The notes under the pieces: model-generated
Databases searched by the model: none
Told to the model about the DNA's origin: nothing
What the model saw: the letters and a program-made list of their open reading frames with translations, nothing else
Assembly: GCA_963533665.1 (NCBI GenBank)
Contig: CAUSPY010000003.1
Location: 6,925 to 70,924 of the forward strand
Direction of reading: 5' to 3'
Source of the DNA: an uncultured Candidatus Saccharibacteria bacterium
GTDB taxonomy: Bacteria > Patescibacteriota > Saccharimonadia > Saccharimonadales > Saccharimonadaceae
Length of the DNA stretch: 64,000 bases
Part shown: positions 1 through 64,000 of the stretch, piece after piece
Position numbering within the stretch: position 1 is the stretch's first letter
Layout of the letters: the number at the start of each line of letters is the position of its first letter
Position numbers and translations under genes: made by a program

Positions 1-1293
1 GCAGACTGCGTCAATCGCATCAGCCAGCAATTTGCCGAAGTTCAAACATCTCAATTCGATATTACGACCCTAGGCGGCACCATCAAATGCGCCGAAGTGA
101 TCACCGAGCTGCCAGCCAGTCGCACTGACAAGGCCTCACTCCTCGCCGCCTCGCGCTTCATCACCCAGCATTATCAAGCCAAGTGGGCGCACTCGCCGCA
201 TAAAATCACCCTCGGTCTCAGCGCTTATAACCTAGCCGTTGCCGCCCGCGACGTCCAAAAAACCGGCCTCATTCTCAAATCATCTCTCAAAAAATCTGGC
301 ACCAGCCTCCGCTTCATCCCCAACGATCAGCCCGCCCTCTCCACTGCCACCGCACACAATAACAAGCTTGGTGGTCCGCCGCATAAAGTCGAGTTGCTAC
401 TCGTCAAAACGACCGACCGCCGCCTGATCATCGCCGAGAGCCGCGGCGTCCAAAACATCACCGCCTATACCCGCCGCGACCGCCATCGTCCCAAGCGCGA
501 CGCCTTCGTTGGCATGCTGCCGCCTAAACTGGCGCAGATTATGCTGAATTTAGCACTGGGCGCCGGGCCACTGACCGGTCAAAGATCGTGCGGCAATTCT
601 GTGGCGAGGTCGGCTTCCAGCCTCTCTGATAAGTCGATGGTTCTGCGGACGGCGTTGCCGGATGCATTCGACTTGTCGGAGAGACTGGAGTCCGACCTCG
701 CCACAGAGGTTAACAGACAGCGCCCCCTAATCCTCGACCCCTTCTGCGGCACTGGTACCGTCCTGCAAGAAGCGTTACTCGCTGGCTACGACGTCGTCGG
801 CACCGACCTCAGCCAGAAAATGGTTGATTACACCACCGAAAATCTGTCGTGGCTGCAATCGACGTTCACCGCACCCAGCCACCCTATTGGCCGCGTCATC
901 GACATTCATCAAGCCGACGCCACCACCCACCGCTGGCCAAACGGCACACACCTCACTGCCGTCGTCTGCGAAACCTACCTCGGGCAGCCCTTTTCCGCGC
1001 CGCCCGCACCCCAAAAACTAGCAGAAGTTGCCGGTAACTGCAACCACATTGTCACCAGCTTCCTCACTAATATTCGTCCGCAGCTAGCTCCAAACACGCC
1101 GCTCTGTATCGCCGTGCCAGCGTGGTACGACGCGTCCGGCTGGGCCACTCATTTACCGCTAATAAAAAATCTCCAACAGCTCGGCTATTACCAGCTCAAC
1201 CGCACACCGCTCATCTATCGCCGCCCCGACCAAATCGTCGCCCGCGAACTGCTAGTCCTAAAGCCAATTGACAAAACCGCGCCTCAAGCTTGA
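1..1293 (+). CDS. SAM-dependent methyltransferase (UPF0020/Trm11-like class), 5' end probably outside the window
   Basis: Frame 1 is open from base 1, with no stop before the GTG at 97 used by the ORF track. 'LILDPFCGTGTVLQEALLAGYDVVGTDLS' is a typical SAM-binding motif I. The motif IV position reads 'VVCETYLGQPF' rather than the canonical (D/N)PPY. Confidence 0.6.
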   Translation, partial: ADCVNRISQQFAEVQTSQFDITTLGGTIKCAEVITELPASRTDKASLLAASRFITQHYQAKWAHSPHKITLGLSAYNLAVAARDVQKTGLILKSSLKKSGTSLRFIPNDQPALSTATAHNNKLGGPPHKVELLLVKTTDRRLIIAESRGVQNITAYTRRDRHRPKRDAFVGMLPPKLAQIMLNLALGAGPLTGQRSCGNSVARSASSLSDKSMVLRTALPDAFDLSERLESDLATEVNRQRPLILDPFCGTGTVLQEALLAGYDVVGTDLSQKMVDYTTENLSWLQSTFTAPSHPIGRVIDIHQADATTHRWPNGTHLTAVVCETYLGQPFSAPPAPQKLAEVAGNCNHIVTSFLTNIRPQLAPNTPLCIAVPAWYDASGWATHLPLIKNLQQLGYYQLNRTPLIYRRPDQIVARELLVLKPIDKTAPQA

Positions 1294-1356
1294 CAACTTA
1301 AGCCAAATTCGCTACACTGGTACAGATTGTTTATAAAAACTATTTAAGGAGTTGCT

Positions 1357-1629
1357 ATGTCAAAAGTTAAGGCTGGCGGTTCAGCCAGAAACACAAGGGA
1401 CAGTGTTGGTCAGAGACTCGGCGTCAAGTGTTTTGGCGGTCAGAAAGTCAACGCTGGCCAGGTATTAGTACGCCAAACGGGCGCAACTAAAATTGCTGGT
1501 AACGGCACGTATGTCAGTAAAAATTACACTATCCACGCTGCGAAAGCCGGTACAGTTAGCTTTAAGAAAGTCAAGAAAACCCGGTTCACTGGTAAAACTC
1601 AGCGGCGAACTCAGGTTTGCGTAGACTAG
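1357..1629 (+). CDS. rpmA: 50S ribosomal protein L27
   Basis: '[41 protein letters not shown]' matches the conserved L27 N-terminus. The SD aaggag lies 6 nt upstream of the ATG. Confidence 0.95.
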
Positions 1630-1649
1630 AAAACCATAAGGAATGATAG

Positions 1650-1674
1650 ACGACCGGACGCGCAGTTCGGTCGT
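1650..1674. terminator. Stem-loop between convergent rpmA and ORF 1712..2632
   Basis: acgaccg (1650-1656) pairs with cggtcgt (1668-1674). The loop is 11 nt and is followed by ttaatattt. The T-tract is weak. Confidence 0.45.
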
Positions 1675-1711
1675 TTAATATTTACTTTTTGCTTCTAAAA
1701 TTCTAACTCGT

Positions 1712-2632
1712 CTAATCTGGCGAGGAATTATCACTCTTTTTAGCTTGTTTGTGTCTGTCTTGATCCTGTCGCTCTCTTAGTTCTGCTACAAATCTAATCA
1801 TTTCATCAACACGCTCTAATAATCTTGATAAATAGCCCCTATCAACATTCTCCCCAGATCGTACATTCGCATCCAGCGATCTTATTCTCAGCCGGACTTC
1901 GTTAACCGAATTGCCAAGTAAAGTTACTTCTTTCTGCGAAGTAGCACTCTCAAGCACCTGAACTGCATTGCCAACTTGATTAAGATTACCGTCAGCAAAC
2001 GACAAACCTACCTGAAAACCATCAAGCGACATGTTTCCTGCCATATGTATACTTTGCATAGCTTTTTCCAAACCCTCTCTCGCCGACTGCGCTGCCCGTA
2101 AACAGTTGTCTATCAATTCCCTAAGCTTTTCGCTATTCATTTCCGGCTGCTGTTCATCGCCCTGCGTGTTTGCTTCTGGCTGATCATTAGATTCGCCTGT
2201 CTTTACCGCTTTTTCAGGCGGCTGAGAACTTGCATCTGGCGATTCTTTACCGCCGCCCCTTAACGCTGCTAATAAATCAGCGCGGGCTTTATATGGATCT
2301 TCTAGACTAGCAGTAGCCTCCTTTTTGCCAGCTCGAGCCAGCCTCGCTCGTAACGCCTCCGCAGGCGACAATGTCTTTGGGGAGTCGGAGCTATCTTGCG
2401 GTGTAGTTTCCGTAACAGTAGATTTATCGTCTTCCGGAGCCGCCACGCCAGATGCCTCTAAAGCCGAGCCTCCCATACCGCGCGAAAGTCTGCCCTTCTC
2501 TTCTTGCAACGCTTCCGGATTGACCGCCGGCAAACCATCGGCCTGAGATTCGCCGTCTGCTGGATGTTTTGTTTCTGATGTTTTTTGTTCTTGATATCCA
2601 GCTGGATACTGACCTGGAAACATTTCCGTCAT
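1712..2632 (-). CDS. Hypothetical protein with an acidic, low-complexity N-terminal half and a helical C-terminal half
   Basis: Long ORF with no motif I recognise. I prefer the start at ATG 2632 (MTEMFPGQ...) because a TGCTATAAT box sits 7 nt upstream. The track start at 2668 is a TTG. Confidence 0.5.
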   Translation of the reverse strand: MTEMFPGQYPAGYQEQKTSETKHPADGESQADGLPAVNPEALQEEKGRLSRGMGGSALEASGVAAPEDDKSTVTETTPQDSSDSPKTLSPAEALRARLARAGKKEATASLEDPYKARADLLAALRGGGKESPDASSQPPEKAVKTGESNDQPEANTQGDEQQPEMNSEKLRELIDNCLRAAQSAREGLEKAMQSIHMAGNMSLDGFQVGLSFADGNLNQVGNAVQVLESATSQKEVTLLGNSVNEVRLRIRSLDANVRSGENVDRGYLSRLLERVDEMIRFVAELRERQDQDRHKQAKKSDNSSPD

Positions 2633-2639
2633 AACATTA

Positions 2640-2648
2640 ATTATAGCA
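2640..2648 (-). promoter_or_regulatory. Extended -10 box (TGCTATAAT) 7 nt upstream of ATG 2632, a leaderless-type arrangement
   Basis: The minus strand reads tgctataat-taatgtt-ATG, with no SD in between. Confidence 0.45.
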
Positions 2649-2712
2649 AAACATAAACACAAAGTCAATTATAATACAGTAAATCAATAGACTAGTCAAA
2701 TACCAAAATACG

Positions 2713-3102
2713 CTAAGCCAACCCTAGATGATACTTAATGCGAGACACCACATCGCTAATAACTACCTGCGATTTCACCAGATAATCATCAACACCCAAG
2801 CTCTCAGCACGCTCCTTGTCTTTTGGCTGGCTCAGCGCCGTTAACATGATAATCCGCACATTGGCAGTCTCTGGCGTGTTGCGCAAAATATCCAGCACGT
2901 CAAAGCCGCTAATCTTCGGCATCATTGCGTCGAGCAAAATCAAATCCGGACGATATTCCACTGTCGCCGATAAAGCATCCTCGCCATTATGGACTTCCCT
3001 GACATCAAACCCCTCAAGTTCAAGCCTCGAACGGTAAACCGCCGACAACGCCATTTCATCTTCTACTAATAAGATCTTTTTTTTCTGACCACTCCCATTC
3101 AT
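2713..3102 (-). CDS. Stand-alone response-regulator receiver domain protein (CheY-like)
   Basis: 'KKILLVEDE', 'DLILLDAMMP' (phospho-acceptor Asp), 'IIMLTA' and 'DDYLVKS' give the full receiver signature. It has no output domain and no kinase gene nearby. Confidence 0.85.
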   Translation of the reverse strand: MNGSGQKKKILLVEDEMALSAVYRSRLELEGFDVREVHNGEDALSATVEYRPDLILLDAMMPKISGFDVLDILRNTPETANVRIIMLTALSQPKDKERAESLGVDDYLVKSQVVISDVVSRIKYHLGLA

Positions 3103-3144
3103 AATACTTTTAATTTTAACGGTTATTCAGAAAAAACACAAGCA

Positions 3145-4317
3145 TTATAAAGATTCGGCTTTTTCCAGTTGCGGATCTTTATCGTTCTTCACATCGTCCG
3201 CTGTCAATTCCACTTCCACATCAGGCTTAATACCTTCCTTATCAATATTCTTGCCCTTTGGCGTATACCAGCGCGCTTCAGTGACTTTTAGCTGCGAACC
3301 GCTAGACAAATCAAGTACCACCTGTACGCTGCCTTTGCCATAGCTTTTCTTGCCAACTAATTTTGCTTTGCCGTAATCTCGCAGCGCTCCTGCCGTAATC
3401 TCGCTGGCACTGGCGCTGTTCTCATTAATTAGCACAACCGTCTGCATATTCTCTAAAATCGGTGAACCAGTCGAATTTAGGGTTTTGACTGTCTCCGAGC
3501 CGCGCCGTTCCGTCAAAACAACTTGGTCATTCAGCCATAGTCCCAGCAAGCCCTGCGCCGAATCAACTGTCCCGCCCGGATTATTGCGCAAATCCACAAT
3601 TACTTTCGTCACGCCCCTGTCGATAAACTCCCGGGCAGCTTTTCTGGCAGCGCTGACCGTGTCGTCATTAAACCTGCTAACTGTCAAAATACCAGTTTTA
3701 CCGTTAATTCTCGACTCCACCGCTGGCGCGGTAATATTTTGCCGCACCACGGAGACCTCACGGATTTGCTGCCCGTTCTGCAGCGTCAACTTAACCGACG
3801 TGCCAATCTCGCCGCGAATCTTATCGACAACTTTATCAACACCCCAATCAGCAGCTTCCTCGCCGTTCACTTTCATAATCACTTCGCCAGCCTTTATGCC
3901 CGCTTTTTGCGCCGGGCTGTCGTTTAACGGCTTGATGATTGTCGGTTTATTATTTCTCAGACCGATCTCTGCGCCGATGCCGCCGCCGATATTGCCGCTT
4001 AATGATTTCTTAAACTCCTCGGACTCCTCTGGATCCATATACGACGTATGCTTGTCGCCGACAGCAGCCACCAAACCCCGGCTGGCACCGTAAATTAACT
4101 TTTGCGTATCCAGCTTACCGTCATAATTTGCCGCCAGTTGCTGGTACGTTTCTTGAACGCTAGACAAATCGATCGTTTTATTAGACGCGCGCATCCCAAA
4201 CATCGGCGCGGCTGCCGCAAAAATTGTTTCATAGCGAGTCCCCGCCGCAAAGCTAATAATCGCCACGATAATCACTGCCAAAAACTGAACCGACTGGCTT
4301 TTTTTTCTCTCCGTCAT
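3145..4317 (-). CDS. ctpA: Carboxy-terminal processing peptidase, S41 family, with a PDZ domain
   Basis: It has an N-terminal TM helix, a PDZ-like 'AQKAGIKAGEVIMKVNG', and the S41 core 'VLINENSASASEITAGAL...GKKSYGKGSVQ'. Confidence 0.85.
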   Translation of the reverse strand: MTERKKSQSVQFLAVIIVAIISFAAGTRYETIFAAAAPMFGMRASNKTIDLSSVQETYQQLAANYDGKLDTQKLIYGASRGLVAAVGDKHTSYMDPEESEEFKKSLSGNIGGGIGAEIGLRNNKPTIIKPLNDSPAQKAGIKAGEVIMKVNGEEAADWGVDKVVDKIRGEIGTSVKLTLQNGQQIREVSVVRQNITAPAVESRINGKTGILTVSRFNDDTVSAARKAAREFIDRGVTKVIVDLRNNPGGTVDSAQGLLGLWLNDQVVLTERRGSETVKTLNSTGSPILENMQTVVLINENSASASEITAGALRDYGKAKLVGKKSYGKGSVQVVLDLSSGSQLKVTEARWYTPKGKNIDKEGIKPDVEVELTADDVKNDKDPQLEKAESL

Positions 4318-4381
4318 ATCATTACATTATACAACAAAACGCCCGGTTAACGCGAGCGTTTTACGTTAATAGAGTCTATTT

Positions 4382-5518
4382 TTAGAAATAAACGTATGTC
4401 AAACCGGAAGCTGAGCGCGTATAATATCGGTACAGTCCGTCCCAAGCAAAGTTGTAGTCGCTCACTGTAATTGTACCGTCGCCATTAACCGATTCAACAT
4501 ACATGACGTGGCCGTAATAACCAATATTCATCACTGCAGCCGCGCCTGCTTTTGGTGTCGAGCCGCTGGAAATACCATGACGGGCCGCCGTTGATGGCCA
4601 CTGGTTAGCGTTACCCGCCCCGCCAAAGTGCGGCACATACCGACCAGTGCTATGGATTTTCCAAGCCACATAGCTCACACACTCGCGCGTGTATAATCCC
4701 CACGGGTCAACATAAGCATCCAGCGGCGCATTCGCCCAAACACCCGGATAACCGCCGCCGCCTGGAATACCGCCTGGGATTGATACGCCGTTACCAAGGG
4801 CGCGCCGGTTGGCAGCCGCCTGTTCCTCGCGAAGCTTAGCGACCTCGCTGTTGCGCTTTTGCGCTAGTGCCGAATAAGCGTTTTGGTCGTTCTTAGTATC
4901 GGCAACCAGTTTAGCTTTCTCCGACTGTTTAGACGACAGAACATTGCGCTGTGCTTCTTGGTCTCTAAGTGTATTCTCGACCAGTTTTTTATTCTCTTCC
5001 AACTTCTTTTGGAGCGCCTTAATCTCCTTGATCTTACCGTTCAGCGATGTTCTCAGCGAGCTGCGCTGCTCTTGCTTGTCAATGTAATCTCCTATGCTAT
5101 TTGAGCTGGCCAGCATCTCTAACGGCGAAATCTGATCATCAACATGCATATCCGCCAAAACCTGGCCCATCGCCTTACGCCTTTGCTTTATCAATATCTC
5201 ATTTCTCTTTATCTGCGCATTCAGATTGTCTATTTTCTTTTGACTGTCAGCGATCTGCCCCTGAATAGCGGTAATCTGGCCATTTATTTTATCCAGCTCA
5301 GATTGCAAATTATCCGCCATTTCGCCCAAACGAGACGCCTCGGAATTATATTTGCTGGCTTCTTGTTCTTTTGCTTTGATTTCTGCCTCGTAATCACGAG
5401 CAAAAACATGCGAACCCAAGGCGAAAACACCTGAGCCTGCAACCAACACAGCCACCGCCACCAGGGCTGCCCTGCTGGCTAATGAATCTGAAATTGGTGT
5501 GGTGGACCGTAATTTCAT
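4382..5518 (-). CDS. Secreted coiled-coil plus CHAP-domain peptidoglycan hydrolase (PcsB-like architecture)
   Basis: A signal/TM segment is followed by about 200 aa of heptad-rich coiled coil. The C-terminal CHAP-like region reads 'CVSYVAWKI...YGHVMYVESVNGDGTITVSDYN'. It lies directly downstream of ftsEX. Confidence 0.75.
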   Translation of the reverse strand: MKLRSTTPISDSLASRAALVAVAVLVAGSGVFALGSHVFARDYEAEIKAKEQEASKYNSEASRLGEMADNLQSELDKINGQITAIQGQIADSQKKIDNLNAQIKRNEILIKQRRKAMGQVLADMHVDDQISPLEMLASSNSIGDYIDKQEQRSSLRTSLNGKIKEIKALQKKLEENKKLVENTLRDQEAQRNVLSSKQSEKAKLVADTKNDQNAYSALAQKRNSEVAKLREEQAAANRRALGNGVSIPGGIPGGGGYPGVWANAPLDAYVDPWGLYTRECVSYVAWKIHSTGRYVPHFGGAGNANQWPSTAARHGISSGSTPKAGAAAVMNIGYYGHVMYVESVNGDGTITVSDYNFAWDGLYRYYTRSASGLTYVYF

Positions 5519-5610
5519 ACCTATATGTTAGCACAAGCATGATGGCGTTGTCAACAAGGTTTGAACGACTTTAAGAAAACCCTATAACAAGCACTCTTTT
5601 TAGATCAAAA

Positions 5611-6606
5611 TTACAGCTTCAAATATTTGCGTGTGGCGATCCATGAGGAGACTACGCCGATGAATGCACCGATGACAATCATCGCCAAAAGCACCAAACC
5701 GACGTACATAGTTAGACTGCTAAGCAAGCCCTCCGCCGGAATACCGTATCTGGTCATCGGCTCACGAACAAAGAACAGCAAGCTGTAGCCAGCGATCGTC
5801 GCTATAATTGCCGCGATGAATCCGTACATTACCGCTTCTACGATAAACGGCCCGCGGATAAAGCTCCTTTCAGCGCCGATTAGCTTCATCATTTGAATCT
5901 CGTCTTTCCTATTAAAGATTGCCATGCGAATCGTATTAAAAACAACCAGCGAAGAAATCACCACGAACACCACCGTGGCAATTGAGCCGCCAATACTTGC
6001 CAAATGCACCCAGTCGCCAACGGTTTTCAGCGCCTGCTGGCGGTCGCCGCTAAACGACGGTTCTTGGCGCGGATCTTTGTATTTTTTATACAATTTGTCA
6101 GTTTTAATAAAATTCTCCAGAGATTTCTGATTATTCAAATCTTCTACCGAGACTCGCAGCGTCGCCGACATTTCATTGCTGGATTCTTTAATAGCCTCCA
6201 ATGCCTCCGGGTCGTCCTCATACTGCTTGGCTTGCTGATCGCGCGCCTCCTCGGCAGAAACGTATTTTACACCAACCACATTATCCAATTTGGCAATCCG
6301 CGACTTAATAGCGTTAATTTCTTTTTCCGGCGTATCGCCCTTTAGGTAAATCGACATATCGGCTTGTTTAGAGATATTGGATGCCGTGTCTAATAAAATT
6401 TGGCGGGCGGACATCGTCATAAAAACGATCAAAAGCGTAATACTCATCACCGCAGTAGCAGCAACCGTCAGCCAAGCATTGCGGCTAAAACTATTGATGC
6501 CGTAGCGGCACATTCTAACAAATGTCAACCAGCCGCGCCGGCGCTGTTTGATACGAACTGCTTCCCTTGAAGATACGGGTTTTTTCCTTGTCTTTGCCTT
6601 TGTCAT
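5611..6606 (-). CDS. ftsX: Cell division permease FtsX
   Basis: The topology is TM1, a large extracytoplasmic loop, then three C-terminal TMs. It overlaps ftsE by 4 nt. Confidence 0.85.
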   Translation of the reverse strand: MTKAKTRKKPVSSREAVRIKQRRRGWLTFVRMCRYGINSFSRNAWLTVAATAVMSITLLIVFMTMSARQILLDTASNISKQADMSIYLKGDTPEKEINAIKSRIAKLDNVVGVKYVSAEEARDQQAKQYEDDPEALEAIKESSNEMSATLRVSVEDLNNQKSLENFIKTDKLYKKYKDPRQEPSFSGDRQQALKTVGDWVHLASIGGSIATVVFVVISSLVVFNTIRMAIFNRKDEIQMMKLIGAERSFIRGPFIVEAVMYGFIAAIIATIAGYSLLFFVREPMTRYGIPAEGLLSSLTMYVGLVLLAMIVIGAFIGVVSSWIATRKYLKL

Positions 6607-7289
6607 TGCTTATAACTTCCTTTTGCTTGGTCAGAAGTAATCTTACCGTGATCAATGGTAATAACGCGCCGCTTCAACCGGTTAACAATCTCCACGTTGT
6701 GCGTCGTTAAAATCACTGTCGTGCCGTATTTATTAATTTTTTCCAGCAAACGAACGATGTCCCAGCTGTGTTTCGGATCCAGGTTGCCAGTCGGCTCGTC
6801 AGCGATCAGAATTTTCGGCTGGCGCACTACCGCCCTAGCAATCGCCACCCGCTGTTGCTCGCCACCGGACAACTGATGCGGAAATTGCTTTTCCTTGCCT
6901 TTCAAGCCCACTAGTTCAATCACTTTCGGCACGGTCGATTTAATTTCGCGGTTGGTCATCCCGGCAATTTCCAGCGCAAACGCGATATTCTCAAATACTG
7001 TCCGATTTGGCAGCAGCTTAAAATCCTGAAACACCACGCCAATCTTACGGCGCAGCAACGGAATGTGCTTATCTTTCAGATTGTCATAGTCAATACCGCC
7101 AACCACAATCTTCCCCGAACTTGGCTTTTCCTCGCGCGTCAGAAGTTTTAACAACGTTGATTTACCAGCGCCAGAGGTACCAACGATAATCACAAACTCG
7201 CCAGCGCTAACGTGAATACTCGCCCGATTTAAGGCTGGCTTATTATTCTTCCCGTAATTCTTCGTCACCCTATCTAACAGAATCATCAA
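6603..7289 (-). CDS. ftsE: Cell division ATP-binding protein FtsE
   Basis: Walker A 'GTSGAGKST', ABC signature 'LSGGEQQRVAIARA' and Walker B 'ILIADEPTGNLD'. It is paired with ftsX. Confidence 0.9.
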   Translation of the reverse strand: MMILLDRVTKNYGKNNKPALNRASIHVSAGEFVIIVGTSGAGKSTLLKLLTREEKPSSGKIVVGGIDYDNLKDKHIPLLRRKIGVVFQDFKLLPNRTVFENIAFALEIAGMTNREIKSTVPKVIELVGLKGKEKQFPHQLSGGEQQRVAIARAVVRQPKILIADEPTGNLDPKHSWDIVRLLEKINKYGTTVILTTHNVEIVNRLKRRVITIDHGKITSDQAKGSYKQ

Positions 7290-7334
7290 GCAATATTATA
7301 GCATAAACTGTATTCTGACCGCAAACTGCTGCTA

Positions 7335-8411
7335 TCACTGGGTTTTTCGCAAGTACGCCTCAATAAACTCATCAATATCGCCATCCAGCACTCCTTGAGC
7401 GTTGCGGTTTTCGTGCTTGGTGCGGGTGTCCTTGACCAGTGTATACGGATGCAACACATAGTTTCTGATCTGGCTGCCCCAGTTGGCCGACTCGCCAGCC
7501 CTGAGGTCAGACAGCGTTTCGGCGTGCTGCTCCAGCTTCATCGCCAGCAACTTGGATCGCAAAATCTTCAGCGCCGTTTCTTTGTTCTGAATCTGCGAAC
7601 GCTCATTTTGAATCGCCACCGTGATTCCCGTCGGCACGTGCGTCACCCGCACCGCCGAGTCAGTGGTGTTCACGCCCTGGCCACCCTTACCGCCCGAGCG
7701 ATACACATCAATCCTCAGATCACTCGGGTCAATCGCAATTTCATCCGGCGTATCAATTTTTGGCAGCACCTCCACCAGTGCAAAGCTAGTCTGGCGCAAA
7801 TTGTCAGCATTAAACGGACTGAGGCGCACCAGCCGGTGCACGCCATTTTCTGAGCGCAATTTACCATAGGCAAACGGCCCAGAAATTTCCAACACCGCCG
7901 TCTTTATCCCGGCATCATCATTGGTCGAGCGCTCCAGCGTGTCAGCTTTCATCCCCGACTTCTCTGCCCAGCGCAGATACATCCGCTCCAGCATGGCCGC
8001 AAAATCCTGAGCGTCCAGCCCGCCTACGCCGGCCGAAATCCGCACCACCGCCTCGCGGTTGTCGTAAAGGCCGCTGAACAATAGATCGGTCTTGCGCCGA
8101 GCAAACTCCTGCTCCAGCGCCGCCACCTGCGCTTCAAACTCCGGCAGCAGATCATCGTCGCCCAGCTCCATCAACTCAGCGATATCCGCTAGCTGCACCC
8201 CCAGCGTCTGCCACGGCTCAACTGTCTGGCGCAAGCTAGCCGCCTTTTTGGCTAAGGCCTGCGCCTCGTCCGGATTATGCCAAATCTCCGGCTGGTTAAG
8301 CCGCTCATCTAATTCCGCCAATTGTTGCTCCAAATCAGCAAACTTCAACGCCGATTTAGCCTGCGCAATTTCTTTCTGTAACTCCCCAATTTTCTTTTTT
8401 AGTGGCTGCAT
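7335..8411 (-). CDS. prfB: Peptide chain release factor 2, a single uninterrupted ORF
   Basis: It has the 'SPF' tripeptide ('RLSPFNA') and the GGQ motif ('[25 protein letters not shown]'). The N-terminus is in frame, so no programmed +1 shift site is present. Confidence 0.95.
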   Translation of the reverse strand: MQPLKKKIGELQKEIAQAKSALKFADLEQQLAELDERLNQPEIWHNPDEAQALAKKAASLRQTVEPWQTLGVQLADIAELMELGDDDLLPEFEAQVAALEQEFARRKTDLLFSGLYDNREAVVRISAGVGGLDAQDFAAMLERMYLRWAEKSGMKADTLERSTNDDAGIKTAVLEISGPFAYGKLRSENGVHRLVRLSPFNADNLRQTSFALVEVLPKIDTPDEIAIDPSDLRIDVYRSGGKGGQGVNTTDSAVRVTHVPTGITVAIQNERSQIQNKETALKILRSKLLAMKLEQHAETLSDLRAGESANWGSQIRNYVLHPYTLVKDTRTKHENRNAQGVLDGDIDEFIEAYLRKTQ

Positions 8412-8446
8412 ATGTTTATTGTATCATTTTTCAGAAGCCGCTTCTC

Positions 8447-8455
8447 TGCTAGAAT
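8447..8455 (+). promoter_or_regulatory. Extended -10 box (TGCTAGAAT) 6 nt upstream of the hpt ATG
   Basis: The sequence reads tgctagaat-aaaagg-ATG(8462). Confidence 0.4.
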
Positions 8456-8461
8456 AAAAGG

Positions 8462-9022
8462 ATGGATCAAGATATTGAAAAAATTTTATTTACCAGCACA
8501 GAAATTCAGGCAGCTGTTCAAAGGCTTGGGCGAATATTAACCGAAAATTATCGTGATAAAAATCCCGTTGTCGTGGGGATTTTGCGCGGTGCGGCGCCCT
8601 TTATGATTGATCTGGTGCGCGCCATGGATTGCTATTTGGAGATTGATTTTATGGCAGTTTCTAGCTATGGCGACGCCACAGAATCTTCTGGCACAGTGAA
8701 AATCATTAAGGATTTAGATACCGACGTTACAGGCAGACATGCCCTCATTGTTGAAGATATTGTCGATACTGGTCGAACTGCCCAGGCTCTAAAGGGATTA
8801 TTTGCCGCCAAGAATACTGCCTCGACGAAAATTTGCTCGTTGCTCGACAAGCCCGAACGGCGCGAAGTTGACATTCAAGCTGACTATGTTGGTATAAAAA
8901 CACCCAACGAATTCGTCGTCGGCTACGGCTTGGACTTCCGCCAGCAATACCGCAATCTGCCGTATATCGGGGTGTTAAAGCCGGAAATACACAAGAAACA
9001 ACTATCTACCCAAGGACGATGA
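8462..9022 (+). CDS. hpt: Hypoxanthine(-guanine) phosphoribosyltransferase
   Basis: PRPP-binding loop '[13 protein letters not shown]' and C-terminal '[20 protein letters not shown]'. Confidence 0.9.
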
Positions 9023-9730
9023 CCGAATGATAGCTAACAGAGCCTTATGTCCTCCTTCAGGAAAATAGCTTAGACCGCTAGAAGTAAATCCGAGCCGCTG
9101 TACATATCGTGGATCATAAACCAACATAGTGTTACCATACATATTATTAAAGTTCATTCTTCGCTCACCACCATCAAATGACTTATTGCTTGTCCTTAAC
9201 TGCGCTAAGTATGTAACTTGTGACCTATCTAAATTATTTACCTGCACTACTTTAACCTCACTGTCTTCGCCCTGATAAGCCAGTTGTGAGGAAAAGTCTC
9301 TATCCGTCCCCGCCATCAGAACTCGTGAAAGTCTCTTGCCGTTAAAAAATCGAATCAACAATAGACCAGACCGGATAATCTTATTAATGTCAGGATATTC
9401 CGCCTCTGGATATTTAGTCGCTAATAAATCCCGTAGTGCCGTCTGCCCTATTTCGTCACCTTCGACATACATCATTGAAAGTGGATGAGCTTTATCTTTT
9501 TCATCTGGCATAGTCTCATCAACCCCGCTCAAATCAACCTCAGGGCTATACGGAGTAACACTCGTATTAATATAGTTACGCTCTTCTGCACACCCAAAGC
9601 CACCGAATACATCCATATCCACTCTGTCTAGTGCCTCCATCTCCATACAATCAATGCCCCATTCGTGCTTAATCGGGGGATTAAATTCTTCCGGCATACT
9701 GGATTGGTCACCTGGCGGAGAAGCTTCCAT
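9002..9730 (-). CDS. Hypothetical protein (orphan)
   Basis: A 242-aa ORF with no recognisable motif, signal peptide or TM. A TATAAT and an aaaagga SD lie upstream. Its 3' end overlaps the hpt 3' end by 21 nt (convergent). Confidence 0.45.
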
Positions 9731-9793
9731 TCTATATGTTCCTTTTGGGTTACCTAGCTTTATTATATGATAATATCACACTAAATAATTTTG

Positions 9794-11149
9794 TCAAATC
9801 AGCTTTTCTACCGCCGCCACGAACTGTTCGCCGCGATCATTATAGCTCTTAAACATATCGAAGCTAGCGGCGGCCGGGCTGAGAATCACCACATCGCCAG
9901 GTTGTGCTTGATTTGCTACCGCTTCGACGACTGTCGGCATCGCCGCCATTTCCAGCTGGACAACCTGGCAAGAAACCTTATTTTTATGCAAAATTTCGAT
10001 AATTTCACTAGCATTAGCGCCGTTGACAATCACCGCTCGCATTTGCTGCCTGGCGATTTCCTGCGCTAATTCCTCGTAGTTCGCACCCTTGTCAGATCCG
10101 CCCAAAATCAAAACTTTTGGCTCCGTGAAGGCTTTTAACGCGGCGATAGCACTGCCCGGCGTGGTCGAAATGCTATCGTCGTAATATTTCACGCCGTTTT
10201 TCTCAGCGACGAATTTCAAACGGTGCGGCAATCCTGTAAAACTCTCCAGTCCAACAGCAAATTGCTCATCAGTCACGTTGATCGGCAACTCCGTCACCGC
10301 GCTCATCGCCGCACAGGCATTCTCTAGATTATGTGCGCCCGGCAACCGCAAATGACTGGTACTGCAAATCTGCCGATTTTGCACGCAAAAGTAGCCGTCC
10401 TGAACATAAACTTGGTCATCGTCAGGAATAGCGTAGCGCTGCGCGAAATTTAGCACATCGCCATGGTCGTCGCCCGTATCTAGTAGCCTATCAAGCGGCG
10501 CAGCGGCCACTTCCCGCGAATATTTATTCGTCGGGTGATATAAACAGACATCGCCAAGATGCTGGTGGCAGCGAATGTTTTTCTTAGCATTGAGGTAGTC
10601 GGCGAAATCCGTATGAACATTCAGATGATCCGGCTCGATCATCAGCACCACCGCAATATGCGGCGATTTTTCTAGATCCCACAGCTGAAAGCTGGACAAT
10701 TCGTAAACAACAATGTCGGTTTTTTTAATCTTCGGCAGGATATCCAACGCTGGCACGCCGATGTTGCCGACCAAGTGTACCGTTTGACCGGCCGCCTGCA
10801 AGATTGCCGCAATTAGACTGCACGTCGTCCCCTTGCCCTTCGTCCCTGTCACACCGATAATCGGCGTTGGACACTTGTCGAAAAACTCGTTGGTCGCCGA
10901 CCAAATTTTACCGCTGGTCTTGATATTACGCGGCGGCAAGCTGGCTGTCCGCACCACCAAATCAGCATCGCTCAGCTGTTCGCTGAAGACGTTTTTGCCA
11001 AAAATCAGCTTCACGCCATCCGGAATCACCGGCAGTTTATCCGCTGGCCGCTCATCCGCCACCACAAACTCAGCATCCGGAAACTTCCGCCGGAAATATA
11101 CCAAATTTGACATACCTTCTACGCCGTAACCAGCGATAATGATCTTCAT
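9794..11149 (-). CDS. murD: UDP-N-acetylmuramoylalanine--D-glutamate ligase
   Basis: Mur ligase P-loop 'GVTGTKGKGTT' and N-terminal Rossmann 'KIIIAGYGVEG'. The ATG at 11149 follows TGCTATACT by 6 nt. The track start at 11155 is a GTG. Confidence 0.8.
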   Translation of the reverse strand: MKIIIAGYGVEGMSNLVYFRRKFPDAEFVVADERPADKLPVIPDGVKLIFGKNVFSEQLSDADLVVRTASLPPRNIKTSGKIWSATNEFFDKCPTPIIGVTGTKGKGTTCSLIAAILQAAGQTVHLVGNIGVPALDILPKIKKTDIVVYELSSFQLWDLEKSPHIAVVLMIEPDHLNVHTDFADYLNAKKNIRCHQHLGDVCLYHPTNKYSREVAAAPLDRLLDTGDDHGDVLNFAQRYAIPDDDQVYVQDGYFCVQNRQICSTSHLRLPGAHNLENACAAMSAVTELPINVTDEQFAVGLESFTGLPHRLKFVAEKNGVKYYDDSISTTPGSAIAALKAFTEPKVLILGGSDKGANYEELAQEIARQQMRAVIVNGANASEIIEILHKNKVSCQVVQLEMAAMPTVVEAVANQAQPGDVVILSPAAASFDMFKSYNDRGEQFVAAVEKLI

Positions 11150-11232
11150 GTTCACAGTATAGCATGAGACGAACTAGCCATAAACACACCCTAAACTTGA
11201 CTTATTTCATATACTATGCTACTATTCAAGGC

Positions 11233-11514
11233 ATGAGTGAACAATTTATTACCCCCACACAACCAGAAGACAAACTAGAAGACACACCTGGCAACAGCGA
11301 TTGGGATACAGTTGCTGGCGTCGTAAGTAGAGAAGTCGGAGCTAGCAAAGGTTTGGCGATTGATTATGACACTCTACCATTAACTCATGAAGCTATGGGA
11401 TTGCCGTCTCCAGAAAAAAAAGAAGAAACAAGTCCAGATTCAGCAACGGATTCAACACCGCAAGGAGCTGTTGACCTGCCGTCAAAATTAGATTCTGATA
11501 ATAAACAGGTTTAG
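11233..11514 (+). CDS. Hypothetical acidic low-complexity protein (doubtful)
   Basis: ORF only. The composition is Pro/Glu/Asp/Ser-rich and the SD is weak. It overlaps the M16 gene remnant on the other strand. Confidence 0.3.
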   Translation: MSEQFITPTQPEDKLEDTPGNSDWDTVAGVVSREVGASKGLAIDYDTLPLTHEAMGLPSPEKKEETSPDSATDSTPQGAVDLPSKLDSDNKQV

Positions 11515-11613
11515 AATTTGCGCCACCGTTTGCGCGCCCATTTGATAGCGTCCCAGGGCGTAAGACTTGGCAGCCTCGCTATCGTCGACAAATAACAATA
11601 AATTATTAGCCAT
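11488..11613 (-). pseudogene. Remnant copy of an internal fragment of the adjacent M16 peptidase gene
   Basis: 11515-11589 matches 11884-11958 at 67 of 75 positions by hand alignment. It translates to 'VDDSEAAKSYALGRYQMGAQTVAQI' versus 'AEDIEAAKSYALGRYQMGAQTVAQI' in the intact gene. It sits in a 41-codon ORF with no SD. Confidence 0.6.
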
Positions 11614-11673
11614 AAGGAAGTTTTACAAAAAACATATCAAATTTGATATGTTTTTTGTGTATTATTAGTCATT

Positions 11674-12951
11674 CTAACCCAGCACAGCCAGCTTCTCCTG
11701 AAGCCGCAGCAGCAGATCTCTGTCGCCAGAGCTTACGCCAGCGAGGACGCGGACGTCTGAGTCGAGGAATTCTCTGGCTACTTGGATTATCTTCTCAGCG
11801 GTAATTGCCAAAATTGCCGCCGGCACGCCAGCATAATCTTTGACAAAATCGTCAGAAAAATAGCGCCGGGTATAAAAATTACTAATTTGCGCCACCGTTT
11901 GCGCGCCCATTTGGTAACGCCCCAGGGCGTACGACTTGGCAGCCTCAATATCCTCGGCAGCGATATCGCCGTTTAACACTTTTTTCAGCTCGCGCACGAT
12001 GATGTCAAATAACACCTCCGCGGTCTCCAAATTGACTTGCCCGCCAAAATCCCACGACGAATCATAAAATCCGACCGAAGTATCGCTAAACATTCCATAC
12101 ACCAAGCCTTTCTTACGGGCCATACCCAGAATCCGCGAACTCAGCGTTCCGGTTAAAATATGGTTCAGGCAGCCCATAGCATCCGACTCCTCGTTAGTTA
12201 GCTCGCGCGGCAGGCTTATTGACCAGCCAAAGTTCAAATTCGACGCTTCTTTACGGCGAATTAACAGAGGCCGCGCGCCGTGCAGCTCATCGCGCGGAAT
12301 CGCAAATCGTTCGCCGGATTCCAATTGCCATTGCTCTAAAAAATCCTTAATAGCAGTCTTGCGGCCAGCCATTTTTCCAGCAATCACAAACCGCATATTA
12401 TTAAGTGTATGCGTTCGCCGATGATGCTCCTTAATATCTTTTATCGTTACGTTGTCCATTTTTTTCAGGCGCTGGCTATCTGTCAAAATATCCTCGCCCA
12501 AAGCCTGCTGCACCCGCAACCATAATACGCGGCTGTGATTATTCAAATAGCCGGTTAATTCCGAGCGAACATTGCCCTTCTCCGCCTCAAACGAGTCACT
12601 AGTAAACCGCGGCGTGACAATCGCCAGCCGCTGCAATTCCAAAATCCGATCCCACTCAAAATCTGCGCAAACCGCCTCGTACACCATGGAATAATCAGAG
12701 GTATAGGCATTGTGATAGGCGCCGTTCTTTATAAATTCCTGCTCGTAGGCATGCTCCGAACGAAATTTCTCGTTTGCACCAAAAGCCATATGCTCCATCA
12801 AATGTGCCGTTTCATAAATCTCCTTATCCCGCACGTAGCGGTCGCCTGCCCGAAACTGTACCTGAAAACTCATTACCGTGGCGTCTGGGACGTCGATTAA
12901 CAGACCGCGCGCACCATTCTTCAGTTTAACTTCCTCAACTGTATGCTTCAT
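11674..12951 (-). CDS. M16 family (insulinase/pitrilysin-like) zinc peptidase
   Basis: Inverted zinc motif HxxEH in 'TAHLMEHMAF', and the length and layout are typical of M16B. Confidence 0.85.
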   Translation of the reverse strand: MKHTVEEVKLKNGARGLLIDVPDATVMSFQVQFRAGDRYVRDKEIYETAHLMEHMAFGANEKFRSEHAYEQEFIKNGAYHNAYTSDYSMVYEAVCADFEWDRILELQRLAIVTPRFTSDSFEAEKGNVRSELTGYLNNHSRVLWLRVQQALGEDILTDSQRLKKMDNVTIKDIKEHHRRTHTLNNMRFVIAGKMAGRKTAIKDFLEQWQLESGERFAIPRDELHGARPLLIRRKEASNLNFGWSISLPRELTNEESDAMGCLNHILTGTLSSRILGMARKKGLVYGMFSDTSVGFYDSSWDFGGQVNLETAEVLFDIIVRELKKVLNGDIAAEDIEAAKSYALGRYQMGAQTVAQISNFYTRRYFSDDFVKDYAGVPAAILAITAEKIIQVAREFLDSDVRVLAGVSSGDRDLLLRLQEKLAVLG

Positions 12952-12983
12952 CTATTCTGCTCCTTAATTGTCTATTGCCTGAA

Positions 12984-15614
12984 TTATCTGCGATGTTTTT
13001 TACGATTTTGACGCTGAGCTTTCTTTTTCTTGCGTGCTTGGTTCTTAGCGCGGTTTGATTCGGCGCTTGATTTGCCCTTTTTCACTGAAAAGTCATCGTC
13101 GCGATTTTCCTCGCCCGCACCAAGTTCATTAACGCCGCGTTCCACCGCGTTCTCTGCCAAACGCGTCAACTCCGTGTCATATTCATCATCCTGCGACTGG
13201 CGAACCACCGCATCGGCCTCATGAATATTGAAGATAACCGTCAAAACTTCATCGCGCAAATTAGCCTGCAAGCTTTCGAACAACTTTTGCGACTCCGAAC
13301 GATATTCCACCAACGGATCGCGCTGCCCAACGCTGCGCCAGTGAATACCCTCGCGCAGGTGCTGCATATTCTCCAAGTGCTGCATCCACAAGGTATCCAG
13401 CACCGCCATATAAACCTCGCGCTCCACGCCGCGCAAATTATCCGCGCCAATTTCAGACTCTTTCGCCGCATACGACTCTTCAGCCAGCTTCAGCGCCTTT
13501 TCATAGCGCAGCCTATCTTTCTTTTCTTTGCCAATTTTCGAAATTTTTGCTTCGTCAACTGGGAAAGTAGCTATAAAATCTTCTACAAACTTCGGATTAT
13601 TCTTAGTTGGCAGCGCTGCCAATTCATGAACTTTCGCTCGCAGTAAGCGCTCAATCTCCGGCTTAATGTTATCGCCTTCCAGGATCTTGCGGCGCATGAC
13701 ATACACCACGCGGCGGTGGCGATTAATCACGTTGTCATACTGAACAACACTTTTGCGCGTATCGAAATTGTAGCCCTCGACGCGTTTCTGGGCTGCTTCC
13801 AACGTCTTTGACACGGCGCGGTTTTGGATTGGCGTTTCTTCATCTACGCCCAGCCGGTCCATCAGCGCGGCGATGCGCTCGCCCTGGAAAATTCGCATCA
13901 AATCATCCTCGGTCGATACATAGAACTGCGTCTCGCCCGGGTCGCCCTGACGACCGCCGCGACCGCGCAGCTGATTGTCGATGCGTCGTGATTCGTGCCG
14001 CTCTGAGCCGATCACCACCAGGCCGCCTAACTTCTTGACACCCTTGCCCAGCTTGATGTCGGTACCGCGTCCGGCAATATTTGTCGCCAGCGTGATGGCG
14101 CCCTTTTCACCGGCCTTCTCGATGATAGCCGCCTCGCGCTCATTGTTCTTAGCGTTCAAAATCTCAAATTTGATACCCTCTTTTTCCAGATATTTGGCAA
14201 TCTGCTCGTTCTTGGCAATCGAGCCAGAACCAACCAGCACTGGCCGGCCCTGCTTGTGATAATCCTTAATAGCTTCGGCGACTGCCTTCAGCTTGCCCTT
14301 TTCGGTCTTGAAAATCAGGTCTTCTTTGTCGTCGCGAATCACTGGCTTGTTCGGCGGAATCTGAATGACGTCCAGTGAATAAATTTGTTGAAACTCCTCA
14401 GCTTCAGTGAACGCCGTACCAGTCATACCACTCAATTTATTGTACAAACGAAAATAATTCTGGAACGAAATAGTCGCCAGCGTCATGCTTTCTTCCAGTA
14501 CCGGCACGCCTTCTTTGGCCTCAATAGCCTGGTGCAAGCCCTCGTTGTAACGACGTCCTTGCATCAAACGACCGGTGTGCTCATCGACGATAATTACCTC
14601 GCCGTCATTAGTCACTACGTAATCTTTGTCACGCTTGAACAATGTTTGTGCTCGCAATGCCTGATCCATATGGTAAACGCTGCGCACGTGGTCTGGAGTG
14701 TACAAATTTTTTATTCCCAGCAGTTTTTGGACTTTTTCCACACCCTCGTCGGTCAAGGCCACGCTGCGGCGCTTTTCATCCAAAACATAGTCCTCTGGCA
14801 CTAATTTGCTGGCAACCTTGGCGAAGGTGTAATAGTTGTCCGGGTTCTCCGCCGCTGGCGCCGAGATGATGAGCGGCGTTCGTGCTTCGTCGATTAGAAT
14901 GGAGTCCACCTCGTCAACGATGGCAAAGTTCAGTTCGCGCTGCCTGAGCAAATCAACGTCGTTCACCATGTTGTCGCGCAGATAGTCAAAACCAAACTCG
15001 TTGTTAGTGCCATAGGTAATGTCCGCCGCGTAAGCTTCCTTACGAGTGACCGGACGGAGCTTGCGCATGCGCGGATCGTCGTGATGCTCATTATCGTAAT
15101 CTTTATCATAGACAAATGATGCTTCGTTAATGATCACACCCGTCGTCAAACCCAAAAAGTCATACACCTGACCCATCCAACCGGCGTCACGCTGCGCCAG
15201 GTAGTCGTTGACAGTCACCACGTGAACACCCTTGCCTTCCAGCGCATTGAGATAGGTCGGCAGCGTCGCCACCAGGGTCTTACCCTCACCAGTCTTCATC
15301 TCGGCCACATTGCCCTCATGAAGAACCATGCCACCGATTAGCTGGACATCGTACGGACGCTCGCCGATGACGCGCTTGGCAGCCTCACGTACCACTGCAA
15401 AGGCATCCGGTAAAATCGTGTCCAGCGTTACATTTTTCTTCGTCAGACGCTTTTTCAGTGTCTCTGTCTGCGCCTGCAGCTCTTTGTCTGACAGTTTTTC
15501 ATATTTTTCAGACAGACCGTTAATTACGTCAACTTGCTTCTGCAGCCGCTTCAAAATCTTCTTCTGCGGATCGCCAAAAATCTTACTCAGCGCCTTTTGT
15601 TGTGTCATTGCCAT
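12984..15614 (-). CDS. secA: Preprotein translocase ATPase SecA
   Basis: 'MKTGEGKTLVA', 'DEVDSILIDEARTPLIIS' and 'TNIAGRGTDIKLG'. The C-terminal tail is basic. Confidence 0.97.
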   Translation of the reverse strand: MAMTQQKALSKIFGDPQKKILKRLQKQVDVINGLSEKYEKLSDKELQAQTETLKKRLTKKNVTLDTILPDAFAVVREAAKRVIGERPYDVQLIGGMVLHEGNVAEMKTGEGKTLVATLPTYLNALEGKGVHVVTVNDYLAQRDAGWMGQVYDFLGLTTGVIINEASFVYDKDYDNEHHDDPRMRKLRPVTRKEAYAADITYGTNNEFGFDYLRDNMVNDVDLLRQRELNFAIVDEVDSILIDEARTPLIISAPAAENPDNYYTFAKVASKLVPEDYVLDEKRRSVALTDEGVEKVQKLLGIKNLYTPDHVRSVYHMDQALRAQTLFKRDKDYVVTNDGEVIIVDEHTGRLMQGRRYNEGLHQAIEAKEGVPVLEESMTLATISFQNYFRLYNKLSGMTGTAFTEAEEFQQIYSLDVIQIPPNKPVIRDDKEDLIFKTEKGKLKAVAEAIKDYHKQGRPVLVGSGSIAKNEQIAKYLEKEGIKFEILNAKNNEREAAIIEKAGEKGAITLATNIAGRGTDIKLGKGVKKLGGLVVIGSERHESRRIDNQLRGRGGRQGDPGETQFYVSTEDDLMRIFQGERIAALMDRLGVDEETPIQNRAVSKTLEAAQKRVEGYNFDTRKSVVQYDNVINRHRRVVYVMRRKILEGDNIKPEIERLLRAKVHELAALPTKNNPKFVEDFIATFPVDEAKISKIGKEKKDRLRYEKALKLAEESYAAKESEIGADNLRGVEREVYMAVLDTLWMQHLENMQHLREGIHWRSVGQRDPLVEYRSESQKLFESLQANLRDEVLTVIFNIHEADAVVRQSQDDEYDTELTRLAENAVERGVNELGAGEENRDDDFSVKKGKSSAESNRAKNQARKKKKAQRQNRKKHRR

Positions 15615-15686
15615 AAACTCAAAACTCCCTCACTTTCAGGCATTTTCAAAAACTGTATATTATTATAGCGTTTTCTGAACAATTTG

Positions 15687-15716
15687 AAAAGAAAAAGCGC
15701 CCAGAAAGTGAGCGCT
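15687..15716 (-). terminator. Rho-independent terminator downstream of hpf
   Basis: The minus strand reads agcgctca-ctttc-tgggcgct (8-bp stem with one G-U pair), followed by ttttctttt. Confidence 0.55.
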
Positions 15717-15738
15717 TCATGCCAACTTCAGGTATAAA

Positions 15739-16110
15739 TTATTTCCGACTCAATCCTCGCTTCAACTTAGCCAAAACTCCGCGGCTGCTGCCGACATGCG
15801 TCAACACATCGTCCTTATACTTTCTCACCTGTCCGTTCAGCTTCGCCTCAACGATATCCACTGCCGCTAAAACGTTCATTGTCGAATCTTTGGCAGTAAT
15901 TTTCTTATCTGGCACGTTAATGATCACTTCAACCTCGTACTTGTTGCCGCCAGGGTTATCAATCTGCTTAATCTTCACGTCAGCGGTCGCGCTCTTGCGG
16001 GCATGCCGCGGCAAATATTTGTCCAGCGCGCCAATTTTTCGCTCGACATATTTCTTCGTCGTATCTGTCAATTCGTATTTGACGCCGGTAATGGTAATAT
16101 TTTTAATCAT
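15739..16110 (-). CDS. hpf: Ribosome hibernation/associated factor (HPF/RaiA family)
   Basis: 'MIKNITITGVKYELTDTTKKYVERKIGALDKY' is a typical family N-terminus. The SD aaaggagg lies upstream. Confidence 0.85.
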   Translation of the reverse strand: MIKNITITGVKYELTDTTKKYVERKIGALDKYLPRHARKSATADVKIKQIDNPGGNKYEVEVIINVPDKKITAKDSTMNVLAAVDIVEAKLNGQVRKYKDDVLTHVGSSRGVLAKLKRGLSRK

Positions 16111-16124
16111 GATTCCTCCTTTTA

Positions 16125-16553
16125 CTACGCAAGTGTAACATTCTCATGTTTTGCTATTTTTAGCAATTCTTCGTGCATTATAGTTATTTTATCCTCAGTG
16201 CTTAGCTTTTCAAAATTCTTGCTCACCAAGGTACGGTTTGGTTTTTTGTAAATTACGGCGTATATTTCCTTAATGTCATTTGTCAGCGCTTCAACCTGCC
16301 ACTCAAGCGTATCAAGACGGTCTTTTACGCCGTGCATATCTTGCTTCAAAGCGCTAACATCTTGCTTCAAAATACACACGTCCGATTCGAGAGACTCCAA
16401 TCTCTTTTCAACCGAACCAAGCCTATCCTCGATCCTGTTTAAACGCTCGCCGTGCTCGTCAAATCGCGGCAAAACAACGGCTTCCAAGGCTTCGACTACG
16501 CCATCGGCGATCGCGCCCTTGATCCACTGCTTGTCGTCATTAGTTAGCGCCAT
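16125..16553 (-). CDS. Hypothetical coiled-coil protein
   Basis: Heptad-rich region 'LESLESDVCILKQDVSALKQDMHGVKDRLDTLEWQVEALTNDIKE'. The SD aggaggg lies upstream. No family recognised. Confidence 0.5.
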   Translation of the reverse strand: MALTNDDKQWIKGAIADGVVEALEAVVLPRFDEHGERLNRIEDRLGSVEKRLESLESDVCILKQDVSALKQDMHGVKDRLDTLEWQVEALTNDIKEIYAVIYKKPNRTLVSKNFEKLSTEDKITIMHEELLKIAKHENVTLA

Positions 16554-16571
16554 ATACCCTCCTAATACCTA

Positions 16572-17813
16572 TTATATCACCTCGCGGCCATTCATATACG
16601 GGCGAAGTACTTCCGGCACCGTCAAACTGCCATCTTCGTTTTGGAAATTTTCCAAAATCACCACCAATGACCGCGCCAGTGATACCGCCGTACCGTTCAG
16701 AGTATGAACCGACTCGATGTTACCGTTCGCCCGTCGCACGCGAATATTCAAACCGCGCGCTTGATAATCCGTACAATTCGAACAGCTGGTCAACTCGCGG
16801 TACGTCTCATCAACTGGCGACCAGTACTCAATGTCGTATTTCTTGGCAGCCGGCGCACCCAAGTCGCCCGCCGCGATATTCACTACATGATACGAAATAC
16901 CGATTTGCTGCCACAACGCTTCCTCGACGCTGAGGATTTTTTCATGAATTTCCTTAGACTGTTCCGGCAGACAAAACGCGTACATTTCCAATTTATTGAA
17001 TTGATGTACTCGAAATAATCCGCGCGTGTGCTTGCCGTACGTTCCCGCTTCCTTGCGGTAGCATGGGCTATACCCAGCGTAGAGCAGCGGCAAATCTTTC
17101 TCGTCCAAAATCTCATCAGCGTGGTAGCCAGTCAGCGGCATTTCCGCCGTCCCAATCAGCGTCAAATCCTCGCCCTCGACCACGTATTCATTACTGCCCT
17201 CGCCCTTCGGCGTAAAGCCAGCGCCCTCAGCCGTGCGTAAATTCACCATGTGCGGCACAGTCATGAACGTAAAGCCTTGTTGCATGACATAATCCAGCGC
17301 AAATTGCGTGACGGCATTTTCCAGCAGCGCTAAGTCGCCCTTAAGGTAATAAAACTTAGCACCAGCTACTTTCGCACCGCGCTCAAAGTCAACCCAGTCA
17401 CGACTAACGGCATAATCCAGATGATCCTTAGCGCCCGTTTTATGCTTGCCGTAAGCCTTTACCTCAACCGAATCTTCCTCGCCGCCAAGCGGCACGTCGT
17501 CAAAGGTGATGTTCGGCACATTTTTCAGAATTGCGGCTACTTTTTCCTCGGTGGATTTTAAGTAGCCTTCACGCTCTGCCAGCTCAATTTTCAGCTGTTT
17601 TCCTTGGTCGATCAGCTCCTGATCCGGGCGGCCGCCCTTCATCTTCGCCGAAATTGCATTCCGCTGCTCGCGCAACGCCTCAACTTGTTTTTGCAGGTCC
17701 CGGCGCTCGTCATCTAATTGCAACATTGTTGCAATATCGACCGCATACCCCTTGTCATTTGCCGACTTTTGCACCAAATCAGCATTTTCTCTAATAAATT
17801 TGATATCTAACAT
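16572..17813 (-). CDS. serS: Seryl-tRNA synthetase
   Basis: N-terminal coiled-coil arm plus a class II core ('SPCYRKEAG', 'HTLNGTAVSLARSLVVILENFQ'). Confidence 0.95.
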   Translation of the reverse strand: MLDIKFIRENADLVQKSANDKGYAVDIATMLQLDDERRDLQKQVEALREQRNAISAKMKGGRPDQELIDQGKQLKIELAEREGYLKSTEEKVAAILKNVPNITFDDVPLGGEEDSVEVKAYGKHKTGAKDHLDYAVSRDWVDFERGAKVAGAKFYYLKGDLALLENAVTQFALDYVMQQGFTFMTVPHMVNLRTAEGAGFTPKGEGSNEYVVEGEDLTLIGTAEMPLTGYHADEILDEKDLPLLYAGYSPCYRKEAGTYGKHTRGLFRVHQFNKLEMYAFCLPEQSKEIHEKILSVEEALWQQIGISYHVVNIAAGDLGAPAAKKYDIEYWSPVDETYRELTSCSNCTDYQARGLNIRVRRANGNIESVHTLNGTAVSLARSLVVILENFQNEDGSLTVPEVLRPYMNGREVI

Positions 17814-17838
17814 GTCTTAATTATATAACAACTTCCGC

Positions 17839-18678
17839 TTAAACGTGAGAGATTATCCCTGCGCCAAGCAGCCCTATTATCACCAACCCCAGCACAAATC
17901 GATAAATAATGAACGAACGAAAATTATTACTCTGGATAAACTTCAGCAGCCAGGACACTGCCGCATATCCTACACCGAAAGAAACTACCGTAGCAATGAT
18001 GGTTGACGTCCAACCCACGCCGCCAGAAATGTGCTTATATTTGGTGACGACCTCCAATAGTCCTGCCGCCATCAAAGCTGGAATTCCTAAGAAAAAGCTC
18101 AGCTTAGTGACCGATACGCGGTCAAAACCGCGGAACAAACCAACAGAGATTGTCGCGCCAGAACGGCTGACTCCAGGAATCAGCGACAGACATTGTCCCA
18201 TGCCAATCGCCAGCGTATCCTTCCAGTTCGTCTCGACTTCATTGCGCTTATTTTTTGCCGCCCGATTATCCGCCAGCCACATCACCGCGCTCCAACCGAT
18301 CAGCCCGATCGCCACAAACCACAAGCTCCTCAGCACCGTCTCAACTTCATGCTTAAACAATAAACCGACGACAGCGATAGGAATTGAGCCGATAATAATC
18401 GCCCAGCCGTATTTATAATCAAACTTCCGACGCGCTCGCTTCCACCACAACCCGCACCACCATGCTTGCAGAATCCGCCAAGTATCGCTCCAGAAATAAA
18501 TTACCGCCGCCAGAATTGCCCCAATTTGGATAACCGCCGTAAATGCCACCACGCTCGGATCGTCGATTTTCATCCCCATCAATTTCTCGACAATCGTCAA
18601 ATGTCCAGTCGAAGAAACCGGCAAAAACTCCGTAATTCCTTCAACAATACCAAGGACAATCGCCTGCCACCAAGTCAC
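17839..18678 (-). CDS. uppP: Undecaprenyl-diphosphate phosphatase
   Basis: 'LPVSSTGHL' and 'IPGVSRSGATI' BacA/UppP motifs in a polytopic membrane protein. Confidence 0.9.
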   Translation of the reverse strand: MTWWQAIVLGIVEGITEFLPVSSTGHLTIVEKLMGMKIDDPSVVAFTAVIQIGAILAAVIYFWSDTWRILQAWWCGLWWKRARRKFDYKYGWAIIIGSIPIAVVGLLFKHEVETVLRSLWFVAIGLIGWSAVMWLADNRAAKNKRNEVETNWKDTLAIGMGQCLSLIPGVSRSGATISVGLFRGFDRVSVTKLSFFLGIPALMAAGLLEVVTKYKHISGGVGWTSTIIATVVSFGVGYAAVSWLLKFIQSNNFRSFIIYRFVLGLVIIGLLGAGIISHV

Positions 18679-18725
18679 GCTTAAAAATTACCTTTCATCT
18701 TTCAAGTGTAGCATTAGCAGGACAA

Positions 18726-20057
18726 TCATTCAAATATTGTTTTGGTAGATTCAGCATCAATGTGCATATTTTCCGGTATACCCTCTTCGTAATATGAACG
18801 CGCCGGTCCGTTCACGTTAACGTTAATACTAGCTGGCGCATATATCTTAAAGTTGGCTAACGTGCTAAACACCCGGCAGCCGCCAAAGAACATCGTTCGC
18901 GGACATTCTTCATCGACGGACAATATTAGCCGGTCGCCGTCGCGGCGAGCTTTGATAGTCGGTTTTTTGACGCTTGGCAAGTTCAGATAACTAGCTTCGA
19001 CTCGCAGCTTGTCGGAATCCGTGCGAACCACGCTGCCCATTGCGCCTTCAATTACAATTGATTTAACGCCGTTTGTATCCGGCATTTTAACGTCCATTTT
19101 CCTAGTCAAGTGCTGCGTTTCATAAGAAAATTCCGAGCCAGTCTGCATGCCGAAAATCCCGGCACTTGCCATACTCATAGAAATAACAATTGTCGCTGCA
19201 ATCATCGCGATCATCGACACGCGGTTCATCGTCCACGTAAACACGCTGCGCGCCAGCACCATGCCCAGCACCACCGCAGCAATGCCGCCAATCGCCAGCG
19301 AGAACCATAGTCCCCACGCCCACATTTGCGCGTTCAAGCCATCAAGCAAATTAACTAACGAAACGCCAAATGCCCCACCAACAATCAGCCCAAACAACAC
19401 AGCCAGCGTCATCAAGAAAATCAGCGCGCCGGCAGAGTAGCGGAAAATCTTAGCAACAACCATTGCCCCGCCGCCATCAGTCATCGCCGAAGCTTCATCA
19501 ACTGCCGCTTTTTTTAGCGAAGCCAGAGTCACCGGCTCGCCGCGCATCCGAAGCTTGTCCGACGCCGTTCGCGCTGGCGGCATCGACAGCCACATCACCA
19601 CATAAACCAGCACCGCTGTACCAAATGTCATAAATGGCGAGATAATCGCAATTAACCGCACCCACAGCGGATTGATGTTAAAATACGCCGCCACACCCGC
19701 ACACACGCCGCCGATAATCGCGTTATCTGGATCGCGCATCAATTGTTTCGCTGGCTTATCATCAATATCTTTATCTTCTATCTCGTCAATTGCTTCGCTG
19801 GCATCGTCCGAAAAATCGCGCGGTTCACCCATTTGTTTTTGCACCGCCAGGACATCATCGTTGCCAATCACGCCGTCCTTCGATACGCCGCGCTCCGCCA
19901 AAAGCTCCACCATTCGCGCCTCAATTTCCCGCATAGCCTCTGGCTCGGCATGCATATTTTTTTGAATTGAATTAAGGTATTTCTCCAATGATTTTTTAGC
20001 ATCAATCTCCGCGCTAAACGGCGTTTTCGCCAAATGGATTCTGGTTATTTCTTTCAT
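18726..20057 (-). CDS. PspC-domain membrane protein with an N-terminal helical PadR-partner-like segment and a C-terminal beta-rich (toastrack-like) domain
   Basis: PspC core 'AIIGGVCAGVAAYFNINPLWVRLIAIISPF...VYVVMWLSMP' followed by several TMs. The N-terminus resembles DUF1700/HAAS-type segments (from memory). The start overlaps the PadR stop by 4 nt. Confidence 0.7.
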   Translation of the reverse strand: MKEITRIHLAKTPFSAEIDAKKSLEKYLNSIQKNMHAEPEAMREIEARMVELLAERGVSKDGVIGNDDVLAVQKQMGEPRDFSDDASEAIDEIEDKDIDDKPAKQLMRDPDNAIIGGVCAGVAAYFNINPLWVRLIAIISPFMTFGTAVLVYVVMWLSMPPARTASDKLRMRGEPVTLASLKKAAVDEASAMTDGGGAMVVAKIFRYSAGALIFLMTLAVLFGLIVGGAFGVSLVNLLDGLNAQMWAWGLWFSLAIGGIAAVVLGMVLARSVFTWTMNRVSMIAMIAATIVISMSMASAGIFGMQTGSEFSYETQHLTRKMDVKMPDTNGVKSIVIEGAMGSVVRTDSDKLRVEASYLNLPSVKKPTIKARRDGDRLILSVDEECPRTMFFGGCRVFSTLANFKIYAPASINVNVNGPARSYYEEGIPENMHIDAESTKTIFE

Positions 20058-20401
20058 CGCTTTGCTCCTTTCTCGAGATTTTTTAGCGAAGTGTTCAACA
20101 TTTTAATACGATCTTTTAGTTCATCCACCAGCTGCGCGCCAGTGTCGGTAAGCGAATAATATTTGCGCGGCGGCCCCTGCTCGCTCTCTTGCCATTCATG
20201 CTTGAGATAGCCATATTTCTGCAAGCGGCTCAGCAGCGGATAAATCGTACCCTCCACTACCATCAGGTCTGACTCGCTCAATTGCTTCACAATGTCGCCG
20301 GTATATTGCGGTTGTTTGGCACAAACCAGCAGCACACAGTAGACCAAAAAACCTTTACGCAGCTGAATCGCTAAGCTTTCGGCGTAAGCACTAACGTCCA
20401 T
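20054..20401 (-). CDS. PadR family transcriptional regulator
   Basis: 'GTIYPLLSRLQKYGYLKHEWQESEQGPPRKYYSLTDTG' is the PadR winged-helix signature. ATG 20401 has a gaggag SD. The track start at 20434 would overlap the ABC gene further. Confidence 0.85.
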   Translation of the reverse strand: MDVSAYAESLAIQLRKGFLVYCVLLVCAKQPQYTGDIVKQLSESDLMVVEGTIYPLLSRLQKYGYLKHEWQESEQGPPRKYYSLTDTGAQLVDELKDRIKMLNTSLKNLEKGAKR

Positions 20402-21089
20402 GCTTTTTCTCCTCTGGCACGGTCGATTTCTCAACCCGCCCGTCTTTAATTATGATCTGATAATCGCATTTCTTCGCCAGGTCGACGTCGTGTGTCACTA
20501 CAATCAGCGTGACACCCTTTTGCTTATTATAATCAAATAGCAATCCTTCCACCTTAGCGCCAGTTTCGCTGTCCAGGTTGCCGGTCGGCTCGTCGGCAAA
20601 GATGATTTGCGGATCGCCGACAATCGCCCGAGCAATCGCCAAGCGCTGCTTTTGCCCGCCCGACAAATCTTTGGCACGATTTTTGCGCTTATCGTACAAA
20701 TCCACCGCTTTAAGCGCCGCGTTGATTTTGTGCGCCCGCTTTTTGCGCGGCAGCCGCGCAATTTCCAGCGGCAAACTGACGTTGTCAACCACACTCTCAT
20801 TGCCCTGGACGAAGAAACTTTGGAAAATAAAGCCAATTTTTTTAGCACGGAATTCATCGACATGCTTTGACTTTAGTTGCAAGATATCTTGTCCGTCAAT
20901 GATAACTTGGCCTTTTTGCGGCTTATCCAATCCCGAGATGGCATGCATCAGCGTCGATTTTCCTGAACCAGATTTACCGAGGATAGCCACGCTAGTTCCT
21001 GTCGGAATAGTTAAGCTGATATTTTTTAACGCCGTAAATTGGTTTTTCTTTTTGCCGTAAATTTTCGTCACATTCTTTAGTTCAATCAT
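20391..21089 (-). CDS. ABC transporter ATP-binding protein (MacB/LolD-like)
   Basis: 'GKSGSGKST', 'LSGGQKQRLAIARA' and 'IFADEPTGNLD'. Confidence 0.9.
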   Translation of the reverse strand: MIELKNVTKIYGKKKNQFTALKNISLTIPTGTSVAILGKSGSGKSTLMHAISGLDKPQKGQVIIDGQDILQLKSKHVDEFRAKKIGFIFQSFFVQGNESVVDNVSLPLEIARLPRKKRAHKINAALKAVDLYDKRKNRAKDLSGGQKQRLAIARAIVGDPQIIFADEPTGNLDSETGAKVEGLLFDYNKQKGVTLIVVTHDVDLAKKCDYQIIIKDGRVEKSTVPEEKKHGR

Positions 21090-21099
21090 GATATTTCTC

Positions 21100-22389
21100 C
21101 TATTCCGTCCTTAATGCCTCAATTGGGTCCAATTTTGTTGCTTTGCGGCTTGGCAACCAGCCGGAAATAACCGCCATCACAACTAGTCCAATCACTAGTA
21201 GCCCGATTTGCAGCGGATCAATTACTAGCAAATTCGTCCCGGCACCTAATTTTAAGACACTGTCAATCACCGGGTTCAGCAACGTCACTAAACTCGCCAA
21301 CCCAACGCCAATCAAGCCGCCTAGCAAACCAACCCATGCTGCCTCATAACGGAACATTTTACCGATATCACGGCCTCTCATCCCCAGAGCCTTCATCAAG
21401 CCAATTTGGCTAGTACGCTCCAGTACCGAAATATACATAGTGTTAATAATCCCAAATACACTGGCAAGCAGCGCCAAGCCGCCAAATCCTGCCAACAGCA
21501 TTTGTGCTGCATTAACTAGCTTTAGCAACGTTTGACGAATATCCTGAATTGAATAAGCGCTATAATCTTTACTAATTTCGTCTTTCACGGTATCAACATT
21601 TTTCTCATCATCCACCATAGCAATCGCCGTTGAATACTGATGCGGTTGGTTCTTATCATGGCTAAATTCATAGATAGCCTTAGCGTCAGCTGTCGAGATC
21701 CTCAGCATTGGCTCATAGAACAAAACAGTGTCTGACTTTTTATCCACTGCCGCAATCTTGAACGACACCTCTTTGGCGACATCTCCACCCTGCGCTGCGC
21801 TACGCACGCCCAACGTAATCGTCTGACCAATCGCTGACTGCGCATCCTTAAAGCCCAACTGCTTTACATAATCATCCGGGATGATGATCTCACCTGGCTT
21901 TGGCATGAAGTCTTCCAACGTTCCCGCTGCCAATTCCGCTCGAGTCCTATCCATTTTAACAGCCACCGTCAGTGCAAATTTTTTATCACTCGCTGAGCTT
22001 TTAGCATAGGCGACGCCATCAGTTGAATACGCTGGTGTTACCGTTTTTACATGCGGCGTTTGGCGGATTTTTTCCAAGTCCTTGTCGTTCAGCAAATATT
22101 TGCTGCGCGCCGCCGATGCTTTATTCTTGTCAGCCTCTTCTGCCGAACTACCATACTCTGGCAATTGATCCTTCTTCTCGGATTCAACTTTTTTACCAAC
22201 CATAATCACTTTCTTGTCGCCAGCCGCATCGACCATACTGTTGGTATACAGCCGACCACCTTCGCCAGCCATCAACGCCAGCCCAATCGTAAACGCCCCG
22301 ACCGAAATCGCCAGCGCCGTCAAAATCGTCCGGCCTTTCGACTGGCGGAGATTGCGCCCCGCCCGCTTGATGATATCAATTCTTCTCAT
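21100..22389 (-). CDS. ABC transporter permease, FtsX/MacB-type
   Basis: The topology is an N-terminal TM, a large extracytoplasmic domain, then a C-terminal FtsX-like three-TM module. Confidence 0.85.
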   Translation of the reverse strand: MRRIDIIKRAGRNLRQSKGRTILTALAISVGAFTIGLALMAGEGGRLYTNSMVDAAGDKKVIMVGKKVESEKKDQLPEYGSSAEEADKNKASAARSKYLLNDKDLEKIRQTPHVKTVTPAYSTDGVAYAKSSASDKKFALTVAVKMDRTRAELAAGTLEDFMPKPGEIIIPDDYVKQLGFKDAQSAIGQTITLGVRSAAQGGDVAKEVSFKIAAVDKKSDTVLFYEPMLRISTADAKAIYEFSHDKNQPHQYSTAIAMVDDEKNVDTVKDEISKDYSAYSIQDIRQTLLKLVNAAQMLLAGFGGLALLASVFGIINTMYISVLERTSQIGLMKALGMRGRDIGKMFRYEAAWVGLLGGLIGVGLASLVTLLNPVIDSVLKLGAGTNLLVIDPLQIGLLVIGLVVMAVISGWLPSRKATKLDPIEALRTE

Positions 22390-22397
22390 GCTATGCT

Positions 22398-22437
22398 CCT
22401 TGTATTTTCATTATACATAGTACTATGTTATACAAGG
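22398..22437. promoter_or_regulatory. Nested inverted repeats at the ABC/PadR operon promoter, a candidate PadR operator
   Basis: A perfect 14-bp palindrome acatagtactatgt (22415-22428) is nested in 8-bp arms ccttgtat (22398-22405) and atacaagg (22430-22437). It abuts the minus-strand TATAAT at 22410-22415. Confidence 0.4.
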
Positions 22438-22549
22438 TACTATAAAAAGTCAAGTACTTTTAAATAAATCATCACCCAAATAACAACCTACCCCTTAGAA
22501 TTCTTCGATTTTTATTTTTACTTTACAGCAAGCCGAGAGATTACCTACC

Positions 22550-23503
22550 CTATTCCTCATCATATTCATCCTCAATCTCCTGGTCCAAAATCTCTTCAAT
22601 CACGTCCTCCAGCGTGATAATCCCTAGCTCATTCTCGTCACCCATCACCACAAATAAATGATTGCGGGTTTGGATAAATCGACTGAGCACCGTGTCCAGC
22701 CGCGACCGCGCGTCAATGTCATGAATCTTATCGCGGTACAATTGACTGATTGGCAGTGGCAGCTCGCGCCCCGCCACATCTTTGACGTATAAAATCCCTA
22801 CCAGCCGCCCATCAGCCCGCACCGGAATCCGCGAATGTCCAGTGTGTTTGATCTGCGCCAGCAGTGTCGCATCCAGTTCATCATCCAACTCCACCGTAAA
22901 CACCTCACTCATCGGCGTTACCAAATCACCAGCCGTCTTTTTACTAAATTGCAGCGCACCCGCCGCGATCCGACTTTCGTCGTAGTCAACCGGACTGTCC
23001 GACCGCTCAGCATGCTCGTGAATAATCTGTTCCAGTTCTTGGTGTGAGTACAGCTGCGGCGCTTCCTTGCCTAGCCAGCGGTTCAGCAGCTTGGACATCG
23101 GCCGAGCCAGCGGCCAAAATAACACATAAATCACATCCAGCAGCCAAAAGAAATGCCGCACAAAACGATAGCCGCGCTGAGTAAAAATCGCTTGCGGCAA
23201 AATCTCACCAAACATCGTGATCAGCAATGTGGCAATCAACCCGCCAATCACGCCGTTCGTCATATTACCCAGTAGAATTGACATCGCCGTATTGACGCCA
23301 ACGTTACCCAGCAAAATACAAAAGATCAGATAATATCCATCTTTGCGGTAGCGGTAGACTCGTGCAGCGATTGCGTCGCCCTGCCGGGCCTTGCGCCGCA
23401 AATCATCCGGCCGTGCCATCATCAACCCAATATTAAGACCTGAAAACGACCCCGACAGCACCAGCAGCACCGCCGCCATCGCCAATAATAAAATATCAGA
23501 CAC
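22550..23503 (-). CDS. CNNM/DUF21 transmembrane domain plus CBS-pair protein (HlyC/CorC-like)
   Basis: Four N-terminal TMs are followed by CBS-like repeats ('HSRIPV...', 'LGIITLEDVIEEI'). Confidence 0.8.
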   Translation of the reverse strand: MSDILLLAMAAVLLVLSGSFSGLNIGLMMARPDDLRRKARQGDAIAARVYRYRKDGYYLIFCILLGNVGVNTAMSILLGNMTNGVIGGLIATLLITMFGEILPQAIFTQRGYRFVRHFFWLLDVIYVLFWPLARPMSKLLNRWLGKEAPQLYSHQELEQIIHEHAERSDSPVDYDESRIAAGALQFSKKTAGDLVTPMSEVFTVELDDELDATLLAQIKHTGHSRIPVRADGRLVGILYVKDVAGRELPLPISQLYRDKIHDIDARSRLDTVLSRFIQTRNHLFVVMGDENELGIITLEDVIEEILDQEIEDEYDEE

Positions 23504-23505
23504 GG

Positions 23506-25260
23506 TTACCAGCCGCCGCCTCCGCCTCCGCCGCCTCCGCCGCCAACGAAGCCGCCGCCAGTTGAGCCGCCAGAGGTCGAAGAGTAATCACTGGCACTAC
23601 TGGCCACGCTCGACAGACTGTTCATTCCAGCTGCAAATGCCGCCGCATTAAACGCACCCTGACCACTGTACCAATCGGGCTGCTCGCCAACCTGCTCATA
23701 GTACTTACCCAGCTGCGCACTCCACTCTTTTTCCTGTCCAAACAACACCGCGTATGGTAATACCCTTTCATACAATTTCACCAATTGTTTCTCATCAGCC
23801 GTATCAATCTTCACTTTTTCCGCACCCTCAGGACTCTGAAGCATCCGTAAACGCTCGGTCTCAGCCGCACCTATATACATCTTTAACCCTGCCAAATACC
23901 GTCTGAGCGCCAAACCCTCATCAGTCAGCGACCATCCAAATGACAACGCGAATAATATTGCCGCCACTGCCAGTAAAAGCGGCGACAGCAGCAATACACC
24001 AATAATACCAATCTCCAGCGCCCATCTTTGTACGGCTCGTTTATTAGCTGGCTTTTGTTCGCACAAACCATATTTGCCGCATACCAAATTCTTCAAATTC
24101 CTATCATCATCGCGTGTCCGCGCCGCATATGACATACTATTCTGCAGCTTTTTTAGGTTCAGCCGCTGGCCTGGATTTGGCATCGACGAGCCAAACATGT
24201 CCCGAACAACTTCGGATTCCTCAGGCCTCAATTCTTTCAAATCTTTGACAATTTCAATTTCATACTGCACAGGCCGGAAAAACGACGTCTTCTTCATTTC
24301 GTATAGTTTAATATAGTGCCGCACCGCCAAGTCCAGCATCTGGGCTACCTTTGCCGAGCCCTTAACCATCAAGGCGTCATATTTCTTCAGGATATACGCT
24401 GAAGCCAGCACGCTCGCTTGATTTGGCGGCAGATATTCCGGCGGAATTGGCTTTAATTCATTTTTCCTACCAAACAACCGCCGATATCGCCAACTACACC
24501 AGATCATCAAAATAACCGCCAAAATACTTGCTGGTATCTGTACCATTGCCCAAATTTTTATCAGTCTTTCAATCAACGACTCCTGATATACAGCAAACGT
24601 ACCGCTATTAAAACCGACCGCCATCGTCACGCCTTCCCGACGGTTCAGCCTGCTCACATTCGTAACAGTCTCACCATTACCACCGCTGACATTACACCGT
24701 TTAGTTGAGCCATACCTGCCGACATAACAGAATAGTTCGCCGCGCTGCGCCGCCTGAAGCGACCGGTCAATTTTCATTGACACTCGCACATTTTCCATTG
24801 GTACGCGCCACTCATTACCGATGACATCCCAGTAAAACTCATCGCGGCCCGTATCTTTATAATGCTTAGTCACGTCGCGTTGGGTAAATTTGATGATATA
24901 GGTTTTTTCGCCCCTGACGTAGGTGTCCTTATCACCAATCCGCAGTTCATTGCCATTCCAAGAATGCTTCAGCGACGCACCCCGCTCATCAGTCACCGAC
25001 TTTATAGAAAAGCTCGTTGAATGCCCATCGTAATTTCTCACAAATATCGGCGCAATACCGTGATTTTGATTCGGCGGAAAATTAGCAGTAATTCGCCACG
25101 TCGCCGCCAAAGTTGAACGATTCTCGCCGTCGCGGCCCAATGAATACTCCGCGTCAAATTTAGTGATGGTAAAATTATCCGTCTGCGCCGCAAACGCCGC
25201 TTGGCCAGATCCAACTAATAAAGATCCAGCGATTAGTATCCCCAATATAAGTCGCTTCAT
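23506..25260 (-). CDS. DUF2207-like membrane protein with a poly-Gly C-terminal tail
   Basis: A signal peptide and a beta-rich ectodomain are followed by TMs and the tail 'GGSTGGGFVGGGGGGGGGGGW', typical of that family (from memory). ATG 25260 lies 6 nt after TGATATAAT. Confidence 0.65.
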   Translation of the reverse strand: MKRLILGILIAGSLLVGSGQAAFAAQTDNFTITKFDAEYSLGRDGENRSTLAATWRITANFPPNQNHGIAPIFVRNYDGHSTSFSIKSVTDERGASLKHSWNGNELRIGDKDTYVRGEKTYIIKFTQRDVTKHYKDTGRDEFYWDVIGNEWRVPMENVRVSMKIDRSLQAAQRGELFCYVGRYGSTKRCNVSGGNGETVTNVSRLNRREGVTMAVGFNSGTFAVYQESLIERLIKIWAMVQIPASILAVILMIWCSWRYRRLFGRKNELKPIPPEYLPPNQASVLASAYILKKYDALMVKGSAKVAQMLDLAVRHYIKLYEMKKTSFFRPVQYEIEIVKDLKELRPEESEVVRDMFGSSMPNPGQRLNLKKLQNSMSYAARTRDDDRNLKNLVCGKYGLCEQKPANKRAVQRWALEIGIIGVLLLSPLLLAVAAILFALSFGWSLTDEGLALRRYLAGLKMYIGAAETERLRMLQSPEGAEKVKIDTADEKQLVKLYERVLPYAVLFGQEKEWSAQLGKYYEQVGEQPDWYSGQGAFNAAAFAAGMNSLSSVASSASDYSSTSGGSTGGGFVGGGGGGGGGGGW

Positions 25261-25310
25261 ACTCCCATTATATCAAGAAAATCCGCGAAAAGAGACGGGC
25301 AACCACCACA

Positions 25311-25553
25311 CTATCCTGTCTTGTCAAAAATTGTTGTCATCAGCTCACCGAACTGCTCCTTTAACGGGATAGCAATACCGCGATTCTCGTCACCCAATAC
25401 GATTAGCGTATCGCCCGGCTTGATGTCAAATATCTGGCGCGCTTGTTTAGGTATAACAATTTGCCCACGCTCGCCCACTTTTACCGTCCAGGCATACTTC
25501 CCCTTAGGAAAACTTTCCTTATTTAACTGCGCGTCTTTTTTTACTTTATCCAT
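25311..25553 (-). CDS. AbrB/MazE/SpoVT-type DNA-binding protein
   Basis: 'GERGQIVIPKQARQIFDIKPGDTLIVL' is a looped-hinge-helix signature. It is 80 aa long, with TGCTATAAT and an aaaggaag SD upstream. Confidence 0.75.
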   Translation of the reverse strand: MDKVKKDAQLNKESFPKGKYAWTVKVGERGQIVIPKQARQIFDIKPGDTLIVLGDENRGIAIPLKEQFGELMTTIFDKTG

Positions 25554-25715
25554 AAATAATTTTACTTCCTTTTACTTGCATATTATAGCATATTCATCTA
25601 TAGTTAAATTCATACAAATCATATTTTTCATACAAATGGAGATATCGTTGTTATAAACAAATCATGCACAGACAATACCAAACCGACGAAAAAACACCCG
25701 CGAAGGAAGCGTATC

Positions 25716-26807
25716 GTGTATATAATTGCAATCATTATAGCACTAATCGGAATCTGTCTCGCGTTTTACGCTCATCGCAACTTAACCTATGACCACGATA
25801 CACAGGCAAAATTACAGCAAGCTGGTTTTCAGGAGAAACAAGCAAAATTACCAGATGGCTCAGTGCTCAACTACGGTGAAGGCCCAGCAAACGGTCCGGC
25901 ATTAGTTTTATTACACGGACAACAAGTTTCATGGGAAGATTACGCGCCAGTTTTACCTGAACTTGCCAAGCGGTACCATATCTATGCCATCGACTATTAT
26001 GGACACGGCGGCTCCAGCAAGAACCCAGCGAAATATTCAGCCACAGCCATTAGCACCGATATTAGCTGGTTCATTCGCCAATACATCAAGCAGCCAGTTA
26101 TCATTTCAGGACATTCGTCAGGCGGTTTATTAGCCAGCTTAATCACCGCTGATGCGCCCGACATGGTGCGCGGCTTGGTTATCGAAGACGCGCCGTTCTT
26201 TACTACCGAAAAAGGCCGTGCCGAATCAACTTTTTCCTGGAGAAGCTTTAAAGACATGCACGATTTCCTGGTGAGCGGACAGTCGAATTTTACGCAGTAT
26301 TGGCTCGATCATACATACATGCAGACTCTGTTTAATACCAAAGATCCAAACGCTTGGGATAAGATCGTCAAGAAACCAGCTCTTCAATATATGAAGCAAC
26401 ATCCTGGCAAAATCCCGCGTATTTGGTACTATCCTCCAGAGCTACAAGTCAATACCTTGTTCGATCTCACTGCAAATATGCAAGACAAAACTGGCGAATA
26501 CGACCTACGATTTGGACAAACCTTTTATAACTTTAGCTGGTTTAATGAATTTGATCAAACAGCAACCCTAAAACGTATCACCAAGCCGTCAATTCTACTC
26601 CACGTGGCGCCGCCAACACAATCTGGGAGCTACTATGACGAACACGGCGTACTAGCCAGTGCTATGGACGATAAAGACACCCAGCGCGTACACGAGTTAT
26701 TGGGTTCTAAAAATAAGCTGATTGACAATATCAAATCATCGCATGACATCCATAAAGACCAGCCAAAAGTTTTCATCGAGGCAATTGACGAAATTGCCCG
26801 CCACTAA
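25716..26807 (+). CDS. Alpha/beta-fold hydrolase with an N-terminal membrane anchor
   Basis: 'LVLLHGQQ' and the nucleophile elbow 'ISGHSSGGLLA'. The start is a GTG preceded by a gaaggaag SD. Confidence 0.8.
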   Translation: MYIIAIIIALIGICLAFYAHRNLTYDHDTQAKLQQAGFQEKQAKLPDGSVLNYGEGPANGPALVLLHGQQVSWEDYAPVLPELAKRYHIYAIDYYGHGGSSKNPAKYSATAISTDISWFIRQYIKQPVIISGHSSGGLLASLITADAPDMVRGLVIEDAPFFTTEKGRAESTFSWRSFKDMHDFLVSGQSNFTQYWLDHTYMQTLFNTKDPNAWDKIVKKPALQYMKQHPGKIPRIWYYPPELQVNTLFDLTANMQDKTGEYDLRFGQTFYNFSWFNEFDQTATLKRITKPSILLHVAPPTQSGSYYDEHGVLASAMDDKDTQRVHELLGSKNKLIDNIKSSHDIHKDQPKVFIEAIDEIARH

Positions 26808-26808
26808 G

Positions 26809-28311
26809 CTACAACTTCACTTCTGGATAAATCGCCCGCGTCGTCTCGTCAATCTCGCTTCTTAGCTGCGGGAATGGCACGCCCTCGCGGGCAGTTACGC
26901 CTTCAAAAATCCAGAATACCCGCTCAGAATAACCCCAGCCGCAAGCTGGCGGCATACCGTACTCCAGCATCTCCACAAAGTCGATATCCAGCATCATTGC
27001 CTCGTCATCGCCCGCATCGCGCATCTGCTGCTGCTCAACAAAACGATTCAGCTGATCAATCGGGTCATTCAACTCAGAAAAACCATTCCCCAGCTCCGAC
27101 CCGGCAATAATCGGCTGGAAACGCTCCACCGTCTGCGGATTTTCAGGGTTGGTCTTAGATAGCGGACTGATAAACTTCGGCGTATTCACCAACCACACCG
27201 GCCCAGCCACATCTTTCCGAATATTCTTCCATAATTTATCGATACTGCGCGGAATGGAGTCGGTCTTCTCCACTTCCAAGCCATGCTCTTTCAACTTGGC
27301 AGCTACCTCTTCAATCGTTGTATTATACACATCAATTCCATAGTGCTTGCCGATCACCTCGGCATAATCCCAAACTTCCCACTCGCCGCTCATATCGACC
27401 GTAAACTGGCCCAGCTGAAACTGCAGCGTGCCAAACGTTTTCTGCAATACATATTTATACATATCCTCCATGAAGCGCATGCCAGCTCGCCAATCCCAGT
27501 ATGCGGCGTACCACTCCATAGCGACGTGTTCTGGCAAATGCTCATCGGAATAATTCTCATTGCGAAAACGCGGCCCAAGATCATAAACTTTCTCAAACCC
27601 AGCGCCAACCAATCGCTTCAACGGCAGCTCGTGAGAAATGCGTAGGTAAAACTGCTGGTCGTCCAGCGCGTCCATATGCGTCACAAATGGATTAGCGTCA
27701 GCACCGCCGGTAGTGTGTTCCAACACTGGCACATTCACCTCAGTAAAGCCGTGACTGTTTAGATAATCGCGCGTCGCCTGCCAAAACTTACTGCGGCGAA
27801 CAAACCGCTGACGTACCTCTGGATTGACATTCATATCAACATAGCGGCGGCGGAAACGCTCTTCTTTGTTCTCTAGTTTTTCGGGCATCGGCCTGAGTGA
27901 CTTAGTTAACAACCGTAGCTCATGCACGCCAACCGACTTTTCGCCAGTCTGCGTTGCCATCATCACTCCACGTGCCTCGATAAAATCACCCGTATCCAGA
28001 AGCTTCAGCTGTTTCATGCCCAATACGCCGCGGCTAGCGTCCAATTCCGCCACATCGTCGCGCTGCAAATATAACTGCACCTCACCAGATTGATCGCGCA
28101 GTTTGATGAACGCCAGCTTACCAAAACTGCGGATTGAAGTGATGCGACCCGCCACAACCACTTCCCGGCCCGCCAACTCATCATACCGTGCCAAAACCTC
28201 GCCGCAACCATGCGTCCGCTCCGACCGCGCCGGATACGGATCAACACCCAATTCACGCAGGGTTTCTAATTTTCTTAAACGTTCATTTCGGTAATCTTGT
28301 AATGTCGCCAT
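26809..28311 (-). CDS. lysS: Lysyl-tRNA synthetase, class II
   Basis: OB-fold N-domain plus class II motifs ('GPRFRNENYSDEHLPE', 'GSELGNGFSELNDP', 'PPACGWGYSERVF'). Confidence 0.95.
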   Translation of the reverse strand: MATLQDYRNERLRKLETLRELGVDPYPARSERTHGCGEVLARYDELAGREVVVAGRITSIRSFGKLAFIKLRDQSGEVQLYLQRDDVAELDASRGVLGMKQLKLLDTGDFIEARGVMMATQTGEKSVGVHELRLLTKSLRPMPEKLENKEERFRRRYVDMNVNPEVRQRFVRRSKFWQATRDYLNSHGFTEVNVPVLEHTTGGADANPFVTHMDALDDQQFYLRISHELPLKRLVGAGFEKVYDLGPRFRNENYSDEHLPEHVAMEWYAAYWDWRAGMRFMEDMYKYVLQKTFGTLQFQLGQFTVDMSGEWEVWDYAEVIGKHYGIDVYNTTIEEVAAKLKEHGLEVEKTDSIPRSIDKLWKNIRKDVAGPVWLVNTPKFISPLSKTNPENPQTVERFQPIIAGSELGNGFSELNDPIDQLNRFVEQQQMRDAGDDEAMMLDIDFVEMLEYGMPPACGWGYSERVFWIFEGVTAREGVPFPQLRSEIDETTRAIYPEVKL

Positions 28312-28372
28312 AACAGAGATAATTATAGCACACTCACTTGAGCCATGAACCGATGAGACCTAAAAGCCGTCT

Positions 28373-28828
28373 TTATGATATCGACTTAACAATATAAACT
28401 ATCTCTGCTTTCGGCGTCTTAATTTTTACCTCATCGCCAACTTTCTTGCCCATCAACTCCTTGCCAATTGGTGATTCGTTAGAAATCTTACCCGCCAAAG
28501 GATCAGCTTCCACCGGACCGACCACTGTATAAGTAACCGTCTTATTAGCCGACTGCAGTTCCACCGTACTGCCTAAAACTACCGCCGAGCCATCACTCAA
28601 TTGAATTATCTCGGCGTTCTGCAAAATTTCTTCAATTTCAGCAATCCTAGTCTCGACCAGGCCCTGCTCTTTACGGGCAGCATCATATTCCGCATTCTCC
28701 CTCAAATCGCCAAAATCACGCGCAACTGCAATTTTCTCGGCAATCTCGCCGCGCCGGCTTTTTAGATCCGCCAATTCTACCTCTAAATCACCCTTGCCTT
28801 TTTCTGTAATCTGGTACGTCTTTTTCAT
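28373..28828 (-). CDS. greA: Transcription elongation factor GreA
   Basis: 'ITEKGKGDLEVELADLKSRRGEIAEKIAVARDFGDLRENAEYDAARKEQ' is the canonical Gre coiled coil. I prefer the start at MKKTYQ. Confidence 0.9.
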   Translation of the reverse strand: MKKTYQITEKGKGDLEVELADLKSRRGEIAEKIAVARDFGDLRENAEYDAARKEQGLVETRIAEIEEILQNAEIIQLSDGSAVVLGSTVELQSANKTVTYTVVGPVEADPLAGKISNESPIGKELMGKKVGDEVKIKTPKAEIVYIVKSIS

Positions 28829-28948
28829 TAGATTCCCCTTAACTTTCATATATAGCGTGTATGATCAACGAAAAACACTATATATAGCGTTCATTTACCT
28901 TTTCAATCCCTACGAGTATACCAATCGCCGCCTAGGCTGTCAATGTTT

Positions 28949-30199
28949 TCACTTTTCCAAACAAAACTTGACCAGCTGCTGGTAATCCAATTTCTTCGTC
29001 TCGCCAGTCGCCCGCTCGGTTAGTTCAAACAGTCCGTCGCCATCAATTGCCCGATCGCTAATCGTAATCCGCCACGGCAGTCCCATTAGCTCGGCGTCAG
29101 CAAATTTTACGCCTGGCCGCTCGTCCCGATCATCCAGCAGCGCTTCCACGCCTTCGTCAGACAGTTCAGCGTACAGTTTATCCGCCAATCCCCGGCCCTT
29201 TTCGCCGATCGACACTACATGAACCTTAAACGGCGCAATATTTTCTGACCAAACCAGTCCTTTATTATCGGCAAAGTGTTCTGCAATCAACCCCATTACC
29301 CGGCTCGGACCAATGCCGTAACTACCCATAAACACTTTCTGAACATGTCCTTGTTCATCGGTATATACCAAATCAAGCGCTTCAGAAAACTTAGTGCCAA
29401 GCGTAAAAATATTGCCGACCTCTACCGCCTTTTTCTCCACCAGTTCATCCGCCGCTATCCCCAAGTCAGCCAGCACCTCATCGGTGTACACTTCCTGATT
29501 GATGGCAATTTTTTTACCTTCATGCACATAAATCGTGTCCTCGCCGACGTCCGACAATGTCTGAAACTCGTGGCTATATTTAGAAAAGCTGCCGCCGGAA
29601 GCAAACGTCTTGTAAGTAATATCGCCAATTCCAAGCCGCTCGTAAATTCGCCCGTAAGCCTGAGAGATAATCTCATAAAATTCATCGTGCTCTGCCCGAT
29701 TCCGCGAAAACGAGTACAGATCTTTCATTAAAAACTCGCGCCCGCGCATCAAACCTGATTTTGATCGCAGCTCATTGCGGAACTTGATTTGAAATTGATA
29801 CGGATAGCATGGCAAATCCTTATAGCTAGCGATAAATCCGCGCATCATCTTCGTAATCGGCTCTTCATGAGTCGGCGCCAAGCCCAACTCCGAACCGTTG
29901 GCAAGCCGAGTCTTGAACCATACATCCATCACCTCGTCGTCCCAGCGCCCAGACGCTTGCCACGTCTCGCGCGATTGCAGCGCCGTCAAACTAACCTCGT
30001 TGCCGCCGATAACATTCATTTCCTCGCGGATAATCTGCACAATATTATCCAGCACGCGCTTGCCCAGCGGCAAATATGCGTATACGCCCGCCATCTCTTT
30101 ATAAATAAACCCTGCCTGGATAAGCAGCTGCGCATTTTTAGAGACTTCTTCCGCTGGCGCAGTTTTGTTTGTCTTGGTAAAAAGTTGGCTCATCCGCAT
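28949..30199 (-). CDS. proS: Prolyl-tRNA synthetase, short form lacking the INS editing domain
   Basis: Bacterial-type N-terminus 'MSQLFTKTNKTAP...NAQLLIQAGFI' and motif 2 'FRNELRSKSGLMRGREFLMKDLYSF'. I estimate only ~75 aa between motif 2 and the motif 3 region. Confidence 0.9.
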   Translation of the reverse strand: MRMSQLFTKTNKTAPAEEVSKNAQLLIQAGFIYKEMAGVYAYLPLGKRVLDNIVQIIREEMNVIGGNEVSLTALQSRETWQASGRWDDEVMDVWFKTRLANGSELGLAPTHEEPITKMMRGFIASYKDLPCYPYQFQIKFRNELRSKSGLMRGREFLMKDLYSFSRNRAEHDEFYEIISQAYGRIYERLGIGDITYKTFASGGSFSKYSHEFQTLSDVGEDTIYVHEGKKIAINQEVYTDEVLADLGIAADELVEKKAVEVGNIFTLGTKFSEALDLVYTDEQGHVQKVFMGSYGIGPSRVMGLIAEHFADNKGLVWSENIAPFKVHVVSIGEKGRGLADKLYAELSDEGVEALLDDRDERPGVKFADAELMGLPWRITISDRAIDGDGLFELTERATGETKKLDYQQLVKFCLEK

Positions 30200-30211
30200 A
30201 ATTTTCCTCCT

Positions 30212-31057
30212 TTACATAAACGGTAATAGCGCATTTATTTGCTGTATTACATCAGGATTAATAAACAATAAATAGAACGCTATGCCATTTTTTATCATAT
30301 GCGTCATCATTGGCACCCAAACCGCACCGGTATATTCCCGCGCCGCGCATATCACCAAACTGAGTGAGAACGTATCGACTGCCACTGACCACTGTAGAGG
30401 CTTATCAGTTCCGGCCCACAAGTGCGCCAGTCCAAACGCCAAGCTAGTCACCAAAACCGACAGCCAAACAGAAAATGATTTGCGTAATTTACCGTACAGA
30501 TAACCGCGGAACAACAATTCCTCGGCAATCGGCGCTAAAACCACCATAGTTATAAACGCTAGTAAAAACTGCCACTGCGTTCCCAGCATTGCTTGGCTGA
30601 ATGGCAAAGTCTGCGCCTGCGTCATATCCATCGAAAACAGAGTAACTGCTATCGCCACCAGGACACTGGTGACTAGAAAATAAGCCACATATGCCAACGG
30701 CGAAATCAGTATTTCCAAGAATGTTGGCCAATCATCAACCCCTAGCAGCCTCAGCGTAGTTTTATGTTTCATGACATATAGCGGCACCAATATTACGACC
30801 AGCAGCGTCAGAATATAAATAATAAACGACGCCGCCGCATTAAAAATAACCACGTTTAGCGAACTCAGCGGAACGCCAATGGAGTTTAAAAGTCCCGCCA
30901 GCAAACCAACCGCATACTGTACCGCGATAAACGCCGCATACACCCACGCCGGCAATGCCAGCAGCAGCCACCATTTATACCTGCCCGCCAGCGCTTTATT
31001 AACCTTCGCTAAAAATTTTTTCCTGTTTTTAACTAACCTAGAATAATTTCCCGACAT
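30212..31057 (-). CDS. CPBP (CAAX/Abi) family intramembrane metalloprotease
   Basis: 'PIAEELLFRGYLYG' and 'FGLAHL' motifs in a polytopic protein. Confidence 0.8.
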   Translation of the reverse strand: MSGNYSRLVKNRKKFLAKVNKALAGRYKWWLLLALPAWVYAAFIAVQYAVGLLAGLLNSIGVPLSSLNVVIFNAAASFIIYILTLLVVILVPLYVMKHKTTLRLLGVDDWPTFLEILISPLAYVAYFLVTSVLVAIAVTLFSMDMTQAQTLPFSQAMLGTQWQFLLAFITMVVLAPIAEELLFRGYLYGKLRKSFSVWLSVLVTSLAFGLAHLWAGTDKPLQWSVAVDTFSLSLVICAAREYTGAVWVPMMTHMIKNGIAFYLLFINPDVIQQINALLPFM

Positions 31058-32204
31058 CGCTCACCGTCACTAAAATTGTTAATACTAATAAAACCAGCAT
31101 ACCCGCTGCTTGGATATTTTCTTCGCGTTCCTTGGTTAACTCCTTGCGCGTCAGTCGGAAAATTGCCATCGTAAACCAGCGCCCGCCATCCAGCGCTGGA
31201 ATTGGCAAAACATTCATCACTGCCAGCGTCAAAGAGATAATCGCCGCCAAAAGTAATATTTGCGTCAACCCAGAATTGACAACCGACGGAAATAGCACGC
31301 CCAAAATACCGACCGGCCCAGCTACGTTTTCGCCAACCGCTGCCAGATCTGCCCTTGCCGCCTGCCGCGATTCATCCGAACCAAAAAATTGTCCAATAAA
31401 CCCGCCGACAGATTTCACCAGCAAATCGCCAACGCCTCTCAATGTTTCATATGACAATTGCGCCGTCGTCGCTACGCCTAAAACTGGCGCCGACCACGTA
31501 CTATGAAGCTTTTCTGTTTGCCGCGATGCTACGCCCAGATAACCGCCAGATTTAGCCTTCTTAACGTCGTTAAGCTGGATATCGACCATCTTTTCTGTAT
31601 TATCCCGGCGATATATCACCGCGACCTTTTTACCGGCATTAGCTTTCGTAGCCGCTGATAAAACGCCAGGCGTCGTGATGTCGCTCTGAGCAATTTTTAT
31701 AATTTGATCATCTGTTTTCAATCCCGCCTTTTCAGCTGGCGAACCTGGCGTTACCCGCGCCACTGTCACCGGCGAGCGCTCAACCGTCGTATCAAACGGC
31801 AATTGGACTTGATTTGGTAAAATTCTTGGCAGGCCCGCCAGCGCCAAAATCGTAAATAACACAGCCGCCGTCAGCCAGTTCATCAGCACGCCAGCCAATA
31901 AAATCTTAGTTTTTACCCAAAATGTCGCGCCGCCATATGTCCCCTTGCCTTCGGCAGAATCATATTCACCCTTTAACTTAACAAATCCGCCCAGCGGCAG
32001 CCAGTTCAGGCTAAAAATAACGTTTTTACCAAGGAAACTCTTTTTTGGCTGCCATTTCTTCGCTCGCGGCGGAAAGCCAATACCGAACTCTTCGACAACA
32101 ACGCCATTTCGCTTAGCGACCATGGCATGACCCAGCTCGTGTAAAACAACCAGCAGAACCAGTACGAACAACCCTAGAATAACCCCCAAAATCAACATCA
32201 TCAT
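31038..32204 (-). CDS. rseP: Site-2 (M50) intramembrane zinc metalloprotease RseP/RasP
   Basis: 'HELGHAMVAK', a PDZ segment ('GSPAEKAGLKTDDQI') and 'NVLPIPALDGG'. Confidence 0.85.
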   Translation of the reverse strand: MMMLILGVILGLFVLVLLVVLHELGHAMVAKRNGVVVEEFGIGFPPRAKKWQPKKSFLGKNVIFSLNWLPLGGFVKLKGEYDSAEGKGTYGGATFWVKTKILLAGVLMNWLTAAVLFTILALAGLPRILPNQVQLPFDTTVERSPVTVARVTPGSPAEKAGLKTDDQIIKIAQSDITTPGVLSAATKANAGKKVAVIYRRDNTEKMVDIQLNDVKKAKSGGYLGVASRQTEKLHSTWSAPVLGVATTAQLSYETLRGVGDLLVKSVGGFIGQFFGSDESRQAARADLAAVGENVAGPVGILGVLFPSVVNSGLTQILLLAAIISLTLAVMNVLPIPALDGGRWFTMAIFRLTRKELTKEREENIQAAGMLVLLVLTILVTVSDVGKLF

Positions 32205-32896
32205 CCTCCAAACCGCCGATTTCGGCGCGCATACTCATCCAAAATTACTGCCACATCATCAGTTGTCATATCCGGCCAATGTTTATCAATAAACATCAAT
32301 TCGCTGTACGCCGCCCGCCATAACATAAAATTACTCAGACGCTGCTCGCCGCTAGTCCGCACGATCAAATCGCACGGCGGCACTTCCGGCGCATATAAAT
32401 TCTGAGCAATCAATTCCGGCGTTACATCTTCCGCCGAGATGCCCGACCGAATAACTTTTTTAACCGCATCAGCAACCTCCAAATGCCCGCCATAATTCAG
32501 GCAAAGCAGCAGCTCGCCGCCCGTCAGATTCCTAGTCTTCTCCTCGGCATCGTCTATAACCTTAACCAGCGCGTCCGACAAACCATCGCGCGACCCAATC
32601 ACTCGCAGCCTAATATTATTATCCAAAAAAATCGATACGTCAGCTTCCAGCATTTTAACAAATAGCTTCATCAAATGCCCGACTTCTTCTTCGGAACGTT
32701 TCCAATTTTCCGTACTAAATACGTAGGCGCTGGCATATTTTACCCCGCTATGGAGAGTCTTCAATAAGACGTCCTTCAAGCAATTATACCCCGCTAGATG
32801 CCCCTCATAAGCCGGCAGCCCGTGCTGCTTCGCCCAGCGGCGATTACCGTCAACAATAAACCCAACATGCCTCGGCAATTCTGTTTTTTCACTCAT
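32201..32896 (-). CDS. uppS: Isoprenyl transferase (undecaprenyl diphosphate synthase)
   Basis: 'HVGFIVDGNRRWA' and 'RTSGEQRLSNFMLWRAAYSEL'. ATG 32896 has a ggaggga SD. Confidence 0.9.
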   Translation of the reverse strand: MSEKTELPRHVGFIVDGNRRWAKQHGLPAYEGHLAGYNCLKDVLLKTLHSGVKYASAYVFSTENWKRSEEEVGHLMKLFVKMLEADVSIFLDNNIRLRVIGSRDGLSDALVKVIDDAEEKTRNLTGGELLLCLNYGGHLEVADAVKKVIRSGISAEDVTPELIAQNLYAPEVPPCDLIVRTSGEQRLSNFMLWRAAYSELMFIDKHWPDMTTDDVAVILDEYARRNRRFGG

Positions 32897-33308
32897 GTTT
32901 CTCCCTCCACTCATCAATCAACCTCACATCCTGCATATCCTTCTCACGCCCGCGCCAGTTTTTCCAGCGCCGCAGAAAATCTAGATTGACGAACTTCACA
33001 CCGCCATATTCCACCGCGTAGTCCAGCAGCTCGTCATACTCAACAATTCGCCCATCAATCTCCCAGCCGTCCCAGATCTCGACCGATCCATCATGCTTCA
33101 CCAAATACTGGCGTTGATTTTTATCAATCTTCTTGGCCCAGTCATCGCTACGAGCAATTTCTTCTAATACCGCTCGACCAGCCGCCACGTCAATATCAGC
33201 AGATTGACGGATTCCTAATTGATCCAAAATACCGCTGCCAATGATAATAATCTGATCCAGTGGCAGCCCTAACTCTTTCACGCGCTCAGCAAATGTCTGA
33301 CTCATCAA
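32889..33308 (-). CDS. Small nucleotidyltransferase-fold protein (putative)
   Basis: 'IIIGSGILDQLGIRQSADIDVA' fits the minimal Pol-beta-type G-S...D-x-D pattern. It overlaps the frr stop by 4 nt and the uppS start by 8 nt. Confidence 0.45.
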   Translation of the reverse strand: MMSQTFAERVKELGLPLDQIIIIGSGILDQLGIRQSADIDVAAGRAVLEEIARSDDWAKKIDKNQRQYLVKHDGSVEIWDGWEIDGRIVEYDELLDYAVEYGGVKFVNLDFLRRWKNWRGREKDMQDVRLIDEWREKHE

Positions 33309-33859
33309 ACCGTCAACACGTCCTTTTCTTTTGCCTTAAACGCGTCGTCAATTTGCGCTTGTATCTTATTCATTAGCGTGTCAATCTCCTTCTCGACCCG
33401 CTTGAGATCGTCCTCGCCGAGCTCCTTGGCGTCTTTCATGCGCTTGGCATCCTTCAGAGCATCCTGGCGAATCGTCCGCATAGCGATCCGCGCCTCTTCG
33501 ACCTTTTCGCTAACCTGCTTGACTAATTGCTTGCGGCGCTCCTCAGTCAGCGCTGGCACTGGCACGCGCACCACCCGCCCATCATCGGACGGATTAAAAC
33601 CCAAACTCTGGTTGTCGCGAATCGCTGCCGAAATCGCCGTAATATTACTCGGATCAAACGGCGTCACCAGCAGCATCTGCGCCTCCGGTGCTGTCACATT
33701 TGCCACCTGGTTCAGCGGCATCCGCGTCCCGTACACCTCTACCATCACGCCATCCAGCATCCCAGCATGCGCCCGGCCTGTCCGCACTTTTTTCAGCTCA
33801 TCCTGAAAATGGCTAAACGCTTGCGCCATTTTATCCTCATATGGTTGTGTGTCAAACAT
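33305..33859 (-). CDS. frr: Ribosome recycling factor
   Basis: 'LKKVRTGRAHAGMLDGVMVEVYG...PLNQVANV...PALTEERRKQLVK' is the canonical RRF sequence. It ends in TGA. Confidence 0.93.
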   Translation of the reverse strand: MFDTQPYEDKMAQAFSHFQDELKKVRTGRAHAGMLDGVMVEVYGTRMPLNQVANVTAPEAQMLLVTPFDPSNITAISAAIRDNQSLGFNPSDDGRVVRVPVPALTEERRKQLVKQVSEKVEEARIAMRTIRQDALKDAKRMKDAKELGEDDLKRVEKEIDTLMNKIQAQIDDAFKAKEKDVLTV

Positions 33860-33987
33860 CATTACCTCCAAATTACCTGCCTTATATTATAGCAAATTTT
33901 ATCAGCAATTGTCCGCCTTCTGTAATCTAAAGTTTATACCAGGTAAAATCTCGCTTAAAAATCCAATCAACCTCAGTCCTGGAATGA

Positions 33988-33996
33988 TGATATAAT
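33988..33996 (+). promoter_or_regulatory. Extended -10 box (TGATATAAT) 7 nt upstream of the recF GTG
   Basis: The sequence reads tgatataat-aacctcc-GTG(34004). Confidence 0.4.
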
Positions 33997-34003
33997 AACC
34001 TCC

Positions 34004-35056
34004 GTGATAACCAAATTAAAGCTTTATAATTTTCGCTCGTACAGCTTACATGAAGTCGATTTTAACAGTTCTGGCACAGTTATCGTTGGACCAAACGGCA
34101 CAGGTAAAACTAACCTGCTGGAGGCAATTTATACAGCGCTGCGCGGCAGTAGTTTCCGCGGCAGTTTGGGCGACTGCATGAAATTCGGTACGGAACAAAC
34201 AATTGTTCATTTGGAAGGCAGCTTTGGGTCGCGCCGCCTCAAATTAGCTAGGTCGAACGATAAAATCAGTAAAGAATTTATCCTAAACGATAACAAATCA
34301 AAGGTCTTATCTCGTAAGAACCGCTTGCCCGTTGTTCTATTTGAACCCAGCGAACTGCGGCTTATTTCCTCATCGCCATCGCGCCGCCGCGACTTTTTAG
34401 ACGGACTACTATCTCGCCTTGACCCGAAATACGATACCGCTCTCAGAGATTTCAGCCGGGCGCTGCTGCAGCGCAACGAATTATTAAAGCATCCTCAGGA
34501 AAATTCGCAATCCTGGCGCAATAACTTGTTCGCTTGGGATATAAAATTTGTTCAATACGCCGCCTTAGTTTGCCGGCAGCGTACAAATTTTTTGCTCAAA
34601 CATGAACCAGCTATCAAAAATCTATACGAATCGCTAGCTGGACAGCCGACGGCTTTATCAATTGAATATTCAGCCAGCGCCCCTCTGCAAACCTACGAAC
34701 AATCACTGCTTGACCGTCTATCCAAGTCGCGCGAATATGAAACCAAAACCGGTTTCACTTCTGTCGGACCGCAGCGTGAAGATTTTACTATATTCCTTCA
34801 TAATCAGCCCGCCGTAAAAGTCGCTTCCAGAGGCGAAATGCGCACCATCATGCTAGCTTTCAAATTACTAGAATTAGATTTGCAGACCAGCATAAACAAC
34901 ACCAAACCGCTTATTTTACTGGACGACGTATTCTCAGAACTCGACGCCAGCCGCGAAAAACTGCTCCAGGAGACTATCCGAAACCATCAATTCATCGTCA
35001 CCACCACCGACTCCCGCCGCCAGGCAGACGACTGTTTGATTATTTATACGAAATAA
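34004..35056 (+). CDS. recF: DNA replication and repair protein RecF
   Basis: 'LKLYNFRSY', Walker A 'GPNGTGKTNLLEAIY' and Walker B 'LLDDVFSELD'. Confidence 0.9.
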   Translation: MITKLKLYNFRSYSLHEVDFNSSGTVIVGPNGTGKTNLLEAIYTALRGSSFRGSLGDCMKFGTEQTIVHLEGSFGSRRLKLARSNDKISKEFILNDNKSKVLSRKNRLPVVLFEPSELRLISSSPSRRRDFLDGLLSRLDPKYDTALRDFSRALLQRNELLKHPQENSQSWRNNLFAWDIKFVQYAALVCRQRTNFLLKHEPAIKNLYESLAGQPTALSIEYSASAPLQTYEQSLLDRLSKSREYETKTGFTSVGPQREDFTIFLHNQPAVKVASRGEMRTIMLAFKLLELDLQTSINNTKPLILLDDVFSELDASREKLLQETIRNHQFIVTTTDSRRQADDCLIIYTK

Positions 35057-35089
35057 CTCCGCCCGTACTACCCCAGTACAAGCGGAGTT
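35055..35089. terminator. Stem-loop between convergent recF and ORF 35115..35471
   Basis: aactccgc (35055-35062) pairs with gcggagtt (35082-35089). The flanks are A/T-rich. Confidence 0.5.
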
Positions 35090-35114
35090 ATATTCCTGCG
35101 GCGATTTTTATATG

Positions 35115-35471
35115 TTACGCTGCCTGCTCTTGAGCGGTTTCAGATTCATTATTTAGTATCGTTTTAACCAGCTCGTCAAGAACGATTACTGTGTTGTCAT
35201 CGACTATCTGCTTGTAGTCTGGCACGCGTTCTGCTAGCCACTCAGCAATCTTGTCACCAGAAACACTTTTATCTTCTTGCATAGCTACAAACTCTTTCAA
35301 CTGGTCGTCGTCCAGCGAGTCAAAGAGCTCTTCGCCCACCCGCTCGTTAACTTCATTCTCAGCGCGCTGAATCAAGTCTTCCATCTCATCGTCGGGAAGA
35401 TTAATCCCAACTGCGTTCAACTGCGCTTTAGTGATAGCTACTGTGACTGCGCTAACATTATTATCGTCCAT
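35115..35471 (-). CDS. Hypothetical acidic helical protein
   Basis: A 118-aa ORF, the last gene of a three-ORF minus-strand unit. No motif recognised. Confidence 0.5.
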   Translation of the reverse strand: MDDNNVSAVTVAITKAQLNAVGINLPDDEMEDLIQRAENEVNERVGEELFDSLDDDQLKEFVAMQEDKSVSGDKIAEWLAERVPDYKQIVDDNTVIVLDELVKTILNNESETAQEQAA

Positions 35472-35522
35472 TTTATTTTCCTTTCTGTTTTATATATTCT
35501 TGTTTTAATTTACAGGCTGCGA

Positions 35523-36401
35523 TTACGCAGTTTTAGCTTCCTGGCGATTGCCGCTGCCCTGCAGTTTTCGCCTGATTGCCTGTCCAGCTCTCCTGAGCAG
35601 ACCGTGCGCCGCAGTTGGCCCGTCAACAAATTCTGCAACTCTGGTAAATGCTGATGAGGCAGCATTTTCCAAACGCTCAACACGACCATCGTTATTATCT
35701 CGTTTTGCATCAGCAACTCTATCTTGAAGCTCTCTTAGTCCTTGACGTGATCTGGTTAAGTCGCTAAAGCTATCCACGCTTCGACCGACTAATCTAGTCT
35801 TAATAGCTGACTCTGCATTGCGCCGCACCCTCGCCGCCGCTAATTTACCTTCAGCCCTCAGGAGCGCCATTTTAGCATCAGTATCTTCGGGATTTTTATC
35901 GCTAATCTCTTTCGCTTTATCGCGTTTATCTTGTGCTCTTTCCACCTGAGTGTCAAGCCGCCTCACCCGACGCTCAGCTCTCCTAGCTCTAGACACGGCT
36001 GCTCTCATCTCTACTTTTTGCCTCTTCAATTCAGCCTTCTTATCTGAAATATCAGCCTTATCTGTCTCAATACCAGTACTACGCCTTTCAGAATCGTCTT
36101 TAATCTCTTGAGCGCGTGCCGCTATCTCGCCTAATTTCTTCTTTCGAGCTTTTTGCCGCTCCCCATATTCACGTTCTCTCTCAGCTTTAGCCGCTGCGCG
36201 CTTATTCTTCCGCTCTTCGCGCCTACTCCGAGCACTCTCTGCAAGCTCATGAATTTTCTTCGCACTTTTTTCTCTAGCTTCGGATGCTTTCTCCGCAGTC
36301 GCTTTTGCAGCCCTAGGACCTTCAATCGCAGCAAAACCAACTGCAACGCTTGCGCCCTTTGCGACCGCTTCGCCCGCTGTCTTGGCGCCGCCTCTTGCCA
36401 A
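35523..36401 (-). CDS. Hypothetical Ala/Arg/Lys/Glu-rich coiled-coil protein, possibly the downstream part of a frameshifted gene
   Basis: The track start is a TTG. The same frame is open upstream to a TAA at 36429-36431 and connects to ORF 36412..36837 by a +1 shift at an A5 run. Confidence 0.5.
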   Translation of the reverse strand: MARGGAKTAGEAVAKGASVAVGFAAIEGPRAAKATAEKASEAREKSAKKIHELAESARSRREERKNKRAAAKAEREREYGERQKARKKKLGEIAARAQEIKDDSERRSTGIETDKADISDKKAELKRQKVEMRAAVSRARRAERRVRRLDTQVERAQDKRDKAKEISDKNPEDTDAKMALLRAEGKLAAARVRRNAESAIKTRLVGRSVDSFSDLTRSRQGLRELQDRVADAKRDNNDGRVERLENAASSAFTRVAEFVDGPTAAHGLLRRAGQAIRRKLQGSGNRQEAKTA

Positions 36402-36411
36402 GCGTACAAGT

Positions 36412-36837
36412 TTACCCGCAATTCCTTTTTATGCCGGCTCTAGCGCTACTAAACAACTCTTTACCACTAGCTTTGGCACGCTCAGTCACACCAGCAATTA
36501 TCTGCCGGCCTCTGTCTTCATAGCTCATACCCGCATCTACAGATGTCCGCTCCCCCGCGTTTTGAGCTAAGCGCGTATCAATAATATTATCTGGTAAATT
36601 TGGACCTTCAACTTTATACGGGAAAAGTCCATAACCACCAGGTCTAGGAGCGACTCTGTAAGTATTCTTATTCTGGGGTTGAATTGAGGGAGGAAGAGGA
36701 AAATTTTCCTGCCCGTTCTTACCTATATCAGCGGGAGTTGTCACATCTCCCATATTATCCCACGCAGTAAACCTCGGCGCCTCATCGGGCGATGCTGCCA
36801 TTGGCGCTGTTTCTGCTGACGCTGTTTTCATTGTCAT
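36412..36837 (-). CDS. Hypothetical protein, possibly the upstream part of a frameshifted gene
   Basis: A 141-aa ORF with a gaaagga SD. It ends 'AGIKRNCG*' just after the sequence ata-aaa-agg. Confidence 0.5.
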   Translation of the reverse strand: MTMKTASAETAPMAASPDEAPRFTAWDNMGDVTTPADIGKNGQENFPLPPSIQPQNKNTYRVAPRPGGYGLFPYKVEGPNLPDNIIDTRLAQNAGERTSVDAGMSYEDRGRQIIAGVTERAKASGKELFSSARAGIKRNCG

Positions 36838-36890
36838 CGTTGCTATATCCTTTCGATATTATACTTATCGTTAAATTAGTTTATGCTTTC

Positions 36891-36919
36891 ATCCTACCAC
36901 AAGCCAGTGCTTTTGTCAA
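36891..36919 (-). promoter_or_regulatory. Sigma-70-like promoter for the 36837-35115 unit
   Basis: The minus strand reads TTGACA (36919-36914), a 17-nt spacer, then TAGGAT (36896-36891). Confidence 0.45.
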
Positions 36920-36961
36920 TATAAAACGCCGTTTTTACTCATATTTTTCAATAGCTATCAA

Positions 36962-37558
36962 TCACTCGCTCACGCCCAGCTCAATTCGCCTGAACTGGCG
37001 CACCACGATGTTCTCGCCCAGTTTAGCGATCGCTTCCTTAATATGCTGCTCAACTGTCTTAGAATCGTCCAAGATGTATGCCTGGCTCATCAATACCTGT
37101 TCGACAAAGTGCTTTTTCAATTGACCTTCAACGATTTTTTCGCGCATTTCTTCAGGCTTGCTTGCCAATGCCTCGCTAGCCATTAGCTCTGTCCTAACCC
37201 GCTCCATTTCCTCAGCCGGAATATCCGCCTCAGAAACATACTTCGGACTCATGGCCGCAATTTGCATAGCGATTTCGTGCGCCAACGTCTTAAAATCATC
37301 CAGCCGCGCCACGAAGTCGGTCTCACAGTTCACTTCAACCACCACGCCAATTCGGCCCGAGTGCACATAGCCCTCGATCAAACCTTCACGCGCTTCGCGG
37401 TCGCCCTTTTTCTCAGCCTTGGTCAAGCCTTTTTTACGCATCGCCTCCAGCGCCTTGTCAAAATCGCCGTCAGTCTCGACCAGCGCCTTCTTTGCGTCAG
37501 TCAAGCCCACGCCAGTCAATTCACGCAGCTTCTTAATGTCATCAACAGAAACACTCAT
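36962..37558 (-). CDS. tsf: Elongation factor Ts (short form)
   Basis: 'IKKLRELTGVGLTDAKKALVETDGDFDKALEAMRKKG' is the canonical N-terminal domain. It is 198 aa long. Confidence 0.93.
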   Translation of the reverse strand: MSVSVDDIKKLRELTGVGLTDAKKALVETDGDFDKALEAMRKKGLTKAEKKGDREAREGLIEGYVHSGRIGVVVEVNCETDFVARLDDFKTLAHEIAMQIAAMSPKYVSEADIPAEEMERVRTELMASEALASKPEEMREKIVEGQLKKHFVEQVLMSQAYILDDSKTVEQHIKEAIAKLGENIVVRQFRRIELGVSE

Positions 37559-37559
37559 C

Positions 37560-38288
37560 TTATTTATCTCCCTTTTTTACTGCCTTGTCTTCCTTTTTTA
37601 CTGCGCCAGCGCCCTCGGCTACTGCTTTGGCAAAGTAGCTTAATAGCAATTGGATACTCTTAATTGCATCATCATTGCCTGGAATAACATAATTGATACC
37701 GGTTGGATTGACATTAGTATCAACCACGGCAAACACTGGTATACCCAGAGCCTCTGCCTCGCGCACTGCGTTCGCATCAGTCAGCGCGTCAACCACGACC
37801 ACTGCGCCCGGCTTGCCCATCAAATTCTTAATGCCGCCGTATTTGAAATTCAGGTTATCAATTTCCTCCTGAAAACGCTGCACTTCCAGCTTGTTGTAGC
37901 GCTTTTCCAGGTCACCTGATGCCATACGCTTCTCAAGGTTCTTCAGCTTCTTGATTTGCTGAGCAATCGTCGCGCCGTTGGTCAGCATACCGCCAATCCA
38001 GCGCTCAACCACGTACGGCTGGTTGATACTCTCGGCCGCCTGGCGCACCACGTCCTTAGCTTGCTTTTTCGTACCGACGAATAATATCTTTTTACCGCTA
38101 GCGGCAATCTTCGTCAACTCCGGCAGCGCCTTGTCCAGCGCCTCAGCCGTCTTTGCCAAGTCAATAATATGACTATCTTGGCGTTTTGAATGAATATATG
38201 GCGCCATCTTCGGGTGCCAGCGGCTAGTTTTGTGCCCAAAATGGACACCAGCTTCAAATAAAGCTTTCATGTCTACTGCTACAGACAT
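37560..38288 (-). CDS. rpsB: 30S ribosomal protein S2
   Basis: 'LFEAGVHFGHKTSRWHPKM' and 'ILFVGTKKQA' are canonical S2 sequences. Confidence 0.96.
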   Translation of the reverse strand: MSVAVDMKALFEAGVHFGHKTSRWHPKMAPYIHSKRQDSHIIDLAKTAEALDKALPELTKIAASGKKILFVGTKKQAKDVVRQAAESINQPYVVERWIGGMLTNGATIAQQIKKLKNLEKRMASGDLEKRYNKLEVQRFQEEIDNLNFKYGGIKNLMGKPGAVVVVDALTDANAVREAEALGIPVFAVVDTNVNPTGINYVIPGNDDAIKSIQLLLSYFAKAVAEGAGAVKKEDKAVKKGDK

Positions 38289-38309
38289 TAGGTTACTCCT
38301 TTTCCTCGC

Positions 38310-38333
38310 CCGCCGCTTTTGGAGCTGCGGCGG
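38310..38333 (-). promoter_or_regulatory. GC-rich hairpin in the rpsB 5' leader, just upstream of the SD
   Basis: ccgccgc (38310-38316) pairs with gcggcgg (38327-38333) around a 10-nt loop. A TGTTACAAT box lies at 38364-38372 on the minus strand. Confidence 0.3.
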
Positions 38334-38453
38334 ACTGTGTCGTTAATAATTAGTTACCTAGTCATTGTAACACACTGGGGGAGTAGAATCCAAAAACTTG
38401 CCCTAACTCACCACATCGCGTACAAATACAGCTGTTAGCTATATAGCCACAGA

Positions 38454-39062
38454 TTACTCTTCACGAGACGCCATGAATTTCTCTAGCTCTTGACTAAGAT
38501 TTAATGCCCTTTCCTCAAAAGGATGAAGTTCTACGACAACTATATCATCACCGCTTGTCTGGGCAATTTCAAAATAGTTAATTTTGTCGCCAGTCACAAA
38601 AACTCCCTTTATACAATTCACACCCCACTCCAAATCCCTTGCAGTCGAACTTGGCGCTGATTCACCAGGTAGATTTGCCGACAGCTTAAATAGCATGACA
38701 GAGCCAGTTTTCTTCCCTCTTGGCTCGCCAGATGTATGCGCACCAAAAGCCGTAACTGAGGTATTTAATTCTACTGGCATGTCGTAATAAGAACAAAGGA
38801 CACATTCATGAGGTCTAAATAACTTTGCTTTTACACTATCACCGCCGCAAATCTCCGAAAGACCTACCCCAAAGGTATTAACAAGTCCTTTACTAAGACT
38901 TGTTAACGCACGACCCATATTAACTTCCTCAGTGTTATCGGGTTGTTTCAATATTTCAGTAATTGTCTGCGCCTCTTCTTTCTCCCCAGGTCGTCGAACC
39001 TCTTTCGCCATTAGTTCCCACAAGTTATATCCACTCAAAATAGAAGGCTGCTCACTATTCAT
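38454..39062 (-). CDS. Hypothetical protein, paralogue 1 of an unrecognised family
   Basis: A 202-aa ORF that shares several colinear blocks with ORF 39336..40001, such as 'VKAKLFRPHECV' versus 'VRAKLFNPRQCF'. Confidence 0.55.
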   Translation of the reverse strand: MNSEQPSILSGYNLWELMAKEVRRPGEKEEAQTITEILKQPDNTEEVNMGRALTSLSKGLVNTFGVGLSEICGGDSVKAKLFRPHECVLCSYYDMPVELNTSVTAFGAHTSGEPRGKKTGSVMLFKLSANLPGESAPSSTARDLEWGVNCIKGVFVTGDKINYFEIAQTSGDDIVVVELHPFEERALNLSQELEKFMASREE

Positions 39063-39335
39063 ATTTTATAACTCCACGCTTTTATATTAATCCTGAATAT
39101 GCACAATTATAAATTTTTATATTTATCTTTTCAATAGTAGACAAAGCAGCAATTAACTGTATCTCTACTGAACCCTCTCTGTCTGAATATTACCAATGAA
39201 TGTTAGATTTTCGCACATTGCCCTCAAACCGCCGAGCCGCTTTTTTAGGCTTATCTCATCGCCACCCCTAATTCTTTGCAGCGCCTTATGAAGCATACGT
39301 GCTATCAAAGACATCCACTAATAAACAACCATCTC

Positions 39336-40001
39336 CTACGCCGCAACCGCATCCTCGCGCGATTTGAGAAATTTATCAAGTTCATCTTGCAAACTTACTG
39401 CTTCTTTGCTTGACGGGTCAAATTCAATAATGACCGGATCCATGTAGCCCTCCTTTTTCGGAGCAAGCTGAAAATATGTAATAGCATCATCTTTCACGAC
39501 TGCGCCGTAGACGTCATTCTTATCCCGATCAGAGCCTACCGCCGTTGAAGGCGTAAAAGTCTCGCCAGCCGAATCTTCCGACATATTAAACAATATTACT
39601 AAACCTTCCCATTTTCTGGTAGTCCCACTTCGATGAACGCCGCGTTCATAAGCATCAAAAGCCGCGATAGGAACGGTCGTTTCTATTGGCGCAATCTGAG
39701 AGTTGCCGTCAAAACATTGGCGCGGATTAAATAACTTTGCCCGAACAATATTGGTATAAGATGTAATTTTTAACGTCAAATGAAATTGAAAATTTAGCGC
39801 AACATGAAGACCGTCCATCCGGCTATTACTGCGTACATAAAGATCTTCAACGCTGTCAGGCGATTCTAATACCGCATTAAGTTTTTCAATTCTTTCCTGA
39901 CCTTCCGTTTCACCATGTTCGACTGATTTTTCTGAGTTATCCGCACCGAATGTATCAGATTCATAACGTCCAATAAACGACGACCGAATACCTTTTTCCA
40001 T
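39336..40001 (-). CDS. Hypothetical protein, paralogue 2 of an unrecognised family
   Basis: A 221-aa ORF that shares colinear blocks with ORF 38454..39062, such as 'LQDELDKFLKSRE' versus 'LSQELEKFMASRE'. Confidence 0.55.
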   Translation of the reverse strand: MEKGIRSSFIGRYESDTFGADNSEKSVEHGETEGQERIEKLNAVLESPDSVEDLYVRSNSRMDGLHVALNFQFHLTLKITSYTNIVRAKLFNPRQCFDGNSQIAPIETTVPIAAFDAYERGVHRSGTTRKWEGLVILFNMSEDSAGETFTPSTAVGSDRDKNDVYGAVVKDDAITYFQLAPKKEGYMDPVIIEFDPSSKEAVSLQDELDKFLKSREDAVAA

Positions 40002-40108
40002 AAAAAAATAATAGACTCCCAGTTTTTTCCTTGCTATTAATCTGGACTATACGCTTTTCACTCTGTTTCGTCAAGCATTTTGACATATTGCATGGATTTT
40101 GCAACAAT

Positions 40109-40137
40109 TTGCAATCCGCCTGCTTTCCTGCTAAAAT
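40109..40137 (+). promoter_or_regulatory. Sigma-70-like promoter of rpmE2
   Basis: TTGCAA (40109-40114), a 17-nt spacer, then TAAAAT (40132-40137) preceded by TGc. The ATG lies 9 nt downstream. Confidence 0.5.
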
Positions 40138-40146
40138 ACTAGGGTT

Positions 40147-40524
40147 ATGAAAAGCAGTATTCACCCACAGAACTATCGCCCGGTCGTATTTAGCGACGAT
40201 CAAGCGGGCTTCGCGTTCTTGACTCAGTCAACAGCGCAGACAGACGATACCATCGTTTGGGAAGATGGCAAGACTTATCCACTTGTCAAGGTGCACATCT
40301 CCAGCGCCTCGCACCCATTCTTCACCGGCGAAGAAAAGATCATCGACACCGAAGGTCGCGTTGACCGGTTCAAAGCACGCCAGGAGGCAGCCGCTAAACG
40401 CCGCGCCGAGTTGGCTAATAAGGCGAAAAAGCGAAACGCAGCCGCCGCAGCCAAGGCTCAGCAAACCGCCGCTAGCGGAGACGACGCCAAATCAGCGAAA
40501 CCGTCTAAAAAGGCTAAGAAATAG
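40147..40524 (+). CDS. rpmE2: 50S ribosomal protein L31, type B (no Cys zinc motif), with an Ala/Lys-rich C-terminal extension
   Basis: '[29 protein letters not shown]...[20 protein letters not shown]' lacks CxxC. About 45 extra residues follow ('[27 protein letters not shown]...KKAKK'). Confidence 0.85.
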
Positions 40525-40560
40525 GGCGATAAAAAAACTAGACTCCATCAACCACACAAC

Positions 40561-40592
40561 ATAACACCGCTGCTATCTGTCAGCGGTGTTAT
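40561..40592. terminator. Perfect 12-bp stem-loop between convergent rpmE2 and ORF 40644..41465
   Basis: The sequence reads ataacaccgctg-ctatctgt-cagcggtgttat and is followed by gttt. Confidence 0.6.
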
Positions 40593-40643
40593 GTTTGCAG
40601 AATATTTTAGAGTAGTTGAATCTGGCTCTATAGCTTGACCGAA

Positions 40644-41465
40644 TTAATTATCACTCATAGCTTTCTGACATACATAAGCACCAGTATTGCACACAGCAAC
40701 CCTCCTTCGAGCAGCAGCCTCCTGACCATTTCTCTGACCAATCCATCTTTTCTGCTCTTCTGTCCAGCCATAAACATCAACACTTTTGCCAGCTCTTTCA
40801 AAAACAAGCTGTATCATTTCACCTACAATAGGCTCTAAACCCAACTGCTGTAAACTATGTGAATAGTGGTCCATAAAAATTTTCTGAATAGTATCATTTT
40901 GCTCAGCAGAAAGATATTGACCATTATGGCATGTTTTAACGGCTTCTCGCAAGCAGGCTTGGTTAGTCTCATCAATCTCTACGCCCAATTCTTGCAAATG
41001 GCATATCGTACGATTGATATACTTTTCTGCTTGCTGCGGTTTCCTCGCTTCATGTTGTGTTGATACTCCAACTAGCGGTCTATCAAGAGCGCCCTCTAGC
41101 AACATGAGCCCTGAAATACGACCTGAGTCTATATAGTCTGGAATCCTTAATTCATCCATAAAACCTCCATGAACACCTCTCAATAGTCCAGAGTATACAA
41201 CTGCAAGACTAATACTGTCATTGAGCGTATAAGTATAAAATGAATTAGCTTCTCTATTAGCTAACCAAGCTCTTGCAGGTGAAGTAGAAAAACATACACA
41301 ATAATCCTGATCCTCAGAAGGTATCAAACCCTCTCCAAGCATAGACTCAATCCCAGCAAAATCATACCCGCGAACAGCATGCCACAAAACTTTAGGATCA
41401 TTTATTATCTCTTGCGATGGCTTTTGTTGTAATAACTCGCGTTCGTTAGATAGTTTTTCTGTCAT
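40644..41465 (-). CDS. Hypothetical protein (orphan)
   Basis: Long ORF with no motif, signal peptide or TM recognised. ATG 41465 (MTEKLS) lies 7 nt after TGTTATAAT. Confidence 0.5.
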   Translation of the reverse strand: MTEKLSNERELLQQKPSQEIINDPKVLWHAVRGYDFAGIESMLGEGLIPSEDQDYCVCFSTSPARAWLANREANSFYTYTLNDSISLAVVYSGLLRGVHGGFMDELRIPDYIDSGRISGLMLLEGALDRPLVGVSTQHEARKPQQAEKYINRTICHLQELGVEIDETNQACLREAVKTCHNGQYLSAEQNDTIQKIFMDHYSHSLQQLGLEPIVGEMIQLVFERAGKSVDVYGWTEEQKRWIGQRNGQEAAARRRVAVCNTGAYVCQKAMSDN

Positions 41466-41622
41466 ATTTTTAATTATAACACAAATGTTTATAATATGCA
41501 AATTTACCGTACTAGTCCACCACCAATCCGCCCCGCCTTTGCAGTCAAAAATCAGGTTTCACACGTTACATAAAACATAACAAAGACCCGCTATTACCTA
41601 TTACCGTAGAAGCTTATCAATA

Positions 41623-41631
41623 TGCTATAAT
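41623..41631 (+). promoter_or_regulatory. Extended -10 box (TGCTATAAT) 9 nt upstream of the prfA ATG
   Basis: The sequence reads tgctataat-tttattact-ATG(41641), with no SD. Confidence 0.45.
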
Positions 41632-41640
41632 TTTATTACT

Positions 41641-42711
41641 ATGGCAAAGATTTCCCTCGATTTGGATGCTTTGAAAGCCGAGCGCGCTAGCCTGGGCGAT
41701 TTTTTAGCGCGTCCCGACGCGTATGGCTCGCCGGATTTCACGAGTAAAAATAAGCGGTTTTCAGAGCTGGAGACGCTTATTGCCAAGGGCGAAGAGCGGG
41801 CGGCATTGGAGCAAAATCTACGTGACGCCAAAGAATTAGCGAATGAGGGCGGCGAATTGGCAGAATTGGCAAAAGCTGAAATCACTGAAACTGAAGCGCG
41901 TCTGGCGGAGCTGGAAGAAGAATTATTTGTCTTACTGACACCTAAAGACCCGAATGATGAGAAAAATATCATCATAGAAATCCGTGCTGGTGCTGGCGGC
42001 GACGAAGCATCATTGTTTGCGGCGGAACTATACCGGATGTATCTACGCTGGTGCGAAGCCAATGGCTACAAAACTGAGCTTATCAGCGAATCCGCTAACG
42101 ATTCCGGCGGTTATAAAGAAGTTATTTTCATGGTCAAGGGCGACGCGCCATACGCCAAATTGAAATTTGAAGGCGGCGTCCACCGCGTCCAGCGCGTGCC
42201 AGTCACTGAAAGCCAAGGCCGCGTCCACACCTCGACCGTCACCGTAGCGGTGTTACCAGAGGCCGAGGAAGCTGACGTTGAAATTAATCCAAGCGACCTA
42301 CGCGTTGACATCTACCGCTCCAGCGGTAATGGCGGCCAAAGCGTCAACACCACTGACTCAGCGGTGCGCATCACTCACCTGCCGACTGGTATCGTCGTCA
42401 CCAACCAGGACGAGAAGTCACAGATTAAGAACCGCGAAAAAGCCATGAGTGTGCTGCGTTCGCGCTTGCTGCAGATGAAAATTGATGAGGAAAATGCCAA
42501 GTTAAGCGCTGAACGACGCTCATTAGTCGGTACTGGCGACCGCTCCGAAAAAATCCGCACCTATAACTTCCCGCAAGACCGCATCACCGACCACCGCATT
42601 CACTACAGCCGCAGCAATATCCCCGCAGCAATGAACGGGGATATTGACGATTTGATTGAGCAATTACAGCGGTATGAGCGGGAGTTGAAAGCGAAGAACG
42701 CCAGAAATTAA
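41641..42711 (+). CDS. prfA: Peptide chain release factor 1
   Basis: The PxT-type tripeptide 'PVT' ('[14 protein letters not shown]') and the GGQ motif ('[24 protein letters not shown]'). Confidence 0.96.
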
Positions 42712-42742
42712 TCATTAGGAGTTTTACTCCATACTATACCGA

Positions 42743-43156
42743 TTAATCTTCCAGTGATTCTAGATATCGCGCATGATCAGCTTCTAGCCCTCTAAGCCTT
42801 CTCCAAAAACTACTCAATTCTAGAACACCCTTATCGTCTATGTAACTTAGAACAAGCGCTGCACCGCCAGCTTCAATACGGCCCTTAACCTGCTCTAAGT
42901 AATTTAAATAAACAGGATTAACCTCATTCTCACGATTATCGTCCGATGTACGGCTACGTCCTCTATACATTAAATAACGAGCCTGATTGGCATCTGTTAT
43001 TATCCGATATTGCGTATTAGTCTCAGCAGCCGCTTGAATAGCAGCAGGAACGTCTTCTTGATGAAGTCTTGGTATGACTACTGCTCTATTATTAGAAACT
43101 GCAGCCTTCATAGAATTCATACTGTCAAGATCCACCTGTCTAATTATTTCCCTCAT
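42743..43156 (-). CDS. Hypothetical protein with a single copy of the island repeat domain
   Basis: ATG 43156 has the SD aaggaagggaagtgag. It contains 'YRIITDANQARYLM', 'EAGGAALVLSY' and 'SSFWRRLRGLE', which also occur in the two upstream genes. Confidence 0.55.
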   Translation of the reverse strand: MREIIRQVDLDSMNSMKAAVSNNRAVVIPRLHQEDVPAAIQAAAETNTQYRIITDANQARYLMYRGRSRTSDDNRENEVNPVYLNYLEQVKGRIEAGGAALVLSYIDDKGVLELSSFWRRLRGLEADHARYLESLED

Positions 43157-43187
43157 ATATCTCACTTCCCTTCCTTAAGCTACTTTG

Positions 43188-44108
43188 CTAATATCTCATT
43201 TCATTAGAATTTCCAGAATCAAATGTTTCTTTAAGTCTTCTATATTTTGTATAAAACTCCTCATCCAGCTGTCTTTCTCCGTCTCTATGCTCTATGACAA
43301 TTACTGCGCCGCCGTTTTGCATTAGACCCTCCACAAACGGTGCTACCTCTTCAAGCAGTTCAGAATCATCGGGCTTATATGACTCAATATGTCCTACATC
43401 TAGTCCCATTACCCCTGTTCTGCGTTGGTTTTCTGCAACCAGTAACTCGCAAGCCTTATTATAATCAGTTATCCTATGACAACCTAGACCAGCTTCGCAA
43501 GCGGCTAGTATGTTTATGGCTGCAAGACTACTATCTTTTGCGGGCCGCGCCGTTGCTCCTTCACCACGGACCATATCTACAAGAGAAGTCGGCGTCTCCC
43601 GCTCCCCTTCAGTCATAGACATACAGCCATCCCCTAAGGATTCTCTAGTAATTGGAAGTTCATCGTCTTCAGGATTCTCAGACAACTCAGAGTCAACGGA
43701 ATTAGAATTTGGCTGTTCACACCGGTCTTCTAACGTTTTCCAAAAGTTGTTTAGATTAGGCTGCTCATTGCCACAAGCTAAGGCAGCCACCGCGAAGCCA
43801 CGTTCAAGAAAACCTCTAGAAGTATTATCTATATATGACAGCTGCGAGTTAAGTTTCCAGCCAGGTTGCCATCCCTGACCCCATAAGCGCCACTCGTTTG
43901 CACTCAACAACTCGCAAGCTTCCTTATCATCTGATGTTATCACACGACATGACGTACCAGTGTCGGTGGCAGCCCGCCTAACAAGGTCTATGTCATCCTC
44001 TTTAAACCACCATGTTATTGCTCTATCGGCTAATAAACTAATAACCCAGTCATCAACACTTTCTGGGTTTCCTGGGCGTTCGCAACCCTCGCGTCCCGTT
44101 CTCTCCAT
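43188..44108 (-). CDS. Hypothetical protein with two copies of the island repeat domain separated by an acidic linker
   Basis: The SD is aaggaagtgagag. Copy 1 has 'CRVITSDDKEACELL...FAVAALACG...NNFWKTLEDR'. Copy 2 has 'CHRITDYNKACELLV...NGGAVIVIEH...EEFYTKYRRLKE'. Confidence 0.55.
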   Translation of the reverse strand: MERTGREGCERPGNPESVDDWVISLLADRAITWWFKEDDIDLVRRAATDTGTSCRVITSDDKEACELLSANEWRLWGQGWQPGWKLNSQLSYIDNTSRGFLERGFAVAALACGNEQPNLNNFWKTLEDRCEQPNSNSVDSELSENPEDDELPITRESLGDGCMSMTEGERETPTSLVDMVRGEGATARPAKDSSLAAINILAACEAGLGCHRITDYNKACELLVAENQRRTGVMGLDVGHIESYKPDDSELLEEVAPFVEGLMQNGGAVIVIEHRDGERQLDEEFYTKYRRLKETFDSGNSNEMRY

Positions 44109-44315
44109 CTAAACTCTCACTTCCTTGCCCACTATAATTTTTATTAGTGCTTCATATATTACTCTCTCTCTGAATTTGTCAAACAGTTTTACAATTTTTA
44201 TCTTATTTTGCAAGAAATGAACTTCCCGTCCCGCCACAATTTGACGCCAAGCGCAGCGGGATTATATAAAACAAACAAATATTACCATTAGCCATACTCT
44301 GGCAATTAATGCCAG

Positions 44316-45413
44316 TTAATAATACCCCTTTTCAATATCATGATATCGTTTACCGAACTCTTCCAATCCAATACTATGTATAGAGTCAGGCACTACAGCC
44401 ATCACCGCACCGCCATTCCTGATGGCTGTATCCGCACGAGTCATAAACCTATCGACCTTCTTATCAATCACCTCTACTATAGATCTACTTCTTACAGGCA
44501 CTGCGCTTCTGGCTGATTTTGCGTATCCGCAGCAAGTTCTTTCAGCTTCTTTTTTAGCAAGCATTTCAACTTTCTCCGGATCTGTTGTCGTATAACACGA
44601 TAAGCCAAGTTGTCTGGCGGCTTCCTGCATCGCCCATACCTTATGGTCGTCTCCCCCTGTCTGAACCAATGTCCAAGGGTGAGATAAAAACGGCGCTATC
44701 TCATTCTCGGACTCAGCGCTTATGCGCCTAACAAATGCGTAGGGCAGCCACTCGCCTTTTTTTTCAGCTTCGCGAGCGCGCTCTTCGCATGGATTATGAT
44801 AGTATCCTTTCAAATGAATTCCTAATAACGCCGCAGCTAAAACGTTATTTGAAACCAAAACAGAAATTGTAACCTCCTTTAGCTCCTCAGAATTAAAATA
44901 CATACCGCATACATAAGCAAGAGCGCCCAGAGTATTGAGTGTAGCATCCTGAATACGCAAATCTTTTCTATTTATTGAAGCCCCTAGCATATACAGCAAA
45001 TCCGCCCTCTGTAAATCAATCTTTCCATCTATCGCATCCTTGACATGGCATAGTTCATGCCGCAAAGTAGCGTCAGAATCAATACAATAACCAGTCTTTA
45101 CGACAACATCAAGTCCTTGGCTATCAGTTTTATTGATTGCCGCATGACCCAGTTCTCTACTTCTCAAATACGAAGAACCTTCAGCGCCAGTAACAACTAT
45201 CGATAAATCGCCCCAGCGATCTCTGGGGATACCAGCATACTTAAGATACTCTTTTAAGCTTTTTTCAGCAACATCAATAGTCTCGCCAGGCGCCAATTCA
45301 GCGCCTAATTTACGATCAAACTGAACCCTCGGAAAGTCTCCCCATTCTCCCCGCATAAACTCATTGCAGGCTGGGTTATCCGTTATGTGCAAACCTTCTG
45401 TGTAACTGCTCAT
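44316..45413 (-). CDS. Hypothetical HExxH (zinc-metallopeptidase-like) protein with a C-terminal island repeat domain
   Basis: 'TLRHELCHVKD' has its His codons at 45057-45059 and 45045-45047. The C-terminus has 'CYTTTDPEKVEMLA...NGGAVMAVVP...EEFGKRYHDIEKG'. Confidence 0.55.
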   Translation of the reverse strand: MSSYTEGLHITDNPACNEFMRGEWGDFPRVQFDRKLGAELAPGETIDVAEKSLKEYLKYAGIPRDRWGDLSIVVTGAEGSSYLRSRELGHAAINKTDSQGLDVVVKTGYCIDSDATLRHELCHVKDAIDGKIDLQRADLLYMLGASINRKDLRIQDATLNTLGALAYVCGMYFNSEELKEVTISVLVSNNVLAAALLGIHLKGYYHNPCEERAREAEKKGEWLPYAFVRRISAESENEIAPFLSHPWTLVQTGGDDHKVWAMQEAARQLGLSCYTTTDPEKVEMLAKKEAERTCCGYAKSARSAVPVRSRSIVEVIDKKVDRFMTRADTAIRNGGAVMAVVPDSIHSIGLEEFGKRYHDIEKGYY

Positions 45414-45419
45414 AAAGCA

Positions 45420-46022
45420 TTAAATCGCGCCAATCGCTTCCGCGCCCTCCAGCAGCTGCGCCAATTTATCAATTTCACCCGGACCGACTGGCTGGTCGTT
45501 TACCCCTAATCGTCTTTCTAGCTGCTTATTTTCCATAATATTATCTAATCTAGACACAACATCATCCATATTGGCGTTAAGTATACCAGGATCATTACCG
45601 CGTAATATATCGGATATTTCAGCTACACGCGTTGACAATGGTTTAGCATTCTCTATCACATCCGTGTTTAGATCATAACGCAGCACTTCATCCCGGTTTT
45701 CCATATGATATCGATATCTACTATTATCACCCAAACCGATATACTTAAGCATGTCTCCTTTATCATCTGAGTATGACCCAACTACAATAGACAGATCTTC
45801 ACTGTCCCCTAACGGCACTCTCAATTCAAGCGACGCCTGCTTTCCATTGCAGCCATCTGAATAAGCAAGCTTACGCACACTTACACTATCAGCAAACCGA
45901 AGTAGTAAATCGTCCACTAGCGCCGACATCTTATATGCCGCCTCCATTTTCTCGGCATCTGTTAAACTCTTTTGATTTTCAAACGGTTTGATGAAATCAA
46001 GGTTGCCTGACAGCTCTTTCAT
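45420..46022 (-). CDS. Hypothetical protein, first gene of the island
   Basis: A 200-aa ORF with no motif recognised. It ends 6 nt before the start of the HExxH gene. Confidence 0.5.
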   Translation of the reverse strand: MKELSGNLDFIKPFENQKSLTDAEKMEAAYKMSALVDDLLLRFADSVSVRKLAYSDGCNGKQASLELRVPLGDSEDLSIVVGSYSDDKGDMLKYIGLGDNSRYRYHMENRDEVLRYDLNTDVIENAKPLSTRVAEISDILRGNDPGILNANMDDVVSRLDNIMENKQLERRLGVNDQPVGPGEIDKLAQLLEGAEAIGAI

Positions 46023-46082
46023 TGGCTATCTCTCTATATTCATTATGAAATTTATTATCAATGGTGTATAATGTAGCATATA

Positions 46083-46919
46083 ATGCAAGAAAAGTCAACC
46101 ATATCGTTTTGGCTAAAGAATGCCGCCAAATCTCTGAAGGATGCCGGTATCTCCTCTGCGCGGCTAGACGCAGAATTAATCTTAGCCAATACCTTGCGAA
46201 AGAATCGGACATACCTTCATGCGCACCTGGATGAGGAGATTGATCCGCGCAGAGTTGACATCGCTAATGCGCGGCTGGATCTGCGGCTGGATCGCGTGCC
46301 AATGGCCTATATTCTGGGCTATAAAGAGTTTTACGGGCGCAAATTTACTGTTTCTCCCGCAGTATTAGTTCCCCGCCCCGAATCGGAGGATATGATTTCA
46401 CTATTTCTGGACGCGACAGCCGGCGAAATTGAACAGAAAGTATTGATCGACGTCGGGACTGGTTCGGGCTGCCTGGGGATTACAGCAGCGTTGGAACGGA
46501 CAAATATTTCCGTTATTTTATCAGACATCAGCAAAGATGTGCTCCGAATTGCCGAAAAAAATGCTGATGAGCACCACGCCCGCGTAAAAATCCAGCAGCA
46601 ATCGCTGCTGAATGGACAGCTAGAACCGGTGGATTACACTTTCGCCAATCTGCCTTATGTTGATAAGGACTGGGAAGTGTCGCCAGAGCTTCAGTACGAA
46701 CCGAAAATCGCCCTTTTTACCGAGGATGGCGGACTAAAATTAATCCTTGAGCTTATTCAGCAAGCACCGCGCTGCTTAACTCCAAACGGACAATTGTTTA
46801 TCGAGGCCGACCCGATACAGCACGAGCGAATAATACAAGCAGCCGCTAAGCAAAATTTTAAGTTAGCGGCGATTCAGCGTTATATTATCGTTTTACGATT
46901 TATAGGCAGCCAGCGTTAA
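46083..46919 (+). CDS. prmC: Release factor glutamine N5-methyltransferase PrmC/HemK
   Basis: SAM motif 'LIDVGTGSGCLGI'. The catalytic tetrapeptide position reads 'NLPY' (46647-46658) instead of NPPY. A TATAAT lies 10 nt before the ATG. Confidence 0.9.
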   Translation: MQEKSTISFWLKNAAKSLKDAGISSARLDAELILANTLRKNRTYLHAHLDEEIDPRRVDIANARLDLRLDRVPMAYILGYKEFYGRKFTVSPAVLVPRPESEDMISLFLDATAGEIEQKVLIDVGTGSGCLGITAALERTNISVILSDISKDVLRIAEKNADEHHARVKIQQQSLLNGQLEPVDYTFANLPYVDKDWEVSPELQYEPKIALFTEDGGLKLILELIQQAPRCLTPNGQLFIEADPIQHERIIQAAAKQNFKLAAIQRYIIVLRFIGSQR

Positions 46920-48044
46920 ATCCACCGTAATATTTTTCCCGGCGCGCACCAAAGTAACTTCGATCTTTTCGCCGGGCAGGTATTCCGAAACTAGCGTTGA
47001 CAATCCGCCGTCTTCACCAACGTTTTTATTATTAATCTTAGTGATAACATCGCCTTCTTTAATGCCGGCTGCATCCGCCGGGCCGCCAGTTTCTACGACG
47101 CCGCCCGAGTGTCCGCCGATATAAGCGCCAGATTTGACTGGCAAATTATATTCAGCCCGCACTTCCGGCGTAACCGCGACATAACGGACGCCAATGTAGG
47201 CTTTTTGCACACCTTTACCCTGTAAGACGCTTTTTGACATGCCCTTGGCGGCGTTAATCGGGATAGCAAACCCCATGCTCTGCGCGTCGGAAACAGTCGC
47301 CGTATTTATGCCGATAACCTGGCCGGACAAGTTAATCAGCGGGCCGCCAGAATTTCCCAAATTCACAGCAGCATCAGTTTGCAGCAAATCAGTTAACTCC
47401 TCGACTTTAGTTTTTCTATCATCAGACGAGGCCGATACTGGCCGCCCTTTGCCAGAGATAATACCACTGGTCACGCTGTTTTGATAGCGTCCCAGCGAAT
47501 TGCCGATAGCGATGACTTTTTGTCCCACTTTTACCGTACTGGAGTTGCCCAGCTCCGCTGCCGGTAAATTCTTAGCGTCCTTTATTTTTAAGAACGCAAT
47601 GTCGTTTAGCGGATCGCTGCCGACAATAGAAACACCAGCATACTGGCTGCCATCGCTGGTGATAATACGCACGCTGTCAGCGTCATCAACGACGTGATTA
47701 TTCGTCAATATATAGCCGTCAGGGCTGATGATGATACCTGTTCCCGCCCCTTGCTGAGCCCTGGTTAAGTAGCTGCCCTGAGTGGTTATTATCGAAACAA
47801 CGCTTGGCGACACCTTCGCTACGATCTTTGAGGTGTCGATTTCCTCATCAGTCAGCCGCAGATTACCATCAGGAATATTCGTTTGCGAGACATTTTGCCT
47901 GTTGTTCAACCTATAAACAACCCAACCCGCAAATACGCCGTTGCTAATGATTAATATCGCTGCCAGCACCGCGCCAATAGTCCAGAAAACTATCTTTTTA
48001 TTATTTCGCTTCACCTTGCTAGCTGCTGTCGTATTGTTGTCCAT
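46893..48044 (-). CDS. htrA: HtrA/DegP-family serine protease with a PDZ domain
   Basis: 'TNNHVV', 'NDIAFLK' and 'GNSGGPLINLSGQVIGINTA', plus a PDZ segment 'AAGIKEGDVITKIN'. Its 3' end overlaps the prmC 3' end by 27 nt. Confidence 0.9.
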   Translation of the reverse strand: MDNNTTAASKVKRNNKKIVFWTIGAVLAAILIISNGVFAGWVVYRLNNRQNVSQTNIPDGNLRLTDEEIDTSKIVAKVSPSVVSIITTQGSYLTRAQQGAGTGIIISPDGYILTNNHVVDDADSVRIITSDGSQYAGVSIVGSDPLNDIAFLKIKDAKNLPAAELGNSSTVKVGQKVIAIGNSLGRYQNSVTSGIISGKGRPVSASSDDRKTKVEELTDLLQTDAAVNLGNSGGPLINLSGQVIGINTATVSDAQSMGFAIPINAAKGMSKSVLQGKGVQKAYIGVRYVAVTPEVRAEYNLPVKSGAYIGGHSGGVVETGGPADAAGIKEGDVITKINNKNVGEDGGLSTLVSEYLPGEKIEVTLVRAGKNITVDLTLAAYKS

Positions 48045-48055
48045 GTTTAGATTAC

Positions 48056-48820
48056 CTATATAACCACCGAGTTAAAGGCTAATAGCATAACCAGAGTTGT
48101 CGCCACCGCCAGAAAAACCGGCCCTACTATCTCTGAAAATATGATTTTCTTATGTTTTTTCCACGACTGATAAACCTTGCCGCCGCAAAACGAAATAAGC
48201 AAAAGAACTATCGTTATTTGCGGGATGCCGCCAGCCAGCGTCCTCAGGTAGCTGAAATTCCAATAATACGCCAGCCAACCCAGCTCCGCAAAAACTAGCC
48301 CCCAAACAAAGCTAAGCAGCGTAGTCTGCTCCTCGTCGTAACTATGCAGAAAATGCCGCGCCGCGCCGTAGCCGAGCAAAAACATCAGGAAGACTACCGC
48401 CGAAACCGGCCATTCATACGACACTGCCATCAGCGATATCGTACCGATAAGAATAGCACATCCCGCCTGCAAGGCTATCTGCCAGCGTTTAGATAGCGGT
48501 TTGATAAAGATAAGCCAAATAGCGTAAAGAATCGCCAGTACAGTCTGGATAGTAAAACCGATGTTTGGCAGATACATTAAACCGACAATGCCAACGCCGA
48601 CTGCTACATCAACCAGATTTGCTTGAATATTTGCCCACCAAAACCGCGGACGCACAGCGATCACCCGCCATTTGCTAAGAATAACCAGCGCCAGCGCCGG
48701 GTACGGCGACTGAATTGTCCTGGCAATCGCCAATAAAACCGCCGCCAAACCCAAGTTCAAGATGTGGTAAACGATTTCGCTCCAAAATGTTCGCCGCTTT
48801 ACTGTTTTTAACAAATCCAT
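48056..48820 (-). CDS. Polytopic membrane protein of unknown function
   Basis: About 7-8 hydrophobic helices. No motif recognised. Confidence 0.55.
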   Translation of the reverse strand: MDLLKTVKRRTFWSEIVYHILNLGLAAVLLAIARTIQSPYPALALVILSKWRVIAVRPRFWWANIQANLVDVAVGVGIVGLMYLPNIGFTIQTVLAILYAIWLIFIKPLSKRWQIALQAGCAILIGTISLMAVSYEWPVSAVVFLMFLLGYGAARHFLHSYDEEQTTLLSFVWGLVFAELGWLAYYWNFSYLRTLAGGIPQITIVLLLISFCGGKVYQSWKKHKKIIFSEIVGPVFLAVATTLVMLLAFNSVVI

Positions 48821-48841
48821 ATGCTTTCCTTATTATATCAA

Positions 48842-50494
48842 TTAAGATCCAGGCCCCACAACTACGATAAATTGCGCATCAACATTCAAATTGTAGCCCG
48901 GAGATTCGGTAGTAGCCGGCGTGCCGTAAACTTCTTCCAATTTCGACTTGGTCGCAGGCTTTTCCTTGCCTGACGGAAGCTGGTAAACTGTATTTTTACT
49001 GGCTTTAGCGCCGCCAGGAACATTGCCGACATGAACCACTTTCAATCCCAATTCAGACAGTTTATCGGCCTGTTTCTGAGCAGCCCCAGGCACGCCGCTG
49101 CCATTAAGTACGGCTATTTTAGCTTTTTCTTTAAGTAGCGGCGTACCGTAAATCTCGCCCTTTAAGAATGAATGAATTTCGCTGTAATTATCTACTCCCG
49201 CCGACGGCTTGACAATACTCATGCCGCCAACCGAGCCTGTCGTCATCAGCATATTGTCTTTTTCGACGAAGCTCAATTTATGGACGCTCGGCTCTTTAAT
49301 TTCCGCCGCCAATTTCATAACCGTTTGAATTTCTTTGGTACTAATATTAGTTCTCAGATTTTTACCCATGGCTTCCATCAGCGACGAGACCTTGCTAAAA
49401 TCAGTTAGCGTACCTGTAGAGCCAGCCTTGCTCTTCAATGCCATTAAGACCAGCTGCTGGTTTTTTTCGCGGTCAAAGTTAGACTGCTCCAAGCCGTAAG
49501 TCGGAGGCGTATGTCCGCGAGCCTGCGAAAACGCCATAGCCTGATCGCCGTTCATCTCGTTCGGGCCGTTCGGAAATGCCAGATAATGCCCGCGCGGACA
49601 AAGGCTGCGGTTCTGGCGGCATTTGTCGTCAAAAGTGGCGTCCAGTACGCCTCGCGGGTCGCGGCTAGCGACATTAACTGTCACGCCGCCAACAGCATTG
49701 ACCGCATCGCGAATAACCACGGTATTTACGTGAACCGCGTATTGAATATCCATATTAAAGATATTACCGACGAACTTCCGTGTTTCGTCCATCCGCTGCT
49801 TTTCTGCCTCCTCGCCGCTACCATCCGCCGAACAAATAAAATATTCGTTTATTTTACCTGCATAGCCAGAATTACACGCCCTGCCAAACTGTACATACAA
49901 ATCGCGAGGAATACTGTAGATATAAACGTCTTTTTTCGTCTGGTTGACACTTAACACCATCATGGAATCTGTTAAGTTCGCCCCGTCGCGGCCCGCCATA
50001 TCGTCGGTCGAACCTAAAATCAGCACGTTACTGCGCCCATAAGCATCTTCTTTTAATTTTTGCTGCGAAAACAGATTAAGCAGATTACCGTCGCCGAACA
50101 CTCGATGCATGGTCTGCCACAACCGAAACGCCACGTAACCTGCTATAACTAAAACAATCACCCCTACGACAGCCGAGATGATTTTTACCTTTAACTTCTT
50201 TTTTCGCTTGTTTTTACGCTCCTGCCGATGAGACGGCTTAGCATTCTCATCAATCGCCCGCAACGATTCGTCAATATTCTGTTTCAGGCTGGCAGCTGGC
50301 TGAATTCCATTTCTATGGCTAATATGCGCAGCAGGCTTGATAGCACGTCGTCCGCTGCGCATTTCATCAATTCCCTGCTGGACGCCGCGAACATGACCGA
50401 TCGCCGCCCGCGTACCAGCAGCATCCGCCCCCAGTGAAGACCGCTGAGGACGTTTTGGTACAAAACCGTCCATAGACTGTTTGCGTGGATTCAT
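48842..50494 (-). CDS. LytR-CpsA-Psr (LCP) family protein with a C-terminal LytR_C-like domain
   Basis: 'NVLILGSTD...ANLTDSMMVLSVN...IYSIPRDLYV' is the LCP core. The C-terminus has 'KIAVLNGSGVPGAA'. ATG 50494 lies 8 nt after TGCTATAAT. Confidence 0.85.
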   Translation of the reverse strand: MNPRKQSMDGFVPKRPQRSSLGADAAGTRAAIGHVRGVQQGIDEMRSGRRAIKPAAHISHRNGIQPAASLKQNIDESLRAIDENAKPSHRQERKNKRKKKLKVKIISAVVGVIVLVIAGYVAFRLWQTMHRVFGDGNLLNLFSQQKLKEDAYGRSNVLILGSTDDMAGRDGANLTDSMMVLSVNQTKKDVYIYSIPRDLYVQFGRACNSGYAGKINEYFICSADGSGEEAEKQRMDETRKFVGNIFNMDIQYAVHVNTVVIRDAVNAVGGVTVNVASRDPRGVLDATFDDKCRQNRSLCPRGHYLAFPNGPNEMNGDQAMAFSQARGHTPPTYGLEQSNFDREKNQQLVLMALKSKAGSTGTLTDFSKVSSLMEAMGKNLRTNISTKEIQTVMKLAAEIKEPSVHKLSFVEKDNMLMTTGSVGGMSIVKPSAGVDNYSEIHSFLKGEIYGTPLLKEKAKIAVLNGSGVPGAAQKQADKLSELGLKVVHVGNVPGGAKASKNTVYQLPSGKEKPATKSKLEEVYGTPATTESPGYNLNVDAQFIVVVGPGS

Positions 50495-50502
50495 ATCTAT
50501 TG

Positions 50503-50528
50503 ATTATAGCACACAAAACGCTTATAAT
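50503..50528. promoter_or_regulatory. Back-to-back divergent -10 boxes for the LCP gene (minus) and lepB (plus)
   Basis: The minus-strand TGCTATAAT (50511-50503) lies 8 nt from ATG 50494. The plus-strand TATAAT (50523-50528) lies 7 nt from ATG 50536. Confidence 0.45.
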
Positions 50529-50535
50529 TGAACCG

Positions 50536-51141
50536 ATGGATGCAACTTTTATGGATCGTCATCCGCGGCTAAGCGACGGGTTGAGTTTGGTTATTTTCGT
50601 TATCGGCGTGGCTATCGGTACGGTTTTATTAAACGCGTTCGTATTTCAAACATTCAATGTTGAAGGCGCAAGCATGGAAACCACGATGTACACCGGCGAC
50701 AGGCTGATCGTTAACCGCTTGCCGGTCACTATGTCAAAGCTGCAGAATAAAAACTACACGCCCAAACGCGGCCAAATTATCGTGTTTAAGAATCCGAATT
50801 ACAACGCTTCTCTGGGCAAGGACGAATATATCGTCAAGCGAGTTATCGCCTTCGCCGGCGAGCGCGTAACTGTCAAGAACGGCACGACAACAGTTTATAA
50901 CAAGGAAAATCCAAACGGCTTTAATCCTGATTCCACTGTTAATAAAAATGAACCTGGACAGCCGACTTCCGGTAATGTTGACGCTGTAGTGCCAAAGGGA
51001 ACGATTTTCGTCATGGGCGACCACCGCCAAGGCAATTATTCGTGCGACTCGCGCAATTGCATGGGGTCAATCCCGCTTTATGATATAGTCGGACCAGTTG
51101 GTTTACGGATATTCCCGTTCACTAAAATCCGCGGATTTTAA
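50536..51141 (+). CDS. lepB: Signal peptidase I
   Basis: 'VEGASMETTMYTGDRLIVNR', 'IVKRVIAFAGERV' and 'GDHRQGNYSCDSR'. I prefer the start at MDATFMDRH over the upstream GTG, which overlaps the LCP gene. Confidence 0.88.
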   Translation: MDATFMDRHPRLSDGLSLVIFVIGVAIGTVLLNAFVFQTFNVEGASMETTMYTGDRLIVNRLPVTMSKLQNKNYTPKRGQIIVFKNPNYNASLGKDEYIVKRVIAFAGERVTVKNGTTTVYNKENPNGFNPDSTVNKNEPGQPTSGNVDAVVPKGTIFVMGDHRQGNYSCDSRNCMGSIPLYDIVGPVGLRIFPFTKIRGF

Positions 51142-52016
51142 CTATTTTCCAGTAGCTGGCGGATTCTATCAAACTCAGCCTCATTCTTAAACGTGATGCT
51201 AATTTGCCCGGCACCCTTGTTATTAGTGCGAATTTTTACGCCTGTGCCAAAGTGCTTAGATAAACTTTCAATCGCCTCGGCATGCGGCGAATCGGTAGGC
51301 TTTTTCTCCTCGACTGGGTTATCCTGCGTTTGTTTCCATAGTGCCACCGCCTGCTCAACGCGGCGAACCGACCAGCCGTCGGCAATTGTTTTTTTCATGA
51401 TTGATTCCGCCATACTCTCTGGCAAACCGATAAGCGGGCGCGCCTGCCCCTCCGACAGCTCGCCGTCAAATATTGCCTGCCTGACAGATTTAGGCAAGCG
51501 TAAAAGCCGCAGTGTATTGCTAACAGCGCTAACAGATTTGCCGCCCAGGCGTTTGCCGATTTCCTCCAAGGTCATATTAAACTGATCGCGCAGCTTCAAG
51601 TAGGCCGTGGCTGTTTCTAAAACATTCAAATCATGCCTTTGTAAGTTTTCAATCAGCGAAATCTCTAATCGATTCTGGCCGCTCATACTGCGCACGATAC
51701 ACGGCAATTCTTCCAGACCAGCCTTCTTAGCAGCCCGCCAGCGGCGCTCTCCAGCCACAATCAAATAATTACTACCCTTTGGCGTTACTACAATTGGCTG
51801 CACAACGCCATGCTCTTTGATAGATTCAGCCAGCTCGCTCAATGCTGCCTCGTCAAAAAACCGCCGCGGCTGCCCTGGATCCGGGGAAATTTTCGTAATA
51901 GCAATATCTTTCAGACGCGAAACCTTATCGTCCTGCTTGGCAGTCGGATCAAACGTCTCGTCAATCAAATTCGTCGGAATCAGCGATTCAAATCCTCTGC
52001 CCAGACCCTTTTTCAC
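51138..52016 (-). CDS. parB: Chromosome partitioning protein ParB
   Basis: 'QPRRFFDEAALSELAESIKEHGVVQPIVV...IVAGERRWRAAKKAGL'. Confidence 0.92.
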   Translation of the reverse strand: MKKGLGRGFESLIPTNLIDETFDPTAKQDDKVSRLKDIAITKISPDPGQPRRFFDEAALSELAESIKEHGVVQPIVVTPKGSNYLIVAGERRWRAAKKAGLEELPCIVRSMSGQNRLEISLIENLQRHDLNVLETATAYLKLRDQFNMTLEEIGKRLGGKSVSAVSNTLRLLRLPKSVRQAIFDGELSEGQARPLIGLPESMAESIMKKTIADGWSVRRVEQAVALWKQTQDNPVEEKKPTDSPHAEAIESLSKHFGTGVKIRTNNKGAGQISITFKNEAEFDRIRQLLENS

Positions 52017-52777
52017 CTGCTAGTCCTTTCTACGATTTCCTTAGCCAACGCCTTGTAAGCTCGCGAACCTTTAGAAAAACGATCATAAACCCCGACTGGC
52101 GCACCGTGGCTCGGCGCCTCCGCCAAGCGAATATTGCGCGGAATAGTAGTCTTAAAAATCTTATCCGGAAAATACTTCTTTATCTCATCATAGACCTGGC
52201 TGGATAAAGTCGTCCGCGAATCCATCATCGTCGGCAGTACGCCGAGGAGCTTCAGCGACGAATTCAGACCTTTACGAATCAGCTTCATACTCTCCAAAAG
52301 CTGTCCCAGACCCTCCAGCGCGTAGAACTCCGCTTGCACTGGCAGCAGCACATAATCCGCAGCAACCAGCCCGTTCACCGTCAATAAGCTTAAACTGGGC
52401 GGACTGTCAATGATAATATAGTCATAATCAATTACGCCGTTAAGCGCCTCCCGCAAACGAACAAAACGCCCGTCAGCCTGTGCCAATTCCACCTCGGTGT
52501 TTGCCAAATGCGATGTTGACGGCGCTAAATACAAATCTTTATACTCAGTCGGCAAAACAACCTTCGCCAATCGAATTTGGCGCATAATGACTTCTGTCAT
52601 CGTCGCCCCTAATTCCTGTTTATCGATACCCAAACCGCTGGTCGCATTACCCTGCGGATCAAAATCTATAATCAGCGTCCGCTTGCCCATTTTTGATAAA
52701 AAATACGCCACATTAATTGAAGTTGTGGTTTTACCCACGCCGCCTTTCTGATTTGTCACCGCAATAACTCTTGCCAT
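52013..52777 (-). CDS. parA: Chromosome partitioning ATPase ParA/Soj
   Basis: Deviant Walker A 'NQKGGVGKTTT'. It overlaps parB by 4 nt. Confidence 0.93.
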   Translation of the reverse strand: MARVIAVTNQKGGVGKTTTSINVAYFLSKMGKRTLIIDFDPQGNATSGLGIDKQELGATMTEVIMRQIRLAKVVLPTEYKDLYLAPSTSHLANTEVELAQADGRFVRLREALNGVIDYDYIIIDSPPSLSLLTVNGLVAADYVLLPVQAEFYALEGLGQLLESMKLIRKGLNSSLKLLGVLPTMMDSRTTLSSQVYDEIKKYFPDKIFKTTIPRNIRLAEAPSHGAPVGVYDRFSKGSRAYKALAKEIVERTSR

Positions 52778-52835
52778 TCATTCCCCTTTTTACTTATTAC
52801 AGTATAGCATGAGCAAGACGTAAATAACAGATATT

Positions 52836-52860
52836 AAAACCGCCTCGCTAGCGGAGGCGG
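52836..52860 (-). terminator. Rho-independent terminator downstream of rplU
   Basis: The minus strand reads ccgcctc-cgctagc-gaggcgg followed by ttttaat. Confidence 0.55.
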
Positions 52861-52879
52861 CAATGCTGTATACAGAAAA

Positions 52880-53191
52880 TTACTTAATTTTAATCGAGCT
52901 AATCTGAATTTTCGTGTACTTCTGGCGATGACCAGTTTCTTTGTGAACGCGTTTTTTAGCTTTGTAGCGAATGACGCGGATTTTATCGCCTTTGACTTCC
53001 GCCTCAACGACTTTCGCTTTTACCACCGCGCCTTTTACCGTTGGCGTACCAACTTTTGTTTTATCACCATCAATCACTAAAAGTGCGTCGAGAGTGAGTT
53101 CTTTTGTACCTTCAGGGAGGAGATCCACCAAGAGGGACTCTTTTTCGCTGACAATGTATTGCTTGCCAGAGATTTTTACGACTGCTTTCAT
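52880..53191 (-). CDS. rplU: 50S ribosomal protein L21
   Basis: 'MKAVVKISGKQYIVSEKE...KIRVIRYKAKKRVHKETGHRQKYTKIQI'. An aaggaa SD and TGTTATAAT (53235-53227) lie upstream. Confidence 0.9.
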   Translation of the reverse strand: MKAVVKISGKQYIVSEKESLLVDLLPEGTKELTLDALLVIDGDKTKVGTPTVKGAVVKAKVVEAEVKGDKIRVIRYKAKKRVHKETGHRQKYTKIQISSIKIK

Positions 53192-53255
53192 TTCGTTCCT
53201 TAAAATATATTTACTATCAGTGACCAATTATAACAGAGACGGACAATACATGCAA

Positions 53256-54083
53256 CTAGTTTTTCTGTAACTCAGCCATGGCGTTATTTGCCTGCAGCCA
53301 GCCACTCGGCGATCCGCACTCCATGTAGTCGCCCTTAGCCTCACCAACCGCGATGATACCGCCGCCCACGATGTACGCATTGATAGCATCAGTCAGCTCA
53401 AATTCACCGCGCTGCGGATTGACGGGCAATGTCCGTGCTAACTCAAAAATTTCTTTGTTAAGGACATAAAAGCTTGAATTGCTGAGGTTACTCGGCGCTT
53501 CTTCCAGCTTCGGCTTTTCGATAATTTGTACGAAATTGCCCTGCTGGTCGGTTTCGATGATACCCGTCTGCGGAATAAGTGCCTCCTCAACAGGATTACC
53601 CAATAACCCAGCCGACAAGCCGCGCGCCTCCACCAACTCTGCCAGATCAGCCGCATTTGAACCGCCGTCAACACGCCAGAAAAATTGGTCGCCCATCACC
53701 ACAAACGCCGACTCGCCTGGCTCAATAAATTCGCTAGCCAACCCCACTGGGATACTAGTGCCGTAACCGCCCGTACCAGGCTGAGTTAAAAAATGTATTC
53801 GCACATCACGGAGCGGCGCCACCAGGGATAACTTATCTTCTTTGCCAGCGCGCCGCAAATAATCGTTCAACTGGATATTTGACCGATAATAGCTCTGCAC
53901 TTGAGTGCTTTGCTCGCCAACCACGAAATAAATATCCTTGACGCCCGCCCGAATAATATCCTGCACGATATAGTCAACCACCGGACGCGTCCCCACCGGC
54001 AACATACACTTTTCGATTGATTTGGTAATCGGCAGCATCCGCGTACCCCAACCGGCGACTGGAATGATAGCTTTGGTAATCAT
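53256..54083 (-). CDS. galU: UTP--glucose-1-phosphate uridylyltransferase-like sugar nucleotidyltransferase
   Basis: 'KAIIPVAGWGTRMLPITKSIEKCMLPV' is the G-x-G-T-R-x-L-P signature. Confidence 0.8.
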   Translation of the reverse strand: MITKAIIPVAGWGTRMLPITKSIEKCMLPVGTRPVVDYIVQDIIRAGVKDIYFVVGEQSTQVQSYYRSNIQLNDYLRRAGKEDKLSLVAPLRDVRIHFLTQPGTGGYGTSIPVGLASEFIEPGESAFVVMGDQFFWRVDGGSNAADLAELVEARGLSAGLLGNPVEEALIPQTGIIETDQQGNFVQIIEKPKLEEAPSNLSNSSFYVLNKEIFELARTLPVNPQRGEFELTDAINAYIVGGGIIAVGEAKGDYMECGSPSGWLQANNAMAELQKN

Positions 54084-54092
54084 ATTTCCTCC

Positions 54093-55424
54093 TTACATCT
54101 TCAGTTCTTTATGCGATTTCTGTAAAATATCCATCATTTCCGCATAGCGCATCTCGCCCTCGGCAATCCTGGAATAGAGATAAACAACATTATCCACCAC
54201 CTCAATATTAACCTTAATATTCTGGTCGTACAGCCACGCCATGAAGCTGGGATTAAGCAGTTCAAAGCTGGTTACTTGGTTTTCATCGGTGGCATACACC
54301 TGGTAACGCTTATTAAAATCACTCCACTCCATCTGGACTTTTTTATAACCCGACGGCGCTTTGAATCGTTTTAACAAACGCGAATCCGGGCGTTCCACTA
54401 AAATACCGCCGTAAGATTTTGGCAAGTTAACCTGCCCGACGATATAATATTCCATATTATCTTCGCCGATCGGCTTATTATACGTATACAGTTGCACCAA
54501 CAAATTGCCCGTCCAAAAACCGATGATGTGATTGTTGATATCGGCAACCTGGAAGCCGCGCTTAAATAACTCGCCGCGAGTCGGCAGCAATAAATGCCCC
54601 CAATCGGGACTGAAATACATATTATATTGCGCAGCAAATTGCCGCATTGAAGCGATGAACTGTGCCGAATCTTCCGTCGCCTGATCGATACCGTCCAGTA
54701 GCCATCCATTACCCGAACGTACGAAGTTCCACTGCTCGCCGAATTCCTCGGTATCGCGATAAATCAGCGAACCATTTTCAATCAATTTGTCATCCGCTGA
54801 CGCCACGAACCCGACACTCACTCGGTCGTTTTGATCGTTCTGATCATCGTAGGCTTGAGTAATCACCGCTTCGCTTATCGACACGTTACTCATTTGGTTG
54901 ACTCGTCCCATCTGTTGTAAAGCATACAACATCAGGCCGATGTGCCGCGCATAATTTGGCGTGGTATATTGCTGAATTGACGTCAAATCCAACCGTTCCC
55001 AATCGTACTGAAACCGGTTGAAGACTGTCGTCGCATAATTAATAATCCCCTGTTCATTCCAAGCCCCATCCTGCATAGCCGCTTGCTGGACAGTTTGCCT
55101 GGCTGCTTGGCTATTCTGGCGAAAACGCCCTAATTTGTCAGTAAGCGCTCCGGCTACCGCACCGACAACTGCTGAAATAAGCGCAATAATAAACAGTATT
55201 GGACCGCCCAGTAGATACAATAAGCTTACTAATAAGCCGGCAGCAAAACCGACAGCCGCGCCCGCTGCTTTCGATTGGGTGCGTTTTTTAACCGGTTCAG
55301 CAGTTAACATGGCAACGATGCCTGGTATAATGAGGAGAATACCAGCGCCGCCTCCACCGCCAGAGCTTGATCCGCCGCCGCCCGCGCGCGCAAAAAACAT
55401 GAGCTGATGAAAAATGTCGTACAT
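54093..55424 (-). CDS. Hypothetical membrane protein with a Gly-rich N-terminus, two TMs and a large soluble domain
   Basis: 'ARAGGGGSSSGGGGGAG' is followed by two hydrophobic helices. I could not place the remainder with confidence. ATG 55424 lies 7 nt after TACAAT. Confidence 0.55.
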   Translation of the reverse strand: MYDIFHQLMFFARAGGGGSSSGGGGGAGILLIIPGIVAMLTAEPVKKRTQSKAAGAAVGFAAGLLVSLLYLLGGPILFIIALISAVVGAVAGALTDKLGRFRQNSQAARQTVQQAAMQDGAWNEQGIINYATTVFNRFQYDWERLDLTSIQQYTTPNYARHIGLMLYALQQMGRVNQMSNVSISEAVITQAYDDQNDQNDRVSVGFVASADDKLIENGSLIYRDTEEFGEQWNFVRSGNGWLLDGIDQATEDSAQFIASMRQFAAQYNMYFSPDWGHLLLPTRGELFKRGFQVADINNHIIGFWTGNLLVQLYTYNKPIGEDNMEYYIVGQVNLPKSYGGILVERPDSRLLKRFKAPSGYKKVQMEWSDFNKRYQVYATDENQVTSFELLNPSFMAWLYDQNIKVNIEVVDNVVYLYSRIAEGEMRYAEMMDILQKSHKELKM

Positions 55425-55478
55425 ACAATATATTGTAGCGCGTTAAAGGCTAATCTGAAAGTTGCGCGCGAGTCACCC

Positions 55479-56060
55479 TTATCTCATTGAGGAGACGATT
55501 GCGATAATAATTATGATTAGCACCAGAGCAAACCCGGAAACTATACCGATACTTATAGATGTTAGTGCCAAGTTGCCAGATTTTGCGTACGGAGCATACG
55601 TACGCAAGTTTTCGTACCACCAATGAATACCTTTGTTGCTAGCCGCATATCCTTGCGCAGTTAAGGCAGTAAGACCAATAAGCGGACTGGCAGCCGCGCC
55701 AGCCAAAAGAAACGGACTCGCCCGGTCGTTAAAATCAAGTTTCAGATGCCTGCCAGCAGCTGTAATATACAAATGATCGAAACTAATTTTAACTTTCGTA
55801 ACTTGACTGATATCAACATCAAACTCAAGCCCCAGCGGCCTGCTCGTGTTCTCGTCAATCCGAACCAGCCGAATCCTGTTGGCTGTCGTCCATTCCAGCA
55901 TACACGCCGGCGAATCATTGAATATGGTTACGCCATAACTGATAACTTTTACATAATTGACCAGCGGCATGTTATCAAGAGCGCTAACCATTGACGGCGG
56001 CTGAACAGGCGCTTGAGCTGGCTGCTGCATTTGCATCATTTGATTTTGCTGCGGATTCAT
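55479..56060 (-). CDS. Hypothetical protein with a Gln/Pro-rich N-terminus and a C-terminal TM anchor
   Basis: 'MNPQQNQMMQMQQPAQAPVQPP...' at the start and the terminal 'GFALVLIIIIIAIVSSMR'. The SD is aaagga. Confidence 0.5.
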   Translation of the reverse strand: MNPQQNQMMQMQQPAQAPVQPPSMVSALDNMPLVNYVKVISYGVTIFNDSPACMLEWTTANRIRLVRIDENTSRPLGLEFDVDISQVTKVKISFDHLYITAAGRHLKLDFNDRASPFLLAGAAASPLIGLTALTAQGYAASNKGIHWWYENLRTYAPYAKSGNLALTSISIGIVSGFALVLIIIIIAIVSSMR

Positions 56061-56099
56061 TCTATTATCCTTTCTGATTTTTATGGCATTGCGCCAAAG

Positions 56100-59042
56100 T
56101 TAATTATGCTTTTTCAAGTAGATTTCTACCGGTTTACCGTCAACTTTAACATCATATTTTTCCATATCGTCCGCCGCCGTAGAGCCTAGCTTTACAGCCA
56201 GCGTCTCGGACTTGATAGTATCAGCAAATACATCGACAGCCTGAACGATCTCTGCGTCGCTACTAGTAATGCCAAGTTCAATCCTATCATCCACCTGCAA
56301 CCCAGCTTTCTTACGCGCGCTCTGGACGTGGCGAACAATCTCGCGCATCAGGCCTTCGCGTTTGAGCTCGGGCGTTAAGTGCTTGCTAATTTCGATCCAA
56401 CTCCCTGGCTTGATCGCGCCCTCGGTCACATCATAGTCCGCCAAGTGCTCGTCTAGATTCTCAATCCAGCGAATTTCCTTAACATTTAGCTCCTCAGCCA
56501 TGATCTGCTCATAGTAGCCAGTCAGTTTCACGCCTGCATATGCCGCACATTGCAGCGGTTGGCGCACCTTGATCGACACCTGATGCTCATCCTGCTTCAT
56601 ACGCAGACTCAGGCCGTTGTTGATCAATTCACGCGTCCGAGCCATGTCGGCTAGAACCTGCTCGTTCACCGCACCCGCCGGCAGCCAATCCTTCAAATGA
56701 ATCGATTCATCATCACCCATCAAATTATGATACAATTCCTCGGCCAAGAACGGCGTAAATGGAGCCAAGATATAGCTCAAGCGCACCAGCACGTAATGCA
56801 GCGTGCGGTAAGCATCGTTCTTATCACCATCATCTTCAGACTTCCAGAAGCGGCGGCGGCTGCGGCGGACATACCAGTTGGAAGCGTCGTCCAGGAATGG
56901 CAATATCGGCTTGGTGGCGTCTTGTAAATTGTAATCATCAAGACCCTTTTCAACATCCGTCACCAATTGATGTAAGCGGCTAACAATCCAAATATCCAAC
57001 GGATTGGTCAACGTACCAAGTGGATCTTTCAAATCGCCATTAAACTCCCAACCATCAACTTCCGCATACATCGTGAAGAAATCATACATATTCCAAATCA
57101 TGCCGAGCTTGCGCGCCACATCCATGACATCCTTATCCGCTAGTGCAAAATTCTCGCCATTTGTCAGCGGACTAGATAGCATAAGAAAGCGGAAGCTATC
57201 AGCCGACGTTTTATCCATCAGCTCCATCGGATCGGTGTAGTTTTTTAGCTTTTTACTCATCTTTTTGCCGTCCGCCGCGTTGATAAACCCGGTACAAATC
57301 AAATTTTTCCACGGAGACTTACCGAATAACGCCACATTGACCGCCGTCAAACTATAAAACCAACCACGGGTCTGATCAATCGCTTCAATGATGAAATCGG
57401 CCGGAAAACTTGCTTCAAATTTTTCCTTATTCTCAAACGGATAATGGAACTGAGCAAACGGCATTGAGCCAGATTCGAACCAACAGTCGAGCACCTTACC
57501 GATATGCCGCATTTCCACACCATCGCACTCAAAAGTCACGTCCATCACTTGCGGCAAATGATAATCATCCAGTCTACGCCCCGTCAGTTCTTCAAACTCC
57601 GCAAAACTACCAATCACCTTGACAACTTCCGTGCCGTCATTCTTGACGCCTTTCCACACTGGAATCGGCGTCGCCCAATAACGGTCGCGGCTCAGATTCC
57701 AATCCGGTGCTTGCTCAATAATATTATGAAACCGCCCCGTCCGCAGATTATCTGGCGTCCAATGAGTCTGTTCATTTGCCTCTAGCATTTCTTTTTTCTG
57801 GCTTTGAATATCCATGAACCAGCTCGGATGTGCTCGATACATCAATTTCGTGCCACAGCGGTGACAATGCGGATATTCGTGGCGAATATAGTCAATCTTC
57901 AGCGCTCGGCCTTCCTCCAGCAATGTCTTGGCAATCTCTTTATTGACCTCCCAGATATTACGACCGAGCCACCTGCCCTCAGTATAGTTGCCATCACCAT
58001 CTACCAACGACAACACCGGCACATCATGCTTGCGGCATAGTTCATAATCGTCTTCGCCATAAGCTGGCGCAATATGCACCAGACCTGTACCGTCATCGGT
58101 CGTCACAAAATCAGCATGCAACACTTTATGAGCGTTCGGCCCGCGATTTTCAAACAGCGGCTCAAATCGCTTGCCCACCAATTCCGCACCTTTTATCTCT
58201 TTAATGACTGAATATTCAAGCGGCTGATGTTTTTCATCGGTCATAACTCTTTCGATAGCATCACTTGCGATATAGAATTTCTTATCGCCGTACGCCACCA
58301 ATGAATAGTCAACATCTCGGTTGATTGCCACCACCATATTTGCCGGCAAGGTCCACGGCGTCGTCGTCCAGGCAAGCAAATATTCATCTTCGTCTTCCAG
58401 CTTAAAATAGACAAACAAGCTTGGGTCGGTGTCCATCTGGTAGCTGTTTTCCATCGCCACCTCACTCTTGGAAATTGGCGTAGCATCCTTAGTGCAATAG
58501 ATCAGGATTTTCTCGCCCTCATAAATCTTACCCTCTTCATAGAGCTTCTTAAATGCCCACCAAACCGATTCCATGTAATTATTGTCCATGGTCTTATAAG
58601 CACCCTTAAACTCAACCCAGCGACCGATTCGCTCAATTGTATCTTCCCACTCGGTGCCAGTTCGCACCATAGCCGCACGGCATTCCTTTACATAATCCGA
58701 CACACTAATTTTCGCGCCAATTTCTTTTTTATTAGAAATTCCCAGCGTTTTCTCAACGTACACCTCAGCTGGCAGACCATGACAATCCCAACCCCAACGG
58801 CGCTCAACTCGCTGACCTTTCATGGTATGAAATCGCCCCATCGTATCCTTAACCGTACTCACCAGCAAATGCCCATGATGCGGCGTACCAGTCAAAAACG
58901 GCGGCCCATCATAAAACACCCAGGAATTATCCGCCGGGCGTTGTTGCACCGACTTATTGAACGTATCGTCGTCCTTCCATCGCTGCACCCAATCCTTTTC
59001 ATATTCTGCCGCGCGGCGGCGTGTTCCGTGTTTGAATTTCAT
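56100..59042 (-). CDS. ileS: Isoleucyl-tRNA synthetase, type 2 (eukaryote-like)
   Basis: 'FYDGPPFLTGTPHHGHLL' and 'KMSKKLKNYTDP' follow the type-2 pattern (PPFATGxPHYGH and KMSKRLKNYPDP). Confidence 0.96.
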   Translation of the reverse strand: MKFKHGTRRRAAEYEKDWVQRWKDDDTFNKSVQQRPADNSWVFYDGPPFLTGTPHHGHLLVSTVKDTMGRFHTMKGQRVERRWGWDCHGLPAEVYVEKTLGISNKKEIGAKISVSDYVKECRAAMVRTGTEWEDTIERIGRWVEFKGAYKTMDNNYMESVWWAFKKLYEEGKIYEGEKILIYCTKDATPISKSEVAMENSYQMDTDPSLFVYFKLEDEDEYLLAWTTTPWTLPANMVVAINRDVDYSLVAYGDKKFYIASDAIERVMTDEKHQPLEYSVIKEIKGAELVGKRFEPLFENRGPNAHKVLHADFVTTDDGTGLVHIAPAYGEDDYELCRKHDVPVLSLVDGDGNYTEGRWLGRNIWEVNKEIAKTLLEEGRALKIDYIRHEYPHCHRCGTKLMYRAHPSWFMDIQSQKKEMLEANEQTHWTPDNLRTGRFHNIIEQAPDWNLSRDRYWATPIPVWKGVKNDGTEVVKVIGSFAEFEELTGRRLDDYHLPQVMDVTFECDGVEMRHIGKVLDCWFESGSMPFAQFHYPFENKEKFEASFPADFIIEAIDQTRGWFYSLTAVNVALFGKSPWKNLICTGFINAADGKKMSKKLKNYTDPMELMDKTSADSFRFLMLSSPLTNGENFALADKDVMDVARKLGMIWNMYDFFTMYAEVDGWEFNGDLKDPLGTLTNPLDIWIVSRLHQLVTDVEKGLDDYNLQDATKPILPFLDDASNWYVRRSRRRFWKSEDDGDKNDAYRTLHYVLVRLSYILAPFTPFLAEELYHNLMGDDESIHLKDWLPAGAVNEQVLADMARTRELINNGLSLRMKQDEHQVSIKVRQPLQCAAYAGVKLTGYYEQIMAEELNVKEIRWIENLDEHLADYDVTEGAIKPGSWIEISKHLTPELKREGLMREIVRHVQSARKKAGLQVDDRIELGITSSDAEIVQAVDVFADTIKSETLAVKLGSTAADDMEKYDVKVDGKPVEIYLKKHN

Positions 59043-59116
59043 ACTTTTCCTCCTTATCTACCTTATATTCACTGCTTTGTTTAAATTATTAATCAAACTT
59101 TCCTATTCACTGTTCA

Positions 59117-59911
59117 TCATTCTATTAGTTTCCTCATCGCTTTTACTATCTCCTCATGAACGATTCCATTGCTTAGTACCGCCCCGCGGATATCCTGATC
59201 ATACCGCTGCTCCCGGCCGAAAAGATCAGTCACCTTACCGCCAGCTTCCTCGACGATGACTTTCGCCGCCGCAATGTCAACATTCTTACCTTTTGTACCA
59301 ACAAAAACCGACGCAACAAACTCGCCGCGCGCCACCAGTGCCGCAGCGTGCGTTGTACTGCCAACCGTCGTTACATACACATCTTTTTCATAAGCAAGAT
59401 CATGAACGACTTGCATCACATCCCATGGAGCGCTCGGCCACCAATCAACATTCATTTCCACACGGCCATCCAGACTATGCTGACTAACGTGAATCGGCTG
59501 GCTATTCATGTACGCGCCACGACCACGTGACGCCCAGTACAGATGGTCGCTAAACGGCGCATAAATCACACCAACCTCTGGCTGGCCATCAATCACTAGC
59601 GCCAGAGAAAACACCGACACAGGCAATCCCATTATAAACGAAGAAGTACCGTCAATCGGATCGCAAGCCCAAACATATTTTGAACCACGGCGCTGATTCG
59701 CCTCTTCGCCATCAATATCGTGGGCTGGGTATCGCTCAGTTACCCGCTTAATGACGAGATCGTTAATCTCCTCATCAGCAACAGTCACAATTGTATTGTT
59801 TGCTTTGAAATGAGAGTCTGGTTTCTTACCAAAATATTTTCGCATAATATCGCCCGCCTCCAGCGCCACGCTTTTCGCAAAATCTAGCCATTCTTGATGC
59901 TGATTAGTCAT
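59117..59911 (-). CDS. Inositol monophosphatase family protein
   Basis: 'WACDPIDGTSSF' and 'VADEEINDLV' motifs. Its start overlaps the GNAT gene stop by 8 nt. Confidence 0.85.
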   Translation of the reverse strand: MTNQHQEWLDFAKSVALEAGDIMRKYFGKKPDSHFKANNTIVTVADEEINDLVIKRVTERYPAHDIDGEEANQRRGSKYVWACDPIDGTSSFIMGLPVSVFSLALVIDGQPEVGVIYAPFSDHLYWASRGRGAYMNSQPIHVSQHSLDGRVEMNVDWWPSAPWDVMQVVHDLAYEKDVYVTTVGSTTHAAALVARGEFVASVFVGTKGKNVDIAAAKVIVEEAGGKVTDLFGREQRYDQDIRGAVLSNGIVHEEIVKAMRKLIE

Positions 59912-60482
59912 GACTTTCCTCTGTTTGCAACGATTTTGTCATTAACCGTAGCTTATATACCTGCGGATTAGGCTTGCCGAAGAGAAAATCATACGTATCA
60001 TTACCGCCTACTTGCTGATAACTGTAACCTAGTTTCTCGTATAGTTTTTTCGCTGGTTCATTTGAAATTTCAACACCTAGTCCAATCATAGAAAAACCTT
60101 GGCGGCGGGCTTCATTTTCTGCTGCCGCAATAAGCATAGTTGCCAAGCCCCGACGTCGATAATCCTCATCAATCTCCAGCGCATTGATTTGCGGCAAACC
60201 TGGAAAATCCTTTTCAATGATAGAGGTCTCATCGCCCCAGTCATGCCGCAAAGTCACCCGGCCGGCATAGCGTCCACCCGCCTCTACCGCCAACACCACC
60301 GCCTTTTTCTGTTTACTTAGATTGCGCAGCTCCGCCTCATAATCATCAGAGATATACATCTCCTTTTTAAGGCAAGTAAATGAGCTGCTGTCGGGCGACA
60401 CCGCTTCAATAGCTGGTGTGTGTTTATCAGGCAAGTATTCGCCGTTAGTGTCTCTAAGTGATTCCCGCTCGCTAGTTGGCAT
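59904..60482 (-). CDS. GNAT family N-acetyltransferase
   Basis: 'EIDEDYRRRGLATMLIAAAENEARRQGF...NEPAKKLYEKLGY'. ATG 60482 has a ggaagga SD. Confidence 0.85.
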   Translation of the reverse strand: MPTSERESLRDTNGEYLPDKHTPAIEAVSPDSSSFTCLKKEMYISDDYEAELRNLSKQKKAVVLAVEAGGRYAGRVTLRHDWGDETSIIEKDFPGLPQINALEIDEDYRRRGLATMLIAAAENEARRQGFSMIGLGVEISNEPAKKLYEKLGYSYQQVGGNDTYDFLFGKPNPQVYKLRLMTKSLQTEESHD

Positions 60483-60964
60483 TGTTATAGTTTCCTTCCA
60501 AAATAAAATCACCTCTTTTGACTTCGAGAATCCGCTGGAGGTGTTTCAAACGGACGGTACCATCTCGATTCCAAAAGAAGTGATTTTTCGCAGGTTTTGC
60601 CAAGCTGATCGGCATCCACGCACTCTTTTAGCGCTCAATTGTCGCTTTGTCGCAGCGAGTCGCGGCGGGGTCTAATTTCAGCTGTTTCAAAATCATACCG
60701 ATTTCTTCCCGCAGGCTTCGCGGTTGATAGCCGCTCATTTCGTCGCGCCGCCACAACAGCCGGCACACACGAAAACGCCCTGCAGTAATTGTAGCGCGTT
60801 TTCGTCGTAATTGCCAGGTTCGGGCAACCATATTTCCTAGAAAACCAACTTCCTCGTTGTAATTAAGAATTTTGCCATAAGTTTCGTTTACCTTTGCCTG
60901 ACTTTTACTTTTGTAGATTTTTATTATGCTCTCTCTGAATTTGTAAATAATGGCAACAGACGCT

Positions 60965-61723
60965 CTAGAAACTATGCAAGTCTTCCCATTCCTTCAATAG
61001 GTGGCAAATATTCGCCCCCATGCCATCAACATCATTCGGGAATTTATCCAAATTAGCGCGTAGATATTCTTCATTGGGAACAAATAATTCACTATTCTCT
61101 AAGCTCTCAAGGACTCCTTCTCTAGTCCTAACATACGGTGCGCGCATCATACGCTTACCAGACCTTGAAACAGTTGCCGCTAATCTATCTGTGTCGCTTA
61201 ATCCAGACCTTATCAACTCACCAATGAAACGACCAGTCCGACCGTTACCATCATTAAACATGTGTGTCCAAACTATCAAAGATTCATACGCTTCAGCAAC
61301 GGCGTCTAATTTTTCTTCTACAGGTCTATCAGACGAATTAACCCATTCACGCATAACCTCCATACCGCTATTAAGACAGTTAATCTTATCTTTTGTAGCC
61401 GGCGTATGCATCATAGGAAGTGTTCCGTGACCTTCTTTGCCAGAAAGAAATTCAGACCTTAAATCGTCAAATGTTTTACCTCTAAGAAGAGCGTTAGTGT
61501 TTATAAGCAGCCCCACATACCTGTCTGACAAGACCATTTCAAGCCTTTCGTTAGGATCGTTAAGCTTATCTTGCAAAGGCATAAGATCGTCAATATGATC
61601 TTGTACCCAATTTCTACGATTATCCTCATTTGTCTGAGGGTCGTCTTTGCCGCCTTCTATATCTCCCCAAGCCCCCCAAGCTTTATTGAGAGCCTCCTCT
61701 ATTAAATCACCCTTATTAGCCAT
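60965..61723 (-). CDS. Fic/DOC family protein (putative AMPylase or related)
   Basis: 'HMFNDGNGRTGRF' (61229-61264) matches HxFx(D/E)GNGRxxR. ATG 61723 has an agaggag SD. Confidence 0.85.
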   Translation of the reverse strand: MANKGDLIEEALNKAWGAWGDIEGGKDDPQTNEDNRRNWVQDHIDDLMPLQDKLNDPNERLEMVLSDRYVGLLINTNALLRGKTFDDLRSEFLSGKEGHGTLPMMHTPATKDKINCLNSGMEVMREWVNSSDRPVEEKLDAVAEAYESLIVWTHMFNDGNGRTGRFIGELIRSGLSDTDRLAATVSRSGKRMMRAPYVRTREGVLESLENSELFVPNEEYLRANLDKFPNDVDGMGANICHLLKEWEDLHSF

Positions 61724-61827
61724 CTTATAACTCCTCTTTACAATACATTGACCCTTATTATACACGAAATATTAATATTTGTCAATATATTATTAGGTCG
61801 CAGAGGCTAAAAAAAGAAGCTTACCTT

Positions 61828-62517
61828 TTATTTTACTTCCAAACCGCCCAAAACGCACTCGCCGCGCAGATAGATTGTCTTTTTAGCGGAAGATTTGGAT
61901 ACTGTTTTGTCCTCGCTGCCGCCCAAAATGCCGCGAACTTCGTTTTTAACAATCACATCGTCTGGCAAGCTGAGGCTGACGCCGCCGCAAAACGTAAAGA
62001 TGTCAATGACCGCACCGTCCTTAATTTTCGCCTGGCGCAAATCCAAATCTACGCCACCAAATATCGCCGTTGCTGAACCGCCAGCATAATCGCCCTTCAC
62101 GCGCGACTCTTCACCATAAAAAATCGCAACTTTTTCATTATCGCTACTGTCACTGGCTGATTTTTCATATTTCTTGCGATTTCCAGATCCAATACTAAAC
62201 ACCACCATCAGACCAACAGCGATCAACACCACAGGCCAAAACAGCTTCCAAATACTAACATCAATTATGCCATACGCGTTCAGACCAATCGACACACCAG
62301 TAGCCATCAATAGCAAACCCCACGCTCGCGTTAGCATCTTCCGGGAGCTGATTATCGTGGTTAGTCCCGCCAAAATCAGGCCAACCGCCCAAACCGTTCC
62401 CCAAAACAAGTGCCAGCTATCAAACTTGATAATCTCGAGGTTCCTCAGTAACAGAACCCCGCCGAGCGCCGCAATGGTGATACCAAAGAAAGCCCTAACA
62501 AGAAAATTTTTCTTCAT
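61828..62517 (-). CDS. LiaF-like membrane protein (TM bundle plus a C-terminal toastrack/DUF2154-like domain)
   Basis: Four TMs are followed by 'GGSATAIFGGVDLDLRQAKI...IFTFCGGVSLSLPDD...ILGGSED', a pattern seen in LiaF-type proteins (from memory). Confidence 0.6.
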   Translation of the reverse strand: MKKNFLVRAFFGITIAALGGVLLLRNLEIIKFDSWHLFWGTVWAVGLILAGLTTIISSRKMLTRAWGLLLMATGVSIGLNAYGIIDVSIWKLFWPVVLIAVGLMVVFSIGSGNRKKYEKSASDSSDNEKVAIFYGEESRVKGDYAGGSATAIFGGVDLDLRQAKIKDGAVIDIFTFCGGVSLSLPDDVIVKNEVRGILGGSEDKTVSKSSAKKTIYLRGECVLGGLEVK

Positions 62518-62552
62518 ACCCCCATTATGACATATCAATCGCAGCTAGTAAA

Positions 62553-63572
62553 TTATCGCTTCCGGCGCTTTTTCACTAGGACAATCACCCGCCAAACCGC
62601 CGCAATAACTATGGCAATCGCTCCAATAATAATCGCCCAAGCACCAGGTGTCGGCCAGAAAAATAATTCTATCGGTTCAACCTTTTTCGTCGTTAAATCA
62701 GCCGAATTTTTACTAACGCCCCATTCGCCGGCCTTTTTATTATAAGCAATTGAAAGCTCGGCACGGTACTTGCCGCCCCAGAACGGCTGTAAATTACTCT
62801 CGTAGCGGAACTGGCGGATCTGCTCGGCAATTGCCGCATACTCGCCGCCGTTTTGATAAACAACGTTGCCCAACATATCTTTAACTACTAGCTTGACGTC
62901 AACATCCGCCGAAACGTTGCCAGAATTTTTAATAGCAACATTATACAGCTGCTTGCCGTTATTATCGACAGCGAATTTGTCAATTGTCACATCACGGTGA
63001 ATATTACCAGGGATAGTAATCGCCATACGCACTGCTTGGCGGGTTTGCAGCTGAATACCGCCTTTCTTAGCAGCGGCTGGATCGGCTTTGCGCTGGATCA
63101 CCAAACAGGCATTGTGCTCGCCAACGTCAGCCTTATCAGGCACGGTAACTGCGAAATCAACGTTCGTCGATGCACCAGGTGCCAAAACCACCTCGCTTTT
63201 GGCTAGCCTCACCCAATTGCCAGCATCTTTCTTTTCCTCAACCTGCTGCTTGCATGTCATATCGCCAGTCGCCGTAACCGTGCCATCGACGGCATACACC
63301 TCGATATTCACCTGCTCGGCCAAGCCGTTAGTTATCGTTAGCTGATCGGATTTACTAGCGCCGCGATTCAATTGATAAATAAAAATCGACTGCGTCCGCG
63401 GGTTGTTCGGATCAGGATTCGCCGGGCGGCTGCCAGTTCCTGCCGCCAAAGCCGATGACGGCAGCAAGGCGCTCACCGCGACCGTCATTATCGCTAGCTT
63501 GCGCCAGCATGAAACTATACCCCGTATTCTCCTCATTAAAATCATATGATTTATTATATCAAGCCAAGACAC
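62553..63572 (-). CDS. Cell-surface protein, DUF916/DUF3324-like, with a C-terminal TM anchor and basic tail
   Basis: A signal peptide ('...LLPSSALAAG') and a beta-rich ectodomain ('IFIYQLNRGASKSDQLTITNG...IEVYAVDG') are followed by 'WAIIIGAIAIVIAAVWRVIVLVKKRRKR'. The family call is from memory. Confidence 0.5.
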   Translation of the reverse strand: MSWLDIINHMILMRRIRGIVSCWRKLAIMTVAVSALLPSSALAAGTGSRPANPDPNNPRTQSIFIYQLNRGASKSDQLTITNGLAEQVNIEVYAVDGTVTATGDMTCKQQVEEKKDAGNWVRLAKSEVVLAPGASTNVDFAVTVPDKADVGEHNACLVIQRKADPAAAKKGGIQLQTRQAVRMAITIPGNIHRDVTIDKFAVDNNGKQLYNVAIKNSGNVSADVDVKLVVKDMLGNVVYQNGGEYAAIAEQIRQFRYESNLQPFWGGKYRAELSIAYNKKAGEWGVSKNSADLTTKKVEPIELFFWPTPGAWAIIIGAIAIVIAAVWRVIVLVKKRRKR

Positions 63573-63685
63573 TCATGGCTATACCAACACCCGCTGATAC
63601 TTCCAAAAACTAAACAATCCGCGTAAATGAAAATCAGACGCCCGAAAGAACGCCTGATTTTCACTGAATATAACTGCGCCAGATC

Positions 63686-64000
63686 TTAGATAGCGGCCAC
63701 AGTTTGAGTCATCGGCAAAGTATAAGTACCTGTTGCCTGTCCAGCTGGAATAGCCTGGCTCAAGCCGACACCGGTCACATAACCGCGCCAAACATCATCG
63801 GAACCAGCCGCCGCGCTAATCAGCGTTACTGGAGAAGTGCCGGAAAATGCTGCTTGCGAACCCAGTGTAATACCCGTGGAAGCACCGATCATTGATGTCA
63901 GCGTTCCGGCAGCTGGATTAACCGTCAACTGTCCAGTCGTAGCATTACCGTTGTATTGATATGTATTGCTACCGCTCGTCCACTTTCCCGTACCAGGAGT
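63686..64000 (-). CDS. Thr/Gly/Ser/Ala-rich putative secreted or surface protein (3' part only; 5' end outside the window)
   Basis: The frame is open from 64000. The track 'M' at 63928 is an internal TTG. The ORF ends '...ATGTYTLPMTQTVAAI*'. Confidence 0.5.
   Translation of the reverse strand, partial: TPGTGKWTSGSNTYQYNGNATTGQLTVNPAAGTLTSMIGASTGITLGSQAAFSGTSPVTLISAAAGSDDVWRGYVTGVGLSQAIPAGQATGTYTLPMTQTVAAI

Follow-up and report, generated by a model that had tools for sequence, protein, structure and literature searches.

A variable gene cluster between prmC and prfA of Candidatus Saccharibacteria, anchored by a putative zincin-like peptidase

Members of the zincin superfamily share a β-strand followed by a helix that carries a conserved HExxH motif, and in the gluzincins a Glu downstream of HExxH serves as the third zinc ligand. 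Peptidase_M91 comprises NleD-like effectors and M76 is Atp23, while in HtpX the HExxH motif is followed by two hydrophobic helices and then by a Glu motif and small residues. Lit, a protease-based Abi system, cleaves EF-Tu. Saccharibacteria live as obligate epibionts, and their genomes, about 1 Mb in size, have a highly conserved gene order; the few strain-variable spots in these genomes are thus prime candidates for a part in host range, phage resistance or strain competition. Here we describe such a spot in a window of 64,000 nucleotides (the whole stretch of DNA analyzed) from an uncultured Candidatus Saccharibacteria bacterium. The slot between prmC and prfA is a concrete, mappable hotspot with conserved anchors in human-associated Saccharibacteria (TM7). 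It holds three domain families that are absent from the curated libraries searched, and alleles of the cassette appear to move between species-level lineages.

The anchor protein of the slot, B365, resembles the zincins in having a strand, then a helix with the conserved HExxH, in a small core, but a hydrophobic hairpin lies between its two motifs, its signature is its own, and it has no confirmed fold match. A likeness to HtpX and the M48 family, by analogy only, would extend to HExxH, two putative membrane helices, a Glu motif with small residues and a predicted cytoplasmic active site, but the N-terminal transmembrane helices of HtpX are absent from B365. As in toxin-immunity arrays and defense islets, there is a fixed slot between core genes with a variable number of small paralogues, atypical composition, and mosaic alleles exchanged by homologous recombination anchored in the conserved flanks. 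In contrast to those systems, the slot has no recognized toxin, immunity, trafficking or defense domain, its anchor gene is universally kept, and the anchor protein itself carries a copy of the paralogous domain. The two flanking genes lie near each other, on the same strand and in the same order as in the canonical prfA-prmC (hemK) operon, but here the pair is split by 1.2-4.7 kb of opposite-strand genes, as it always is across this lineage, and prmC has its own promoter-like element.

Layout and history of the slot

The slot is bounded on its right-hand side by prfA (RF1; 41641-42711, plus strand; Pfam PCRF and RF-1 domains) and on its left-hand side by prmC (46083-46919, plus strand; Pfam PrmC_N and MTS domains), both of them conserved anchors; prmC adjoins the slot at all related loci. 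Between the two are the four minus-strand open reading frames that the initial annotation had listed: A200 (45420-46022), an orphan of 200 aa; B365 (44316-45413, 365 aa); C306 (43188-44108, 306 aa); and D137 (42743-43156, 137 aa). D137 is 137 aa long from its ATG or 140 aa from a GTG at 43165, and an independent gene caller run on the source contig picked the 137-aa start. Direct reading of the sequence verified gaps of 6 nt between A200 and B365, 207 nt between B365 and C306, and 31 nt between C306 and D137, along with the Shine-Dalgarno contexts described for the last two genes, aaggaagtgagag and aaggaagggaagtgag. The layout of a peptidase-like protein beside an array of paralogous small domains was likewise upheld.

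A promoter-like element had been proposed ahead of C306, in the 207-bp gap (44109-44315). The TTGACA is there, but the candidate -10 (TAATAT at a spacing of 15 nt or ATATAT at 17 nt) is imperfect and the promoter scanner did not call it. This TTGACA belongs, together with the Shine-Dalgarno sequence aaggaagtgagag, to a conserved promoter/SD block of 124 bp (44099-44222, minus strand) that recurs at 91-94% identity in non-orthologous positions upstream of R-domain genes at three other loci (L008, L011 and L015), and direct repeat D2 ties the block to the Shine-Dalgarno region of D137. The 60 bp between A200 and prmC (46023-46082) form a divergent promoter region with promoter-like hexamers on both strands, and the TATAAT assigned to prmC does end 10 nt upstream of its ATG (plus strand, 46045-46072).

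The family of B365 (the B family) lies in the prmC/prfA slot, on the opposite strand, wherever both flanks could be read, in 26 loci found by scanning species-representative genomes, every one titled Candidatus Saccharibacteria, and in metagenome contigs besides. Three or more clades have it in the slot; identity to the prmC of the window spans 63-98% over three clades and is only 63-73% in the divergent ones. In clade 2, with prmC at 63% identity, a 1,190-bp gap holds a single B gene of 363-366 aa, and in the third clade (L038 and L046) there is a core of 223-244 aa alone. The slot originally held one HExxH...E protein of 223-244 aa, alone between prmC and prfA. The B gene later gained a C-terminal R domain of about 120 aa with an α/β fold, and in the window's clade this domain was copied into one to three further genes per slot, each with one or two tandem R domains, and the acidic A200 partner was added upstream. 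Variation and restriction to one clade concern the companion genes alone, namely A200 and the R-domain genes that stand by themselves, and the separation of prfA and prmC is ancestral in this lineage.

The initial annotation had read the cassette as inserted into a core operon, and a recent insertion is a reading that we correct: the slot always holds a B-family protein, which makes it an old variable hotspot. The synteny that the initial annotation had named as refuting its reading was found in part: what is lineage-wide is the B family, not all four genes, and the composition of the cassette is not core-like. More distant B homologues adjoin translation-factor genes (prfA, prfB in L041 and L042, and tuf in L040), and others adjoin mutM/holA, GmrSD_C or rpsB.

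The B365 core and its companions

The B-family core is about 200-250 aa long with the signature HExxHxxD…Y-x5-E-x2-A-x2-A; in B365 it lies in an N-terminal module of residues 1 to ~232 (44718-45413, minus strand). The HExxH that had been noticed in one of the four proteins is HELCH at residues 119-123, within HELCHVKD (119-126), and is followed by two hydrophobic helices (~158-200) and then by Y204-x5-E210-x2-A213-x2-A216. Residues H119, E120, H123 and D126 are invariant in alignment A1. Across 29 sequences of the family, down to 18% identity, E120, H123, E210 and A213 are invariant, while H119, D126, Y204 and A216 are at least 90% conserved. An exhaustive HMM search of 1.84 billion representatives found only 40 relatives, of which a single one comes with a source name, Candidatus Saccharimonadales. 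The B family is undescribed, and so far it is found only in Saccharibacteria-type contexts.

The conserved HExxH suggests that the B core is a putative zincin-like peptidase. E210, invariant and about 87 residues past HExxH, is a candidate for the third zinc ligand of a gluzincin. The curated zincin models gave no match at threshold (best whole-protein Pfam E-values of 0.012-0.2, spanning only 30-40 residues around HExxH), and the weakest but recurrent resemblances, all sub-threshold, are to Peptidase_M91 (16 of 19 members), DUF6782, M76, Tox-MPTase3 and SprT-like families. A profile search of the PDB returned SnpA at E ~1, also sub-threshold. Pfam Peptidase_M48 did not match the B family, and profile-sequence comparison with E. 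coli HtpX by hhalign, using an approximate HtpX sequence, gave a probability of 3.2% over 19 aligned columns that covered the HExxH turn only. The AF2 model of residues 1-236 has pLDDT below 50 and is unusable, although a helix is modeled at low confidence over residues 113-128, and with this poor model Foldseek found no match in the PDB or BFVD at E ≤ 0.001.

The hydrophobic hairpin of B365 has K/R residues on its flanks and an acidic connecting loop. Its maximal KD19 hydropathy, 1.93 at residue 181, is borderline for a transmembrane span, and distant members of the family have clearer TM-like helices than the window protein. No obvious signal peptide had been seen in the four proteins, and indeed none of them has an N-terminal hydrophobic segment. 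Catalysis, zinc binding and membrane insertion by the B core are predictions from these motifs.

The C-terminal R domain of B365 (44316-44717, minus strand; residues ~234-365; α/β, ~120 aa) is the only confident part of the AF2 model, with pLDDT of 75-91 and the order β-α-β-α-α-β-α. It is homologous, by HMM, to C306 and D137, and it is missing from the short B homologues of 205-244 aa. C306 consists of two tandem R domains, at ~16-139 and ~171-302 (HMM E-values of 1e-41 and 1.7e-41), joined by an acidic linker; its pI is 4.5, and seven homologues were found. D137 is a stand-alone R-domain protein (HMM E-value 6.9e-39) that also matches both halves of C306 by BLASTP at E-values of 0.002-0.006 and is 26-46% identical to its relatives in other loci. 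That three of the proteins share a repeated domain was therefore borne out: an HMM built from the four window copies detects independent genes elsewhere at E-values of 1e-9 to 1e-18, and every slot gene of other loci that is neither A nor B proved by the same cross-detection to be an R-domain gene. The R domain has no relative in Pfam or the PDB. A single Arg is its sole invariant polar residue, and a role as partner or regulator is thus a guess.

A200 is acidic (pI 4.6) and coupled to B365 by the 6-nt gap. Its N-terminal helix and about 40 C-terminal residues (…LGVNDQPVGPxEIDKLAQLLEGAEAIGAI) are conserved, while its middle is hypervariable and rich in indels (alignment A2). The 62 homologues have no source name beyond "hypothetical protein", the AF2 model has pLDDT 51.7, and no fold match or PDB match was found.

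The earlier impression that all four proteins lie outside the housekeeping families was confirmed, and extended to curated families of any kind, by negative searches of Pfam, NCBIfam, PHROGs, PADLOC and the PDB, and none has a relative in IMG/VR. PADLOC-DB v2 gave 0 families at E ≤ 1 for the four proteins and two neighboring orphans. Pfam detected neither the Peptidase_M78 nor the HTH of an ImmA/IrrE-Xre pair in the four proteins. Domains for secretion or trafficking are likewise absent from them, and no toxin model of Pfam matches at threshold. Pfam and PHROGs models identified no integrase or transposase, and no tRNA, flanking repeat or border repeat was found at the locus.

Module exchange and base composition

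Although the flanks are 93-95% identical at the nucleotide level, identity in the cassette is interrupted at recurrent breakpoints: 45888, 45530/45280, 45007-45338, 44813-44105 and 42711, of which those at ~45888 and ~45530 fall in A200. In all comparisons identity breaks sharply at 42711/42719, making the 3' end of prfA a recombination anchor. At one locus (L014), C306 is 100% and D137 98.5% identical to the window's copies with dS of 0, while the flanking genes have dS of 0.24-0.42 (0.42 for prfA), and these dS = 0 segments, like the mosaic pattern, come from metagenome-assembled genomes, so that strain chimerism in assembly could contribute. A200 has dS of 0-0.05 against 0.2-0.3 in the flanks. 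At another locus (L020), a further R gene directly adjoining the intact prfA was gained together with a ~130-bp duplicate of the 3' end of prfA, which stands ahead of this R gene and matches the intact copy at 91.7% over 132 nt. Cassette genes are often fragmented in other genomes (L011, L017, L018, L034 and L035), and dN/dS is 0.4-0.56 in the cassette versus 0.02-0.17 in the flanks. The cluster evolves by module exchange at recurrent breakpoints, under selection that is relaxed but still purifying. Two neighboring slots, U285 and U221/U202, behave like this one.

The stretch had been judged AT-rich by eye. Computed GC for the cassette is 0.429 versus a window mean of 0.476 (sd 0.015), within the lowest 1% of equal-sized windows, and GC3 is 0.27-0.39 versus 0.50-0.62 for the core genes on either side. 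No other stretch of equal size has as large a tetranucleotide distance, and nothing else in the window departs as strongly in composition. Nearby orphan genes that are also lineage-specific have the same composition as the cassette.

Possible roles of the cluster

The initial annotation had likened the cassette to toxin/immunity, defense or host-interaction loci. Its variability between genomes, as in conflict and interaction loci generally, is upheld by the mosaic and copy-number differences, but specific toxin/immunity features are lacking. Tentatively, we favor a reading that is plausible, if short of probable: a zincin-like peptidase, associated with the membrane and facing the cytoplasm, whose partner domains are interchangeable and which is encoded in a lineage-restricted, variable but non-mobile cluster under diversifying or conflict-driven selection. 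The B core would be a zinc metallopeptidase-like enzyme that the helical hairpin holds at the cytoplasmic face of the membrane, a topology suggested by the lack of signal peptides, the acidity of the proteins, the K/R-flanked hairpin and the TM-like helices of distant members. The fused and free R domains and A200 would be cytoplasmic partners that gate or direct the activity of B as regulators, adaptors or decoys. Antagonism may lie behind their fast divergence and lateral exchange; phage or other invading elements are the most plausible opponents, and the bacterium that hosts the epibiont is an alternative. An active zincin-like protease regulated by variable partners would add a new, small system peculiar to the candidate phyla radiation; should B365 not be such a protease, the locus is still useful for strain typing and recombination studies in oral TM7.

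A more specific version of the favored reading, which overlaps it, is an abortive-infection-like anti-phage module in which variable R and A proteins, as sensors or decoys, would set off or hold back a protease close to the membrane, with a logic like that of Lit. Rapid evolution, allele sharing, copy-number variation and odd composition are typical hallmarks of defense islets, and here the components are cytoplasmic, acidic and fast-evolving, alleles are shared across species, copy number varies, and the composition is an outlier; distant homologues also lie beside translation-factor genes. We nevertheless regard this module as unlikely. PADLOC has no match, the anchor gene keeps one syntenic position throughout the lineage rather than being patchy, and the proximity to prfA, prfB and tuf may simply reflect the density of translation genes in ~1 Mb genomes, as the other neighbors of B homologues would suggest.

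It is unlikely that the slot is a dispensable, decaying lineage-specific region in which orphan genes drift as intergenic "junk" and form no coherent system. The split reading frames, a dN/dS of ~0.5 and AT-rich third positions would all be expected of such a region, which counts against the peptidase-and-partner reading as well, and the neighboring slots are alike. However, dN/dS stays below 1 over a long divergence and the HExxH…E motif is conserved to 18% identity. The window, like many other genomes, keeps intact reading frames with good Shine-Dalgarno sequences, every member of this genome-streamlining lineage has kept its B gene, and the conserved promoter block recurs ahead of R genes. 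Identical alleles in diverged backgrounds, moreover, argue for recent spread rather than slow decay.

A polymorphic toxin/immunity locus for inter-strain competition, with B365 as a metallopeptidase toxin and the R genes as cognate and orphan immunity genes, would fit the mosaic alleles, the lateral exchange and the array of small paralogues, variable in number, that comes after the peptidase-like gene, and one distant member out of 29 has the sub-threshold Tox-MPTase3 match (E 0.012). We consider it quite improbable. The locus has neither a signal peptide nor a trafficking domain such as LXG/WXG or Rhs, and no Pfam toxin match reaches threshold; in clades 1 and 2 the would-be immunity domain is part of the "toxin" protein; in clade 2, clade 3 and the distant relatives the core stands alone, with no partner downstream; and the B gene is universally kept in a reduced genome. 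Equally doubtful is a bolder proposal, in which a new, Saccharibacteria-specific family of membrane-anchored metallopeptidases, repeatedly encoded beside genes for class-I release factors or elongation factors (prfA, prfB and tuf), would form with its interchangeable R-domain and A200 partners a hitherto undescribed protease-based conflict system acting on the translation machinery, for phage defense or epibiont-host control, with the hypervariable partners as sensors or specificity modules exchanged between species.

Finally, a recently acquired mobile island that split a prfA-prmC operon, the framing of the initial annotation, is extremely improbable despite the opposite-strand genes, the lowest GC and highest tetranucleotide deviation in the window and the promoter-like element of prmC itself, since no integrase, tRNA, border repeat or phage homologue is present and the same family fills the slot in three clades with prmC identities of 63-98%, a synteny that contradicts recent insertion and led us to reject it.

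Layout and composition of the cassette

The window's prfA and prmC genes, both on the plus strand and supported by domain search (PCRF and RF-1 in the one, PrmC_N and MTS in the other), flank a cassette of four minus-strand genes lying exactly where the initial annotation had placed them: A200 at 45420-46022, B365 at 44316-45413, C306 at 43188-44108 and D137 at 42743-43156, each named for the length of its orphan product. A GTG at 43165 gives D137 an alternative length of 140 aa; the gene caller of the source contig chose 137 aa. The sequence also bears out the intergenic spacings described (6, 207 and 31 nt), the pair of almost identical SD contexts, and a TATAAT whose end is 10 nt upstream of the prmC ATG. 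The promoter proposed for the 207-bp gap held only in part: the TTGACA is present, but the paired -10 element is imperfect and was not called by the scanner.

The stretch had been judged AT-rich by eye, and computing its composition bears this out, with a GC of 0.429 against 0.476 ± 0.015 in equal-sized windows, placing the cassette in the lowest 1%. GC3 is 0.27-0.39, versus 0.50-0.62 in the adjacent core genes, and the tetranucleotide profile is the most deviant among equal-sized stretches of the 64-kb window. All four proteins are acidic and none has an N-terminal hydrophobic segment. No Rfam elements were found in 41.5-47 kb. Beyond the cassette, the 3' end of prmC overlaps that of a convergent htrA-like serine protease gene (46893-48044, minus strand) by 27 nt (46893-46919), an overlap kept in all related loci.

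The B365 core and its proposed partner domains

The initial annotation recognised no housekeeping family among these proteins, and searches of Pfam, NCBIfam, PHROGs and PADLOC likewise gave no threshold match for any of the four, whether singly or as whole alignments. Profiles of PDB sequences yielded nothing below an E of about 0.1 for the B family, the B core, the A family or the R domain (a unit of about 120 aa discussed below). The cluster is outside all named systems, and its three domain families are missing from every curated library searched. Elsewhere in the 64-kb window there are no further copies of the A, B-core or R families.

The N-terminal module of B365 (residues 1 to about 232, the B core) carries the HExxH motif that had been noticed earlier, as HELCH at residues 119-123, and represents a new family marked by HExxH…E. 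When the B alignment was run exhaustively through HMMER against 1.84 billion cluster representatives, just 40 proteins came back; about 25 are stand-alone proteins of 194-270 aa matching profile positions ~27-220, and the sole relative with a named source is from Candidatus Saccharimonadales. In the alignment of these relatives with the window protein, G89, E120, H123, E210 and A213 are invariant, and conservation is at least 90% at H119, D126, Y204 and A216. The resulting signature runs from HExxHxxD through two hydrophobic helices to Y-x5-E-x2-A-x2-A. Weak matches of the core recur only with zincin families and centre on the β-strand and the HExxH helix; Peptidase_M91 appears in 16 of the 19 members of alignment A1, other weak matches are to DUF6782, M76, Tox-MPTase3 and SprT-like families, and the M7 protease SnpA was matched in the PDB at an E of about 1. 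An AF2 model of B365 built with the family alignment has a mean pLDDT of 47.9, and Foldseek found no match for it in the PDB or BFVD at E ≤ 0.001. On motif conservation, with profile and fold matches below significance, the B core most probably represents a small, new family of zincin-like proteins.

HtpX and other M48 proteins present, in linear order, an HExxH, a hydrophobic hairpin and a Glu motif. The B core is alike in this order, as an architectural analogy only; membership in M48/HtpX was rejected on an hhalign probability of 3%, obtained with an E. coli HtpX sequence. The lack of a signal peptide, the Lys and Arg residues flanking the hairpin and the acidic loop joining its helices together suggest an N-in/C-in topology for B365, which would put the motif residues, like the R domain, on the cytoplasmic side.

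Three of the proteins had been thought to share a repeated domain. Pairwise BLASTP matches between the cassette proteins are weak (E 0.002-0.05), yet an HMM trained on the four copies in the window alone, that is, the two halves of C306, D137 and the C-terminus of B365, matches independent proteins of other genomes at E 1e-9 to 1e-18, including every slot gene that is neither A-like nor B-like. The R domain is thus real, as well as new, duplicated and fused to the core, and the architecture of the window's cluster can be written as A, B (core plus R), R-R and R. It is the sole confident part of the B365 AlphaFold model (pLDDT 75-91), folding as β-α-β-α-α-β-α. A Trp, the motifs QAA..TGT.Y, GGAVVALA and GLS.FW..Y..L, and one invariant Arg are conserved across 13 non-redundant aligned R domains, for which no relatives were found in the PDB or Pfam.

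A200 has conserved ends, an N-terminal helix and a strongly conserved C-terminal stretch of about 40 residues, around a hypervariable, indel-rich centre. Its AF2 model, built with the family alignment, is poor (mean pLDDT 51.7), and Foldseek found no match in the PDB at E ≤ 0.001. On one 2.6-kb contig, a 234-aa protein (P0023) runs from an A200-like C-terminal part (…LGVNDQPV) straight into a B-like protein at the latter's residue ~62, through a deletion fusion or an assembly artefact.

Slot occupancy and probable allele exchange

Contigs identical to the window occur among the ENA metagenomes. Scanning species-representative genomes with the B alignment gave 26 loci, all titled Candidatus Saccharibacteria; one related contig is from a human oral metagenome. 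Wherever both flanks are readable, the interval from prmC to prfA contains a B homologue on the other strand, and the related loci fall into three slot states. In the window's clade, with prmC 91-98% identical to that of the window, the gap spans 2.4-4.7 kb. Besides an A-like gene it contains one or two B-like genes, which may or may not include the R domain, and between one and three genes that are R-only. The second clade (prmC about 63% and prfA about 89% identical to the window's) has a constant 1,190-bp gap with a single B gene of 363-366 aa that includes the R domain. In the third (L038, L039 and L046; prmC 70-73%) the slot contains only a core of 223-244 aa, free of the R domain. Since the slot is occupied in all three clades, the prfA/prmC split goes back to the ancestor of the lineage, with the core gene as the long-term resident; the R domain was fused to it later, and R genes standing alone, like A200, arose within the window's clade. 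The initial annotation had counted the same four genes throughout the lineage, with core-like composition, against an accessory system; the lineage-wide B gene partly bears out that objection.

The contexts of distant B-core homologues were surveyed in eight individual look-ups, as alignments A3 and A4 are too divergent for pattern scanning; a search of JGI metagenomes with alignment A5 found nothing. Two of the eight (L038 and L046) are in the prmC/prfA slot, two (L041, at L041:4872-6813, and L042) are immediately downstream of prfB, encoding RF2, on the same strand, and one (L040:4764-6735) is downstream of tuf, encoding EF-Tu, also on the same strand. The others are divergent from rpsB-tsf (L044), between mutM and holA (L037) and beside a GmrSD_C gene (L043). 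It could be that the B core is recurrently tied to translation-factor genes, and its location beside class-I release-factor genes in two independent cases hints at a functional link, although a sample this small, from small genomes rich in translation genes, does not allow the adjacency to be called one.

Compared at the DNA level with other species of the window's clade, the flanks are 93-95% identical and the interior is a mosaic with recurrent breakpoints at ~45888, 45530/45280, 45007-45338, 44813-44105 and 42711-42719. Modules have been exchanged as well. A 124-bp block at 44099-44222, holding the promoter-like element and the SD of C306, also precedes R genes in other genomes, where its position differs. 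By codon-based distances (NG86), dN/dS is 0.02-0.17 for htrA, prmC, prfA, rpmE and rpsB and 0.4-0.56 for A200, B365 and C306, indicating that the cassette genes are coding and under purifying, but much relaxed, selection.

Where an allele type is common to two genomes, synonymous divergence in the cassette is lower than in the adjacent core genes. C306 and D137 have a dS of 0 against L014, with prfA at 0.42 and prmC at 0.24; A200 has a dS of 0-0.05 against L013, L007 and L011, with flanks at 0.2-0.3; and the second-clade B gene (loci L019-L033) has a dS of 0.004-0.29, with flanks at 0.1-0.9. This low divergence points to cassette alleles having recently moved between species-level lineages by homologous recombination, or else to MAG chimerism. 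A recombination footprint is present in the second-clade locus L020 (at L020:9041-10060), where an extra R gene, sharing about 81% identity with the R gene next to prfA in L007 and L017 of the window's clade, has a duplicated prfA 3' end of ~130 bp (91.7% identical over 132 nt) on one side and intact prfA abutting the other.

In the prmC-prfA gaps of several species-representative MAGs (L011, L014, L017, L018, L034 and L035), B-like or C-like genes are broken into two or three ORFs, and in L017, L018 and L034 the R domain of B forms an ORF of its own (110-143 aa). They may be real pseudogenes, programmed splits or assembly errors; the compared genomes are all metagenome assemblies, so part of the mosaicism and frameshifting could be artefact.

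Possible roles and neighbouring slots

We infer that the B core would act as a membrane-proximal, cytoplasm-facing metallopeptidase, with the R domain and A200 as its cytoplasmic partners, possibly regulators, adaptors or decoys whose diversification may have been driven by an antagonistic interaction. A phage or another invader is more likely as the antagonist than the bacterium that hosts the epibiont, given that all components look cytoplasmic.

The same genes might be read as a toxin/immunity locus, a reading made less likely by three things: no trafficking domain of any kind is present, R is fused to B, and some cores have no partner at all. Nor does a region of decaying junk sit well with an invariant motif, a universally retained core gene and alleles that have recently spread. 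Recent mobile insertion, which the initial annotation implied in speaking of a cassette inserted into a core operon, is contradicted by synteny, the same family occupying the slot across three clades and nothing mobile having been found. A phage or mobile origin was rejected, as the cassette has no tRNA and no border repeats, scans of IMG/VR with the B and A alignments gave no relatives, and PHROGs held no match for its proteins.

The cassette is similar in kind to variable gene clusters that occupy conserved hotspots in chromosomes, the anchor in this case being a zincin-like protein. A full-text literature search found no specific description of a hypervariable locus in Saccharibacteria. High synteny has been reported in Saccharibacteria group G1 (McLean et al. 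2020, PMC7427843), a finding compatible with variation that is restricted to slots. The function proposed for the cassette is inferred, and orphan variable genes in a CPR genome would not greatly surprise a specialist; the locus is nonetheless a well-defined, testable hotspot in a group of organisms whose few strain-variable genes are likely to matter for lifestyle.

The gaps between neighbouring core genes behave like the prfA/prmC slot. They hold minus-strand orphans at 38454-39062, 39336-40001 and 40644-41501. Two of these orphans, U202 and U221, between rpmE and rpsB, are paralogues (E 5e-23) whose copy number and alleles differ between relatives, and 38.2-38.4 kb is second in deviance of tetranucleotide content. 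The 285-aa orphan between prfA and rpmE (U285) is elsewhere replaced by U202/U221-like genes, or by UDG and other genes.

Follow-up and report, generated by a model that had tools for sequence, protein, structure and literature searches.

Saccharibacteria are ultra-small epibionts with reduced genomes and, to our knowledge, little is known about the determinants of their strain-level host range and of their survival in dense oral biofilms. In a 64,000-nt stretch of a Saccharibacteria genome from the human mouth (hereafter, the window), three adjacent genes on the minus strand, A, B, and C, carry what a sequence-only reading took for one unrecognized domain present four times. What is this domain, termed here X, and what might a locus built from it do? 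The X cassette lies antisense between prfA and prmC and is organized as follows, with the E-values given for the HMM envelopes being those of an independent profile described below.

42743..43156, minus strand: gene A, a standalone X protein of 137 aa (start ATG at 43156, alternative GTG at 43165)
42757..43102, minus strand: X copy 1, in A, HMM envelope (E = 9.2e-18; AlphaFold2 pLDDT 85.8)
43188..44108, minus strand: gene B, 306 aa, made up of two X domains
43202..43574, minus strand: X copy 3, C-terminal half of B, HMM envelope (1.4e-11)
43575..43690, minus strand: acidic low-complexity linker joining the two X domains of B (~aa 140-178)
43691..44036, minus strand: X copy 2, N-terminal half of B, HMM envelope (7.8e-18)
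44109..44315, minus strand: C-B intergenic region, 207 nt, with a stem-loop directly 3' of the C stop codon
44316..45413, minus strand: gene C, 365 aa, in which an HExxH module is followed by an X domain
44321..44690, minus strand: X copy 4, C-terminus of C, HMM envelope (1.2e-5)
44720..45413, minus strand: HExxH module of C, aa 1-231 (HELCH, aa 119-123, at nt 45045-45059)
44757..44764, minus strand: A8 homopolymer (GCT GAA AAA AAA GGC), placed exactly where the HExxH module of C meets X
45420..46022, minus strand: gene D, 200 aa, acidic, with its stop 6 nt before the C start codon

Gene A was called as 137 aa across all assemblies, and its product (pI 5.5) has an acidic C-terminal end (...YLESLED). 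B is more acidic (net charge −27, pI 4.5), with a charge of −10 over aa 141-185 of the linker, where AlphaFold2 gives no structure; the exact B protein is present in 173 blocks of the assembly collection. D (charge −13) has no recognizable domain in the family libraries and combines conserved termini with a center that comes as alternative alleles. B and A are separated by 31 nt (22 nt from the alternative GTG of A), and C and B by 207 nt. The latter gap holds a leader/ribosome-binding segment, GGAAGTGAGA, and a similar leader stands 5' of A (repeat D3, 43144-43174 and 44099-44129); in the alternative cassettes P0012, P0030, and P0011 this segment is translated as 'GKEVRF'. The cassette has a slightly lower G+C content than its flanks (0.43 versus ~0.48), and promoter/terminator, Rfam, and tRNA scans of the region were uninformative or empty.

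X is a real and previously uncatalogued alpha/beta domain of ~115 aa. In Smith-Waterman comparisons against 1000 shuffles, the copy in A matched those in the N- and C-terminal halves of B (B-N and B-C) with z = 7.0 and 6.3, and B-N matched B-C with z = 7.0, while the copy in C (C-X) scored 5.1 with B-C, 3.5 with B-N, and 1.8 with A; pairwise identities are about 17-27% and the blocks are colinear. Leave-one-out HMMs, in which three copies were used to find the fourth, returned E-values of 1e-3 to 1e-9 (Z = 722 ORFs). Furthermore, an independent HMM built from 11 relatives, with the window proteins and their orthologues excluded, matched four segments only among the 722 window ORFs (A, aa 14-137 and 176-295 of B, and aa 259-362 of C), and HMM search over these ORFs found no fifth copy within the window. 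The alignment scores and profile tests thus bear out the proposal of one domain repeated four times in three adjacent genes, and the span proposed for it, 42743-44684, agrees with the envelopes listed above. At the DNA level, short in-register repeats have persisted as relics around the GGA motif in three copies and the KEACELL motif in two, and likewise in the leaders with which A and B bind the ribosome.

X had no match in Pfam, NCBIfam, PADLOC, or PHROGs, and no significant one in the PDB by sequence or by structure, in keeping with its earlier description as unrecognized. Indeed, A, B, C, D, and three other ORFans yielded nothing above threshold in the family libraries, no Pfam family was matched by more than one of the 24 X members, and neither X, C, nor the HExxH profile had a PDB match by sequence. 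HMMER, run in full over 1.84 billion representative proteins, retrieved 14 X clusters only (50% identity), and the genome scan with B recovered a single species representative, a Candidatus Saccharibacteria MAG. All X contexts that could be read were oral-metagenome contigs or Saccharibacteria MAGs with the X gene adjoining prfA, the most divergent member being on the opposite side of prfA. A mobile-element origin was discarded, as no relatives came up when phages were searched by tblastn with B, phages and plasmids by tblastn with C, and IMG/VR by a scan with C. The literature searched gave no relevant account of such a variable locus in Saccharibacteria. X can stand alone (A), be paired in tandem (B), or follow a lineage-specific HExxH module (C), the last fusion being seen in three lineages; in at least two lineages, represented by short contigs, an X gene is the sole gene of the system between housekeeping neighbors. 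Standalone X proteins from seven clusters have a common acidic C-terminal tail (...ESLEA, ...ESLED). Because the family is so narrow, its general importance is limited, unless its mechanism proves new.

The 24 available sequences sufficed for a confident AlphaFold2 model of A (pLDDT 85.8), whereas a single-sequence prediction of B reached a pLDDT of 37. The model runs a0-b1-a1-b2-a2-loop-a3-b3-short b-a4 and displays the alternating strand/helix architecture that had been read from the sequence; its core lies between two long terminal helices, a0 and a4, and the a2-a3 loop is the low-confidence segment. Across the 24 diverse members, A42 and R69 are the only invariant residues and A43, L62, L114, and F117 are near-invariant; two elements of the pattern first described, the D of I-T-D and the 'acidic pair', are not conserved family-wide. 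X has no conserved catalytic residues and combines a hypervariable surface loop with a conserved hydrophobic core, which defines the fold and is kept in paralogues and species down to ~20% identity.

The suggested flavodoxin- or Rossmann-like fold, which calls for a parallel sheet of at least five strands, failed, because the model counts three main strands and one short strand and its Foldseek matches are insignificant. Searches of the A model against the PDB and BFVD gave none with E < 0.4, the best matches having E-values of 0.46-6 and TM-scores of at most 0.40; uL10/P0 N-terminal domains (14) and SAM methyltransferases together accounted for 34 of the top 50, the methyltransferases with E ≥ 0.59 and TMq of at most 0.31. 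X shares with uL10/P0 and class I SAM methyltransferases a three-layer alpha/beta organization and a b-a-b-a start, which are generic, but has neither the GxGxG loop of the methyltransferases nor the signature residues of uL10. Homology to uL10 was also rejected: hhalign twice aligned one X segment, b1-a1-b2, to this protein, with probabilities of 0.7% against E. coli uL10 and 2% against a profile of four sequences (two identical to PDB chains and two from PDB alignments), and the structural matches had E-values from 0.46 and TM-scores of 0.31-0.40. By eye, 'AAxET.T..IITD' of X resembles the PrmC segment AALERTNISVILSD; an origin from the window's own PrmC or PrfA was discarded at hhalign probabilities of 0.04% and 0.12%. 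X is, in sum, a confidently modeled domain with no significant neighbor in the PDB or the viral structure library.

The partner of X in C had been called peptidase-like, a label supported at motif level. Four diverged alleles all keep H119, E120, and H123, together with E210-x-R212-A213 (nt 44772-44786), which lies 87 residues after HExxH, beyond two moderately hydrophobic helices, and provides a candidate third zinc ligand. HExxH with a downstream Glu is also found in zincins/gluzincins (M91 NleD-like, M48/M56/M78), and an E-x-x-A third-ligand motif, which E210-x-R-A resembles, is known from M48, M56, and M78. However, Pfam Peptidase_M91 gave the same weak match to three of the four HExxH alleles (E 0.07-0.2; 12-13 bits versus a cut-off of 25), covering little beyond the HExxH helix, and all Pfam models were below threshold, such that no curated peptidase family was significant. 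Unlike known zincins, the module has no curated-family or PDB sequence match, and its catalysis is putative; in the P0079/P0080 lineage the HExxH histidines are replaced (QNELCY) in a C that is still full length. The module was found in 40 proteins from the same narrow group as X, and the strains with an HExxH paralogue that lacks X all have standalone X genes as well. Hydrophobicity (KD) scanning showed the locus proteins to be free of strongly hydrophobic segments, save for a borderline stretch in C (1.9), a possible membrane anchor that is not conserved in the C' allele.

The junction between both modules coincides with a run of seven, eight, or nine adenines depending on the assembly, and A7 and A9 each truncate C after the HExxH module and before X. 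A7 occurs in L007, L010, and L026, and A9 in L019 versus A8 in L020 within the same allele. The A7 form appears in four separate protein clusters and in both C allele classes, with the members of the A7 clusters totaling 144 sequences versus ~253 intact ones. Although synonymous codons could break the run, it is kept in both diverged allele classes; it is missing from the species in which C occurs without standalone X, and one C allele bears a stabilizing interruption (GAG AAA AAA). Slipped-strand mispairing at coding homopolymers operates in Neisseria, Haemophilus, and Campylobacter. As in phase-variable contingency genes, the coding tract of C varies in length between near-identical alleles and the same frameshift recurs in independent allelic backgrounds; in contrast to them, it does not switch the whole gene off and, because the tract sits at the domain boundary, the OFF state should still yield the HExxH module without X. 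Judging from these sequences, the A-run may couple or uncouple X and the HExxH module as a putative phase switch.

Local amplification and rapid evolution, both anticipated by the sequence-only reading, are evident among strains. Copy number, checked between related strains, ranges from 1 to 5 X domains per locus in at least five locus layouts. Within one species, alternative cassettes are 47% identical where housekeeping proteins are 96-98% identical, and L019 and L027 share ~93-96% nucleotide identity with the window in HtrA/prmC yet bear different cassettes; some strains lack the cassette. Conversely, the B-A cassette is 99.9-100% identical at the nucleotide level across strains with diverged flanks, which differ by up to 16% in 300-nt bins (HtrA dS 0.15-0.30). 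D, C, and downstream-cassette alleles assort independently, and P0061 is a recombinant. In comparisons of these assemblies the locus shows itself as a hot spot at which one complete cassette takes the place of another among strains of a single species, and the B-A cassette has recently spread across diverged backgrounds. The X domain of C evolves at dN/dS 0.5-0.7, versus 0.02-0.07 for housekeeping genes; the ratio reaches 0.5-1.0 at the locus and, with very few differences to go by, about 2 for D. Indels and substitutions in the a2-a3 loop make up most of the variation among E-class alleles, and the A variants have eight distinct substitutions between them, five of which lie within residues 57-71, with dS = 0 versus the window A in most strains. 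C, E, and A are often found frameshifted, and most assemblies keep ORFs that are intact and preceded by good ribosome-binding sites. From these population patterns we infer a role of the locus in conflict.

What, then, does X do? It most likely binds another protein, given its lack of catalytic residues, its conserved core and variable loop, and its occurrence in small acidic proteins without a strongly hydrophobic N-terminus. The reading that we favor, tentatively and with low confidence, is that X is an immunity or inhibitor-like protein-binding module. Each X paralogue would neutralize one variant of a protein toxin or protease, the target being either the locus's own HExxH protein or toxins from neighbors or the host bacterium. 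The A/B/(E) array would correspond to a homogeneous polyimmunity locus and B to a polyimmunity protein, and C would act as a protease with its partner domain in cis, which slippage at the A-run would toggle between fused and unfused forms. Polyimmunity loci consist of tandem same-orientation paralogues at small intergenic distances and act in the human oral cavity, among other ecosystems, and immunity domains are occasionally fused to a protease, as in Imm35 (Zhang, Aravind et al. 2012, PMC3482391). Similarly, C, B, and A are tandem, on the same strand, and only distantly related, B fuses two distantly related domains, and gene number and type vary among strains of one species.

The analogy, by which toxin neutralization by X is putative, has its limits, however. 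Immunity families are identified by adjacency to toxin domains, but X matches no described Imm family, the sole candidate toxin nearby is the uncharacterized HExxH module, and no protein at the locus has a recognizable trafficking or toxin domain, nor is a recognizable toxin cassette linked to it. The array, at a fixed core-genome site beside prfA, comprises just 1-5 domains, and the 207-nt C-B gap means that it is not one tight operon. Immunity families are usually present in many phyla, whereas X is confined to a narrow group without the spread that lateral transfer brings. C alleles and downstream cassettes are unlinked, unlike a cognate pair, and the existence of X-only loci and of full-length C proteins without the HExxH histidines implies that X is not simply an inhibitor of this protease. 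Frequent C and E frameshifts and dN/dS values of ~0.5-1 also fit relaxed constraint.

A fixed core site combines an uncatalogued X family, an uncatalogued HExxH family, cassette replacement, recent cassette spread, and a putative junction switch; the X locus therefore probably determines interaction or conflict, which makes it a specific target for genetic work on cultivated relatives. A bolder version, in which X would be a structurally new binding/immunity domain central to a Saccharibacteria-specific conflict system, with the junction switch setting protease-partner coupling and the recombining cassettes setting which competitor, host, or phage variant is withstood or exploited, strikes us as rather unlikely; we know of no such boundary-switch design among catalogued defense, toxin-immunity, or effector systems.

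Other explanations place the same features in a different light. X could serve for targeting or recognition in a zincin effector protease, C, with standalone X proteins acting as co-delivered effectors or adaptors against the actinobacterial host and their diversity tracking host strain specificity. Saccharibacteria are obligate epibionts, a lifestyle that suits this proposal, as do the extreme allelic diversity, the exchange of cassettes between strains, and the acidic tail of the seven standalone-X clusters, which could be a short export or recognition motif. Its link to the NleD-type effectors of M91 is the sub-threshold match described above, which hardly extends past the HExxH helix; moreover, the locus proteins lack a hydrophobic N-terminal segment, no secretion genes lie nearby (the large window ORFs tested were housekeeping, namely SecA, aminoacyl-tRNA synthetases, and Mur ligase), and small, acidic proteins devoid of catalytic residues would be atypical effectors, all of which makes it unlikely. 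Doubtful, too, is a regulated protease complex in which X would serve as a homo- or hetero-oligomerization or sensor domain and A, B, and C-X would assemble to control HExxH activity or substrate choice, with a logic like that of BlaR1 or ImmA/IrrE. The tandem fusion in B suggests an X dimer or higher oligomer, the long a0 and a4 helices could be read likewise, and the three-lineage X-HExxH fusion, its putative toggling by phase variation, and the restriction of the X-less HExxH paralogue to strains with standalone X genes all tie X to the protease; but obligate subunits are not normally swapped for 47%-identical alleles or lost, C alleles and cassettes assort independently, X-only loci exist, and the locus offers no DNA-binding or signaling partner.

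The position beside prfA in all readable X contexts, including that of the most divergent member, recalls a translation-linked factor, with X being uL10-like or associated with the ribosome or release factors and tied to prfA (RF1) and prmC. The uL10/P0 domains among the top 50 Foldseek matches and the repeated hhalign pairing of b1-a1-b2 with uL10 point the same way, yet at E ≥ 0.46, TM 0.31-0.40, and probabilities of 0.7-2% for uL10 and <0.2% for PrmC/PrfA; the synteny with prfA is explained by shared locus ancestry among close relatives, and presence/absence, 1-5 copies, and 47%-identical alleles are unexpected of a translation component, so that we find this very improbable. Finally, the locus could consist mostly of decaying lineage-specific ORFans, a selfish or neutral remnant with no current role whose diversity reflects relaxed constraint and recombination. 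This would account for the common frameshifts in C, E, and A, the dN/dS values of up to 0.5-1.0 (and the ~2 of D, over very few differences), the loss of the HExxH histidines in one lineage, the strains without a cassette, and the lowered G+C content. We consider it improbable nonetheless: the X core is retained to ~20% identity and 24 sequences gave a confident model, most assemblies preserve intact ORFs with good ribosome-binding sites, B-A spread between strains at ~100% identity, and the breakable A-run is retained in both C allele classes.

The genes that carry X, a repeated domain of ~115 aa, are set among housekeeping genes in the genome of a human-mouth Candidatus Saccharibacteria member, with SecA, several aminoacyl-tRNA synthetases, a Mur ligase, rpsB, tsf, rpmE, prfA, prmC, HtrA, an LCP protein and parAB nearby. 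Together with a fourth gene, D, they sit between prfA and prmC, which keep their usual prfA-prmC order, and run antisense to both (window positions):

41641-42711, plus strand: prfA
42743-43156, minus strand: A, one copy of X
43188-44108, minus strand: B, two copies of X (B-N and B-C)
44316-45413, minus strand: C, an HExxH module followed by X (C-X)
45420-46022, minus strand: D, an acidic ORF without recognisable domain
46083-46919, plus strand: prmC

In the assembly collection, 173 blocks contain the exact B protein; several of the contigs examined carry a human oral metagenome label, and the protein also occurs in an uncultured Candidatus Saccharibacteria MAG. The copies of C and D in NCBI are annotated 'hypothetical protein [Candidatus Saccharimonas sp.]'. 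Between 38001 and 46000, G+C drops to 0.43-0.44 over ORFan islands, against ~0.48 in the rest of the window.

The sequence-only reading had proposed one domain present four times in A, B and C, and both alignment and HMM searches confirmed the four segments at those positions. The copies are 17-27% identical to one another, with colinear blocks; in local alignments, five of the six pairs scored above 1000 shuffles (z 3.5-7.0), the weakest pair being A and C-X (z 1.8). Leave-one-out HMMs regained every copy (E 1e-3 to 1e-9). The strongest test was an independent HMM built from 11 relatives, with the window proteins and their orthologues excluded, which among 722 window ORFs matched only the four segments, that is, B aa 14-137 (E 7.8e-18), B aa 176-295 (E 1.4e-11), A (E 9.2e-18), and C aa 259-362 (E 1.2e-5); this search revealed no fifth copy in the window. 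In-register short DNA repeats persist at the GGA motif in three copies, at the KEACELL motif in two, and upstream of A and B in their ribosome-binding leaders. A similar leader (GGAAGTGAGA...) precedes each standalone X gene (window 43144-43174 and 44099-44129), and reads as 'GKEVRF' in over-extended gene calls (N-terminal extensions of P0012 and P0030). Since this leader is common to alternative cassettes, it may serve as a recombination anchor for cassette exchange.

The domain had been called unrecognised, and searches of X against Pfam, NCBIfam, PADLOC and PHROGs, as well as of its profile against PDB sequences, indeed returned no match; no Pfam family was matched by more than one of 24 aligned members. 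A HMMER search of 1.84 billion representative proteins with a profile of the four window copies yielded only 14 clusters at E < 1e-3, which comprise standalone X proteins (116-188 aa), an orthologue of B with two domains (P0009, 322 aa), and an HExxH-X orthologue of C (P0013, 363 aa). A word-index search further uncovered a fifth paralogue class, E, of ~150-158 aa, whose allelic and frameshifted forms are numerous. Invariant residues in 24 diverse members are limited to an Ala and an Arg (A42 and R69 of A), with A43, L62, L114 and F117 nearly invariant; the acidic pair and the Asp of the I-T-D motif, both part of the pattern first proposed, are unconserved. Thus, nothing in X looks catalytic.

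The 24-sequence alignment gave a confident model of A (pLDDT 85.8, pTM 0.71), whereas B, modelled from a single sequence, reached a pLDDT of only 37. Modelled A runs a0 (2-21), b1 (26-31), a1 (33-45), b2 (49-53), a2 (56-67), a poorly ordered loop (68-80), a3 (81-95), b3 (99-104), a short extra strand, and a4 (115-136). The predicted alpha/beta alternation was therefore right, but the suggested flavodoxin- or Rossmann-like fold found no support, as Foldseek returned no significant neighbour of the model in PDB (best E 0.46, TM <= 0.40) or BFVD (best E 1.1). The best 50 PDB matches, none significant, included 14 uL10/P0 N-terminal domains and 20 class I SAM methyltransferases. Hhalign rejected homology of X to uL10 (probability 0.7% with E. 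coli uL10 as the only target and 2% with a four-sequence uL10 profile checked against PDB chains), to the neighbouring PrmC methyltransferase (0.04%), and to PrfA (0.12%).

Standalone X proteins of several lineages share an acidic C-terminal tail (...ESLEA, ...ESLED, ...ESSEA), seen in A (window 42743-42770), P0011, P0012, P0014, P0015 and P0019, and a similar string (DSELSE) occurs in the linker behind the first domain of B. E-class proteins carry a basic tail instead (KKEKWYQRFLKK...). Both kinds of tail could be degradation, export or docking motifs.

Residues 1-231 of C define a second family, restricted to the same narrow group, whose 40 proteins all lack a peptidase Pfam domain. Four diverged alleles of C keep both H119-E-x-x-H123 and, 87 residues downstream of HExxH, E210-x-R212-A213, which we take to resemble the E-x-x-A third-ligand motif of M48, M56 and M78 zincins. 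The sole database echo of this module was a below-threshold match to Peptidase_M91 (E 0.07-0.2) in three of the four alleles; we infer a putative peptidase role. In the P0079/P0080 lineage (55 member sequences), QNELCY replaces RHELCH while full-length C and its X domain are kept, and these proteins may be pseudo-enzymes. They are 365-366 aa long, read E-x-C-V in place of E-x-R-A, and come from contigs as long as 92 kb. A second HExxH paralogue (HELQH, ~220 aa), found in some strains, never carries X.

At the HExxH-X junction of C, the codons GCT GAA AAA AAA GGC form an A8 run (44757-44764, minus strand). This run is A7 in L007, L010 and L026, three of the loci fetched from other assemblies, and A9 in L019, the same allele having A8 in L020; it is interrupted in L028 (GAG AAA AAA), and absent in the species that possesses C without standalone X. 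A7-type products (...EKKASG(C/Y)PTRLLGA) form four separate clusters derived from both C allele classes, with 144 member sequences against ~253 intact. Recurrence of the frameshift in independent backgrounds favours slipped-strand phase variation over assembly error, and on this pattern the run would be a switch removing X from C, whose OFF forms are expected to yield an X-less HExxH protein of ~202-230 aa. The run also makes an A_AAA_AAA slippery heptamer.

When each fetched locus was scored with D, HExxH-module and X HMMs, the following layouts emerged.

Gene content beside prfA (primes, alternative alleles or paralogues in other strains)
L022-L024 (another species): standalone X only
L015-L017 (another species): HExxH-X only
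L027/L028: D, C, one standalone X (P0011)
Window and seven other distinct contigs: D, C, B, A
L001, L004, L009, L014: D, HExxH', C', B, A
L002: D, HExxH', C', B, A, plus E
L019/L020: D, HExxH', C', E, B', no A (D outside the short L020 contig)

Copy number thus varies between related strains and species, from 1 to 5 X copies per locus. L019 and L027 belong to the window's species (HtrA and prmC 93-96% identical at the nucleotide level; L019 housekeeping proteins 96-98% identical to those of the window), and yet B' and B are only 47% and D alleles 64% identical. Within this species, one X gene of unrelated appearance can stand in for the B-A pair. Alleles of D, of C and of the downstream cassette are found in differing combinations, and P0061 is a recombinant of the two C classes. 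P0020, the most divergent member, is encoded on the opposite side of prfA: its gene (L018) is upstream of and divergent from prfA, in a slot held in the window by a 285-aa ORF (40644-41501, minus strand).

The B-A block is 99.9-100% identical in DNA to that of strains whose HtrA/rpsB dS relative to the window is 0.12-0.40, whereas prfA beside it is only 84-97% identical in 300-nt bins of the same comparisons. Because retrieval of these loci by exact B protein identity biases dN and not dS, the near-zero dS of B-A indicates that the cassette spread recently by recombination. Against L001-L010, B-A (window 42700-44200) appears as an island of zero diversity between HtrA, prmC and prfA flanks differing by up to 16% per 300-nt bin. 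A has a dS of 0 relative to the window's A in most strains, and five of the eight distinct substitutions in its variants fall at residues 57-71. In 20 E-class alleles, substitutions and indels concentrate in the a2-a3 loop and the b3-a4 turn. C-X has a dN/dS of 0.5-0.7, compared with 0.02-0.07 for HtrA and rpsB. At least six independent frameshift forms of E-class genes (for example L002 9388-9861; proteins P0048-P0056) are all broken inside the hypervariable a2-a3 loop, in some cases at a short run of T or A.

Collectively, these data show that X is a real, uncatalogued domain family, locally amplified at a fast-turnover cassette locus. Of the sequence-only reading, the new repeated domain, its local amplification and its fast evolution are upheld and the fold is not; a peptidase role and a conflict role stand as candidates. 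X is a new family of narrow distribution, and its locus a good experimental lead for Saccharibacteria biology. Given the missing catalytic signature, the conserved core, the hypervariable loop, and small acidic proteins (net charge -27 for B and -3 for A; -13 for D) in which we found no N-terminal hydrophobic segment, we infer, as the most economical reading, that X is a protein-binding module subject to diversifying or frequency-dependent selection.

Among described organisations, the homogeneous polyimmunity locus of polymorphic toxin systems, with its polyimmunity protein, comes closest; there, tandem, distantly related same-strand paralogues, multi-domain fusions and occasional fusion to proteases accompany strain-to-strain differences, the human oral cavity being one named setting (PMC3482391). 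The X locus resembles known conflict and contingency loci in organisation, but falls short of the functional tests that define them. On this resemblance we tentatively favour, as a possibility short of probable, that X proteins would act as immunity- or inhibitor-like binding modules and C as a protease bearing its X partner in cis. Against it speak the extremely narrow family, the lack of linkage between C alleles and cassettes, the existence of X-only loci, and searches that found no recognisable toxin at the locus and no Imm family match. X-only loci and the histidine-less C lineage also argue that X is not merely an inhibitor of this protease. A regulated protease complex, in which X would be the assembly or sensor domain, is unlikely, and a host-directed effector set equally so. 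Decay of ORFans is more doubtful still, and a translation-linked role, for which the constant adjacency of X genes to prfA and the weak uL10 resemblance speak, appears the least likely.

Other strain-variable ORFan islands lie nearby. Between rpsB and rpmE, a second tandem paralogue pair on the minus strand (38454-39062 and 39336-40001; 202 and 221 aa, 32% identical, E 4e-24) had no match in Pfam, and island content there varies by strain, for example 221+634+309 aa versus 246+207 aa. Two further islands between core genes map to 40644-41501 (minus strand) and to 35115-36837, between tsf and an SMC-like gene; other strains have genes of 210-288 aa in the prfA|rpmE slot and differing sets in the tsf|SMC slot.
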